Shown here: positions 1 to 64,000 of the stretch, in pieces | Layout of the letters: each line of letters starts with the position of its first letter | Position numbering within the stretch: the stretch's first letter is position 1 | DNA from: Malacoraja senta | Lineage: Eukaryota | Length of the DNA: 64,000 nt | Direction: 5' to 3' | NCBI GenBank assembly: GCA_038087875.1 | Contig: CM075989.1 | Span: 24,864,001 to 24,928,000 of the forward strand | The notes under the pieces: generated by a model | Told to the model about the DNA's origin: nothing | Seen by the model: the letters and a program-made list of their open reading frames with translations, nothing else | Databases searched by the model: none | Position numbers and translations under genes: made by a program

Positions 1-51
1 ATACTATTAAGTATATATACTTTATATAAATTATATACTTTGTGTATAATA

Positions 52-1096
52 TAGCAATGTTACAAAATTTTGAGATTTTACAAAATAAAGTCTGTAATTT
101 ATCCCATCAGATAAAGCATAAAAAGAAGTTTAATTTGACACCTAATTCACTTTCATATCTTCAGTATTAAAAAAGTTATGGCCATTTTCATACTCGGAAA
201 TTAGCATCTTGTTCCCTATTGCTTTTCCATTGTCTTAACACAAAAGCTGTGATCGAGGACAGTCAAAAGCCCATAACTTTCTTAAAAATTAAGAGAACTG
301 AAAGAAATTTTCAGTTATTATAGATTGAAGCATTCTGAAACAAATATGAAACAATCTTACTTAGATGACATGAAATTAAAGCATATAATTAGTTAGTTAC
401 CTAATTGTAGCTAATTACAAAATTCAATTACTAGATCTAAACATCTATCAATTTCTTAAGAATAGATTAACATTTTTAAATAGCCTAAGTGTCCAAATAA
501 CATTCACACAAGAATTCACAATATAACATAATTTTTTTATCTCATTGTCATGGATTTATAGGCCAAATGGAAGAAATTTAATGTTTAATACCTGTAAATT
601 AATGGGCATTTATATCATCTTGCGAATGGGGATTTCTGGAACGCGATCATTTGGAACGTTGATTTGCAGTGAATTTAACCCCGTATCGGCATGAAAATTA
701 TTGCCGTTAGTTCGGGGAAAATCACCGTTTCGCATGTAAAATGTGAATTAAAGGCCTCTTAAGGAGAACGTTTATACATAAAAATAAACGGCTTTCGTTT
801 ACCTGTCCCATTGTGTGAAATCCGTCCCCGTTATCGGCATTGACGGCTTCAGAAGCTGATTTTAAAATGACTCCAGCGCTGAAATTGTCGGGAGATTTTT
901 AAAACAAAATACTCAAGACGCCCCTCGGAACGATTCTTCCGCAAAAGCTTGCACTCCAACGAAATATAATACAGGACAAGGTAGGAGAAACCCGCGTTTT
1001 AACCCCGCCCCCCCTCCCCTCAAAGGCGCCAAAATCGCGCACACGGCCAGTGGCAGAATTGCAGCGCCGCTGAAGGTAAGTATTGTAACATACCTA
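52..1096. mobile_element. Putative non-autonomous DNA transposon (~1.05 kb, TAG...CTA termini)
   Basis: Imperfect terminal inverted repeats TAGCAATGTTACAA / TAGGTATGTTACAA (revcomp), flanked by direct repeat TATAATA (45-51, 1097-1103); no ORF. Flanks are AT-rich, so the duplication could be chance. Confidence 0.5.
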
Positions 1097-1635
1097 TATA
1101 ATATACTTTAAAATCAATTATGATTCGAGATTCGAGATTCCTTTATTTGTCATTCAGACCTTTTGGTCTGAATGAAATTTCGTTGCCTGCAGTCATACAT
1201 ATAATAATAAATAACAAAACACACAATAAACACAAATTAACATCCATTACAGTGAGTTCACCAGGCACCTCCTCACTGTGATGGAGGCAAAAGTCTTAAA
1301 GTCTCTGTCTCTTCCCTCTTTGTTCTCCCTCTGCGCTGAGGCGATCCAGGCTTCTGATGTTGTGACCCCGCCGGGTGATGGTAAGTCAGTCCCGTGGCTG
1401 AATCGGAGCTCCGCTCCGCAACGGGCCGGTTTAAACTCCGCGGCCCGGGGTGGTCGAAGCTGCCGATCATTAATATACTTTAAGATCTTTATATTCTTTA
1501 AGCATATATTTTTTTTATATACTTGTAAGTATATACTTTATATAAATGATATACTTTATATTTTAAAATCATCAAAAAAGAATGTTTGAATAAATACCAT
1601 GAAGACAATATTAATTCCGGGTTTTAATGTTTTGA

Positions 1636-1767
<132 letters not shown>

Positions 1768-1899
1768 TAAGTTTAGTTTAGTTTATTATTGTCATGTGTA
1801 CTGAAGTACAGTGAAAAGCTTTGTATGTGTGCTATCCAGTCAAAGAAAGGACTATAAATGATTACTATCGAGCCGTCCACAGATACAGGATAAAGGGAG

Positions 1900-2295
1900 A
1901 GGTCGAGCAGGCTAAGACTTCATTATTTGGAGCACAGGAGGATGAGGGATGATCTTATAGAGGTTTATAAAATCATGAGAGGAATAGATCAGGTAATGCA
2001 CAGTCGCTTGCCCAGAGTAGGGGAATCGAGGACCAGAGGACATGGGTTTAAGGTCAAGGGGAAAAGATTTAACAGGAACCTAAGGGGTTAACTTTTTACA
2101 TAAAGGGTGGTGGGTGTATGGAACGAGCTGCTGGAGGAGGTAGTTGAGGCTGGGACTATCGCAACGTTTAAGAAACATTTAGACAGGAGCATGGATAAGA
2201 CGGGTTTAGAGGGATGTGGGCCAAATGCAGGCAGGTGGGACTAGTGTAGATGGGACATGTTGGCCAGTGTGGGAAGTTGGGCCAAAGGGCCTGTG
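1900..2295 (+). mobile_element. CR1 (HER1-like) LINE 3' fragment
   Basis: Degenerate CR1 ORF2 C-terminus (RGHGFKVKG.RF...VVGVWN.L) plus 3' UTR. Similar fragments near 5010-5460, 24540-24900, 25525-25895, 28415-28700, 41545-41810, 42065-42345, 44265-44630, 45020-45500, 58010-58340, 61810-62210 and 63755-63960. Confidence 0.8.
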
Positions 2296-2974
2296 TTTGT
2301 ATCCGACCAGTTCATCTTTCCTGAATTGATTTGTTGTTGGATGAGGAGAACAGAAATGAATTTCAACTAAAATGTCACATGGGAGATAATTAGAAGCATT
2401 CTCTTATAATTTAACATCTGCAGTTTCTATTATGTGACAATAGACAGGAAGGGAGGAGAAATGGCATGGATTTCTATTGCACAATTCCGTACTTATGATT
2501 GTTCCAAACATTTTATGAGAGTGTATTACTCTTGAAACCTAGTCAGCCTTTGGATAAAGGAAATGCAAATGTGATGAATCTGTGGGATTCATTGCCACAG
2601 ACGGCTGTGGAGGCCACGTCCTTGGGTATTTTTAAGGCAGAGATTGACAGATACTTGATTAGTATGGGTGAAAGGGTTATGGGGAGAAGGCAGGAGAATG
2701 GGGTTGAGAGGGAAAGATAGATCAGCCATGATTGAATGGCAGAGTAGACGCGATGGGCTGAATGGCCTCATTCTGCTCCTATGACATGAACTTATGAACA
2801 TGATCAAGACTCACCTAATGCAACCCACAATCGACATGTCTCAAGTTCTTCATGACCATGTGTAGCCATACTACCGTCTAGTGAAGAGCTAATAACAATA
2901 ACACTAACGTAAATTCAGTCAACTTTACCTGCATGTCCATCTTTGTTTGTGATTTGTTCCTTTTCCCCTTCCAG

Positions 2975-3053
2975 TATGCTGATCTATTATCTCCAATCAA
3001 TTGCTCGCTCACTAAAGTTTACCAACAATCAACTCCGGATGCAGCTGCAAGTT
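2975..3053 (+). CDS. TMC3: TMC3 exon
   Basis: Pyrimidine tract+CAG, GT donor; MLIYYLQSIARSLKFTNNQLRMQLQV; phase fits the previous exon. Confidence 0.93.
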
Positions 3054-3157
3054 GTACGTACATTGTATTCGACTCTTGAAAAGTTTGGCATGTTTTTACA
3101 TGATTAAATTTCATTAAAACAAAGAGCTGTGAATATTCAGGCCTTTTCTGCCTGCAG

Positions 3158-3200
3158 GAGAGAACGGAAGATAAGAAGAAAGTATCACAGATGGTAGCAG
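3158..3200 (+). CDS. TMC3: TMC3 exon
   Basis: 43-bp AG/GT exon, ERTEDKKKVSQMVA (human ARSEDKKKVAQMVE). Confidence 0.9.
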
Positions 3201-3350
3201 GTCAGGAAATCTCTCATAATGTCACCAAGAAACGTATTATTCTATGAAGCAGGTTAAACTGGAGAATAATTACATTAGAGATATTTTACATATATTTAAA
3301 AAATGTTTTCAGTATTTTCCAAAAGTGAATATGCTCCATGTTATTTTAGT

Positions 3351-3560
3351 CTTCTTCTTCTGTCGTATGTCTTTTAGACCTGCAGCTCCGTTGAGGCGAG
3401 CCAGGCCAACGTGTCATCGTCCAGGTCAATCAGACCTCGTTCACCATTCGGTGGCCGGTGTTTGGGGCAACTGGTGACTATGTGCTCCACTGTCTGTGTT
3501 GGGTCCCCACACTCGCAGGAGGTGCTGTCCACGAGGCCCCACCTGAATACCTTTGAGTTT
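3351..3560 (-). mobile_element. 5'-truncated non-LTR retrotransposon 3' end, Vingi/Ingi-like
   Basis: C-terminal CCHC knuckle CECG...QTVEHIVTSCP, stop, then ATACGACA(GAA)n tail. Confidence 0.65.
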
Positions 3561-3873
3561 AGAGAGGATGCGTCAGGCATTCTGAAAGTTTGCTGCTTGT
3601 TGAAGGAATTGGAGCTTGTTGTTGCCATGAACGGAATGAACCTGGAATTTTACAAAGCTCTTCTTAGTCATGTATTTTTAATTTTTAAAGCAGAGATTGA
3701 TAGGTTCTTGATTAGTACGGGTGTCAAAGGTTACGGGGAGAAGGCCGGATAATGGGGCTGAGGGGGAAAAATAGATCAGCCATGATTGAATGGCAGAGTA
3801 AACACGATGGGCTGAATGGCCTAATTCTTCTTGCAATGGATAATGTTTGAATGCTTCACTTGGCCTTTTGCAG

Positions 3874-4126
3874 CAAGGTTTCAGGAAGAAAGCAAGAGTG
3901 CAGAACATGAGAGTGACGTCACCAGCCAGGGGCCGTCCCTGCAATCGTCGCCCCGCAGGAATGGGGACCTGGTGAACATCGACTCGCCAGCCTGTACCAG
4001 GACTCGCGTCCAGAGCATTTCCCATCAGCTGGCTCATCCTGCCAACCCCCCGCGGGTCACCGACCCCACTCACCACCCATCCGCTGGAGCTGCCCTAATG
4101 CAGCGGGGTGAACACCACCCACACAG
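3874..4126 (+). CDS. TMC3: TMC3 penultimate coding exon
   Basis: ARFQEESKSAEHESDVTSQ...HHPHR; phases fit both neighbours. Confidence 0.85.
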
Positions 4127-5549
4127 GTCAGAACACTCTTCCACAAATGATAGTCATGGCTTTAGTTTTAATTTTAGATACAGAACATACGGCCAACGCT
4201 ACAACAGTCTCACACTAACAGAAGGATCATGAAATCCATCAGGGCAGCTGAGATTATAAATTCAGTTAATCAAATTCTCTGAAAGGTTCACAGTTAATAA
4301 TAGGAAGCGCAAAACTACAGATTAACGGTGTGGTTCATAACAGGCTAATGAAGTGCCAACATACAACCGTCACAAGTCATAGCAACACAATTAAGCCACA
4401 CTCTGACTAAAGAAATTCCTTCTCATCTTCTTTCTAAAGGTACGTCCGTTTTTCTGAGGCTGTGCCCTCTGGTCCTGGAATCTCCCACTAGTGGAAACAT
4501 CTTCTCCACATCCACTCTATCCAGGCCTTTCACTATTCAGTATGTTTCAATTAGGTCCCCCACCTCAACCTTCTAAACTATGGCGAATACAGGCCCAGTG
4601 CCTTCAAACACTCATCATTCGGTCCCAACCCGAAACGTCGCCTCTCCATTCCCTCCACAGATGCTGTGTGACCTGGGTTACTTAGCACTTTGTGTTTTAC
4701 TACAGTTATGTGTTAGTGTAGTTGGGTTTAGTTTATTGTCAGTGAAAAGCTTTTGGTGCGTGCCAACCAGTCAGCGGAAAGACAATACGTGATTACAATC
4801 GAGCCGTCCACAGTGTACAGACGCAGGATAAAGGGAATAACATGAATAACGTTTCGTGCAAGTCCAGTCAGCCCAGGTAGTAGAGATGGCACTAAATCAC
4901 CTCCCTCCTGTGAAAAAATAAGAGTTTAAATCCGCTTTGTGAAATATTCTGCAATATAATGTCTGGATGGGCCGAATTCTGCTACTCCCACTTATGATCT
5001 GAGATCCCATATCTCCATATCCCTCCAAACCTGTCCTATCCATGTACCTGTCTAGCTGATTATTAAATGTTGGGATAGTCCCAGCCTCTGGCAGCTTGTT
5101 CCATACACCCACCACCCTCTGTGTGAAAACGTTACTCCTTAGATTCCTATTAAATCTTTTCCCCTTCACCTAAAACCTGTGTCCTCTGATCCTTGATTCC
5201 CCTACTCTGGGCAAGAGACTACCTGATCTATTCCTCTCATGATTTTATAGACCTCTATAAGATCACCCCTCATCCTCTTGCGCTCCAAGGAGTAGAATCC
5301 CAGCCTACTCAACCTCTGCCTATAGCTCAGGCCCTCTACATCCTGGTAAATCTTCTCTGTGCCCTTGCCAGCTTGGCCACATCTTTCCTATAACACAATA
5401 CTCTAAATGTGGCCTCACCAACGTCTTATACAACATTCACATGATCTCCCAACTCCTACACTCTTCTCTCTGGAGAAAAAGGATGGGTGATGTTTTGGGT
5501 TGGGACATGTTTGGACTTGCTTGTTTCTACACTTTGCTTGTCTCCCCAG

Positions 5550-6393
5550 GTACCCGGCAGCTGTGCCAGGAACCACGAGTGGCCACTACAGAGCCAAGCC
5601 ACCGGCCAGCCGGGTTACCAGATTGCCGGAGCATCTCCGTGCCGAGGTGCCGATTAGGAAGTGCGTGAGACCGGTTAGCTATTCCCCCACGCGAGGTCCT
5701 CCACAGACGATTCTGGGCCGTAGGGTCCACACGGCCCGATACATCCTGGTTAATGAGAGGGAATCCAGGACCAGGATGATGCATCCCATCAGCAGAATCA
5801 CCCAGCGTTACACCATGGAGGAGCCCAGAGAAATGGTGGAGATGCTGCCACGCAAGGTGAAGCATTACGTCATGCACAGAGCAAAGGGGGTGAGATCGCA
5901 GTTACACTTCAGCGAGGAGGAGGAGGAGGGGGGGGATGAGGAAGATGTGGCACAAACCTCCTTCATCACATCACCTCGCCCCCACTCCCTGTCAGACCTC
6001 CACCAACCCACTCGCTTCTACATCGGTGACAGCAAAGACAGTCGGCTGCTGATCGGGAAAGACTCGGCCCAGATTCAGTATGGGTCATACAACGAGGGGA
6101 ACGTTGTACCTGGGACGTCCCACGATCAGGGACCTGCCATCCAAAGTACGGGAGCTCAAGCCAAGCGGAAGGCCATGCAGAAAGCAGACCAGTCACTGAC
6201 CGAATCAGACTCGGTATCCATAGCATCAAGCAACGACCTGCAAAACAGCAGCAGTGACCAGTACATACAGGTCATTCACAGCAAGGACAAGTGTGTGAAA
6301 CCTTCTAGTGACAAACTAAACAGACCCAAATCAAGAGCAAATGTTGAACTGAATGTTACTGAGGCTAAAGAGCTAATATGTTCAAATGTCTAG
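5550..6393 (+). CDS. TMC3: TMC3 terminal coding exon
   Basis: Part of ORF 5500..6393; motifs SEEEEE, FYIG, SLTESDSVS.ASS.D.QNSS.DQY.QV.HS and C-terminal LICSNV match TMC3. Confidence 0.93.
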
Positions 6394-6614
6394 AGGGATG
6401 ATATCTTTGTTTACACACAAGGTCAGCATGTACAGAATGTACTACTGCATGGTGTGTCTGTGCTGAATGTTATTTTAGTTTTTAGAGATACAACATGGAA
6501 ACAGGCCCTGCAGCTCACTGAGTCCACGCCGACCAGCAATCACCCATTCACACTGGTTCTATGCTCTCCACTTTCTCATCCACACCCCATAAACTAGGAA
6601 TAATTCACCATGGG

Positions 6615-7150
6615 AATGAACTGCAGATGCTGGTTTACACTGAAGGCAGACACAAAATGCTGGAGTAACTCAGCGGGACAGGCAGCATCTCTGGAGAGAA
6701 GGAATGGGTGATGTTTCTGGTCGAGACCCTTCTTCAGACTGAGAGCCAGGGGAGAGGGAGACACAGAGATAAGGAAGTGTATGGTGGAAAAAAGAGACAT
6801 CAAAAGAGATGGGGTTCAAGGAAAATGTAGAATAGATCATTGTTAGCTCGGAGAAGGTGACTACAAAGCAAACAGATAAAAATTTAATCAGGGGACTGTC
6901 AGATCGGTCGGAGAGCTAGAAGGGGGGAGGGATGGAGAGAGAGGGAAAGCAAGGGATACTTGAAGTTAGAGAAGTCAATGTTCGTATCGTTGGGGTGTAA
7001 GCTGCCCAAGCGAAATACGAGATGCTGTTCCTCCAATGTGCGCTGGGCCTCGCTCTGTCAATGGAGGAGGCCCAGGAAAGAAAGGTCAGAATGGGAGGGG
7101 GAGTTAAAGTGTTTGGCAACCGGGAGATCAGGTTGGTTTAGACAGACTCT
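6615..7150 (-). mobile_element. Penelope-like element 3' fragment (GIY-YIG C-terminus + terminal repeat)
   Basis: Homologous to the 3' end of the element at 12872-14896 (HFNSPSHS...LEEQHL.FRLGSL) and followed by the same terminal repeat family. Confidence 0.8.
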
Positions 7151-8425
7151 GAGAAAGTTAGTTTATTGAAATAGCAATAAATCTACACTGTAGATTCTGA
7201 AAATCTACACTTGAAATAACCCCAAAATGCTGGAATTGCTCCTTAGGTCAGGCAGCATCAAAGGAGAGAGAAACAGACTTTTAATGATTTGAGTGGAAGA
7301 TCCTTCATCAGAACTAGGATTAAGTAGAAATAAGCAGCTTTTCATTGATTGATGGCAAGATACAGCATGGAAACAGGCCATTCACCCCAGCAATCACCCA
7401 TTCACACTAGTTCTTTGTTATCCCACCTTCTCGTTCACTCCCTGCACACTAGGGGCAATGTACAAACCCGCACGTCTTTAGGATATGGGAGGAGCCGGAG
7501 CTCTCAGAGAAAACCCACACGATCACAGCAAGAATGTAGAAACTCTGTACAACAGCGCCCGAGGTCAGGATTGAACCTGGCTCTCTAGCGCTGTGTGGGC
7601 ACTCGCTCCTTACACCCACCACCCCTTGTGTAAGAGAGGTTACTCCTTGCTTTCCTATTAAATCTTTCCACCTCCACCTTAACCCGGAGACTGTGCGTTA
7701 ACCCATCTATTCCATACATATTGTATGAAATGATTCATCAGAAGAAAGACATTCTTTTCTGACTAAATAAAGAAACATGAAGACAATTCAGGACCTTGGT
7801 GAGAGAGGAGAATCTAGCCTCCTTTTGCTCTGGTATTTTATTTAATTCACATGTTTAATCAATAATGTTTGATTATTAATATTTAATGTTTTATGTGTCA
7901 TTTTTACTGTCACTGTATGTCATGTTGTCACTTGCGGGCTGAGCACCAAGGCAAATTCCTTGTATGTGAATACTTGGTCAATAAACTTATTCATTCATTC
8001 AGAGGCACAGCGGCAGCTTTGGATTGAGCAATGAGGAAGCAATGTTGGCTTGGGAAATGCACTGTGAGTGAGAGAGGAGAGTTGGGTAGCTAAAAAACAA
8101 AAGTGCTGGAGTAACTCAGCATCTCTTGAGAACATGGATAGGTGATGTTTCAGGGCGTGACCATTCAAACTGATTAAAAGGGTGGGGGTGGGGAGAATGC
8201 TGGGAGAGAGGAGAGACAGGATGAGGCGCAGCGGGTAAGAGGTAGACACAGGCGAGGGGAGCTTGATGGTTGGAACAAATGTGAGAGATAAGAAAGGAAG
8301 GTATGAGACAGGTTGCAGATTGTGAAGCCAGAGGGCGGAAAGTAGCAGGTGGGGGAGGGGAGAAATAACGGGGGGGGGGGGTCTAGGTGGGGCACGGGAG
8401 GGAATGGGGGAAGAGGTTAGTGAGA

Positions 8426-8775
8426 GGTAATTGCTGGGTGGGGGGTAATTGCTGGGGGTAATGGCAAGGGCTGGGGGGTAATTGCAGGGGGTAATTGCTG
8501 GGTGGGGGGTAATTGCTGGGGGTGGGGGGTAATTGCTGGGTGGGGGGTAATTGCAGGGGGTAATTGCTGGGGGTGGGGGGTAATTGCAGGGGGTAATTGC
8601 TGGGGGTGGGGGGTAATTGCTGGGTGGGGGGTAATTGCAGGGGGTAATTGCTGGGGGTGGGGGGTAATTGCAGGGGGTAATTGCTGGGGGTGGGGGGTAA
8701 TTGCTGGGTGGGGGGTAATTGCAGGGGGTAATTGCTGGGGGTGGGGGGTAATTGCTGGGGGTGGGGGGTAATTGT
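8426..8775 (+). repeat. G-rich minisatellite upstream of STARD5
   Basis: Tandem GGGGGTAATTGC(A/TG)GGG(GG)T-type units; source of repetitive ORFs (PPAITP, GGNCW). Confidence 0.95.
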
Positions 8776-8829
8776 TGCCACCCCCCTGCAGCTCCACACA
8801 ACCCATCCCGCCCACTCTGCACCGCTCTG

Positions 8830-9239
8830 CTTCCCCATTGGCCACCTCGGATGCCAATCCATCTGGACCAACGCCCTGCCGCACGGCCCGCTGGGTAGTG
8901 TAGTCCGGCCGAGCCCAGTTCCCGGAGGCGGGTGGTGATGGGAGTGAGTGAGCGGACTACAGCTCCCAGGTCGCGGCGCCCTGCCGCACGGCCCGCTGGG
9001 TAGTGTAGTCCTGCTGAGCCTGGCGTCGGGAGCGGGTGCTGGTGGGAGTGAGTGAGCGGACTACAGCTCCCGGGTCGCGGCGCGGGGATGGGATGGGGGA
9101 GCGCGGCTGGCGGGAGGGCGGGCAGGCAGGCGGCGGCTGAGGCGGCAGCAGCAGCGGGGACGGGCAGAGCGGCCTGTGGGTCACCCCCCAGCCTCGGGCC
9201 GGCGCCCCCACCCTCTCCCCGACCCGCCGACGGTGCGGC
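8830..9239 (+). promoter_or_regulatory. STARD5 CpG-rich promoter/5' UTR with CCAAT boxes, ERSE-like element and ZNF143-type motifs
   Basis: CpG-dense; ATTGG at 8837, CCAAT-N9-CCAAC at 8854-8872, four ACTACA-nnn-CCC(A/G)G motifs in a ~105-bp tandem duplication. Confidence 0.7.
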
Positions 9240-9329
9240 ATGGATTATGCGGCGGTGGCGGACGCGGTGGCGGAGAAGCTGCTGGGATATTGCAGGGACG
9301 GCAGCGGGTGGCGGGTGTGCAAGGCGTCG
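9240..9329 (+). CDS. STARD5: StAR-related lipid transfer protein 5, coding exon 1
   Basis: MDYAAVADAVAEKLLGYCRDGSGWRVCKAS followed by GTGAGT donor. Confidence 0.93.
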
Positions 9330-9339
9330 GTGAGTGGGG

Positions 9340-10010
9340 GATACATGGGGAGAGGAAGGATGAGGGGGAGAGAGGGTATAGAGGGGGAGAGGGTACAGGG
9401 GGAGAGGGTACAGGGGGAGAGAGAGGGTACAGGTGGAGAGAGGGTACAGGGGGAGAGAGGATACAGGGGGAGAGGGTACAGGGAGAAGAAGGATGAGGGG
9501 GGAGAGAGGATTCAGGGGGAGAGGGTACAGGGGGAGAGAGAGGGTACAGGGAGAAGAAGGATGAGGGAGAGAGGATACAGGGGGAGAGGATACAGGTGGA
9601 GAGGGTACAGGGAGAGGAAGGATGAGGGAGGGGAGAGGATACAGGGAGAGAGGATTCAGGGGGAGAGAGGGTACAGGGGGAGGAAGGATGAGGGGGAAGA
9701 GAGGGTACAGGGGGAGAGGATACAGGGGGGGTACAGGGAGGGGAGAGAGGATACAGGAGGAGAGGATACAGGGGGAGGAAGGATGAGGGGGGAGGAAGGA
9801 TGAGGGGGGAGAGAGGATACAGGGAGAGGGGGAGAGATGATACAGGGAGAGGGGGAGAGAGGATACAGGTAGAGGATACAGGGAGAGAGGGAGAGAGGAT
9901 ACAGGGGGAGAGGGTACAGGGAGAGGATACAGGGGGAGAGGGTACAGGGAGAAAGGATACAGGGGGAGAGGGTACAGGGAGAGAGGATAGAGGGGGGAGA
10001 GAAGTTGGAT
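9340..10010 (+). repeat. Purine-rich minisatellite in STARD5 intron 1
   Basis: Degenerate GGGGGAGAG(A)GG(G/A)TACA units. Confidence 0.95.
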
Positions 10011-10534
10011 GAGGAAGGGTGGAGGGTCTTGTTTATTGAAATCCTGACAAATTGAATACAGTAGGTAAAGAAATACATCAAAATAAGAACTGGTTATTAT
10101 GTAATTTTTGTGATATCAGAGATTTGTATCTAAAATGTCCCTTTAACTTTATCTATCCCTGACCTCTGTCTTGGCATGTTATGTCTCTACTACTGATTGG
10201 GCAGTTGCTCCAGGTTGACTTGCTTCCACTCCAGTTTGGAATTGCTGCCAGGCATGCGATAGGAAGTGCTTGATGAGGTGTGTGGGTATTTAGGGAGAGG
10301 GTGTGTTGCCTTCACTGGGCCTCCGTATGTTGCCGATGAGGGAACCCGAGGTTATTGGTGCCATCCTGAAAGCTGCATCATGTTGAGCAATCATGAGCCA
10401 GGCATTCCAATGAAGGTCAGTCTGAAGAAGGGTCTTGACCCAAAACGTCACCCATTCCATCTCCCCAGAGATGCTGCCTGTCCCGCTGAGTTAAACCAGC
10501 ATCTGCAGTTCCTTCCTACACAATGAAGTTGATG

Positions 10535-11006
10535 TCCATTTTCACCAAGCACGATACCTGGAGGCTGCAGCGAATCGTCCGATCAGCAGAGAAGGTTATT
10601 GGCTGCAACCTTCCCTCCATTGATGAACTGTACACTGCAAGGGCCAGGAAGCGAGCGGGCAAGATCATCTCTGACCCCTGGCCACAAACTCTTTGAATCA
10701 TTTCCCTCTGGAAGGCGACTCCGGACTGTCAAAGCTGCCACAGCCAGACATAAAAACAGTTTTTATCCACGAGTAGTTGCTCTACTCAACAGCCAAAAAT
10801 CTGTAGCCTCCTTTTGATCTGGTATTTTGTTGGTTCACATGCTTGATCAATGATGTTTTATCATTAATGTTTTATTATTATTAATGTTTAGTGTTTTCTG
10901 AGTCATTCATAACTGTCACTGTATGTCATGTTGTTACTTGTGGGCAGAGCACGAAGGCAAATTCCTTGTATGTGAATACTTGGCCAATAAACTTACTTAC
11001 TTACTT
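10535..11006 (+). mobile_element. Rex1/Babar-like LINE 3' fragment
   Basis: Translates RLQRIVRSAEKVIGCNLPSIDELY...PGHKLFESFPSGRRLR...NSFYPRVVALLN; ends AATAAA(CTTA)n; related tail at ~7815-8000. Confidence 0.75.
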
Positions 11007-12871
11007 AAAACATCCTTGAATTGTTTCCTCTATCCGTTTGATTAATCTCGCCCTGTCATGGGGTTCCCATTCAGGAGTCTGGCATTAGGTGATCTGGTTG
11101 TTTGCATGCCATATTAGAGCCAGTGGAGAAGTAGAGATTCACTTGTCTTGGGACAGGATGTTTACCATGACTTATTCTGATGGTGGATGTTCCAGTACTG
11201 GTACATCCACCATCAGAATAAGTAATGGTAAACATCCTGTTCTGGATTGAGAGCTTGAAGAAGGGTCTCGACGTGAAACATCAGCCTGACCCACTGAGTT
11301 ACTCCAGCACTTTGCTTCCTTTTGTGTATTAACCAGCAAATGTAGTTGTTGGATTTCTACTATTGATACAATGATAAAACTGTACTGGCTTATAGTGGAC
11401 AATCGGCAATAACGGGCACCATTTCCCCCACCCGTCGTCCATTATAACGAGGGGTTACTGTACCATGTTCCTGGTGTGTTGCTCTTCTCAGATGATGAAG
11501 ATAAAGATGCAAACTCCTATCTGAGCTCTCTCCCCCTCTCCACTCTTTCCTCACCAACATCCATTAGCTTCCCAAGCCACAATGGATCTATCAAACATGA
11601 ATTAAACAGAAAATGTTGGATACACTCTGCATGTCAGAAACATCTGCAGAAACTCTTCATCTTGCCCAACAAGATGTTCCTCCTCGTTGTTTATCCTTCT
11701 GCAGCCTCTGGTGGCCCTATTGTAAACACTTTGCTTCAGGAAGACTGCAGTGAGACCCAGTTGAAAATGGTACGACAGAGCAGAAATGTTGATGTAGAAT
11801 GGAATACTTGTCATTGAAAGCCAGCGAACAGATGCAGCCGGCACTGAAAAGAAAGGGGTATGTTAGTCTTTATAACAAGACTATTTGAATAAACAGCGCT
11901 GCAATGTTATATTGAGCCTCAGTGAGATAGCTAAACTCTGTTCAGTTTTAATCTGCTTACCTAAAGAAGATTGTACTTGTTATCGAGGGGGGTGCAGCAA
12001 AGATTCACCAGACTGGTTTCTGAAACACATTGAGTTGGCTAGGCCTCTAGTGTCTTGAGTTTGGTTCAGTGAGAACTGACTAGATTGAAACATACAAGAT
12101 ATTTAGAAGATTCAATAGATTAAATTCCTGGAGTATGGAGGTAGAGCTCAGTTTCAGACTGCTTTGGACTAAAATAAGGGGAAATTTCTTCACCGGTAGA
12201 TTGCTGATTCTTTGTAGTCCTTTATCCCAGAGAACTCTGATAGATTCCTGGATAGTAAAGGAATTGAGTGACAGGAAAATGTTGTGGAAGATCAGCAGGT
12301 TAGAAGGACTGAGCGGTCCACTCCTGTTTTTTGTTCTCCACCATGCATTCATTAGTTTTTTTATGAGATCATGCATCCATTCGAAAGGAATAGTCTGAAG
12401 AAGGGTTTCGGCCCGAAACGTTGCCTATTTCCTTCGCTCCATAGATGCTGCTGCACCCGCTGAGTTTCTCCAGCATTTTTGTGTACCAGAAATACCAAAC
12501 CTCTTTCCATTAACTACATGATCCTAAGATACAGCAAACTACCCACAAACAACATGTTCAGAAAGTTGTTTAAATTGCATGCCCCAATCCACCACAAGAA
12601 CATCAACGAGCACTATTTGGCATATCAGCCATGATCATATTGAATGGCGGTGCAGGCTCGAAGGACCGAATGGCCTACTCCTGCACATATTTTACTATGT
12701 CTCTATGTTTCTATAAGGTCAGGAACTTATAGAAAGGGTAAAAGTTATCTTGATCAAAGGTTGAAGGACTTCCTAGAAAGTGGTTGGAAGTTGTGTGCAT
12801 TTTTCTTGGATCTTGTTTTGGAAAGAATTTTTGTGCTGATATGAGACTAAGGCAGAACAATATAACTTGTT

Positions 12872-14896
12872 AAAGAAGGAACTGCATATGCTGGAAAATC
12901 GAAGGTACACAAAAATGCTGGAGAAACTCAGCGGGTGCAGCAGCATCTATGGAGCGAAGGAAATAGGTAACGTTTCGGGCCGAAACCCTTCTTCAGACTG
13001 ATAGGGGGTGGGGAGAAGAAAGGAAAAAAGGAAAAGGAGGAGGAGGAGCCCGAGGGCTGGGGGAGGGGCGGAGACAACCAGATGGCTGATGAAGGGGAGG
13101 GGACAGCCAGGGCTAGCAGAATTGGGAGAATTCAACGTTCAGGCCACCAGGATGTAGACTGCCCAAGCGGAATATGAGGTGCATTTCCTCCAATTTACGG
13201 TGTTGCTCGCTGTGGCCATGGAGGAGACCCAGGACAGAGAGGTCAGATACGGAATGGGAGGGGGAGTTGAAGTGCTGAGCCACCGGGAGTTCAGGTTGGT
13301 TATTGCGGACCGACCGGAGGTGTTCGGCGAAACGATCGCCAAGCCTCCGCTTGGTCTCACCGATGTAGATCAGCTGGCATCTAGAGCAGCGAATGCAATA
13401 GATGAGGTTGGAGGAGATGCAGGTGAACCTCTGTCGCACCTGGAACGACTGCTTGGGTCCTGGAATAACTTTTCATTTGACTCCTCCCATTTCCTCCAAA
13501 TACAAGGCGTAGCTATGGGCACACGCATGGGCCCCAGCTACGCCTGCCTCTTTGTCGGGTACGTAGAACAATCCCTGTTCAATGCGTACCGGGGCCCCAT
13601 CCCCGACCTCTACCTCCGCTACATCGATGATTGTTTTGGTGCCACATCCTGCACCCACACACAACTGACTGACTTCATCCGCTTCACCACCAACTTCCAT
13701 CCGGCACTCAAATACACCTGGACCATTTCCGACACTTCCCTACCATTCCTTGACCTCACTATCTCCATCGCAGGTGATAGACTCCTTACCGACATCCACT
13801 ACAAACCTACCGACTCCCATGGCTATCTGGACTACACTTCTTCCCACCCTGCTTCCTGTAAGGACTCCATCCCCCACTCCCAATTCCTCCGTCTACGCCG
13901 CATCTGCTCCCAGGATGAGGCGTTCCACACCAGGGCATCTGAAATGTCCTCATTCTTCAGGGAACGGGGGTTCCCCTCCTCCACCATAGATGAGGCTCGC
14001 ACCAGGGTCTCTGCCATACCCCGCAACACTGCTCTCTCTCCCCATCCCCCCACTCACAACAAAGGCAGAGTCCCCCTAGTCCTCACCTTTCACCCCACCA
14101 GCCGTCACATACAACAAGTGATCCTCCGTCAGTTCCGCCACCTCCAATGTGACCCCACCACTCGCCACATCTTCCCATCTCCCCCTATGTCTGCCTTCCG
14201 CAAAGATCGCTCCCTCCGTAACTCCCTTGTCAATTCTTCCCTTCCCTCCCATACCACCCCCTCCCCTGGTACTTTCCCTTGCAACCGCAAGAGATGCAAC
14301 ACTTGTCCCTTCACTTCCCCCCTCCACTCCATTCCAGGACCCAAGCAGTCGTTCCAGGTGCGACAGAGGTTCACCTGCATCTCCTCCAACCTCATCTATT
14401 GCATTCGCTGCTCTAGATGCCAGCTGATCTACATCGGTGAGACCAAGCGGAGGCTTGGCGATCGTTTCGCCGAACACCTCCGGTCGGTCCGCAATAACCA
14501 ACCTGAACTCCCGGTGGCTCAGCACTTCAACTCCCCCTCCCATTCCGTATCTGACCTCTCTGTCCTGGGTCTCCTCCATGGCCACAGCGAGCAACACCGT
14601 AAATTGGAGGAAATGCACCTCATATTCCGCTTGGGCAGTCTACATCCTGGTGGCCTGAACGTTGAATTCTCCCAATTCTGCTAGCCCTGGCTGTCCCCTC
14701 CCCTTCATCAGCCATCTGGTTGTCTCCGCCCCTCCCCCAGCCCTCGGGCTCCTCCTCCTCCTTTTCCTTTTTTCCTTTCTTCTCCCCACCCCCTATCAGT
14801 CTGAAGAAGGGTTTCGGCCCGAAACGTTACCTATTTCCTTCGCTCCATAGATGCTGCTGCACCCGCTGAGTTTCTCCAGCATTTTTGTGTACCTTC
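12872..14896 (+). mobile_element. Penelope-like retroelement (Neptune-like), 5'-truncated with inverted terminal copy
   Basis: RT motifs QGVAMG and YLRYIDD, Cys linker CNRKRCNTC, GIY-YIG (LIY...YIGET...RFAEH). Arms 12901-13466 and 14331-14896 are inverted copies. TSD AGAACAATATAACTTGTT (12854-12871, 14897-14914). Confidence 0.93.
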
Positions 14897-15396
14897 AGAA
14901 CAATATAACTTGTTGGCTCCAAGGTCAACCAGACAGTTTATTGCTTTGGGCTAAGCTGGACCTTTTATGAAGACACATGGGCAACAACAGTTAGAAAATT
15001 TTAAATTAAATGATTAGATTTTCATTTACAATTCTCAGAATTTGTTTATATTCTCTGGCCATTCTATAGAAAATAAATGTGCAGAATCAACCTATGAAAG
15101 CCAATGTGTATCTCTGGAGGTTATGGCAGGATTATGTTCCTGCTTGTAACCCAAACAGATCACAAGTGGAAATATGAACTGTGTTCCCACCCAGCACAAG
15201 ATGGTTGCAGCCCCACACCAGTCGGTAAATCCACCGCGCCACTCTCAAAGGCTTGTCCATTTGTCCAGGGTGATCGTAAACTGGGGCAATTATCAAATCA
15301 AAAGATCGCTGTTGTCCAGTCTTCTTTCTACAGCAACTTTAAAAATCATTCCTACTATTGGGATAAGCTAGCCAATGGGAAAGAATATGTGTTCTG

Positions 15397-15640
15397 GTAC
15401 AGCAGTAGAGTTGCTGCCTTATAGCGCCAGAGTCCCAGGTTCAATCCTGACTACGGGTGCTCTCTGTATAGAGTTTGTACGTTCTCTCTGTGACTGCAAG
15501 GGTTTTCTCCAGGTTAATTAGCTTCTGTAAAATTAACCTAGCATGTAGGATCGAACTAGTGTACGGGTGATCATTGGTCGGTGCGGACTCAGTGGGCCGA
15601 TGGGCCTGTTTCTACCCATTTCTATAAACTAAAACTAAAC
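15397..15640 (+). mobile_element. tRNA-derived V-SINE (HE1-like)
   Basis: tRNA-like head with B-box GGTTCAATCC, central GGGTTTTCTCC domain, (TAAAC)n tail. Other copies near 7355-7595(-), 20205-20465(+), 35930-36200(+), 43200-43465(-), 60480-60770(-) and 61260-61440(-). Confidence 0.8.
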
Positions 15641-15848
15641 ACTCAATGTCATGGTGCAGTTTGTGTTGTGGGTTAAATCACTCTGATCATTCGAACTCTT
15701 CATCATTTTGAGCTTGGAGTAGCTTTTTATATCTTGTCATTCCAATGATGTTCATGTGTTCTGTTTAAAAAATAATGTTACTTTGCTACATAACTTTTGA
15801 TACTATCCATTCAAATTGTAATTATTGAAATGTGTTTCTCTTTGGTAG

Positions 15849-15898
15849 AATGATGTTTGTGTATCCTGGAGACCATCGTCAGAATATTCCGGAAACCT
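15849..15898 (+). CDS. STARD5: STARD5 exon 2
   Basis: 50-bp AG/GT exon NDVCVSWRPSSEYSGNL. Confidence 0.93.
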
Positions 15899-18028
15899 GT
15901 GAGTGTTCATTTAGTCATCCTCCATGAAAGCCCTTGTGATTAAATGAATTGTGCATTGTCTGGCAACAGTTGCAGCTGACTTAAGAGTTTGGTTGCTGCT
16001 CGAATGTGAATTATAAGTATAGAATTGATTAGTGCAGTGTAGTTCTTTCTGTATCCAGATGTCATTCGTTATAAATATGTACAGACCTCCCATTGTACCA
16101 AGTTTACAATAGTCAGAGAGCATTAGATGTTCCAGATGCATTGGCTCTTTATCAAGAGATTCCCATTATTATGTGTGGAAATTTAATTTCAAATAATCAA
16201 TGTGGAATTGGGGGTAAAAAAAATAAACTTGTGTCTGGAACAGTGATTGAAATGTTGTTTTTCCATTTCACAAATCCATGTGGTTCACTGATAGATAAGG
16301 AGAGCAAACATTCATTACAGACCTGGATTACTTGATCCAAACCCACTAGTGTGGTGAACTCTTAACTGTCTCCAGGAATGGCCTGGAGGGGTTGGTTTCG
16401 GTTCATTATTGTCACGTGTACTGAAGTGCAGTGAAAGGTTTTGTTTGCATGCTATCCAATCAAATCAGATGTATGATAATATTCATAAACACAATCAAGC
16501 CAAACTCAAGTACCATAAGTAGAAAAGAGATTTAAAAGAGTAGTGTGGTTGTATTGGATGATAGTCGAGCCTCCCCTGGGACCAGCATGCAAAACGTACA
16601 TTGTAAATGCCAGTCTTGCCAGTGCCCTCTACACTCCATGAAATAATTCTTCCAAAAATGTTAGTTTTTCCATCAAGAATATTAGAAATTTGGAATTGTC
16701 TCAATAGACAGTAGGGCCAATTGTAGGTTTCTAGAATGAGAATAATACTTGTCATAGAGTGACACAGTGTGGAAACAGGCCCTTCGGCCCAACTTGCCCA
16801 CACCGGCCAACATGTCCCAGCTCCACTAGTCCCACCTGTCTGCGTTTAGTCCATATGTGGACCATATTGGTCCATTTGTGTTGAGAAATGAAGTTGAGGC
16901 TTGAAGAGGTTGAACTTATCCTGTTGCCATTATGTCTGAAGCTGATCCACAAGCTCAGTGCACAACTGCACTTCGGGGAACTGCATATCACACCTGCCTC
17001 TTCATCGTATCTTTGTCAATCAAAAGAACCATGTGTAAGATCTGACATTCTTGTGTTATTTTTTTCAATGTGTTATTTTGCAGGTTCCTATATATGTGGG
17101 GATTGGAAATGTTTTTTCCTCATTTCTCGACGTCTTTTTACAGGGTTAAATTTATAGTTGGTTTGGTTGCATGTTACTGTTAACACAAGATTACTAGTGA
17201 ACTAACTACACCCGTGTGCAGAGATTAAGCAGAAAGCTGATGGCAATGAGATTGTGGGTGGCACCAATTATATTTCACAATTTGCATTTGAATGGTTCTG
17301 GCTGTTTAAAAATACTTAAGGGAAATGTAATGTTGAAACTGGGCGTTAAGCCAATGAGCAGAGGAAAAATTGCCGTATGCATATCGATGGGTTTTAAGGA
17401 GAGAACACAAAGAGAAGCCGAATTGGCCACTCTACCGATGAATACATCGTGCCTGTTCTTCTCATCGGTCATTTGGTCAACCACTCAGAGAGGAGAAGAA
17501 ACTACTACGTAAGAATATTTTACCTTTTGTTGAGATTAAAGGAAGAGGCAGGTGGAGAGGTTGAGATTAAAGATGGAATTCTTAGATGTTGGTATCGTGA
17601 TGGCTGGAGGTCCAGTTGCCAGCAGTGAAGGGAAGGGTCAGGTGGAGAGATTGAGTTTCGAGCCACATTAGATCCATATGCAGAAGATGAGAAATTTTAA
17701 CTGGAAATATTGGGCATCCTGGAGACATTATTGTTTCCACATTTATGGCTGTATAAAGCAGTAGGCAGTTACAAGCCGATAGTATTTACACATAAATTCA
17801 TTCATTCATACATTTTGGAATCAAAAAGTATCTGGTAGCAAAGATCAAATGCAGAGTAAGGTTCTGGCCAACAGTGTGCTCTATCTGTTACTATGACATC
17901 CTTCCCCCTTACTATGACTTTTTAATAATTTAAAACGTTGCTAATTTCTAAGTTGTAAAATATAGCTGTCAGTTATTGTTATGAATCGTATGTCCTTTTT
18001 TCTTTTGTTATTGTTGTCGTTAACCCAG

Positions 18029-18161
18029 GTACAAAGGTGAGGGGATCATTAAAGGTGCACCACAGGAAGTTTGGGAATGTCTCAAACCAGTGCCTGATGG
18101 ACTAAGAGTGAAGTGGGACAAAAATGTGAAAGTGTTTGAGCTGATTGAGACCATCAATGAT
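18029..18161 (+). CDS. STARD5: STARD5 exon 3
   Basis: YKGEGIIKGAPQEVWECLKPVPDGLRVKWDKNVKVFELIETIND. Confidence 0.95.
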
Positions 18162-19384
18162 GTAAGTTTATTAGCCATGCTTGATATAACTTGCAAGAAT
18201 AATTCTGGTTGGTGCTTTGTTGGCTCCAGGCAGTGGCATGGCAATGCTCATAGCTGGTGATGCCCAGGGAGTGAGAGGACTCAACATCAGTTGATGCTAC
18301 AATAGACAATAGGTGCAGGAGTAGGCCATTCGGCCCTTCGAGCCAGCACCTACTTTAGCCACATTCCTCCAAATGGAAAATCTGGAGTCTATATCATTTT
18401 ATAAATCCGAAATTATCTCCAGATTGTGCCATTCTCTTAGTGATGAAATTTCATGGAGAAATACAGCACAAAACAGGACATTCAACCCACCAAGTCCATG
18501 CCAACCTTCAACCACCCACATGTGAATTCTACATGAATCCAATTTTTTCTCCCTACATGTTCATCAACTTCCTTTAAATTCCACCACTCACTAACACAGG
18601 TAATTTACAGTGGCCAAATAACATTCCAACCTGTACATCTTTGGAATGTGGGAGGAACACTGAGAAAACCCACATGGTAAACTCCAGGCAGACCATCCAT
18701 CTACCCATTCTGCCACTGCTGCGCTTCTTTCTCTTTGTATGAATGTCCTACCCCATCCATTTCTCTCCAAGATGGACTTGTGTTTCTGTCTGGATCTCAG
18801 GAGAACCCACTCCCTCCTGAGTCAGAGGCAAGTGACAACAAATAAACCACGCGGACACTTGTGTTCATGTGGTCTGGTTCATATTTAACGCACTGTCATT
18901 TGAGGCTTGCTGTTTATACTGAAGAAACTAAAAACAGTAACTAATATTTTACTCTGGGTGAATTGTCATCTGTGCAAGAAAGACAACTAGTTATGATATT
19001 TTATTTGACACATCTATCATCTGCATTAAACGGATGGGCGATCTCTGTGGAGATGCACATGTGTCTTTCTGGCCACTTCAACCAGTGACTAAAAGTTGGA
19101 CAAATCTGAAAGTGGCTCGCAGTTGTCAAATTGGCAACTGAACCTTGCCACCAAATCCAGGATAGTTGCATTGAGTTTGTCATTTGATGTCTGTTAATAC
19201 ATATCACTCATTTTGTTCAGTAAGAAACTTTGGGAAAGTGGCTATGAAATATTACTGTCTTATTTAAGAAACCTGGTGCCCTATTTGAGAATTAGGCTTA
19301 AAATATGTGGAGAATCATGTTAGGTACGCAACAGAAAATGGTTGATAAATGAAATCGTGACTTGTTTGTACTCTATCGCTCTAG

Positions 19385-19502
19385 ACTCTGTCCGTGTGCA
19401 GGACGGTTACACCTTCAGCGGCCCTTGGCATTATCTCCCCAAGAGACTTTGTGGATGTCATTTTAATCAAACAATATGAAGATGGAACAATATCCTCTAA
19501 TG
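19385..19502 (+). CDS. STARD5: STARD5 exon 4
   Basis: TLSVCRTVTPSAALGIISPRDFVDVILIKQYEDGTISSN (START-domain SPRDFV). Confidence 0.95.
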
Positions 19503-19899
19503 GTAACTATCGCACTGCTGGTTTAGCTCAAGTAGAGTAAAATAAAATGTCCAAAGTGGGGAAAACGTCTTCATTTATTTTTAAATTATTATTGATGGGA
19601 TTAAAGGGAATTCCCACAAACTCCGGGCAATATGTTGATCCTCTAAATTTGCTCAGCAAGTCACTGGGTGTAAGAACAATTACCAATGGGTGATAACCTG
19701 GCCTTCCTGCCAGTGGCCTCCATCAGAGAATTAATATAGATTTGAATTTGTGTCCTGGCTTGCTTCATAAATCGGTGAACCACCGTACAAAGCTCTGTGG
19801 TCAAATAAAGTAAATCTTGTTGCATGCTGTGTTCCCATGCGGTTTCAATGTCTTATGCCACCATTATGTGAAGTGACAAATATTCTGTTTTCTTCACAG

Positions 19900-19993
19900 C
19901 TACTAATGTAGAACACCCTGGCTGTCGTCCAAAGCCTCATTACGTGAGAGGATTCAATCATCCGTGTGGATGTTTCTGTGCTCCCCTTTCAGG
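19900..19993 (+). CDS. STARD5: STARD5 exon 5
   Basis: ATNVEHPGCRPKPHYVRGFNHPCGCFCAPLSG. Confidence 0.95.
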
Positions 19994-20473
19994 GTAAAGT
20001 TCATTTTTAATTTTTCTCATTCTGTTTTTCATTGAAAGTGACTCCTTTCTATCCTGAAATTTCCAAATTCAGCCAGGACATCCATTTTATTGAACAGAAC
20101 ATATTAACCTAGTTCCTGCTATGGGTGACCATGAACTGTACAATTGTAAATTCAGCATTATTCTTATACAAAGATTATTTTTTATAAGGTTCTTGAATTC
20201 ATGGTGAGAGCAACTGCCTACTTGCTGCCTTAGCGTCAGAGACCCGGGTTCCATCCTGACTATGGGTGCTGTCTGTACAGCGTTTGCATGCTCTCCTTGG
20301 ACCGCCTGGGTTTTCTCCGGGTGCTCCAGTTTCCTACCACACTCCAAAATGAGCAGGTTAATTGGCTTCTGTAAATTGTCCCTGGTGTGTAGGATAGAAC
20401 TGGTGTATGGGTCGGTGCAGACTCGGTGGGCCGAAAGGCCTGTTTCCACACTGTATCTCTAAACTGGTTTCAT

Positions 20474-20667
20474 CGGGACCTGCAGCATCTCTGGATAGAA
20501 GGAATGGGTGATGTTTCGGGTCGAGACCCTTCTTCAGGCTCTGTAGTCTGAAGTCTGATGCAGTCTGAAGAAGGGTCTCGACCCGAAACGTCACCCATTC
20601 CTTCTATGCACTCCAGCATTTTGTGTCTATCTTCAGTGTAAACCAGCATCTGCAGTTCCTTCCTACA
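20474..20667. mobile_element. Short hairpin Penelope terminal-repeat insertion
   Basis: Inverted pair of terminal-repeat sequence; TSD CTAAACTGGTTTCAT (20459-20473, 20668-20682). Confidence 0.85.
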
Positions 20668-20862
20668 CTAAACTGGTTTCATGTTGAATGGGATTAGTGC
20701 ACATTATTCAAAAGATAGTCTAGAGAAAGGAGGTTTTCATCACATAATATCCTGGTAGAGAAAGATAAGGGTCCATTGGAGGGATTTGAGATGACATTCT
20801 TTCTCAAAGATGGTAGTGACTCTGAGCCTTTGTACCATAGAGAGCTGTAGAGGCTTATTGTT

Positions 20863-21075
20863 AAAGAAGGAACTGCAGATGCTGGAAAATCGAAGGTACA
20901 CAAAAATGCTGGAGAAACTCAGCGGGTGCAGCAGCATCTATCGAGCGAAGGAAATAGGCAACGTTTCGGGCCGAAACCCTTCTTCAGACTAGTGTTTTGG
21001 CCCGAAACGTTGCCTATTTCCTTCGCTCCATAGATGCTGCAGCACCCGCTGAGTTTCTCCAGCATTTTTGTGTAC
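20863..21075. mobile_element. Short hairpin Penelope terminal-repeat insertion, same subfamily as 12872-14896
   Basis: Same termini as the 2-kb element; TSD CTGTAGAGGCTTATTGTT (20845-20862, 21076-21093). Confidence 0.9.
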
Positions 21076-21252
21076 CTGTAGAGGCTTATTGTTGGATGTG
21101 TAGATGTTTGGATATTTCAAGGGACATGAGGTTAGTGTAAGAAGGTGAGGCTGAGGTCAAAGAGCAGCTATGACATTGAGTGACAGACCAAGCACAGGGA
21201 AGTAATTTTCTTTCTCGTGTTCTCATTATGTGTGCGTTTGTTTCATCACTAG

Positions 21253-21400
21253 GGAGCCACGGAAGACCCAGCTGACCACATTTTTTCAGACTGACCTGGG
21301 TGGCTATCTCCCCCAATCAGTGGTGGACTCTTTCTTTCCATCGAGTATGGCTGAGTTTTACAGCAATCTCTCCAAAGCTGTGAAGACGTTGAAGGCTTGA
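21253..21400 (+). CDS. STARD5: STARD5 exon 6 (terminal)
   Basis: EPRKTQLTTFFQTDLGGYLPQSVVDSFFPSSMAEFYSNLSKAVKTLKA-stop; the six exons total 633 nt = 210 aa. Confidence 0.95.
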
Positions 21401-23449
21401 TGAATGATGATTCCCTGCACCTTTCAACAAACTCTGCTATTCACTTTTGCTGCATTGAAGATCATTTTTTGATTTGAGGATATCATTGGACTGATTTTTC
21501 ATTGCTTTGAAGAGGAAAATAATTCCATAATTATTTTAGAATAATGAATTGAATGGAGAGAGCGTGTCAGAGTTTGACATAATGAGGACCAAAAATAGTA
21601 GAGCTATATATATGTGGACATTGATAATAAATTAAAGAAGAAGTATTTAAATTTCCATTAATTGGGTATCTAATTGAAAATATCTTTATGTACTTTTAAA
21701 GATTTTTAATAACTTTTAATCTTGGATTCAATTGCCCAGAAATGAATAAGATAGTTTTATTTTTCTAATTACATAAAGTACAGGAGCAGTTCAGCAGATT
21801 GTCTCCTTTATTTAAGCGTGAGTTGGATGTCCTGTTTGTCAAGTGTGAAAAGGAAAGGATAGATTAGAGCAACATATGCATTATTGCAACGTGTTCAGAA
21901 CCTGGTCATCGCAAGATGATCTGCACTCTCTCTGGTGCAATCCTGGAGTGGAACTTGAACTATAGGGCAAGCAGTGTCTTTGGAGCCATGCAGCAGTATG
22001 AAGTAGTATTAAGTTGGTTGGCCAGAAGCTGTAAACGTACTTGGAGTAGGTGCAGCTTATACTGAATCTGGCTGATCTGAATTCTGACTTTAAGAACAAT
22101 CCAAGTGGTAAACCTGTAAATGTCCATGTGAGAAATCTGTGATTAAATATTTACAAACATTGAAATTTACTGCGCAGAAGATAGCTATGTGCCCCTTGGG
22201 ACCTCTGCCATTAAAAGGCATATTTATTTCTGGATGGTTATGTAGTCAGTTAATTACTTAACAAAATCTAAGCCACTTTCCAAACAACAATTGGCCCCTG
22301 TGTTTGTCGTGGGAGATGAGGGCTGTCAGCGAAAATCAAGATGAGAGGTTTTGTTGCTTGAGAGATTATTAAGGAATAACTTCAAGATTATTTTCACCAC
22401 AGAATATTCAAAGAAATTGATGCTTTAATCATTGTCTTCCCAAGCTCTCAATTTAGGCAACGGCTCCCTGCATTGGAAAACTGGTGTGACACTGCAATTA
22501 TCTGCAGGATACCTGGCATTGAAAGGTAGTGAGTTAGTCAATGTTTAATCTAATCCATGCATTTGCAAACACTGGCAGATGAGCCGTTGATGCACGTGCT
22601 GCAAGTTTCACCAATTCTTCAATGGTACCAGCCAGCTGCCCCACATTAATCTTCACCAGGACCACTCTTCGGAGGGTACCCGTGTGTATTGGAATACCTA
22701 GTCATTTGCATGTAAATGGTGTATTTAATATTATTACATTTGTCAAAGTGCTCCAATCAGGAAAATCACCAGTAGTATGAATGTTTTTAATTGTTGCATC
22801 CTATAAGCACTAACTCTTGTGATAAAACTTGAATATTCCAAGGGTATAGAATTTGAATGAATTTATTTTCTACCTCCTTTGTGAAAGATGATTTAATTTG
22901 TACAGTATTAGTACTGTAAACATAGGCCAGTATTGTCACACTTTTTATTTTGAATTTGCACTTTTTTTAATGGATTGTAATTTTGGATATCATTATGGAT
23001 GAATCACTTATTTATTTGGAAATGTTTCATTAATTCATAATTGAAGTCATTGTCCCAGTAATGCAAGTCACTGTGTTGCTGGAGATTCATGCATTAAAAT
23101 TTTAAACCTGACTGTTGATCGTGACTTGTCTACAGTTTCAGTCTCGTGTGATGCTGTTCAAAGATAGTCTTTAATTCATTGCTACTGATTCCCTGTCTGC
23201 TGATCTGAAATCTGCAAAGTGGGGGTAAGGAAAGATTTAGCACAACTAATTTTTATCTCTAGGAACAAGGAAGTGCAGATGTTGGTTCACACAAAGGGCT
23301 GGAGTAACTGAGCAGGTCAGGCAGATGTCTAAAGAGTCTTGACCTAAAACATCGCCTATCCATGTTCTCCAGATATGCTGCCTGACCTGCCGAGTTACTC
23401 CAGCCCATCGTGACCTTTTAGTTTTAAACTCTGCTTGTAACTGGAATTG

Positions 23450-23493
23450 GATGATGATGATATGATGATGATGATGATGATGATGATATGATG
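23450..23493. repeat. (GAT)n microsatellite
   Basis: Direct observation. Confidence 0.9.
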
Positions 23494-24137
23494 AGCTGTA
23501 TATACAGACCCAACAAACACATGCCTGAAAGCAATGAGGCTTCTTGTTCCTTTTGTCACTTCAAATTACAATTTTGAATTTCAGAAGGCTAACTGGTGCC
23601 ATTGCAGGGGGGGGGGAAAGCACCTTTGCTTCTAGATGGTTGTAAAGTTGTTTATTTAATAAAGATAACCACTTTCTAAACAGCTTTTGCCCTTTGCCAT
23701 GTTGGTGAAGAAAGGTAAAATGCCTTGAAGGTGGTAGTGAGCAGCCATCTTGAAGCACTGGAGAATAGATTTTGAGATGCCACAGTTGTATTCATTGGTG
23801 AATTAGTTTTATCTTCTAGGTTTTGAGGGAGCGTTTAATGAGCTAGATAAGGAATTATTTGAAGCAAGTCAAGATGATTTTCTATGTGATTGTTAACAAA
23901 AAATGAGAGCTAAAAAAATTGGAGTAACCTATTAATGAACAGAGAAGTAACGAGGAGTCAGTGGATTGATCTTGCATCCGTCACAATTTCCATATTTTGA
24001 ATATAGATAGCTTTAAGTTTGTTTCCTATATAGATTGTTACTTTAGATCAGTGACTATTAAGACTTGTTTAGTTATTTTTTTCAGTCACATGGAAAGCGT
24101 TATTTCATTTTCATTTTTGGGAAAAGATTGAAGAGGT

Positions 24138-24478
24138 AATAATAATAATAATAATGGATGGGATTTATATAGCGCCTTTCTAATACTCAAGGCGCTTTAC
24201 ATCACATTATTCATTCACTCCTCAGTCACACTCGGTGGTGGTGAGCTACTTCTGTAGCCACAGCTGCCCTGGGGCAGACTGACGGAAGCGTGGCTGCTAA
24301 TCTGCGCCTACGGCCCCTCCGACCACCACCAACCATTCACACACATTCACACGCAGGCAAAGGTGGGTGAAGTGTCTTGCCCAAGGACACAACGACAGTA
24401 TGCACTCCAAGCGGGATTCGAACCGGCTACCTTCCGGTTGCCAGCCGAACACTTAGCCCATTGCGCCATCTGTCGTCC
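24138..24478 (-). mobile_element. tRNA-derived CORE-type SINE with L2-like tail
   Basis: Minus strand: A-box TGGCGCAATGG, B-box GGTTCGAATCC, CORE-like TGTGTCCTTGGGCAAGACACTT, 3' stem-loop AAAGCGCCTT...AAGGCGCTAT and (TTA)n tail. Confidence 0.8.
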
Positions 24479-26961
24479 GATGGTACATCCCTCGTGAAAC
24501 CTCTGTGGATCTACATGACGAATAGACGGTGGTGGAGACTGACATTAGGTACTTTCAAAGCAGAGAGTGATAGGTTCTTGATTAGTAAAGGCGTCAAGGG
24601 TTATGGGAGAAGGCAGGAGAATGGGGTTGAGAGGGATCAGCCATGATTGAATGGAGGAGTAGACTCGATGGGCTGTGTGGCCTCATTCTGCTCCGGTGTC
24701 TTATGTTAAAAATACACTTTATTTTGCACATCTGAGGCACTGTTTCTAACTTTACTTTCAGTCATGGATAGGACAGGTTTGGAGGGATGTGGACCAAACG
24801 CGGGGCAGGTGGGACTAGTGTAGCTGGGACATGTTGGCCGGTGTGGGCAAGTTGGGCCGAAGGGCCTGTTTCCACGCTGTTTCCACTCTATGACTAATCT
24901 TATAAACTTAAGGCGTTTCCTGCTTTTTTTCCTTTTTCCAATAAAAACTCAATTTTGTATTGAGTTTTTAATTTGCCTGAACTTCAAGCTAATTAGACTA
25001 CAAACCTAGGGAGCTGTGGCTGTGGCTAAAAGTGGTGCTAGTGTTTAAGAAAGTTTTGCATTAATCACGGATCAATCTTGGCTCAACAGTAGCACTCGTA
25101 GCCAGAAGGTTTAAATCACTGGAGGCTTGTGCACATAATCTAGGCTGCCACTTTGGTGGTGAGATTGTGCTGTGTGGAATGTTACATTAAATAGAGATTC
25201 CATCTGCTCTCGGTGTGAAAGATCCCAAGGACAGTATTAACAACCACATGTGAGAACTCTGAATACAAATTAGCAGTGGTTAAACATTAAGATATTTCGT
25301 TGGTTGTAAAGTACATTTGAATGTTTTCAGATTGTGTAAGGTGCTATAGAAATGCAAGACATTGTTTTGTTAAATTGTTATTTTGTGTTGGTGCAGGAGC
25401 TTTAACCGTATGAATTCCAGATCTCTGCTCCATGGCTGTGTCATTCTGTGTGTGTTTGGGTGATAAATTCTACACAGAAATCAGAATTAACTACTTTTTA
25501 AAATTGTACTACAGCTAAAGAGACGTCTCTGGGCCTGTACTCGCTGGAGTGTAGAAGATGAGCATGGACCTCATTGAAACTCCTGTATAAAGTGGATGTG
25601 GAGAGTCTAGGACCAGAGGGCACAGCCTCAGAATAAAAGGACGTACCTTTAGAAAGGAGATGAGGAGGAATTTCATTAGTCATAGGGTGATGAATCTGTG
25701 CAATTCGTTGCCACAAACAGTTGTGGAGGCCGTGATTGGGTATTTGTAGGGCGGAGATTGACAGATACTTGATTAGTACGGGTGTCAGGGGGAGAAGGCA
25801 GGAGAATGGGGTTGAAAAATAAAAATGGACCAGCCATGATTGAATGGTGATGTAGACTTGATGGGCCAAATGGCCTAATTCTACTCCTATGACTTACGGA
25901 TTTATAAACTACAGCGCGCTGCCCCAAGCATAAAAACGAGGGAAATACAGAGCCCACCATTTTACAAACATTAATCACAGTCATAATTTTTAATGCATCA
26001 AAGCTCTAAACAATGTGCAAAAGCAAAGGGAATGGAGTACACACCTAGTCTGTCTGTCAGACGTCAGGTAACCTCTGTAAAACAAACACTCTTAACTTGT
26101 AAACAAGTGAGGAAAGTTTCAGATCAACAAAGAACTTTGTGCTTTTTATACACGTTGCTATGGTTGACTTTTCTCAGCATTTTGTTTCCGTTCCAGTATT
26201 TTTAAGGTTAAAGGAATAGGGCATGGTGGTGAGAGAGAAACTGGACTAAGAATGCCTGGTGGGATGAGGAAGAGGAAAGCAGCAGACAAAACTAACTCAA
26301 TCTTTGAAATAACACGGTGGCACAGACATTGTGGCCTGTTCCATGTGCTATAAAGCAAGCCATTTGGGAGCTTGGGGAGGTGTGCTGTGCAGCAGAGGTT
26401 GAAGTTAATATTATAACATAGATTCTGGAATACAAGCACTTCTGTCGATCAGGGGACGACTTGTTGTCCAGTAATTGGGGCTGAGTGGTCAACACTCTAC
26501 CTGAACAGATCAGCATATTGTGGAGTTAATGGAGCAGAGATGAAGCATAGAGCCAATGGAAACAGCCAGGTTTAGTATGGAGAGGCTGAGGAATAAAACA
26601 TTTCATTTGGGATTCAGGTATCAAAGTGTGGATGTTATGTAGATCTTTAGATTAAAGTAAGAACATTGTTTCCAGGAACTGACATAGAGTGATAGAAGGT
26701 TGACACAAAATGCTGGAGTAACTCAGCGGGTGAGGCAGCATCTCTGGAGAGAAGGAATGGGCGACGTTTCGGGTCAAGATCCTTCTGCCGACTGAAGTTG
26801 ATAGAATTGCCTGACAGAGATAAAATCCCAACTATTCCCAGGAAAAGCCAGTTTAAAGGTTTACAACTTGCTTCTGTCATTGGGCATCCCAATCAGCATT
26901 ACTATTGCACGCACGTTCTACTTTAACTGAATGATGTGGGAGAAATGGCTTTGCTGTAAAG

Positions 26962-27182
26962 TTAGTCAGTCCTTGGTTGGTGATCAGTATCGTGTGACAA
27001 GTCTGTGCCTTTGTCTGTGTTCGGCTCAGGTCCTCTCCTGATTACTACAGTGCAGGGCCCATCTGGCAGGGATTTGATGATGTTCCAAGCCCCAAAGCGG
27101 CTAAGACCTTCCAAGGTGGTGGTGTTTAGTTGTAGCAATTCATCTCCAGGCTGGATAATGTTGTTCTGTTCGACAGCTCCTC
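26962..27182 (-). CDS. IL16: Interleukin-16 terminal coding exon (C-terminal PDZ)
   Basis: [50 protein letters not shown]...TD-stop. Confidence 0.93.
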
Positions 27183-29040
27183 CTGTGAGGAGAAAGAAAA
27201 AATAACAAAAATATCACTGCATTTCCAAACTAATATTTAACATTCCACAATGTGAAACCCAGGAGTCTTAGGGGACTACTGTAGTATTTACCAATAGTAT
27301 CGTGCCACAGATTCTCACAGTGGGGATCTGTACACACACAGCCAGTTCTCATTCAAGTCAACAGGAAGCCAGAGGGAAGTCAAATGCAGGTCTGTGCAGT
27401 TCAAAATACAGTGACCCCAGGAAGGTGTTGGAGGAGCTGTGGGGAGCAGTGGGATGACCAGTCTTACAGGCAAAAGAAACCCCTGAATTGCAGAATGATT
27501 TAAAACAAAATGTAGGCGAGTTGTGGATAACAGAGGAGGTTGCCGGGTAGTAAACGTGTTTGTTGATTGTGGTCATTTGGAGAAGGCAGCAGGCACCCTG
27601 GTCTCTTGACAGGAGCAAGTAAAGAAACAATGCAGACACTTTGCACAGCACAATGTACAAAGCAGGTGGGGTTAAGAATGATTGTTCAGATGGCAAACTC
27701 TAGGAGCTCCCATGGGAGTGATGAGAGAGGCCAGGAAGCACTCTCCTGAATTATCATCAGCTCCTTCAAGCACTCTTCTCTTACCATCCCCACTTACAAC
27801 TTGAAGCCTCACAAATAGGCTGTTGGTAACAGGACATGTGTTTTTAAGATCTACATGCTTCCTTTCCCAGAGTGTGGATTGTAAGCACTGTTATGCCAGC
27901 CTAATGCTATGGGCTATAATGGAGAATGGCCACATCCATGAAACTTCATTTATTCTCTAATAAATATGACTGATTATTACAGCTATTAGAAATTACTAAT
28001 TCTTTGGTAACTAGCTCCCATCCATTAAAATTCTGTCCAGATAGAACATAATTTTTACACGGACCTCCAGAAGATGCTCTTTGTTAGTTGAAGAACAGAG
28101 GTAGCCTGTGTACAATGCTGACATTTACTCAACAGGGTGATGGGGAATTTAATGATCACTTCTATCCACCTGTGTGTTCCATGCACAAGTCTTGAGAAAC
28201 TGACCATGAATGTTTGTCTGTTGCACACTGGCAAAACAGATTGAGAGGGTTTTTTCTGGGGACCTCAGGATCGTGCAGCAAATCTCACTGGCCTCCTGCC
28301 ATCCAGTTGTCATTGTACTAACATCATCAAGGCTCTAATTATTACACTATAATCTCTGACAACAAACCACGAAGAGACAAGATTTGCAATGGTGGAGAGA
28401 ATTAAGTTCTCATTGAGTCATGGGATGATAGTGTGGAAACAGGCCCTTCAGCCCAACATGTCCCATCTACATTAGTCCCACTTGACAGCATTTGGTCCAT
28501 ATCCCTCCAAACTGTCTTATCCATGTACCTGTCTAACTTCTTAAATGTTGGGATAGTCCCTGCCTCAACCATCTCCTCCTGCAGCTCGTTCCATACACCC
28601 ACCATCCTTTGTGAAAAAGTTACCCCTCAGATTCCTATTAAATCGTTTCCCCTTCACCTTGAACCTATGTCCTCTGGTCCTCGATTCACCTACTCTGGAC
28701 AGGATTCACCTACTTTGTTCATCTCTTCCTGAATGAAAATACTTTGCACAGAGTTTCTGAGCACAATCCCCAGACCGCACATAAAACACAATAAAAGATG
28801 TCTGAGCCAGGTTTACTCCAGACAAGGGCTGCTCTGCTGTCACAGGCAGCCCCACGCAGCCCCAGCCCCTGTGGGCAGACAACGGCACAACTAAGTTTAG
28901 AAAGAAAACCCAATTTTGGGTGTGGGTCCAACCCATGCTTGTCACCACCTGCTTCTCCAGACATGCTGAGCGGGATTGTTTGTATAATGTACCATAACTT
29001 GAATAAATAAATCTGCTCTTTCACTGTTCTTTCTGCTTAC

Positions 29041-29166
29041 CTTTAAAAATGCGGTTGATTATCAATGGCTTATCTCCATGAATGGAACCCTTTCCTCCTT
29101 CTAGACTAAAGCCAAGTCCCGTGGTGGTCTTTTCAAGTGTCAGCGTGAAAGTGTTCAGGTTATCTT
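29041..29166 (-). CDS. IL16: IL16 exon
   Basis: [41 protein letters not shown]. Confidence 0.95.
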
Positions 29167-29967
29167 CTGTTGTAAATAATAACACCAATACCTGGTTAGT
29201 AACTCTACCAGTTAACCACGTGAAGCAAAGATAGAGGCATGTATCACCCCCAGCGTATGACTCGAGAAGGTTAATGAGAATGATGGCTTGTTGGCAGGCA
29301 CACACATCTTCCTCTATCCATAAACATTCTACTTTTGAATATTCACCATTATGAATAACATTCCACTCAGGAATACGCTCTACCACCAGACTGTAATGCT
29401 TTTCACCCACAACCTTTGGTTCTACAAAATGCCACTTAAAAACATTTTCCAGTCATACACTTTCATTAATACAACATCTGTATTCTAGATTGCATAAATT
29501 CTTTGTGCAAAGAACTTGTATTTGAACCCATGGTTTGTGTATGAGGTGGACAGATATATTCCTGCCCGCATTAGTCATGCTTAATAGTGAAACCTCCTAG
29601 TCTCACCATGCCATTCATAGAGGCCTATTGTGTCGGAAGGAACTGCAGATGGTGGTTTAAACCAAAGATAAACACAAAATGCTGGAATAACTCAGCGGGA
29701 CAGGAGCATCTCTGCAGAGAAGGAATGGGTGACGTTTCAGGTCAAGACGAATCTGGTCTGAAGAAGGGTTTCGACCCAAAACATCACCCATTCCTTCTCT
29801 CCAGAGATGCTGCCTGCCCGCTGAGTTACTCCAGCATTTTGTGTTTATCACAGAGTCCCATTGCCTAAACAGCATGGTTAAAAACAAAATCAGTGGTATT
29901 ACTAATCCAGGGTGAGTTGTACATTCATGTTTGTTTGCAAAGGAACAGTTCATTAAATGGTCTCTAC

Positions 29968-30208
29968 CTGAAGTTGCAGAGTTCTCAGCTGAAGAGCATG
30001 CTGCTGCAGCACTGTGCTTGCTTTCACTTTCCTTGACCTTGTGCACCACCACTACCGCTTGCTCTGGCAGCCGTGCATGACGCAGGATGGCCAGAGCCTC
30101 CGAGTGAGTCGTGCCTTTCAATGACTGCCCATTGATTGACAAAATCTCATCCCCTTTCTCAATTGTTCCTTCCTGGGCGGCCAGTCCACTTGGAAACACC
30201 CTGTGAAC
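29968..30208 (-). CDS. IL16: IL16 exon
   Basis: [46 protein letters not shown]...linker. Confidence 0.95.
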
Positions 30209-30355
30209 CTGTTGTTGGAGGAAAGTAAAGGATGATTAATGTCTTGGTCTCTGCCTCCTTTGAATACTGGCTCCTGCTTCTCCTTATCATCTATTCCAGT
30301 GTACAAACTTTCCACAAACACACCAAGCTCGTGACTTTATCATTAGCGACTACTA

Positions 30356-31994
30356 CAGTGGCTTGCAAAAGTTTTCATACCCCTTGAACTTTTCCACATT
30401 TTGTCACGTTACAACCACAAACGTAAATGTATTTTATTGGGATTTTATGTGATAGACCAACACAAAGTGGTGCATAATTGTGAAGTGGAAGGAAAATGAT
30501 ACATGGTTTTCAAATTTTTTTACAAATAAAAAACTGAAAAGTGTCGCGTGCAAAAGTATTCAGCCCCCCCCCCCCCCCCCCCCCGCCCCGCCGAGTCAAT
30601 GCTTTGTAGAACCACCTTTCGCTGCAATTTCAGCTGCAAGTCTTTTGGGGTATGTCTCTACCAGCTTTGCACATGTAGAGACTGAAATTTTTGCCCATTC
30701 TTCTTTGCAAAATAGCTCAAGCTCAGTCAGATTGGATGGAGAGCGTCTGTGAACAGCAATTTTCAAGTCTTGCCAGAGATTCTCAATTGGATTTAGGTCT
30801 GGACTTTGACTGGGCCATTCTAACACATGAATATGCTTTGACCTAAACCATTCCATTGTAGCTCTGGCTGTATGTTTAGGGTCGTTGTTCTGCTGGAAGG
30901 TGAACCTCCGCCCCAGTCTCAAGTCTTTTGCAGACTCTAACAAGTTTTCTTCCAAGATTGCCCTGTATTTGGCTCCATCCATCTTCTCATCAACTCTGAC
31001 CAGCTTCCCTGTCCCTGCTGAAGAAAAGCATCCCCACAGCATGATGCTGCCACCACTATGTTTCACAGTGGGGATGGTGTGTTCAGGGTGATGTGCAGTG
31101 TTAGGTTTCCGCCACACATAGCGTTTTGCATTTAGGCCAAAAACTTCAATTTTGGTCTCATCTGACCAGAGCACCTTCCTCCACATGTTTGCTGTGTCCC
31201 CCACATGGCTTGTGGCAAACTGCAAACGGGACTTCTTATGGCTTTTTTTCAACAATGGCTTTCTTCTTGCCACTCTTCCATAAAGGCCCGATTTGTGGAG
31301 TGCACGACTAATAGTTGTCCTGTGGACAGATTCTCCCACCTGAGCTGTGGATCTCTGCAGCTCCTCCAGAGTTACCATGGGCATCTCGGCTGCTTCTCTG
31401 ATCAATGCTCTCCTTGCCCGGCCTGTCAGTTTAGGTGGACGGCCATGTCTTGGTAGGTTTGCAGTTGTGCCATACTCTTTCCATTTTCGGATGATGGATT
31501 GAACAGTGCTCCGTGAGATGTTCAAAGCTTGGGATATTTTTTTATAACCTAACCCTGCTTTAAACTTCTCCACAACTTTATCCCTGACCTGTCTGGTGTG
31601 TTCCTTGAGCTTCATGATGCTGTTTGTTCACTAATGTTCTCTAACAAACCTCTGAGGCCTTCACAGAACAGCTGTATTTATACTAAGATTAGATTACACA
31701 CAAGTGGACTCTATTTACTAATTAGGTGACTTCTGAAGGCAATTGGTTGCACTGGATTTTATTTAGGGGTATCAGAGTAAAGGGGGCTGAATACTTTTGC
31801 ACGTGACACTTTTCAGTTTTTTATTTGTAAAAAAATTTGAAAACCATGTATCATTTTCCTTCCACTTCACAATTATGCGCCACTTTGTGTTGGTCTATCA
31901 CATAAAATCCCAATAAAATACATTTACGTTTGTGGTTGTAACGTGACAAAATGTGGAAAAGTTCAAGGGGTATGAATACTTTTGCAAGCCACTG
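30356..31994 (-). mobile_element. Full-length Tc1/mariner (IR/DR, DD34E-type) transposon
   Basis: ~213-bp TIRs starting CAGTGGCTTGCAAAAG with about 3 mismatches, TA on both sides, internal repeat TGCAAAAGT(A/T)TTCA at both ends of each TIR. Confidence 0.96.
30596..31615 (-). CDS. Tc1 transposase, 339 aa, open frame
   Basis: Paired-like HTH, GRPPK, WSDETK, QQNNDPKH, SPDLNPIENLW. Confidence 0.93.
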   Translation of the reverse strand: MKLKEHTRQVRDKVVEKFKAGLGYKKISQALNISRSTVQSIIRKWKEYGTTANLPRHGRPPKLTGRARRALIREAAEMPMVTLEELQRSTAQVGESVHRTTISRALHKSGLYGRVARRKPLLKKSHKKSRLQFATSHVGDTANMWRKVLWSDETKIEVFGLNAKRYVWRKPNTAHHPEHTIPTVKHSGGSIMLWGCFSSAGTGKLVRVDEKMDGAKYRAILEENLLESAKDLRLGRRFTFQQNNDPKHTARATMEWFRSKHIHVLEWPSQSPDLNPIENLWQDLKIAVHRRSPSNLTELELFCKEEWAKISVSTCAKLVETYPKRLAAEIAAKGGSTKH

Positions 31995-32447
31995 TATATG
32001 ACCTTAACTGTTGATCCGAAAGGACCACATTCAACTTGAGTCTCCTGCTCAGTCATCTCAAAGTACCTGCAGAAAACCACCAACAATACCTGGTAGTAGG
32101 CCCCCCTCAGTCATGACTGACCATGGGTGATGCATCCTGGTCGGATGCAAGCCTGGCCGATGTCATATGGAGGACAGGCTGTTGCCCATGCAGCACGTCC
32201 CCCCTCTCCACGTTGCTGATCGATCCAAAGGAACAGCAGGGCCGTTACAGTTTGGCACCAGCACCGTCGCAGGAGCTGCCAGAGCGAGGTTGTAGACAAC
32301 GACGAACTGCCTTAGGGGCTCCGACTCCGGATTTTCTTGAGGTTTACTCCAGGAGACATTTCCATGACTGGATATGGCCATAAGGCAGTGGAGGTTTCAA
32401 ATCAGAGTTTTCCCTCTCATAGATGGACTTTCTTCCCAGGCTGACGA

Positions 32448-33011
32448 GACACACCTGGAGTATTGCGTACAGTTTTGGTCTCCTAATCTGAGGAAAGACA
32501 TTCTTGCCATAGAGGGAGTACAGAGAAGGTTCACCAGACTGATTCCTGGGATGGCAAGACTTTCATATGACGAAAGACTGGATAGACTTGGCTTGTACTC
32601 GCTGGAATTTAGAAGATTGAGGGGGGATCTTATAGAAACGTACAAAATTCTTAAGGGGTTGGACAGGCTAGATGCAAGAAGATTGTTCCCGATTTTGGGG
32701 AAGTCCAGAACAAGGGGTCACAGTTTAAGGATAAGGGGGAAGTCTTTTAGGACCGAGATGAGAATTTTTTTTTTCACACAGAGAGTGGTGAATCTCTGGA
32801 ATTCTCTGCCACAGAAAGTAGTTGAGGCCAGTTCATTGGCTATATTTAAGAGGGAGTTAGATGTGGCCCTTGTGGCTAAAGGGATCAGAGGGTATGGAGA
32901 GAAGGCAGGTACAGGATACTGAGTTGGATGATCAGCCATGATCATATTGAATGGCGGTGCAGGCTCGAAGGGCCGAATGGCCTACTCCTGCACCTATTTT
33001 CTATGTTTCTA
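32448..33011 (+). mobile_element. CR1 (HER1-like) LINE 3' fragment with open frame
   Basis: HLEYCVQFWSP...RRLRGDLIETYKIL...RVVNLWNSLP; (TTTCTATG)-type tail. Confidence 0.9.
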
Positions 33012-34253
33012 TCTGTCCGAGACTCATGGGGGCGGGAGCGTCCACCTTCCCGTGCAGGTCTATAGCACCTGCCCAACAATACAAGATTCAAGAGAGTTTC
33101 TTGTCATGTGTCCCAGATAGGACAATGAAATTCTTGCTTTGCTTCAGCACAACAGAATATGGTACCTGCAATACCTACAATAACCTGCAATTCACCAATT
33201 CCCTGACAGTGGCATCACAGATAGACGTGGTGGTGGAGGCTTTTGCACGCAGACCTTCATCAGTCAGGGAATGGAGTTAGGACATGGTTACATTCGTATA
33301 AAACTTGGTGAGGCTGCACCAAGACTATTGTAGGAACAAGGAGCTGCAGAAGCTGATTTACCAAAGACATACATAAAATGCTGGAGTAACTCAGTGGGTC
33401 AGGCAGCAACTCTCGAGAAGATGACCCAAACTCGCTGAGTTACTCTTTTATTTTATGTCTTTCTTGGAGTATTGTGTTCAGTTTTGGTCACTGCTGTAGG
33501 AAAGATTAAGCTGGATTAGGTGCAGAGATTTGAGGATGTTGCCAGGACTTGAGCTAGTGGGCAGCCAAGGAGTTTATTTCTTGGAGTGCAGGAGTCAGTA
33601 TGATCTTATAGAGGTATATCAGATCATGAGGGGAATAGATAGGGTGAATGCTTTGAGTCTTTTCTCCTAGAGTTGGGGAATCAAGAACTGGAAGACATAA
33701 ATAAGAATGGAATGATTTAATAGGAACCCGAGGGCAACTTTTTCCACATGCGGTGGTGGGTTCTTGGAATGAGCTACTACCAATCAGCAGACCAGTGATA
33801 GACACACAATGCTGGAGTAATGAATTGGGTATAAATGATGAATCCCGACCCAAAATGTCACATTATCCACGTTCTCCAGAGATGCTGCCTGACCCGCTGA
33901 GTTACTCCAGCACTCTGTGTCTATCTTTGGTAAACCAGCATCTGCAGTTCCTTGTTACTACAATACCCCAAGTGCAGCTTCAGCGAGCCTTGTATAAATG
34001 TAACATTGTCCCAACTCCGATAAACCAGCATCTGCTGTTCTTTATATTATCAGCAGACCAGTGTAAGGAGCCCAATCAAAGTGAGGCAACCCAGCAGTGG
34101 AGATGAATTGAACAGTCAGACACTGTAGTGGGATGTCCATGCCAGATGGAAGGCCCCTGGATATAATTCACCGCGTGTGATCCTCATAAACAATACTCAC
34201 ATCATGCCGAGCGATTCACTTCACACAAAGACCTCTTCGCTGGTGGTACTCAC

Positions 34254-34355
34254 TGTTGTCACTTTGCTTTCAAGATCCACACCTCCACCGATGCTGAATC
34301 CCAAACCAGACCCTTCCTGTTTGTGCAGGATCACAACATGGATGTCATCCAATTG
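34254..34355 (-). CDS. IL16: IL16 exon
   Basis: [34 protein letters not shown]. Confidence 0.95.
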
Positions 34356-34590
34356 CTGCAAAGTGAAGATAAATTCAAGGAAGATTTTAGACTGCAATTA
34401 TTTACCAAAGATTTTCACCCCGACCAAACCAACATTATTTTTAAAAGTTGTTACCAATTGTACACCCCTTCAACATGGAACCTCCAGATCAGATCATGAT
34501 TTATAGCTGAAATAATGTGAACATCTATTCTTAAAGTTACCGCGTGCTGTGGTCAGTGTTAGCTTTGTGCCACGGCATTAATGTTCTAAC

Positions 34591-34789
34591 CTTTAATGTT
34601 TCCTCATCCAGACCCTTCACTTCTGCTATCAGTTTCTCCAGCTCTTCTGCAGGAATCAAGGACATGACTGACTGTGCAGAGACACAGGCTAGCGAGGTGG
34701 CGCCTTCCTTTCTGCCAGCTTCTTTTTCATCATCATCCTTCTGATTTTCATCTGTCAAGTTAATAGTGCAGACTCTCAACTCTGCAAGG
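34591..34789 (-). CDS. IL16: IL16 exon
   Basis: LAELRVCT...AQSVMSLIPAEELEKLIAEVKGLDEETLK. Confidence 0.93.
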
Positions 34790-37700
34790 CTAGAACAGAA
34801 TATACATTCTTATTCCCATGAAACTTTGTGGATGAATAACAAATAACACCACATGAGACATGAGATCAAGGTAAACAAAACCTCATAAGGCAAAGAGATA
34901 AAAGGATCACCTGACAATATATTAGTTCACTTCCCGAGCCTCACACACAAATGCACTAACTTACTGATATTACACAAAATGCTGGGGTAACTCAGTGGGT
35001 CAGGCAGCATCACTGGAAAAGATCCTTCTTCAGGCCCGAAACATCACCTATTCCTTTTCTTCAGAGATGCTGCCTGACCGCTGAGTTACTCCAGCCTTTT
35101 GCGTCTATCTTTGGTTTAAACCCGCATCTGCAGTTCCTTTCTGCACATTACTGATATTACAGTTTCTTGAGCATTAATTCACCATATTACAAAAAGCTCT
35201 GACATCCATTTAGAGTTTCTAGGTAATAATAACTTGCTGCCATTGATGTAGTTCAGTACTATTTCATTGATATTATATTACATGTCCAAGTCCAAATCAT
35301 GTTGAGGACAAAATCATTCACATTATAAATACCTTAAGTCAGCTTTCTGAATCGTGACACAAGGCAAGTGTTGTTCCTGGAAGTGATCCGTATGCAAAGC
35401 TCATTAAATTCACGTGTTTCTCTTAAGTTAAGTGACCTCCCTATTGCGTAAGCAAATGATTTGAGAAAGGTTTCAGATGTGAAAGTGCCATTTGTCTCTG
35501 GGCCAGCTTTGGCTGAATGGTGACACTTCTCGAATGAGTCAGTCGGATTCAGGTCACTGTTAGAGTCGGGCCATGTCATCACTTGACATTCTGGTGCTTA
35601 AATAAGAGGAAAGTTTTGAACCGAATGTTAAGGCCTAATTTATCCTTTCCATTGGGTTTCAAAGAAGCCATTGTACTTGTCAAAGAAAGCAAGGGATTTC
35701 TAGCGAAGACACAAGACACTGCAGATGCTGGAATCTTCAACAAAGATAAACTAGCTGGAGGAACTCGGCAGATCAGGCAGATTCTGTGGAGGAAAGTGGG
35801 CCCATCACTTCCTCTCACGGATGCTGCCTGACCCACTGAGTTCCTCCAGCTCCATTGATTATTGTGCAAGGGATTTCTGATGATGCTCTAGTCGTTATTT
35901 TAGAATGTAATAAATAAGAGCAGACATGGGCAGGCGGCACGGTGAAACCCAGCAGTCGTGTTGCTGCTTCACAGCGCTAGAGACCCTGGTTCAATCTGAC
36001 TATGGGTGCTGTCTGTACCGAGTTTATGTTCTCCCTGTGACTGCGTGGGTTTTCTCTGAGGTCTTTGGTTTCCTTTTGCACTCCAGGTTAATTGGCTTGG
36101 TATAAGTGTATATTGTCCCTAGTGCGTGTAGGATAGTGTTAATGTGCGGGATCACTGGTCGGTGCGGACTTGGTGGATCAAATTTTTAAACTAAAAACTA
36201 AACATATAGACTGTCCATTCGCTGCTCTTCCGTTGAGTAAGATCATGCTCGGCCCCTTCTTGGCCTCAACGCTAACTCTCCCCATTTATCCTTCAACCAG
36301 TAACTGGAAACGTGTCACCAAGTGCAGTCGCTCGTTGACGTTCCTGGATACTTTGTGGTGGGAAATTAACCACAACATTTAACTCAACCTCATCTGCCAC
36401 GATTTGACACAGTTCATTCATGGATAATGCATCATTTCATGACCTACATCTTAGCAAGTAAAATGAGGTCACATGTTATCTGAAAATCAAGAACCCAAAA
36501 GGTCCTAGGATGGAAGAGGACAGATTAAACATGGTGAGGAAAGAACTGCAGATGCTGGTTTAATCGATTAAAAGTGGGCACAAGTTAATAAATCAATAAA
36601 GGAAAGCAAATCGGTTTTATTTCCGTGCCGATAGAATTGAAACTATTATGTTGACGTATTTGTAAACTGTGTGAGCCACATGTGAGTACCGTGTGAAGTT
36701 CCACACGCCATGTTTAAAGAAGCAATGTGCAAAGATGATGCCAGAATAGTGAGGTTACATGTGTCAGGAAAAGATAAACAGCTTAGGTTGAAGAAAAGAG
36801 GAAAAGACAGGGATTGAACAATGTAAAGTTCTGAACCATATCGATAGAGCAGACACGACCACTCCTGTATGAGACAGCGGTCAGTAAAAGATTAGCACCA
36901 AATAGAGAAGTTTCTTCACACGAGTTGGCCAACGACACTGGGGTAATCTCTGCCTTTTATCGGGTAATGGTTTGATCAGTACGGATGTCGGGTTGATTAG
37001 TACGGGTGTCAGGGTTTATGGGGAGAAGGCAGGAGAGAGGGAGATAGATCAGTCATGATTGAATGGTGGAATAGACCTGATGGGCCGAATGGCCTAATTC
37101 TGCTCCTGTCACTTATGAACATGAACCACAAAGGGAAAATCCAGCAACATTGTGCTTCTAGACGGAATGCCATTGGGCAGGAACAAGTGTCACTTAGTGC
37201 AATAGCAAACTCACCCGTTCGTCTGTAAAGATTGCTCTAATTATGCTTCCTCCTTGGATCGGAGCTTAGCTGCTGCTTTAGGCTACAAAATACAGCCTTC
37301 ATTTTGCATTAAATCCAAAGGATGATTCTTTTATCATTTTCAAACCTTCCAAATGCTACGCCAGTATATCAGCGTGGGTTACATGAACCAAGAATGAGAA
37401 TGAGATCGGTTTCAAATGTAAAAGGGGCACATACTTCCTGCAATGATTTTGTATTAATGTAAGCAGTAGCATATTTATATTACACTCACAATATACAATT
37501 TGTAGAAGTAAGCTGTAACATCTTTCACTATGCAGCCATGTGCAGAGAGATTGCAGAGTGCAGGGGGAGAAAGGGGGGTCCAGGGGGAGAGAGAGGTCCA
37601 GGGGAGAGAGTGGGTTCCAGGGGAGAGATTTGCCAATTAGTCTCAGAGAAGAGTTGAACATCATATGTGTGAAGAAACTGCAGATGCTGGTTATACTGAA

Positions 37701-37978
37701 GACGGACACGAAATGCTGGAGTAACTCAGCGGGTCAGGCAGCACCTCTGGAGAAAAGGAATAGGTGACGATTCGCGTTGGTCTGAACGAGGGTTCTGAAC
37801 ACAAACGTCACCCATTCCTTTTCCCCAGAGATGCTGCCTGACCTGCTGAGTTACTCCAGCTTTTGGTGTCTGTCTTGGGTGTGTAAGTCATCTCACTGCT
37901 CCCTCGTGATGTCTCGTTGTGGCAGCAGAAGCCAGCTATCACTCTATGCCAAGGATTGACCAATGCACCTCCTCTTAC

Positions 37979-39373
37979 CTGAGAGAGAAGCCTTTCTCCA
38001 GCTGGTTGTTGACTGTTGGCGAGGACAATGGGGACAGGGGCTCTGTGGGTGGAGTGGGTGGGTGTGGGTTCCATGGGCCTCCACACAAAGATAGCGGTGA
38101 CAGGGGAAAGGCAAGTATGGTTTTCATCAGGGCGTGAGACAGCTGGTTGCTGAAGGAGTGGATCTTGTCAATGCTGGCTGAAAGCTGTCCGTCTCGCAAA
38201 GCTTTTACTTCACAACATTCATAGGTGGAGCTGGCGGCCAGAGGAAGCTTCGGGTTCGCAGCCCAGGTAGTTTCACCATCCCGCAATGGAGTCTGTGGTG
38301 AAGTGGGCACTGAGCTGGGCGATTCACTGTTACATCTCCTAGGACCAGAGTAATCCTTGGGAACATGGGCCTCTTGTGTCACCTCGTTAACCAGCGTCTG
38401 GGATACAGGCTCCACATTCCCAGTTTCGGGAGGTTGCTTGGAGGTAGCAGGAGATATCTGCCTTACTTTGGAGTCTTGTTCACCACTTGGAGCCGACACT
38501 GTTCGCTCCAGGGCATTACCCCAGGTTGGCAGCGAATGCCCACTCTTCCTGTTTCCTTTCACTGGGGTATCGGACTGGAGAAAGTTTCAAAAGAATGGAT
38601 CTTGTCTTTTATGGATCTGACTTGTGGAGTGAGCTTCCCAGTTGAAGCAAAGCCTCTGTCAATCTTGTTTTCCTTGGCAGCATTGTTGGCCTGCACCCTG
38701 CCCGATGATGCTTTCAGACTTTGTTGGGACCACATGGGCTTGGGAGCTACAGGAGGTCCCACCTTCACACTGCTCCTTTCCTCCAGCTTCCTATCTGCTG
38801 ACACTTCAGCCTCTTGCCTCAGCTGCAAATCAGTCGTGGACCTTGAAGTTGCCCAATTCTTGCTGCTCTCATTTCCAAAGGCTTTTGCTTTCCGCTGCAT
38901 GGCAAGGTTTTCAGTTGGCGAAGTCTCCATTTTGCCGTGGTTATGTCCCTTCACACAAGATGAAGGTTCTGCTGGGTTTAAATCCGACACTCTGTCAGTT
39001 AGAACTTCTAAGAACGTGACCCCTTCTGAATCCTCAGATGAAGGCAACATTTCCATTTTAACTTCAACATTGTGAACAGTGATGTTTGAGTTGAAGTTCT
39101 CCTCGGAAGCCTCGACATCAGAATGTCCATTGGTGTGTTTACTTGCAATCACCTCTTGGTTTCCAGTGAGTTGCAGTGGTGACTGAGTGGAAAGTTCCTG
39201 GGACTCTGACTGCACAATATCGGCTGCTTTACTTATGGAGTCTTCCATGGTTATAGAGACGAGACACTGCTGTAGGTCTTCAGTAGCCTCCGATGTACTA
39301 ACACACGTTTCCTGTTCCGCATCCAAACATGTCTGCCATCTCAGCAAACTCCGCGCTGACTCGGGGCTGTTCA
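37979..39373 (-). CDS. IL16: IL16 large exon (apparent 1-nt deletion near 38570)
   Basis: GPPVAPKPMWSQQSLK and SFETFS lie in one frame; KIHSFSNQLSHALMK and GFSL in another. Length is 1 nt short of what the flanking phases require. Confidence 0.85.
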
Positions 39374-39499
39374 CTGTATTTGCAAAGCAACCAATTAATA
39401 ACGCGCGGAAAGAAAATCTTGCACATTTACTAACGCTCTTGGCTAAGAAGCCAGCCCAACAAATCTGACCGACATGCTTAATCAGCACCCCTTTACGTT

Positions 39500-39640
39500 T
39501 GACTACCGCGGGTTTGCAGTCAAGAGAGGGCGGAGGGTGGGAGGGTATTTGCATTCAGTATCACAAAGACAACCACAAGAAATAGTTATGACTTCCTTTC
39601 CGCTCAAGAGACCAAGAAAAATACTTCCTGTTGAAAAAGG
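39500..39640 (-). promoter_or_regulatory. Candidate internal (short pro-IL-16) promoter
   Basis: GC box 39528-39533, RUNX AACCACA 39571-39577, ETS cores at 39591-39602 and 39623-39630. Confidence 0.5.
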
Positions 39641-40000
39641 CAAACCAAAGCAGTTTGAAATTCTTACATATTTCACTTTTTTTTTTTTAAATGCAGTATC
39701 TGGGTCTTGGCAAGACTTAACAATGTAAAAGTTAGTGTCTCTCAAAACTTGCAAAATAGGAAATTGCAGAAGGCGTGCCATTTGTTATTTATTTTTACCA
39801 AAATCATCTGGCAGTCAGTGTGCTAGAAAGCTGAAATGTGTTAAGGTCTTTTGCGTTTCCTGTCAATTGCTTCATTCTCACAAAAGTGCAGGATACTTTG
39901 TTCACCTCTCTTAGTAGGTACCCATTTAAAATGTAGGCATTAAAAATATTAGCTGTGCATCTTCTAGTCCAATACTCTAGCAGTTGCAAGTGAAACATAC

Positions 40001-40130
40001 CTCTTTGTTCAAGATGACAGGAGTTGGTTAAAGGTAAATGTTGATTTTGGTCTCCAGTCAGTATGTGGGTGACAGCGTCTGAGTGAATGGAAACAGCTTT
40101 GTGTTCTTGTGATGGCAGCTTTCTTACTTC
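40001..40130 (-). CDS. IL16: IL16 exon (poorly conserved linker)
   Basis: Open AG/GT exon EVRKLPSQEH...LEQR whose phases (0 in, 1 out) bridge the neighbours exactly. Confidence 0.75.
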
Positions 40131-43100
40131 CTGTGAAACAAACAGGATGCCATCATTTCAAAGGTGCAGTTGATGTGTAGAAACAAGGAACTGCAGATGC
40201 TGGTTTACACTCAAGAGCCAAGTGCTGGAGTAACTCTGTGGGTCAGGCAGCATCTCTGGAGAACATGGATAGGTGACGCTTTGGGTCGAGGTCATTCTTC
40301 AGACTCACCTATCCATGTTCTCCAGAAATGCTGCCTGACCCGCTGAGTTACTTCAGCACTCTGCGAAACGTCACCTATCCATGTTCTCCAGAGATGCTGC
40401 CTGACCCACTGAGTTACTCCAGCACTCTGTCCAGTTGACGATATATCTGCCTCTTCTCCTTGGCGATTGAATGACTGAAAGATTAGACCATCATTTACGG
40501 AAGAGGTTATTGATATAACTCTGGTCATTTTATTAAGACCAAGCTTAAAAACTGCATAATTAAGCATTTCTCAATTGTGCTGTGTTGGACATTAAAAATG
40601 ATAATGCATCTTAGTAATCACTCTCACTAGATTTAGTGGCATCATATTCACATGGTAGTATTGCCTATATTCCTGAGTATTTACAATAAATAACTCAGCC
40701 ACCAACACTAAGTGTGGCGAGCTGTCAAGTTTTGCTTTGCAGCTAAAGCCTGTGTGACACAACTTGGCAAATATCAAGATCATTCCTCATTTCAGTCATT
40801 TCCCACGAACTCCAACCACACATTGCTGTTCCTTCACAATGAGGTGCTGTTCAATTTCACGATTAAACCCACACTTGAGCAGCGATGTTTGGTGGGTGCA
40901 GAAGATCACTCAGGTACCTTATCTGGTAACACCAACAGATTTATTATCTTTTGCTTATACGGTCCCTTAGTTCAGAGTTGATTTGTTTGCATTTATTATT
41001 TAGCTGATTGCATCAAAGTCTCAGAGGTGCCTCAGCAGTAGAATCATAGATAAGTACGGCACAGAAACAGGCCCTCTGGCCCTCCCCATCCACACCAATC
41101 TGTTTACCCACCCACACTAATCCAGTTGCCCACGTTAGGACCCTCTCCATGCCTTGCCTGTCTTTCTCTGGGCATTATTGTTACTTATGATAAGAGGCTG
41201 CCATTGAATGGCTTTTCCCCCAGTGGGTTAGCAGCCTGAGAACATATTGATGGCAAGCCAGATAACTCATTTGTGCCTGAGTGTACTGTTGGTTCGAGGG
41301 CAGGTGATCTCTGGAAAGGAGACAAAAACAAAAAATGGGCTGTTGGGACGAGTCTGACGATACCACAAGGTTGGAGTTAAAAGAATGGAGCTTTAAGAAC
41401 TGGAAGGGAACAAAAAGAATGAGTTTCAACCTCCAAGTGACAAAGAAACCAATGTGGAGAAAGAAGCATCGATGATGCGCTGACAAAGTGAAGAGAGGAC
41501 AAAGCGATGGTAACTTGTCACTTCTTGGTTTCAGAGAGTGATGGTCACAGAGTCATCGAGTGATACAGTGTGGAAACAGGCCCTTCGGCCCCTCGCCCAC
41601 ACCGGCCAACGTCCCATCTACACTAGTCATACCTGCCTGCATTTGGTCCATATCCCTCCAAACCTGTCCTATCCATGTACCTGTCTAACTGTTTCTTAAA
41701 TGTTGGAATAGTCCCTGCCTTAACTACCTCCTCTAGCAGCTTGTTCCATACACCCACCACCCTCTGTGTGGAAAAGTTGCCCCTCAGATTCCTATTAAAT
41801 CTTTTCCCTTGAAAGGAATTTGAAAGAATTCTTGAAAGAATTGGATCTTTGAAAGAATTTCTTGCATTTAGCCAGTCTGTGTCGGGTGGATTCCATCCAA
41901 TGTTGTCCATTCCCTTGTTGGACAGCTGGGGAAGATGAGCTCAGATCTCACCGCTCTCCACACTGCCTACCGGGCAGACGTACGCTACATTAACCAACTT
42001 CCCTGCTCTGTCCCTCCTCGTAATAACATAGTACATTGCTGTAAATGTTCTAAGATTGGGTAGAACCTTTACCCAGAGTAGGGGAATCAGGAACCAGAGG
42101 ACATGGATTTAAGGTGAAGGGGGGAAAGATTTTATAGGAACCTGAAGGGCAACCAAAGGGTAGTACATATATGGAGGTAGGTACTATCACAATGTTAAAG
42201 AAACATTCAGACAGATACACAGATAGGAACAGGTTTAGAGGGACATGGGCCAAATTCAGGCAGGTGAGACTAGTGTAGATGGGGCACTTTGGTTGGCATA
42301 GGGAAGTTGGGCCAAAGGGCCTGTTTCCACACTGTATGACTCTGACTCTAAGATGGTTGACTCTGAGCTTGTGCATATGTTCCTGAATTAACACAGTGGG
42401 TTCCTGGACTAATCATTGAGACGAGACTGCAGATGCTGGAAGCCTGAGCAACACACAATGTGCTGGACGGAGGAACTCAGTGGGTCAGGCAGCATCTGGG
42501 GAGGGTGATATTTTGGGTTGGGTCCCTTCTTCAGACTCAAAGTGTCATCTGTCCATTGCGTCCCCAGATGCTGCCTGACCTGCTGAGTTCACGCAGCACT
42601 TTGCGTTTTGCTAATGATCAAGGCTCGTGTGTAAACCTCACCACAGCAGCAAGGAAATTAAATCCAGTAAATTGAATGATCTGGATTTAAAAAGATTACG
42701 TAAAGATGATTATCAACTATCATGTGGTCATAAAAATACCTCTGATCCCAAGCCATCCATGTTGATCTTGCTGCATGTGAGGCCCAGACCCACAGCATGC
42801 AGTTCATGCTCAGCTATCCCTGGGAATAACTTGGCAAACCACTCAGCTTGTGTCGTACCAGCACGACAAACCGCACTGGACCACATCTCCTCACTGGTGC
42901 TCTGGACACCACTGGTCACCACTGGTCACTCAGCACCAGCGGCATCTGAAACAGTGCTTGCAGATGTGTGTGAGGAGGACTTTGCAGGCTCACACCATGG
43001 GGAAATGTTTAATTGTCTCTGATACAATAGACAATAGGTGCAGGAGTAGGCCATTCGGCCCTTCGAGCCAGCACCACCATTCACTGTGATCATGGCTGAT

Positions 43101-43497
43101 GCAGGGCCGAGGTAAAACCAGGTAGAAATGTTTTACCTGCGAAATGTGATTGGATCTTGCCTATTATGTGATCCAATGTCATCAAGATATAACATGTTAG
43201 GGTTCTATTTAGTTTAGACATACAGAGGCCACCGAGTCCGCGCCCCGTATATTTGCACTATCCTACACACCAGGGACAATTTACAATTTTTACCAAAGTC
43301 AATTAACCTACAAACCTGTATATCTTTAGGGAGGAAACCAGAGCACCCAGAGAAAACCCACGCGGTCACAGGGGGAATGTACAAACTCCGTACAGATAGC
43401 ACCCGTAGTCAGGATGGAACCCGGGTCTCTGGTGCTGTGAGGCAGCAGCTCTACCTGCCGCGCTACCAGTGTTGCAGCTGTTTGAGGCGTGTCTCAC

Positions 43498-43877
43498 CTG
43501 GCACTCCTCCGTCCCACGTATCTGTGATGGCGAGCGATCGACTTGCTGGCAGCTTGTGGTCCGTGGTGGGGGAGTTGGTGGGGGAATCTTCTTCGATTCA
43601 TTATTGTTTCTATCGGTCATTTCTGACGCAGGCTTATCATTGAGTTTGATTAGATAAATATTGTTGTCGAGACCACCCAGCGGTTGGTGCTGACTGTCTG
43701 AAGGCAAGGCAAGTGTGTCAGTCTGTGGGTTGTCGGAGTTAATGGCAGAGCCGTTAAAGTAACTGCTATCACTGCTGGAACGGGTCATGGGCTTCGGAGC
43801 TTTCCTGATAAAACTTCTGTCCACGCACTTTTCCCACATTTTCTTTCTGTGCCAATTTGCTTCAATTTTCTTTGAGC
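43498..43877 (-). CDS. IL16: IL16 exon
   Basis: SKKIEANWH...MTRSSSDSSY...PTPPPR...EECQ. Confidence 0.88.
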
Positions 43878-44808
43878 CTTTAAAAAAGGATTACAATCTT
43901 AGTGTTAACGTGAATGTACCACTCTACTGTCAAAATAATGTTGATGATATTCACATTAATTCCCATTCATTACTCATGTTATTCTCTTTATCCTGTATCT
44001 GTACACAATAGACGGCACGATTTCAATAAAGTACCGTCTTTATAACTGGTTGGCAGGCAACAACAGAGACTTTCCACTGTACCCCGGTACACGTGACAAT
44101 AAACAAAACTAAAATCATCAGATGTCTTCCTGATTACACGCAGGATTGGTTGTCAGAAACATGGGGAGATCAATAAGATTATTGTAAAATAAGGGTTTGA
44201 TGGTGGAGTACCCTGTCAGCAGACAGACAGACATGTTTCTATGTTACATGACTCCATGAAGCCCTGGACTCGTGGAGTTTAGAAGAATGAGGGGGGACCT
44301 CATTGAAAATTACCGAATTGTGAAGGATAGAGTGAATGTGGAGATGATGTTTCCACTAGTTGGAGAGTCTAGGACCAGAGGGCACAACCTCAAATTACAG
44401 GAGGAAGAATGTATTTAGTCAGAGGGCATTGTATCCATGGAATTCATTGCCACAGACGGCTGTGGAGGCCAAGACATGGGGTATTTTTAAAGCAGAGATT
44501 GATAGATGTCAAATGTTACAGGGAGAAGGCAGGAGAATGGGGTTGAGTGGGAAAAATAGATCAGCCATGATTGAATGGTGGAGTAGGCTCGATGCCAAAT
44601 GGTCTAATTTTGCTCCTATATGTTATGGTCTAAGACCGATCAGACAAAAAGTGGTGGAGTTGCTCGAGATGTTAAGGAACTAAAGGAAAAAGTATCAAGG
44701 TACGGCACGTGATTAGAAAAGCGAGCAGAATGTTATAGTTTATGTCAAGCTGAAAATTGAATGCATTTGTCGGGAGGGTTTCAGTCTCAGATAACAAGAA
44801 ACATTTAC

Positions 44809-44896
44809 CTTGTACATTCCATTGATAGCTGTCTTGACTAAACCGAGCATTTTCAACCCTTTGTAGAATTGCATCATTAAACTGCTGCTCAGAGAT
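44809..44896 (-). CDS. IL16: IL16 exon
   Basis: ISEQQFNDAILQRVENARFSQDSYQWNVQ. Confidence 0.88.
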
Positions 44897-46046
44897 CTGT
44901 AATCACAACACCAGCCAAACGTTAGTGTTCACCTCCCAGTGCTAAACATCACACAGTGTACAGTTAAAGCTGCAGACTGCACAACAAAACCACCAGTCCT
45001 GGTGATCAGTGGAACAAATATATTGAATAAGGTACAATAACCAAAGTAGGGTGGGAGTCTGAGAAGCAAGGTGTTGTACAAGGCATTGGTGAGGCACATT
45101 TGGAGTAACATGTTCAGTTTTGGGCACCCTGTTCGAATGTAGAGAAGATTTACAAGGATATTACCAGGACTTGAGGACCTGAGCTGTTGGGAAAGGTTGG
45201 GAAAGATAGGAGTTGTTTCCTTGGAATGCAGGAGGCTGAGGGGTGAAGTATAAGACCATCAGGGGAATAGATGAAGTAGAGGCACCGAGTCTTTTACCCA
45301 GAGTAGAGACATTAAGAACCAGAGGGCATAGGTTTAGGTGAGAGGGGAAAGATTTAATAGCTATCTGAGAGGCAACTTTTTCGCACAGATGGTGGTGGAT
45401 GTATGGAACAAGCTGCCAGAGGAGGTAGTTGAGGCAGGTACTATAACAACAAGACATTTGGACAGGTACACGGACATGAAATATTTAGAGGGACATTGGC
45501 AAAGTGCTGGAGTAACTCAGCGGGTCAGGCAGCATCTGTGGAGAACATGGATAGGTGACATTTCACAGAGTGCTGGAGTAACTCAGCGGGTCAGGCAGCA
45601 TCTGTGGAGAACATGGATAGGTGACATTTCACAGAGTGCTGGAGTAACTCAGCGGTCAGGCAGCATCTGTGGAGAACATGGATAGGTGACGCTTTGGGAT
45701 GGAGATCATGGGCTGGGTAGTGGGAGATAAAATGTCTGCAACAACATACTGCCTTAACTATGAGTTGAAATTTAGGACCACAGGAAGGCTGAGCTAAATG
45801 TCATGTTAAATAATTCTCCTACTATAAACTAAACTAGAATGTGGACTTTGAAATCCTGGGAATTAATTTGAGCCTAAATCACCAAATGGAAGTCCCTTGG
45901 AACTGTGTGGAACTGGTTAAGGGTTCAAAAGAACACCATTGACTTGAGTCTACGTTGCTCCCTTTCCCAGCGGGTTCACGACTGGTGAATTGGCTTCTAC
46001 TACATCCCTCTGTCACCCCGACACCACTGAGGTGTGGCCATCTTAC

Positions 46047-46179
46047 CAGGGGATCAGGGTGCCGGCTAATCACCAGGTGGTTGTGGCCAGGCCGGCAGTG
46101 CTGGAGATGGGCGTACGCTTCATTCAGAGTCAGGTTGTGGATATTTGTCGTATTAATCTTTAATATGTGGTCCCCACAC
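46047..46179 (-). CDS. IL16: IL16 exon (second N-terminal PDZ)
   Basis: CGDHILKINTTNIHNLTLNEAYAHLQHCRPGHNHLVISRHPDPL. Confidence 0.92.
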
Positions 46180-46532
46180 CTAGAGCAAATGAAACATCAC
46201 AATGTAAAATGCCGCTTTAAGAGTCAATCAAGTGTTTAATCACCATGTGTACCATCCACAGAATAATGACATTCTAACTTGCAACTGACCTGTAAACAGT
46301 ACTCAGGGATGATAGTGAAAAAAAGATCAATAAGGATAAAAAAAATCAATATTAGTGCAAAAAAAAAACCTGGAATCCTTAGTGCCACCAAAACAGTTTG
46401 TAGCTGATAGTGTAGTTGGTGTTGAAGTTGCCTGAACTTTATTGCCTTCCCTCACAGTGGGAAACGTTGATTCCGCTGTGTGGGGATGTTCATGTTAAAA
46501 TCTATCGTGTGTTGTGTTCTTTTTATTTGTAT

Positions 46533-46653
46533 GGCTGTATGGCTGTCTGGCTGTCTGGCTGTCTGGCTGTCTGGCTGTCTGGCTGTCTGGCTGTCTGGCT
46601 GTCTGGCTGTCTGGCTGTCTGGCTGTCTGGCTGTCTGGCTGTATGGCTGTATG
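46533..46653. repeat. (GGCTGTCT)n octamer repeat
   Basis: Direct observation. Confidence 0.95.
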
Positions 46654-47302
46654 GTAACTCTAATCGCACTGTACCAATGTGACAATAAATGTGACTTCAA
46701 CTTGTTTGTAGTTTAAGAGCCTGATGCATGTTGGGCAGAAGCTGTTCGTACTTTCAACAAGAGGGTGGTAAGGGCCCATGTTGAAGGAAACTGGAGCACC
46801 CAGAGGAAACCCACGCAAGAACATACAAACTCCACACAGACAGCGCCTGAGGTCAGCATCAAACCCAGGTCACTGGCACCGTGAGGCAATGGCTCTACCA
46901 CCACACTGCTGACCCACTCCAACTAGAGGCATATGGAGCACCCAGAGGAAACCATGTAGTCACTGGGAGTAGTGCAGACAGCACTCAAACGGACCAGGTT
47001 TGATCCATGGCCTCTTATACCGCGAGGCAGCAACTCTAGCTGTGCCATTGTGCCGTTAGTATCTTGTCGTTTAGGGACTCGGAGAATTGGCTCCAGTGTG
47101 TTTGGTTTGCTGCTGGGTGGAGATCAGAAGCCTGTCATGAGCAGAACTTACACCACTGCCCCATATACAAGCCTCCACGTGATGCCTCAGCTGCACAAGA
47201 CCAATGTAGAGAGGAGACTCGCAGAAGATTTATCGCTTCTACTTCCATCCAAAGCAAAGAATTTCACTGTACCCTGTGACTATAAAGTGTTCCATCCCTT
47301 AC

Positions 47303-47420
47303 CGGAGCCTTCCGTCTAGATGTGCCACTGATCCTGGAGAGAGTGTGTGGATATAGATGCCAGATGCCTGCAGGTGGGTGGACACACTGCACAGTCCAAT
47401 TCCCAAACCCACACCGTCCT
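47303..47420 (-). CDS. IL16: IL16 exon (second N-terminal PDZ)
   Basis: [39 protein letters not shown]. Confidence 0.94.
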
Positions 47421-47626
47421 CTGGGGAAAGGAAACAGACGTGACTTTAGAGAAGTTTCAGCACCATGACCACGAGCTGCTGCTAGACTCTGTGAGGCAGC
47501 AACTCTACCTCCGCGCCACTTTAGATTTAACAAATTCTAGCTGCAACCTTACCATTACTGACCCAGAATTAAGACCAGGTCGAGGTGTTCCGTTGGCTTG
47601 GAATTTAATGCTGGCCATTTGCTTAC

Positions 47627-47846
47627 CTTTGTACAAAGTGACTTCCAAAATGACTCTGTCATCAGGGTTTGGCACCTTGGGCATGTTGTCCAGCTCCAGG
47701 CTTGAGCAGCTGCCCCTCACCACCACGTCAGTGTTGGAGTTGGTCGACCACGAGTGGCTCAGGTATGTCGCCGACTGTCGCTGAGACAGACTCGAGCCCT
47801 TCAAACACGTCCTGACCGCCAGCGTGACAACGCCCTTCCGCACTTG
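47627..47846 (-). CDS. IL16: IL16 exon
   Basis: QVRKGVVTLAVRT...PDDRVILEVTLYK. Confidence 0.92.
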
Positions 47847-47918
47847 CTACAGCAACAACAAAACCAACAGCACTTTGACCAAAGGACACGCATTGCTGGA
47901 GTAGCTCAGCGACTCAGG

Positions 47919-48957
47919 CAGGGACGGAAATCCCGGGGGGGGCAGGGGGGGTGTCCCCCCCCCCCCCGTTTTGAGAGGAGGGGGACGATCCCCCCCCCCC
48001 CCCCCCCCCCGTTTTTTGTAATCCGGATTTTTAAAACTCGGTGAAATCTCCGCTTTCCGTGAGACAGTGGGTGTGGGATTGCTGATCGAGGGCGCCGATT
48101 GGACGAGAGAGACGTCGGTCAGCAGGCAATGGGGGCAGGGCCATATTTCAGCACGATGATTGCAGGAGGGAGGTGTCGGTCAGAGGCGGAAGTAGGGGGT
48201 GGGACTGAGGATAGAGCGCGGTGTTTGGAGGAGGGAGACGTCCGTGGGGCAAAGATCAGAGTGGAGCTTGAATTGCATGCCCAGGTCATAGGTCACAAGC
48301 GAACAACACCCTCAGCAGCCCTGGACACAGACCTGCGCCTCATCCACAGCCAGGATCGATCCCGGGTCTCCGGCACTGCAATCGCTGCCGCACCGCCACT
48401 GGACCATCCCCGTCCCCACCCGAGTGCCCCCACCCCCCCACCATGCCCGGGGGTGACCAGAGACGTCGGGAGTCAGACAGGAGCGGTGCCCCCAGGCCCA
48501 CAGCCAGCGCAGAGAAGCAGCGCTAAATCCAACTCAACTCTGCCTGTCCCGCCGGGTTAACCTACAGCCCTGCCTGGACTTACCGGAACGATGGCCCAGG
48601 TTTACAGCCAGCGCGGAGAAGCAGTGCTAGCTTCACAGCTCCAGACGTGCGTGCGTGTGCGTGTGTGTGCATGTGTGTGTGTGCGTGCGTGCATGTGTGT
48701 GCGTGTGTGTGCGTGTGTATGCGTGTGTGTGTGCGTGTGTGCGTGTGCGTGTGCGTGTGTGCGCGTGTGCGTGTGCGTGCGCGTGTGCGTGTGCGTGTGT
48801 GTGTGCGTGTGCGGGCGTGTGTTTGCGTGTGTGTGCGTGTGTGTGCGTGTGTGTGCGTGTGTGTGCGTGCGTGTGCGTGTGTGCATGCGCGCGTGGCCGG
48901 CAAGAGATTGCGGCCCCCCCCTGTCCCCCCATGTTTTGATAGCGATTTCCGTGCCTG
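47919..48957. mobile_element. Non-autonomous DNA transposon nested in a Penelope terminal repeat
   Basis: 14-bp TIRs CAGG(G/C)ACGGAAATC; the host repeat stops at 47918 and resumes at 48958. Confidence 0.7.
48646..48893. repeat. Compound (GT/GC)n alternating purine-pyrimidine tract
   Basis: Direct observation; source of the CVCV/THTH ORFs. Confidence 0.95.
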
Positions 48958-49317
48958 GCAGGCGGCATCTCTGGAGAACATGGAAAGGTGACGTTTCGGG
49001 TCAGGACTCTCCCTCAGACCGATTGCAGTGGGGGAAAGCTAGAAGCGAGGTGGGGTTAGGACAAAGACAGGTAAGTGATAGGTGGGTGAGGGGGTTGATT
49101 GGCAAACAAAGACCAGAGTTGAAAATTAGACAAAAGGGTGTGAGCTAAGAAGAGAAGAGACATGAATTGTGGCCTCACATCAGGAAGAGGTGTAGGTTAA
49201 AGGGGACAGGGGGAAGCAGGAAGAGGGAGTGAGATAGAGGGAAAAATACACTGAGCATTTGTTTGTCTCCCAGTTTTAATTAATAAATTAATGATTTGCA
49301 CTCTGTGACAGACTGAC

Positions 49318-49391
49318 CTTAAATATCTGTACTGCTTCTTCATGGGTTAATTCATTCATTGACACCCCGTTCACTTCAAGTATTTCATCTC
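49318..49391 (-). CDS. IL16: IL16 exon (first N-terminal PDZ)
   Basis: DEILEVNGVSMNELTHEEAVQIFK. Confidence 0.92.
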
Positions 49392-49818
49392 CTGCAGGGT
49401 GAAAAATTGCCCACATCAATGTTTCTGTTTATAGATCCTGCATCTCAGTCACACATCAAACACCAGACTGTCCCCAGCAGGACAGAGCAGGAAAGCAGAT
49501 CCTTCAGCCCAGTTGGGTCAGATCTCCGTCAGTGTGGACACCATGGATTTACTTGCCAAGGAAGTGCCTCAACTATTACTCTGTCATTGAAAACAAATCT
49601 GTCTATTTTGTGATTGAATGATCTCGAAGAATCTTAATTAGTTAAGGGCAGCACGGTGGCGCAGCGGTAGAGTTGCTGCCTCACAGCGCCAGAGACCCGG
49701 GTTCCATCCTGACTACGGGTGCTGTGTGAACGGAGTTTGTACGTTCTCCCTGTGACTGCGTGGGTTTTCTCTGGGTACTCCGGTTTCCTCCCGAACTCCA
49801 AAGATGAGCAGGTTTGTA

Positions 49819-51363
49819 CTGCAACTGCAACTTTATTTATATAGCACATTTCATACACGAGGCAGACTCAAAGTGCTTCACATAAAAACATGTCATACAA
49901 TAAAATGAAATAATAAAATGAAATAAAATAGAAGAATTAAAATAAAATAAAAGCAAAGTTAAAAATGCATTATAGAAAAGTGCAAAAGTTAAAAGTGCAA
50001 TGTAGTTAAGATTTAGCTGAAAGCTAAAGTAAACATCAAAGTTTTCAGTCTTGTTTTAAAAGTGGTGAAAGTAGGGGCAAGTCTTAAATCTTCAGGAAGT
50101 TTATTCCAGCTATTTGTTGCATAGTAACTAAATCCTGCTTTCCCATGTTTTGTATTTACTCTGGGAATCACTAACAGATTGGTCTCAGAAGATCTTAGCA
50201 GTCTAGAAGGCTTATATAGTGGAAGCATGTCAGTGATATACTTTGGCCCTAAACCATGTAGTGATTTATAGGTGAGCAGCAGGATTTTGAAATCAATTCT
50301 CTGACATACAGGGAGCCAATGTAAGGATTTAAGAATTGGTGTAATGTGTTCAAATTTTTTGGTCTTTGTTAGAACTCTAGCAACAGCGTTCTGAACAAGC
50401 TGTAGCTGCCTGACAGTTTTTTTTCGGAAGACCTGCAAGGAGACCGTTACAATAATCTAGCCTACTAGTAATAAAGGCATGTACAAGTTTTTCTAAGTCT
50501 TGAGCTGACACGAGTCCTCTTAGTCTTGCTACGTTTTTGAGATGATAGTAGGCCGATTTTGTTACTGATTTGATGTGACTGTCGAAATGTAAATCTGAAT
50601 CCATAATAACCCCGAGATTTCTGGCTTTGTTTGAAGTTTTCAGGGACAGAGAGTGAAGGTGTTGGGTTACTTTAAGCCTTTCTTTTTTAGCACCAAAAAC
50701 AATTATCTCCGTTTTGTCCTTATTTAGTTGGAGGAAATTTTGGCACATCCAGTCTTTGACTTGCTCAATGCACTGGCACAGCAGATCTATGGGGCGATAG
50801 TCATTTGGTGATAGCGCTACATAGATTTGAGTGTCATCGGCATAGCAGTGGTGGTCAATATTATTATTTCGCATGGTTTGCCCTAGTGGGAGCATGTAGT
50901 TGAATAAAGAGGGCCCTAAGATCGAACCTTGCGGGACTCCACACAAGGTTGGTTCTGATACAAAGTCGCCAATGGAAACAAAATAGTTCCTATCTTGTAG
51001 ATATGACCTGAACCAACTTAAGACTGTGCCTGAAAGCCCCACCCATTTTTCCAACCTGTCCAAAAGTATTGAGTGATCAACAGTGTCGAATGCAGCACTG
51101 AGGTCTAATAGCATTAATATTGATACTTTGCCAGAGTCTGTGTTAAGACGGATGTCGTTTACAACTTTAATAAGGGCGGTCTCAGTGCTATGAAGAGGTC
51201 GAAATCCTGACTGGAAGTTATCGTAGCAGCTAGTTGAAGCCAGGAAGTGATTAAGTTGCTGGAGGACAACTTTCTCAATGATTTTACTTATGAAAGGTAG
51301 GTTTGATATTGGTCTATAGTTGTTAATAATAGAGGCATCTAGGCTCTGCTTTTTTAAAGGTTT
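49819..51363 (-). mobile_element. L2-clade LINE 3' fragment inserted in a V-SINE (49646-51469)
   Basis: NYRPISNLPF, LLDLSAAFDTVDH, GVPQGSILGP, YADD, LHWLPV; frameshifted. TTTGTA duplicated at 49813-49818 and 51365-51370. Confidence 0.92.
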
Positions 51364-52673
51364 TTTTGTAGGTTAATTGGATTCTGTAAATTGTCCCTAG
51401 TGTATAGAATGGTGCTAGGACTCGATGGGCAGAATGGCCTCTTTCCGTGCTGTATCTCCAAACTAAACTTTCAGCACAAGAACCTTGAATGGAAGAAACT
51501 GTTCCAAGGTGATGCAACAGAACGTAATCAGAAATATTGTTGATAGGAGCAGACTTAGGCCATTCAGCCTATCAAGTCTACTCCACCATTCACTCATGGC
51601 TGATCTATCTTCCCCTCTTAACCCTATTCTCCAGCCTTCTCCCCATAACCCCTGACACCCATACTAATCAAGAATCTATCTATCTCTGCCTTAAAAATAT
51701 CCATTGACTTGGCCTCCTCCACAGCCGTCTGTGGCAATCATAACAATGGGCTCAGCACTGTTGGCAGCTTGTCAATCTGACTACCATTGGCATGGTTTAC
51801 CTAGTACCGAGCTTTGAGGTATCATTAGGTCACAGAGACCGTATCCCACCCTCAACCACACTCACACCCCCAACTTTGATGTGTTGTGGATCAAAAGGGC
51901 TAAAAATCAGCTCCCCGGTAAAACTCCCAGGTAGGCAAAAATGCTGGAGAAACTCAGCAGGTGATGCAGCATCTATGGAGCGAAGGAATAGGTGAAGTTT
52001 TGTGTCGAGGCCCTTCTTCAGACTGGGTAAAACTCTCAGGTAAGCTAGATTAGGGAGAATATTTAGGGAAGTATTCTAATGGATTCAAAGGGCTGAATGG
52101 CCTACTCCTGCACCTATTGTCTATTGAATAAGGGGAGGTGCGACAGACACAGACTTGGGGAGGGACTTGTGGAGCTTAAAGCCTAGGTGGTGAGAGGCAG
52201 GCTGCCATTGGTTGCAGTAGATATATGGCACAACAAGTGGTCAGCATTTCCTTCTCTCTGGACACTTGCCCAGCTTCCTCTTTAAGCATCAACGTTACTA
52301 ACTTCCACTACCCCCTCCACCAGCAAGTTCCACATTCTCACCGCTGCCTGGGTAATTCTGTCTTGAATTTCTCGGTAACCAGTTTATATAAATGCCCCTA
52401 CTGACCTTACTCGCCTGAAGTGGAAATGTTATCACTCTATACAAGGTCACAAAGTGCTGGAGTAACTCAGTGGGTCAGGCAGCATTTGTGGAGAATCATG
52501 GATAGGTGATGTTTGCAGAGTCCTGACCCAAAACTTCACCCGTTCCGTCTCTCCAGAGATGCCGGCCGACCATTGATGAGGGACAATGTGCTGAAAGCCT
52601 TGTACCACCCTATCTACATTTCATTGTAAAGGAGAGGTGAGTGAACACGGGGAACAAAGCCAAGTCTACTCAC

Positions 52674-52788
52674 CTTCCCTCAGCCGCCCATCAGCAGCAG
52701 CAGCTCCATCTGCGTAAATGGTCCTTACGAAAATCCCCATGGGTCCATAGACACTGTCTCTTCCTCCCACCACACTGAAGCCCAGGCC
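52674..52788 (-). CDS. IL16: IL16 exon (first N-terminal PDZ)
   Basis: [38 protein letters not shown]. Confidence 0.95.
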
Positions 52789-52842
52789 CTGTGAGAAGAA
52801 GATGCACAATTATCAGCCCAATAACTATTTCACAAGGAGAGA

Positions 52843-53165
52843 CACAAAGTGCTGGAGTAACTCAGCGGGTCAGGCAGCATCTGTGGAGAACATGGATAGG
52901 TGACGTTTCACAGAGTGCTGGAGTAACTCAGCGGGTCAGGCAGCATCTGTGGAACGAAGGAAATGGGCAACCTTTCGGGCCGAAACCCTGAAGGAAATAG
53001 TCAACGTTTCGGGCCGAAACGTTGCCTATTTCCTTCGCTCCATAGATGCTGCCTGAACATGGATAGGTGACGTTTTACAGAGTGCTGGAGTAACTCAGTG
53101 GGTCAGGCAGCGTCTCTGGAGAACATGGATAGGTGACGTTTCAGGTCGGGACCCTTCTTCAGACT
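52843..53165. repeat. Composite array of 66-bp Penelope-derived units
   Basis: Same unit and same internal insert as 59591-60250. Confidence 0.85.
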
Positions 53166-53417
53166 GAGGAAGTATTTCTCAATCTGTGCAAGAGAAACTT
53201 CCCTGGAAAGCATCTCATTTGGTGAGTAGCGGGCGAGGTGTATTGTGAGTTTTGCTGCAACTTGTTCCATGGGTGCAGTATTCACTGTAACAAGAATCAG
53301 AAATATGTTCCCCCGAAGGGTTAATGGTTTTATAGCAAAATTGATTCATAAACGTAAGTAAATCAAGAAGGGCCAGGTATTTAGAAGTTTTATATCAGCA
53401 TACTTGTATCTTTCAAA

Positions 53418-53650
53418 TACTGACCTCCCCACCATCGAAGGTCCATCACAGGTACTGACCTCCCCACCATCGAAGGTCCATCACAGGTACTGACCTCCCC
53501 ACCATTGAAGGTCCATCACAGGTACTGACCTCCCCACCATTGAAGGTCCATCACAGGTACTGACCTCCCCACCATTGAAGGTCCATCACAGGTACTGACC
53601 TCCCCACCACTGAAGGTCCATCACAGGTACTGACCGCCCCACCATCGATG
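53418..53650 (+). repeat. 35-bp tandem repeat (~6.5 copies) at the 5' end of a Rex1-like fragment (to ~54030)
   Basis: Unit TACTGACCTCCCCACCATYGAAGGTCCATCACAGG. Confidence 0.92.
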
Positions 53651-54637
53651 GGAACTACAGGAGGCGCTGCCTCAATAAGGCAGGCAGCATCATCAGAGAC
53701 CCACACCACCCTTGGCCACACTCTCATCTCACTGCTACCATTGGGGATGAAGGTACAGGAGCCTGAAAACCGTGTTCTCCAAGTTTAAGAAAAGCTTCTT
53801 CCCAACAACCAGCGGGCTCTTGAACACTGCACAACACTAACCTCAGCGACTGTGATCTTCTGTGGACTGATCTTTGGATCTCAGTTTTGCACTATTATGG
53901 TTGGCTGGTTCACTGTTATTAATTTATTGTACTATTGATTATTATATATTGACCAATGTGTTATTGCGTTAACGGGCTTGTTAAGCTGCCGCATGTACAC
54001 GTCATTGTTCTGCTGTGGGAACGTGTGACTTAAAGCCTAGTGACGTTCAATGAGAGCGTCTGTGATGAGCCACCCATACACAACATGCAGTGCAAGGTCA
54101 TGTATAGAACCTTTTACCGGCATGGTACGGTTTTAAGCAACAGTTAGACAGGTACATGGATAGGGCAGGTTTGGAGGGATATGGACCAAGCGTGGGCAGG
54201 TGGGACCAGTGTAGCTGGGACATGATGGCCGGTGTGGGCAAGTTGGGCTGAAGGGCCTTTCCACACTGTATCACTCTATGACATAGAACTGTACAGCACA
54301 GGAACAGGCCCTTCAGCCCACAATGTCGATGCTGAACATGCCAAATTAAACTGTACTTGATCCATATCCTTCCATTCCCTGCACATCCATGCGCCTATCC
54401 TAAAGTGTCCTAAACACCACTATCATATCTGCCTCCACCACCACCACCACCACCCCGGCAGCGTGTTCCAGGCACCCACCTCTCTCTGTGTAATTAAACC
54501 TATCCCGCACAACTCTATTAAACTTCCCCCCTCTCCCTTTGAGCAGCAACCTTAACAACAACAAAGAAGTTTAACTTATTGCATCTTTTTCATGTCCTAA
54601 CAAACGTGGAGAGCGAGCAGCGGGCACCTTGCCTTAC

Positions 54638-54748
54638 CTTGCCTTGGCCCTTCATCAGGATGATATTTGAGATGACAGAGGGAGGTGGGCTGCATCCAGA
54701 GGGCAGCAAATGAGCCGAGCTCAGGGACCGAACCGCCCGGGTCATTGG
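54638..54748 (-). CDS. IL16: IL16 exon
   Basis: PMTRAVRSLSSAHLLPSGCSPPPSVISNIILMKGQGK. Confidence 0.93.
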
Positions 54749-57347
54749 CTGCAGGAAAAGAACACAACACCATCACACATAGGAGCAGAATGAGGCCACT
54801 CGGCCCGTCGTCCACTCCACCATTCAATCATGGATGACCTATATTTCCCACTCAATCCCATTCTCCTGCCTTCGCCCCGTAATTGTAAAGAGTATGGACT
54901 GGATTAGGAATTAACCCAGACCAATCTCACCCCGGTCACGCCCTCTTCTCCCCTCTCCCATCAAGCAAGAGGTATAGAAGTGTGAAAACATACATCTCCA
55001 GATTCAGGGACACTTTCCTCCCAGCTGTTATCAGGCAAATGATTCTTCCCTATCACCAACTAGAGAGTGGTCCTGACCTCCCATCTACCTCATTGTAAAC
55101 CTTCAAACTATCTTTAATTGGATTTTATCTTGCACTAAACATTATTCCCTTTATCCTGTATCTGTACACCGTGGACGGCTCGATTGTAATCATGTATTGT
55201 CTTTTCACTGACTGGTTAGCACGCAACAAAAAGTTGTTCACTGAACCTCAGTGCACGTGACAATAAACTCAACTAAACTGTACCAACTTCTCAATAATTA
55301 GGGAAACTAACAGTGCTGTGGGGAAGTGTAAACTGAAGCAGACCGGCCACCCTTTCATCCAACTGTACCCATCCCAGCTGTACATGACTGCCTGAGCAAC
55401 AATGCTACACTTCATTTATATAGAGTCCAGGTTCATCCACGTCCAGGTACAGGAGGTCAGTCGTCCACTTGTGATGGTCACAGTACATATGTTAAAGAGC
55501 TGGAACATCTGAGGATGCTTGACGAAAACAATTGTTGAGAGGAGGAAGAGGCGAGGAGGTTTAGGGAGAGAGTTCAAGCACTTGGATCATGTTCATCAAT
55601 AGTTCAGCCAAAGCATTCACTGTAATACTCTCAATGGCCCACGTCAGAGTTTGACAAGGCCACTGGCTGCTCTGGCCCCTAGTTCCTTAAACCCACCTTT
55701 GCTCCAAATTCTCTTGTTAAACTTATCAAACAAAAAGCTCAGCTATGAATTCTCCACTTTCCCCCTGGTGTCTGTCGCTTTCTGGAGAAACACGTCCCAG
55801 ATGTTTTAAAAATGTTTTCTTATTTCACTTTCAAAATGTTATACATCCTTTCTGAGGTGCAGTGCCAAGGAATGAGCAGAGTTGCAGATGGGGTCTGGAC
55901 AAGGCAGTGTTGGTTCCCAGTTAAACATGGTGGTAAGGTCAAGGCAGTACAGAGCTTACGCCAGGCACCAAGAGTTGAACACAACAAAGAACCTTGGAGA
56001 ATATAGAAAGTGTGGAACAAAAATTTAAAAGCAAAATTCAAAAAGCAAAGAAAAGCATTGACAAATAAAATTAAAATTGCAAGTTCCGTTCACATGAGAC
56101 GATCGGAGGAAAGAGAAGGGGGTTTAAAACGATGGAGGCAGGAGATGGGGATAGAGTTCTTAATCTACAAACAAGGAACTGCAGATGCTGGTTTACACCG
56201 AAGATAGACTCAAAGTGCTGGAGTAACTCAGCGGGTCAGACAGCATCTCTGGAGAAAAAGGATAGGTGACGTTTGGGTTGGGACCTTTCTTCAGATTCTT
56301 AATGAATACTTTTCACAAAAAAAGGGGGGTGATATCATAAATTACTTCACTAAGGACAAAGTGAATGAGATTTTAAAAGATTCTAGCAGGTTTCCTTAAT
56401 TAGCCGAGGCAGAGTATATAAAAGCAGGGAAGTTTTGCTGGAACTGTACACCAATATGATCACAGTTTAAGCACAGATGCGGCAGTGTGTACAGATGTGT
56501 ACAGATGTGGCAAAGATGCGATTACACTGGGGACGCACAGAGGCCATTTATATGGATTTCGTCAGGACTGTAATATTGGGGTTATTTGTGAAGGCTGGGT
56601 GGAATGGTTTTTGTTCTGGGTAGGCTGGGTTTTATTTCTGGGTAGACTTGGTTTCTTTCTATAAAAAATGGTTTATGGCGGTTAAATTGAGGTGGATAAA
56701 ATGTTGAGGGGTTTAGAACATGGAACATAGTACAGGCCCTTCGGCCCACAATGTTTATGCCGAACATGATGCCAAGTTAAACTGATCTCATCTGCCTGCA
56801 CGTGATGTGTACATGTTCTATTCCCCGTTTATTCATGTGCCTGTCTATTAACCTCTGAAACACCAAGACCGTATCTCTCTCACCACCACCCTTTGGCAGT
56901 GTATTCCAGGCACTCACCAACCTGTATTCAACATTTGTCCCGTACATCTACATTAAACGTTCCCCCTGGCACTGTATAGCGATGCCCTCTAGTGTTGGAT
57001 GTTCCACCCTGACTGTCGACGCCTCTCAGAATTGTTTACACTTCTATCAAGCATCACCTCAACCTCCGACAATGCAGAGACAGTCCAAGTCTGTCCAACC
57101 TCTCCCTGTAGCTGTAACCCTCTAATCCAGGCATCATTCTGGTAAACCTCCTCTGCTCCCTCTCCAAAGCCCCCACAGCCTTCCTGTAATGGGGGCAGCC
57201 AGAATAGTTGAAGATAGAAACAAAATCCTTCCATTCTCAAAGGGTTCAGAAATCAGATGTGGATGGGGATTAGTAATAACTGCTGGAAGGAGAAGAGAGA
57301 AGAGAGGTGGATTGTGTTCACCTGGAGTGGGCTGGGGTCTAGACATG

Positions 57348-57647
57348 CAGGTAGGACCACACAGGTAGGACCACACAGGTAGGATCACCCAGGTGGGGTA
57401 GGACCACACAGGTAGGATCACCCAGGTGGGGTAGGACCACACAGGTAGGACCACACAGGTAGGATCACCCAGGTGGGGTAGGACCACACAGGTAGGACCA
57501 CACAGGTAGGATCACCCAGGTGGGGTAGGACCACACAGGTAGGACCACACAGGTAGGATCACCCACGTGGGGTAGGACCACACAGGTAGGACCACACAGG
57601 TAGGATCACCCAGGTGGGGTAGGACCACACAGGTAGGACCACACAGG
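57348..57647. repeat. Minisatellite (CAGGTAGGACCACA / CAGGTAGGATCACCCAGGTGGG)
   Basis: Direct observation. Confidence 0.95.
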
Positions 57648-58844
57648 CTGAAGCCCTGGTCACATTGAAACAGTACATGGCCATGGAATTCAGGGGCTGT
57701 GGCCAATGGAACCAGCGCTGGAGGGCAGGGTCAGCTTGGACAGCTCGCTCACAATTAGCACAGATACAATGGGCCGAGTGGCCTCGTGTCCTTTCATTGT
57801 CTCAGATCCTTCTCCGCGATTTCTTCGTTTTCCAGCCTCCCTACAACTGCATCCTATCAACCCATTGGTGTGTCATTGCTGGGGAGGGAGGGCTGGAGAC
57901 CAAGGGCAGGCAAGTGGGAAGAGTTGGGTTTGGCATCATGGTGGACGTAAACATTGTGGTTGAAGGGCCTGTTCTTCTGTTTCCTTCTCCAACGTACATT
58001 ACAAGCGGAGATCGACAGATTCTTGACCAGCACGGGTGTCAGGAGTTACGCGGCGAAGGCAGGAGAATGGTGTTGAGAGGGAAAGATAGATCAGCCATGA
58101 TTGAGTGTCGGAGTAGACTTGATGGGCCGAATGGCCTAATTCTGCTCCTAGAACTTATGAATTTATGTACATTTTAACCATAATTAGGACTTAATTCCAT
58201 GGACGAGGGGTGATCTTATAAAGGGGTACAAAATCATGAGGAATAGATCAGGTAAATGCACAGAGTCTCTTGCCCAGAGTAGGGGAATCGAGGACCAGAG
58301 GACACAGGTTTAAGGTGAGAGGGGAAAGATTTAATAGGACAACCCAAAGTGTTCGACAATCAACACTTTTAAAGTGTGCCAGTGGCAGTGCAGCAAGTTG
58401 CCGTAAACTAGGGGAACGATCCAATCACCTGCTGCTGGACCTCAGTCAGGCACCAGAGCTGCAACACAAAGCACCATGAGATACGTGTGTCACCTGGGAG
58501 GTAATACAAGATCAGCTGAGTGGCAGCTCTGACAGTGACACGTTTCTTCACTATTACCCATGGCCAGAGAAGATGCAAAGATCTTTGCCAAGGCTCCTGT
58601 AATCTCCTCCCTATCCTGGAGCTCAAGACTGGAGTACGGCATGAATCCAAAGCCTTCTGGCTCACCACTGCCAGAAACTGAATCAGGTCTGGCAGCTATT
58701 AAATAACTTGGACCTTGTACTAAACTAAGTGGAAAATGTGCATATGAGAGAATATTAGTGGCACAGGCTGTCTTACGCTCACAAACCCTGCGGCTGAAGA
58801 GTAACGCAGGTTCGACGTGCCGCATTAACCGGTGAAGATCTTAC

Positions 58845-58987
58845 TTGGACACGGTCTGGAGCTTCCAGCTGTTGTGAGAGAGACTTCCTGTGGTCACAGA
58901 GCGAGTGTGCGGGAGGATGTCGACACACAACTTGTTTCGTGGCAGCCGGTGAATCAACATCTTTGTCCAACCAGTAGGAATTTACTC
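58845..58987 (-). CDS. IL16: IL16 exon
   Basis: VNSYWLDKDVD...SLCDHRKSLSQQLEAPDRVQ (RKSLSQQL conserved). Confidence 0.92.
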
Positions 58988-59590
58988 CTGCCAAAAATAT
59001 AAGTTGCAATTCATTAGAAAACAGAGAATGATCTAATATTAGGAACAGGTGGGACCCACAGATCCAAGAGGGAGGAGAGCTGGAGTTATGGGGCACTGCG
59101 TCAAGCAGTACCTTCCCCACAAACAAGTCAAAGATTCTCTGCATCATCGTCTGTATCTCCCGTATCTCTCAGTCTGAAGAAGGGTCTCGACCCAAAATGT
59201 CACCCATTAATTCTCTCCAGTGATGCTGCCTGTCCCTCGGAGTTGCTCCAGCATTTTGTGTCTATCTTTGGTTTAAACCAGCATCCGCAGTTCCTTCCTA
59301 CACGATTTAAAGATTCTGTTCACTTCTAGCAGTCCTGGATGAACCTCGAGCCATATAACGTCTACACGTCCCGGTGGAAAGTAGAAACAATGTGGATGTC
59401 CACTGGGACTCAGCGGTGTAAAATAGGAAATGGCAAGGTAGAAGCAGTCTGCTTTACATCACTGTCATTGCCACTTCCATGCCTCAGGCCAGCACTTCAT
59501 AAGTAACTAAGCCGGCCTCAAATGGAGTTGTGGGCACTTCTGGAAAAACTCAATGGCCTCTAGAAAGTGCACGGAGGAACTTTATTCGGA

Positions 59591-60250
59591 CACAGAGTGC
59601 TGGAGTAACTCAGCGGGTCAGGCAGCATCTGTGGAGAACATGGATAGGTGACGTTTCACAGAGTGCTGGAGTAACTCAGCGGGTCAGGCAGCATCTGTGG
59701 AGCGAAGGAAATGGGCAACCTTTCGGGCCGAAACCCTGAAGGAAATAGGCAACGTTTCGGGCCTAAACCCGGAAGGGTTTCGGGCCGAAACGTTGCCTAT
59801 TTCCTTCGCTCCATAGATGCTGCCGGAACATGGATAGGTGACGTTTCACAGAGTGCTGGAGTAACTCAGCGGGTCAGGCAGCATCTGTGGAGAACATGGA
59901 TAGGTGACGTTTCCCAGAATGCTGGAGTAACTCAGTGGGTCAGGCAGCATCTGTGGAGAACATGGATAGGTGACGTTTCACAGAGTGCTGGAGTAACTCA
60001 GCGGGTCAGGCAGCATCTGTGGAGAACATGGATAGGTGACGTTTCACAGAGTGCTGGAGTAACTCAGCAGGTCAGGCAGCATCTGTGGAGAACATGGATA
60101 GGTGACGTTTCACAGAGGGCTGGAGTAACTCAGCGGGTCAGGCAGCATCTGTGGAGAACATGGATAGGTGACGTTTCACAGAGTGCTGGAGTAACTCAGT
60201 GGGTCAGGCAGCATCTGTGGAGAACATGGATAGGTGACGTTTCAGGTCAG
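59591..60250. repeat. Tandem array of 66-bp Penelope-derived units
   Basis: Unit starts at 59591, 59657, 59847, 59913, 59979, 60045, 60111 and 60177. Confidence 0.92.
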
Positions 60251-61555
60251 GACCCTCCTTCGCACACTATTAGGATATTGGAGACACAAGATACTGTACT
60301 CTAGAGCAAAAAAAATCAAAGTGCTGGAGGGACTCAGCAGGTCAGGCAGCATCGGTGGATACAGAGGGAAGGTCCACATTTCAGGGTCGAGATTCTGCAA
60401 CAGGTCAATTTGTTTTAAGTAATGTGCTTTTTGCACTTTATTAGGCTGTTACCTTGGATGAATGATTTCAGTTCTAAACGTTTAGTTTAGAGATACAGCA
60501 CGGAACTAGGCCCACCGAGTCCACGCCGACCAGCGATCCCCGCACACTAATACTATCTTACACACACTAGGAATGATTTACACTTATACCAAGCCAATTA
60601 ACCTACAAACCTGCACGTCTTTAGAGTATAGGAGGAAACCGGAGCACCCGGAGAAAACCCACGCAGTCACAGAGAGAACGTACAAACTCCGTATAGACAG
60701 CACATGTAGTCAGGATGGAACCCGGGTCCCTGGCGCTGTGAGGCAGCAACTCTACCGTTGCGCCACCGTGCTGGAAAGGTCAATCAATTGGTGGTCAGCT
60801 AAGCTTGTTGTCTCGGTGAGAGAGAGTTCAGATAAATGTTATCTGAACATTCATAACATTTAATTTTTCGTGCCGCTGAATAGGATGGATAAATATTTTT
60901 CAGATCAGTCAGAGCTTTAGGCGAGGAAGCTGGAGAATAATGATTCCCTTTGACAACCTGTTGGCCATCTGGAGATTGTAAACATAAAATCATTAGCGCA
61001 AATCTAGAGGCCGATGAGAAGACTTTCTCACGCAGTGTTTGATGATGTGTGAGGTTTTACAAAAGGATCTGGAGTTTACAGGATTATGGACATCAAATTG
61101 ATATATTTAGGACTAAATACAAGAGCCAGCACGTAAAAAGGACCGAATGGTCTCTTTAATAGCAAGTTCCTGTGAATCTAAAATTCTATAGCTTCAATGA
61201 CTATAAAAATCAGGAGTGGTGCAAATGGCTGTTGGCTTCTTGTGGTGGCTTTTACATAGGACAATACAGCGCGGAAACTGGCCCTTTGGCCCACCAGTCC
61301 GCGCCGACCAGCGATCCCCGTACACTAACAGTATCCTAAACTAGGGACAATTTACATTTATACCAAGCCAATTAACCTGCAAACCTGTACGTCTTTGGAG
61401 TGTGGGAGGAAACCGAGGATCTCGGAGAAAACCCACGAGTCATAAGCTTAGCTGGTGACCAATTGATTGAAACAATTTACTAAGTGTTATCTCCATTCTG
61501 AGGGGTCGAGATGCCTCCCAGACACGTCATTCCTTCACTGCTGCCGGTTATTTAC

Positions 61556-61651
61556 CTGTCGAGTTGCAGCGAGACCTTTGGCACGGAAACTCAGTCTGTG
61601 CTTCAGGTGATTTAAGTAACTCCACCTCAGTTTTCCATTGGTTATACATTC
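61556..61651 (-). CDS. IL16: IL16 most 5' coding exon in the window
   Basis: ...FPCQRSRCNST (human QRARSNST); AG/GT bounded, phase fits the next exon. Confidence 0.8.
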
Positions 61652-62714
61652 CTGCAGAAAATCAGAAGCAAAACATGAGGACAGCAGCGATAGACAAAGG
61701 GGTGTATAACGGAAACTTCATTGGACCTGCTACATAAATACTGTTAGACAAGAGGTGAACATTGGACTGGCCAAGCCCTTCACTACTGACCGCCTACAGC
61801 ACAGGTCAGGGTCATAGAGTGATACAGCATGGAAACAGGCCCTTCAGCCCAACTTGCCCACACTGGCTAACATGTCCCAGCTACACTAGTCATAGAGTGA
61901 TACAGCATGGAAACAGGTCCTTCAACCCAACTTGCCCACACTGGCCAACATGTCCCAGCTACACTAGTCCCACCTGCCAGTGTTTGGTCCGTATCTCTCC
62001 AAAGTGTCCTATCCATGTTAGAGTCATACAGAACAGAAACAGGCTCTTTGGCCCAACATGCTCATGGCAACCAAGATGCCCCATCAACACCAGCCCCACA
62101 TGCCCACGTTTGCCCCATATCCCTCAAAACCTGTCCTATCCATGTACCTGTCCAAATGTCTTTTAAATGTTGTAGTTCCCACCTCAACTCCCTCCTCTGC
62201 AGCTTGTTCCATTATTACTCTACGTGCCAGTATCAGTACAACTCTAACACAAGACACAGCATGCCACAGTATTGGCAACCTCTTCAGCAGAACATCCAAT
62301 GTCTCTCTGAACTACCCGTCTATGGTGACTACAGCGTAAACCATCGTCAAGCTGCAACTCACCAAACCTTCTCTGATAGCCCTTCCTGAGCCCATGATCG
62401 CTGCCAGCTAAGATTATGTGCTGGCCAGGTTGTTTATATTTCCACATTTTCATAGAAGGAGGCACTTCATGTCAATGTCAGAGCACAATGCGATCCCATT
62501 CCCATGACTTTCTCTGTTCTCTCCACATTCCCCAGTGCTCTACCACTCACCTACACACCAGTACTAAGTAGTGTTTATCTCCCACCCTGCACTTTGGGAA
62601 GTGGCAGGAAACCGGAGCCCAGTGGGGATCCCACGCGGTCACGGGCAGGAATGGATCTGCAGGATTCCCGCATCTTCTGTTGTGTGGGAACAGTTTGTGG
62701 CAAACCCTGACGTT

Positions 62715-63250
62715 GAGTTAAACCGAAGATAGACACAAAATGCTGGAGCAACTCAGCGGGACAGGCAGCATCTCTGGAGAGAAGGAATGGATGACGTTTC
62801 CGGTCGAGACCTTTCTTCAGACTGAATCAGTGGAGAGGGAGATACAGAGAAGGAAATGTAAGGTGTGAAAACGAGACAAAGGGAATGGAGATCAAGGAAA
62901 ATGTAGAGGATCATTGTTGGTATTGAGAAGGAAACAAGAAAGCAAACTGAGATAGAATGTAAACAAGGACAGTCAGACGAGTCGGAGAACTGGGAATGGG
63001 GGGGGGGATGGAGAGAGCGGGTAAGCAAGGGCTACTTGAAGTTATGGAAGTCAATGTTCATACCACTGGGGTCTAAGCTGCCCAAGCAAAATATGAGGTG
63101 CTGTTCCTCCAATGTGCGCTGGGCCTCACTCTGACAATGGAGGAGGCCCAGGACAGGAAGAGCAGTGTGGGAATGGGAGGGGGAGTTAAAGTGTTTGGTA
63201 ACCGGATGTTCAGGTAGGTTTAGAAGGACTGAGAGGAGGTGTTCAGTTTT
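62715..63250 (-). mobile_element. Penelope-like element 3' fragment
   Basis: HFNSPSHSHT..VLGLLHCQSEAQRTLEEQHLIF.LGSL.PSGMNIDF followed by terminal repeat. Confidence 0.85.
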
Positions 63251-64000
63251 AGCAGCCTGGTTTAACTGTGCCCTTGGCAGGCCGGCGTTATAATGTAAAT
63301 GTATAGCCAGATGGCCACGTTCCCCACTGCACACTGCTCGGGTCACGAACACCTCTTGGGAACGAAGCCCTGCTATAACCTGGAGAGGATTTGTGTGTTC
63401 CACATCAAACACCACCACGGCTGGTAAACCAGTCACGGGGGGGGGGTAAAGTGAGGGTTAGGACAAGCACAAAGGCAGAGAGAGGCAAGGACAGACCCCG
63501 GGCTGGGAGACTGACCGATGATCAATGCCAACGTTTAATTCACCAACGTCACATAAATCAAACACCTATTTAGACAAATGCAAGTCAGGCACATTTATCA
63601 TTCATGGAAATAACTGTATCCGTTTTTTATTTTAAACCAAAAAGGACCTATAGAGATGATGGAATTTAATTTAGATTGTCAAGTGAAGTCAAGTCACATG
63701 TATTTATATATATAGCACATTTAAAAAACAACTCTGAGTTAGTCTGAAACTCAGAGTAGTCAGTACCCCGTTCCTGCCTTCTCCCCATATCCCCTGGCTC
63801 CGCTATTTTTAAGAGCCCTATCTAGCTCTCTCTTGAAAGCATCCAGAGAACCGGCCTCCACCGCCCTCTGAGGCAGAGAATTCCACAGACTCACAACTCT
63901 CTGTGAGAAAAAGTGTTTCCTCGTCTCCGTTCTAAATGGCTTACCCTTATTCTTAACAAATAACACAATATAGAACAGTACAGCACTGGTACAGGCCCTT

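Follow-up and report, generated by a model that had tools for sequence, protein, structure and literature searches.

Both the class of minimal hammerhead motifs carried by Penelope-like elements (PLEs) and the hypothesis that such motifs act as dimers are already in print. In PMC4209133, monomers of minimal PLE hammerheads did not cleave, and dimers or trimers cleaved weakly. The motif of an anole element did not cleave without the element protein, its mutation left insertion unaffected, and no RNA-seq reads ended at its cut site (PMC11167929). The role of PLE hammerheads has been described as still open (PMC8557442). The skate motif analysed here is one further family in the class described in 2014. 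We are highly confident that this motif is a minimal type I hammerhead belonging to a Neptune-type Penelope-like retrotransposon, and that its copies in the introns of the gene STARD5 are element debris that probably does not cut the host RNA. A literature search with partial coverage returned nothing on this skate element family or on copies that start at the edge of the core.

The window (the whole 64-kb stretch of DNA that was analysed) carries six motifs, and a sequence pattern check recovered every one of them with the coordinates, strands and stem II variants given in a first-pass annotation of the same DNA. Their positions, and that of the intron that contains three of them, are as follows:

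9330-15848, plus strand: STARD5 intron 1, delimited by splice signals
12395-12422, plus strand: hammerhead motif in STARD5 intron 1, in a short separate insertion
12969-12996, minus strand: hammerhead motif in the inverted arm of a large insertion, antisense to STARD5
14801-14828, plus strand: hammerhead motif, sense to STARD5 and predicted to be paired with 12969-12996
20565-20592, plus strand: hammerhead motif of a sister subfamily, in an arm of a fold-back insertion in STARD5 intron 5
20960-20987, minus strand: hammerhead motif inside STARD5 intron 5, carried by a fold-back insertion that spans about 20863-21076 and has a target-site duplication
53135-53162, minus strand: hammerhead motif of a third subfamily

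When a strict minimal-hammerhead descriptor (core, 4-bp stem II, palindromic 15.2-16.2 and UH) was run on the window, exactly these six motifs were returned, and Rfam at gathering thresholds matched nothing in the same 64 kb. Degenerate copies are also present at 10422 (G12 to A) and at 20510-20537 (G16.2 to A). The copy at 12969-12996 is an inverted duplicate of that at 14801-14828, and both lie inside one insertion. The copies at 12395 and 14801 had been called identical, which is correct for the 28 nt of the motif but not for its surroundings: the first base past the predicted cut differs, 12392-12486 and 14798-14892 differ at one of 95 nt, and the sequences upstream are entirely different.

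Judged by the features set out in PMC4209133, the proposal that these are minimal type I hammerheads carried in a Penelope-like element's terminal repeat is supported. The conserved core (CUGANGA, GAAA and UH) is present, stem II has 4 bp with a G10.1-C11.1 pair and is preceded by one additional base, which follows A9 and thus lies between positions 9 and 10.1, and stem III has shrunk to the palindrome ACGT in all six window copies, just as the annotation had it. This palindrome at 15.2-16.2 allows a stem III to form in a dimer, with a predicted duplex energy of -4.1 kcal/mol. The core, the extra base before stem II and the G10.1-C11.1 pair are shared with the published minimal PLE motifs, among them those of the fish elements Xena, Poseidon and Neptune, as are the lack of a loop III, the palindromic 15.2-16.2, the terminal-repeat position and the occurrence mostly as single or opposite-strand copies (PMC4209133). 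The stems differ in length, with 4 bp in stem II and, fewer than in most such motifs, 2 bp in stem I here versus 7-8 and 4-5 bp in S. mansoni, while D. virilis likewise has 2 bp in helix I (PMC4209133).

The shortness of stem I, which had been estimated at about 2 bp, is borne out: a U-A or U-G pair is followed by G-C, and beyond that lies an A.C mismatch. We number positions from core C3 as +1, such that copies made from cut RNA would start at +29. Of 299 anchors sampled, 27 belong to copies that are free of gaps and have kept the 5′ core intact; in these, pairing is seen in 22 at -1/+29, in 25 at -2/+30 when G-U and U-A are counted, and in 3 at -3/+31, and a 2-bp stem I is found in every subfamily seen. 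The further claim that stem II pairing is kept across variants is right in that 95% of cells are paired, but this has come about through one-sided changes only. In a covariation set of 11 window copies (10 distinct rows, and thus of low power), none of the six pairs is changed on both sides, and 219 of 500 shuffles pair as well as the real copies do. Because no pair changes on both sides, the structure is supported by its match to a known class rather than by covariation. The common variants of all three subfamilies share the same 15 conserved core bases, with loop II and H17 being variable, and this constancy suggests that the motif does something for the master elements.

Folds were also predicted for individual copies. 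At 12395, stem II has a probability of about 0.6 and the two stem I pairs reach 0.05 and 0.03; an arm that happens to lie upstream makes the region around stem I longer. The copies at 20565 and 20960 are predicted to lie inside fold-backs, with a stem II probability of 0.0. For long copies, the prediction has the core paired with the pyrimidine tract upstream of it. A search of a 970-kb genome sample (described below) for other hammerhead families, using a relaxed descriptor, returned solely variants of this one.

The element that carries the motif can be read from the large insertion in intron 1 and from the smaller one upstream of it:

12853-12871, no strand: left target-site duplication of 19 bp, with the same 19-mer at 14896
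12872-13466, minus strand: inverted 5′-truncated arm with endonuclease end, terminal repeat, hammerhead and long tail
12872-12900, minus strand: long tail of the inverted arm
13467-14684, plus strand: 5′-truncated ORF (open frame) with the C-terminal part of the reverse transcriptase (RT), a CX4CxxC linker and a GIY-YIG endonuclease
14685-14800, plus strand: non-coding, pyrimidine-rich terminal repeat ending CAG-T right before the core
14829-14895, plus strand: short tail past the predicted cut, stopping at the nearer of two common 3′ ends
14896-14914, no strand: right target-site duplication of 19 bp, matching the copy at 12853
12392-12486, plus strand: separate short insertion (stub) made of the motif 12395-12422 and a short tail, starting 3 nt before the core

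Thus, 12872-14895 is a single insertion between 19-bp target-site duplications, its two arms ending in tails of different length, one long and one short, and 12901-13466 is complementary to 14331-14896 at 100%, which constitutes a 566-bp perfect inverted repeat. The stub is preceded by about 12 nt that resemble an inverted piece of its own tail. A full-length version of the element was found in a locus (L218) among eight stretches chosen where motifs cluster. This is a partial tandem in which each end carries the motif. The two motifs are 3,918 nt apart, one per unit, and the motif follows the stop of one ORF and precedes the beginning of the next. The ORF of 1,212 amino acids matches RVT_1 (E 0.00059) and GIY-YIG (E 0.0013), both below the Pfam curated cut-offs, and the GIY-YIG match of the ORF in the window (E 0.00039) has 21.1 bits, under the cut-off of 22.6. 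The element piece in the window is 99% identical to L218.

A single ORF with RT plus a C-terminal GIY-YIG, a partial-tandem pseudo-LTR, an inverted truncated copy and an optional tail are all features of PLEs that encode an endonuclease (EN+), and the linker CNRKRCNTC between RT and endonuclease fits the CX2-5CxxC pattern. As described in PMC8557442, this linker marks Neptune and Nematis. We therefore call the carrier Neptune-type from the linker motif, a putative assignment given that Nematis shares it. The Neptune-type EN+ PLEs of that paper are alike in their RT with C-terminal GIY-YIG and CX2-5CxxC linker, and also in the partial tandem, the adjacent inverted truncated copy and the optional tail of 30-40 bp; in contrast to them, the insertion here has no microsatellite target (PMC8557442).

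Short non-coding units derived from PLEs and carrying a type I hammerhead are also known as non-LTR retrozymes, which can likewise reach very high copy numbers, such as the 126,247 motifs of axolotl (PMC7229834; bioRxiv 10.64898/2026.07.22.740005). One chondrichthyan genome is included in the retrozyme survey (bioRxiv 10.64898/2026.07.22.740005). However, retrozymes are tandem repeats with a whole ribozyme in each unit, whereas in the skate the stubs lie scattered, as single or fold-back copies that have target-site duplications (PMC7229834; bioRxiv 10.64898/2026.07.22.740005). Tandem units with a complete hammerhead each are not the rule in this family, as only 5 of 299 sampled copies are tandem.

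Pattern searches of the 1.94-Gb genome found 19,101 copies of the exact 28-mer and none of its reversed control, such that the 28-mer is not a chance occurrence but a very common repeat. A sample of 97 stretches of 10 kb each (970 kb, taken at round positions on contigs C1-C16, with two stretches adjoining the window) holds 49 intact motifs, compared with none in the reversed sequence, and 299 tail anchors, compared with none in 40 of these stretches that were reversed as a control. By extrapolation, the genome would contain about 98,000 intact motifs (73,000-130,000) and about 600,000 tail anchors or stubs. The former estimate can be set against about 4,000 copies in coelacanth and about 9,000 in Xenopus (PMC4209133). 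Given roughly one intact motif per 20 kb, the presence of two sense copies in a 6.5-kb intron is unremarkable.

Tens of thousands of young insertions provide a test bed for the role of PLE hammerheads. If cut RNA had served as the template, copies should start at +29, and they do not. Genome-wide, 42,576 of 46,993 tail matches run 2 nt past the predicted cut, the shortfall including mutation and subfamily variants. The cut is spanned in all 30 loci selected by their tails, among which two pairs each represent the arms of a single insertion; an automatic call at +28 turned out by eye to be an indel artefact. Starts at +29 account for 1 of 133 copies bounded by flanking sequence and for 1 of 126 copies with an inverted partner. 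We infer that the genomic copies were probably made from uncut RNA, and their ends agree with the uncut template found in vitro. The anole Poseidon element PAc is alike in this respect, with uncut RNA as template and no ends at the cut, and also in its two 3′ ends about 30 nt apart and the priming of both strands; it belongs to another clade, and its ORF starts in stem II, whereas the first Met of L218 lies 164 nt downstream of the core start (PMC11167929). In the skate, the two common 3′ ends are likewise about 30 nt apart, in agreement with the two RT start sites of the anole element, with 22 short and 8 long ends among 30 copies, a few of the ‘short’ ones being early stops at indels.

Copy ends accumulate right in front of the core. 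Starts at -5 to +1 are seen in 82 of the 133 flank-bounded copies (47 without the -5 class, which is where the reference reaches its limit), with a peak at -2, and by eye 15 of the 30 tail-selected copies begin at -5 to +2. Extension of the 28-mer in the 5′ direction reduces the genome-wide matches from 19,101 to 16,371 at -2, 13,305 at -3, 11,325 at -4 and 6,736 at -11, although the last drop also includes the loss of sister subfamilies (7 of 30 loci). Target duplications of 8-15 nt often adjoin the starts near the core, and loose ends fall at 14798-14799 in contigs of related organisms. The simplest cause of starts 1-5 nt before the core would be an RNA 5′ end at the initiator-like TCAGT, likely a transcription start. 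The sequence TCAGT resembles the initiator consensus. An internal promoter of initiator type has been described for the Penelope element of D. virilis (PMC2377424). As for the extra-G signature of a cap, G precedes AGT in 810 cases versus 1,170 for A or T. Flank composition alone would predict 322, so that the 810 exceed expectation about 2.5-fold, but in 30 loci with this G it is frequently supplied by the target duplication or by a piece that was inverted or duplicated.

We also considered a splice acceptor at the core edge, given that the PLE intron of D. virilis ends at helix I. This reading found no support: none of the joints listed is a GT..AG joint into 14800, and 60 loci have no common upstream exon. 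The sequence before the core cannot be aligned between subfamilies, yet it is pyrimidine-rich in all 23 long reference copies, which come from several subfamilies, and its final CAG resembles a 3′ splice site; L218 has a donor-like AAG/GTATGC 163 nt downstream. Separately, a cut located 5′ of the core (NUH at -6 to -4, in a type III layout) was rejected from the sequence, since stem I would not fit there and the pair 15.2-16.2 would lack its G.

From these ends, a route of propagation can be proposed. By analogy with the anole element (PMC11167929), the element protein would nick both DNA strands and RT would start about 65 or about 95 nt past the predicted cut, and two nicked strands with two RT start sites would explain the two tails and the inverted arms. 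The template would be uncut RNA: transcripts that start 1-5 nt before the core, probably at the promoter start, would yield stubs of about 95-130 nt such as 12392-12486, and read-through RNA would yield the longer copies. Any ribozyme activity would then reside in tandem RNA of the element itself, in complex with the element protein. More tentatively, and at odds we would put well short of even, transcription would begin right where the hammerhead begins, and the stub of about 100 nt would unite a start site, an uncut ribozyme and an RT loading site, maybe as a self-propagating mini-element. The approximately 600,000 stubs and 98,000 motifs would then be a record of a hammerhead that stayed uncut during insertion in vivo, with a stem I arm of at most 2-3 nt.

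It is appropriate to question whether the motif of this element family works as a self-cleaving hammerhead at all. The argument that it does not draws on the 2-bp stem I in each subfamily seen and on the derivation of copies from uncut RNA. In predicted folds, moreover, an alternative hairpin and a dimer of GUUUCGGCCCGAAAC are more stable than the hammerhead, and conservation between subfamilies runs from CAGT through the tail, beyond the core. Other functions are left open by PMC4209133 itself. However, every catalytic base and the stem III palindrome have been kept, the D. virilis motif makes do with an equally short helix I, and the anole motif cleaves when its protein helps. On balance, we regard a motif without self-cleaving activity as possible though rather doubtful.

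The host gene STARD5 lies on the plus strand: two exons have human STARD5 as their best PDB match (E 8e-13 and 4e-12), and GT..AG joints between exons 2 and 3 and between exons 3 and 4 occur in two of four sequencing runs (X3 and X7), the contigs being from relatives or unverified organisms. The copies at 12395 and 14801 are indeed both sense and both within intron 1, as defined by splice signals. From this arrangement it had been suggested that the two could pair in cis and cut the nascent STARD5 RNA. If true, some 10^5 intronic motifs would represent a hidden layer of pre-mRNA cutting. Both copies are intact, the topology of such a dimer can be drawn without a pseudoknot, and an intronic ribozyme able to affect its host mRNA is known in CPEB3 (PMC10274809).

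Predicted folding does not support the suggestion. When 12340-14930 is folded to minimum energy, 14331-14896 pairs over its entire 566 nt with 12901-13466, and a double hammerhead of 12395 and 14801 is 91.5 kcal/mol worse. The 14801 motif sits inside this perfect hairpin, whose other arm (12901-13466) is transcribed earlier, which leaves the cis-dimer without support. Free of the long hairpin, double hammerheads come out at +26.3 kcal/mol (10422 with 12395) and +23.5 kcal/mol (a model tandem of two stubs), and thus the excess of about 65 kcal/mol for the 12395/14801 dimer is due to the perfect duplex. These energies are uncalibrated, with no positive control, and omit Mg2+, tertiary contacts, proteins and the action of ADAR or helicases. 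In the STARD5 pre-mRNA, then, 14801 is predicted to be double-stranded and 12395 would be left without a partner.

Furthermore, stems I of 2 bp and the weak or protein-dependent activity of relatives speak against a cis-dimer, and so does timing. Exon 2 starts 1,021 nt past 14828, which at a mammalian elongation rate of 3.5-4.1 kb/min (PMC10274809) leaves about 15-18 s; for comparison, the CPEB3 ribozyme has a half-life of 2-3 min and 9.9 kb (PMC10274809). A CPEB3-like ability to fold and cleave in nascent host RNA is predicted to be lacking. Finally, STARD5 holds copies in both orientations, with four sense and two antisense tail anchors. We consider it extremely improbable that 12395 and 14801 form a double hammerhead that cuts the STARD5 pre-mRNA.

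Slow and occasional cutting also strikes us as very unlikely, whether 12395 acts with the degenerate upstream copy at 10422 while the antisense arm has yet to be transcribed, or in trans with RNA and protein of the element. The copy at 12395 is not locked in the hairpin, has the appreciable stem II probability and chance upstream arm noted above, and could use the ACGTC that 10422 retains, all under energies that ignore Mg2+ and proteins. However, the G12 to A change in 10422 leaves only one intact core, the dimer lies 26.3 kcal/mol above the best fold (by the same uncalibrated energies), and the stem I pairs at 12395 are hardly formed in the prediction. Overall, the evidence at this locus points against pre-mRNA cutting.

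The 566-bp perfect duplex within intron 1 (12901-13466 with 14331-14896) is itself a likely substrate for ADAR or dsRNA sensors. It would shorten the effective length of the intron, and this is a more plausible effect on the host than cleavage.

Several other features of the window and genome were recorded. Tandem arrays of the element tail with a 66-nt unit occur on the minus strand at 45411-45740, 52756-53019 and 59504-60287; their units restart at GAAACGTC and are without the 5′ half of the hammerhead core (CUGANGA). In sequencing runs X1 and X2, single contigs from related organisms show head-to-tail joints over 14794-14890 that go back 92 nt, which may represent tandem stubs with a whole motif per unit, a retrozyme-like arrangement. 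On contig C1, the region 3870000-4036000 (part of which is locus L224) is a long array whose units measure 2-2.5 kb, each with tail copies that point in both directions.

A young Tc1/mariner element at 30354-31996 has terminal inverted repeats of 215 nt that are 99% complementary, and an open frame of 343 amino acids with Sleeping Beauty-type HTH and DDE matches. An exon at 29660-30235 on the minus strand encodes a PDZ domain, and we take it to be probably IL16, the neighbour of STARD5 by synteny. Should the motif at 53135-53162 lie inside the gene of this exon, it would be sense to that gene. A LINE-type reverse transcriptase fragment (RVT_1, E 6e-33) is present at 50380-51372 on the minus strand.
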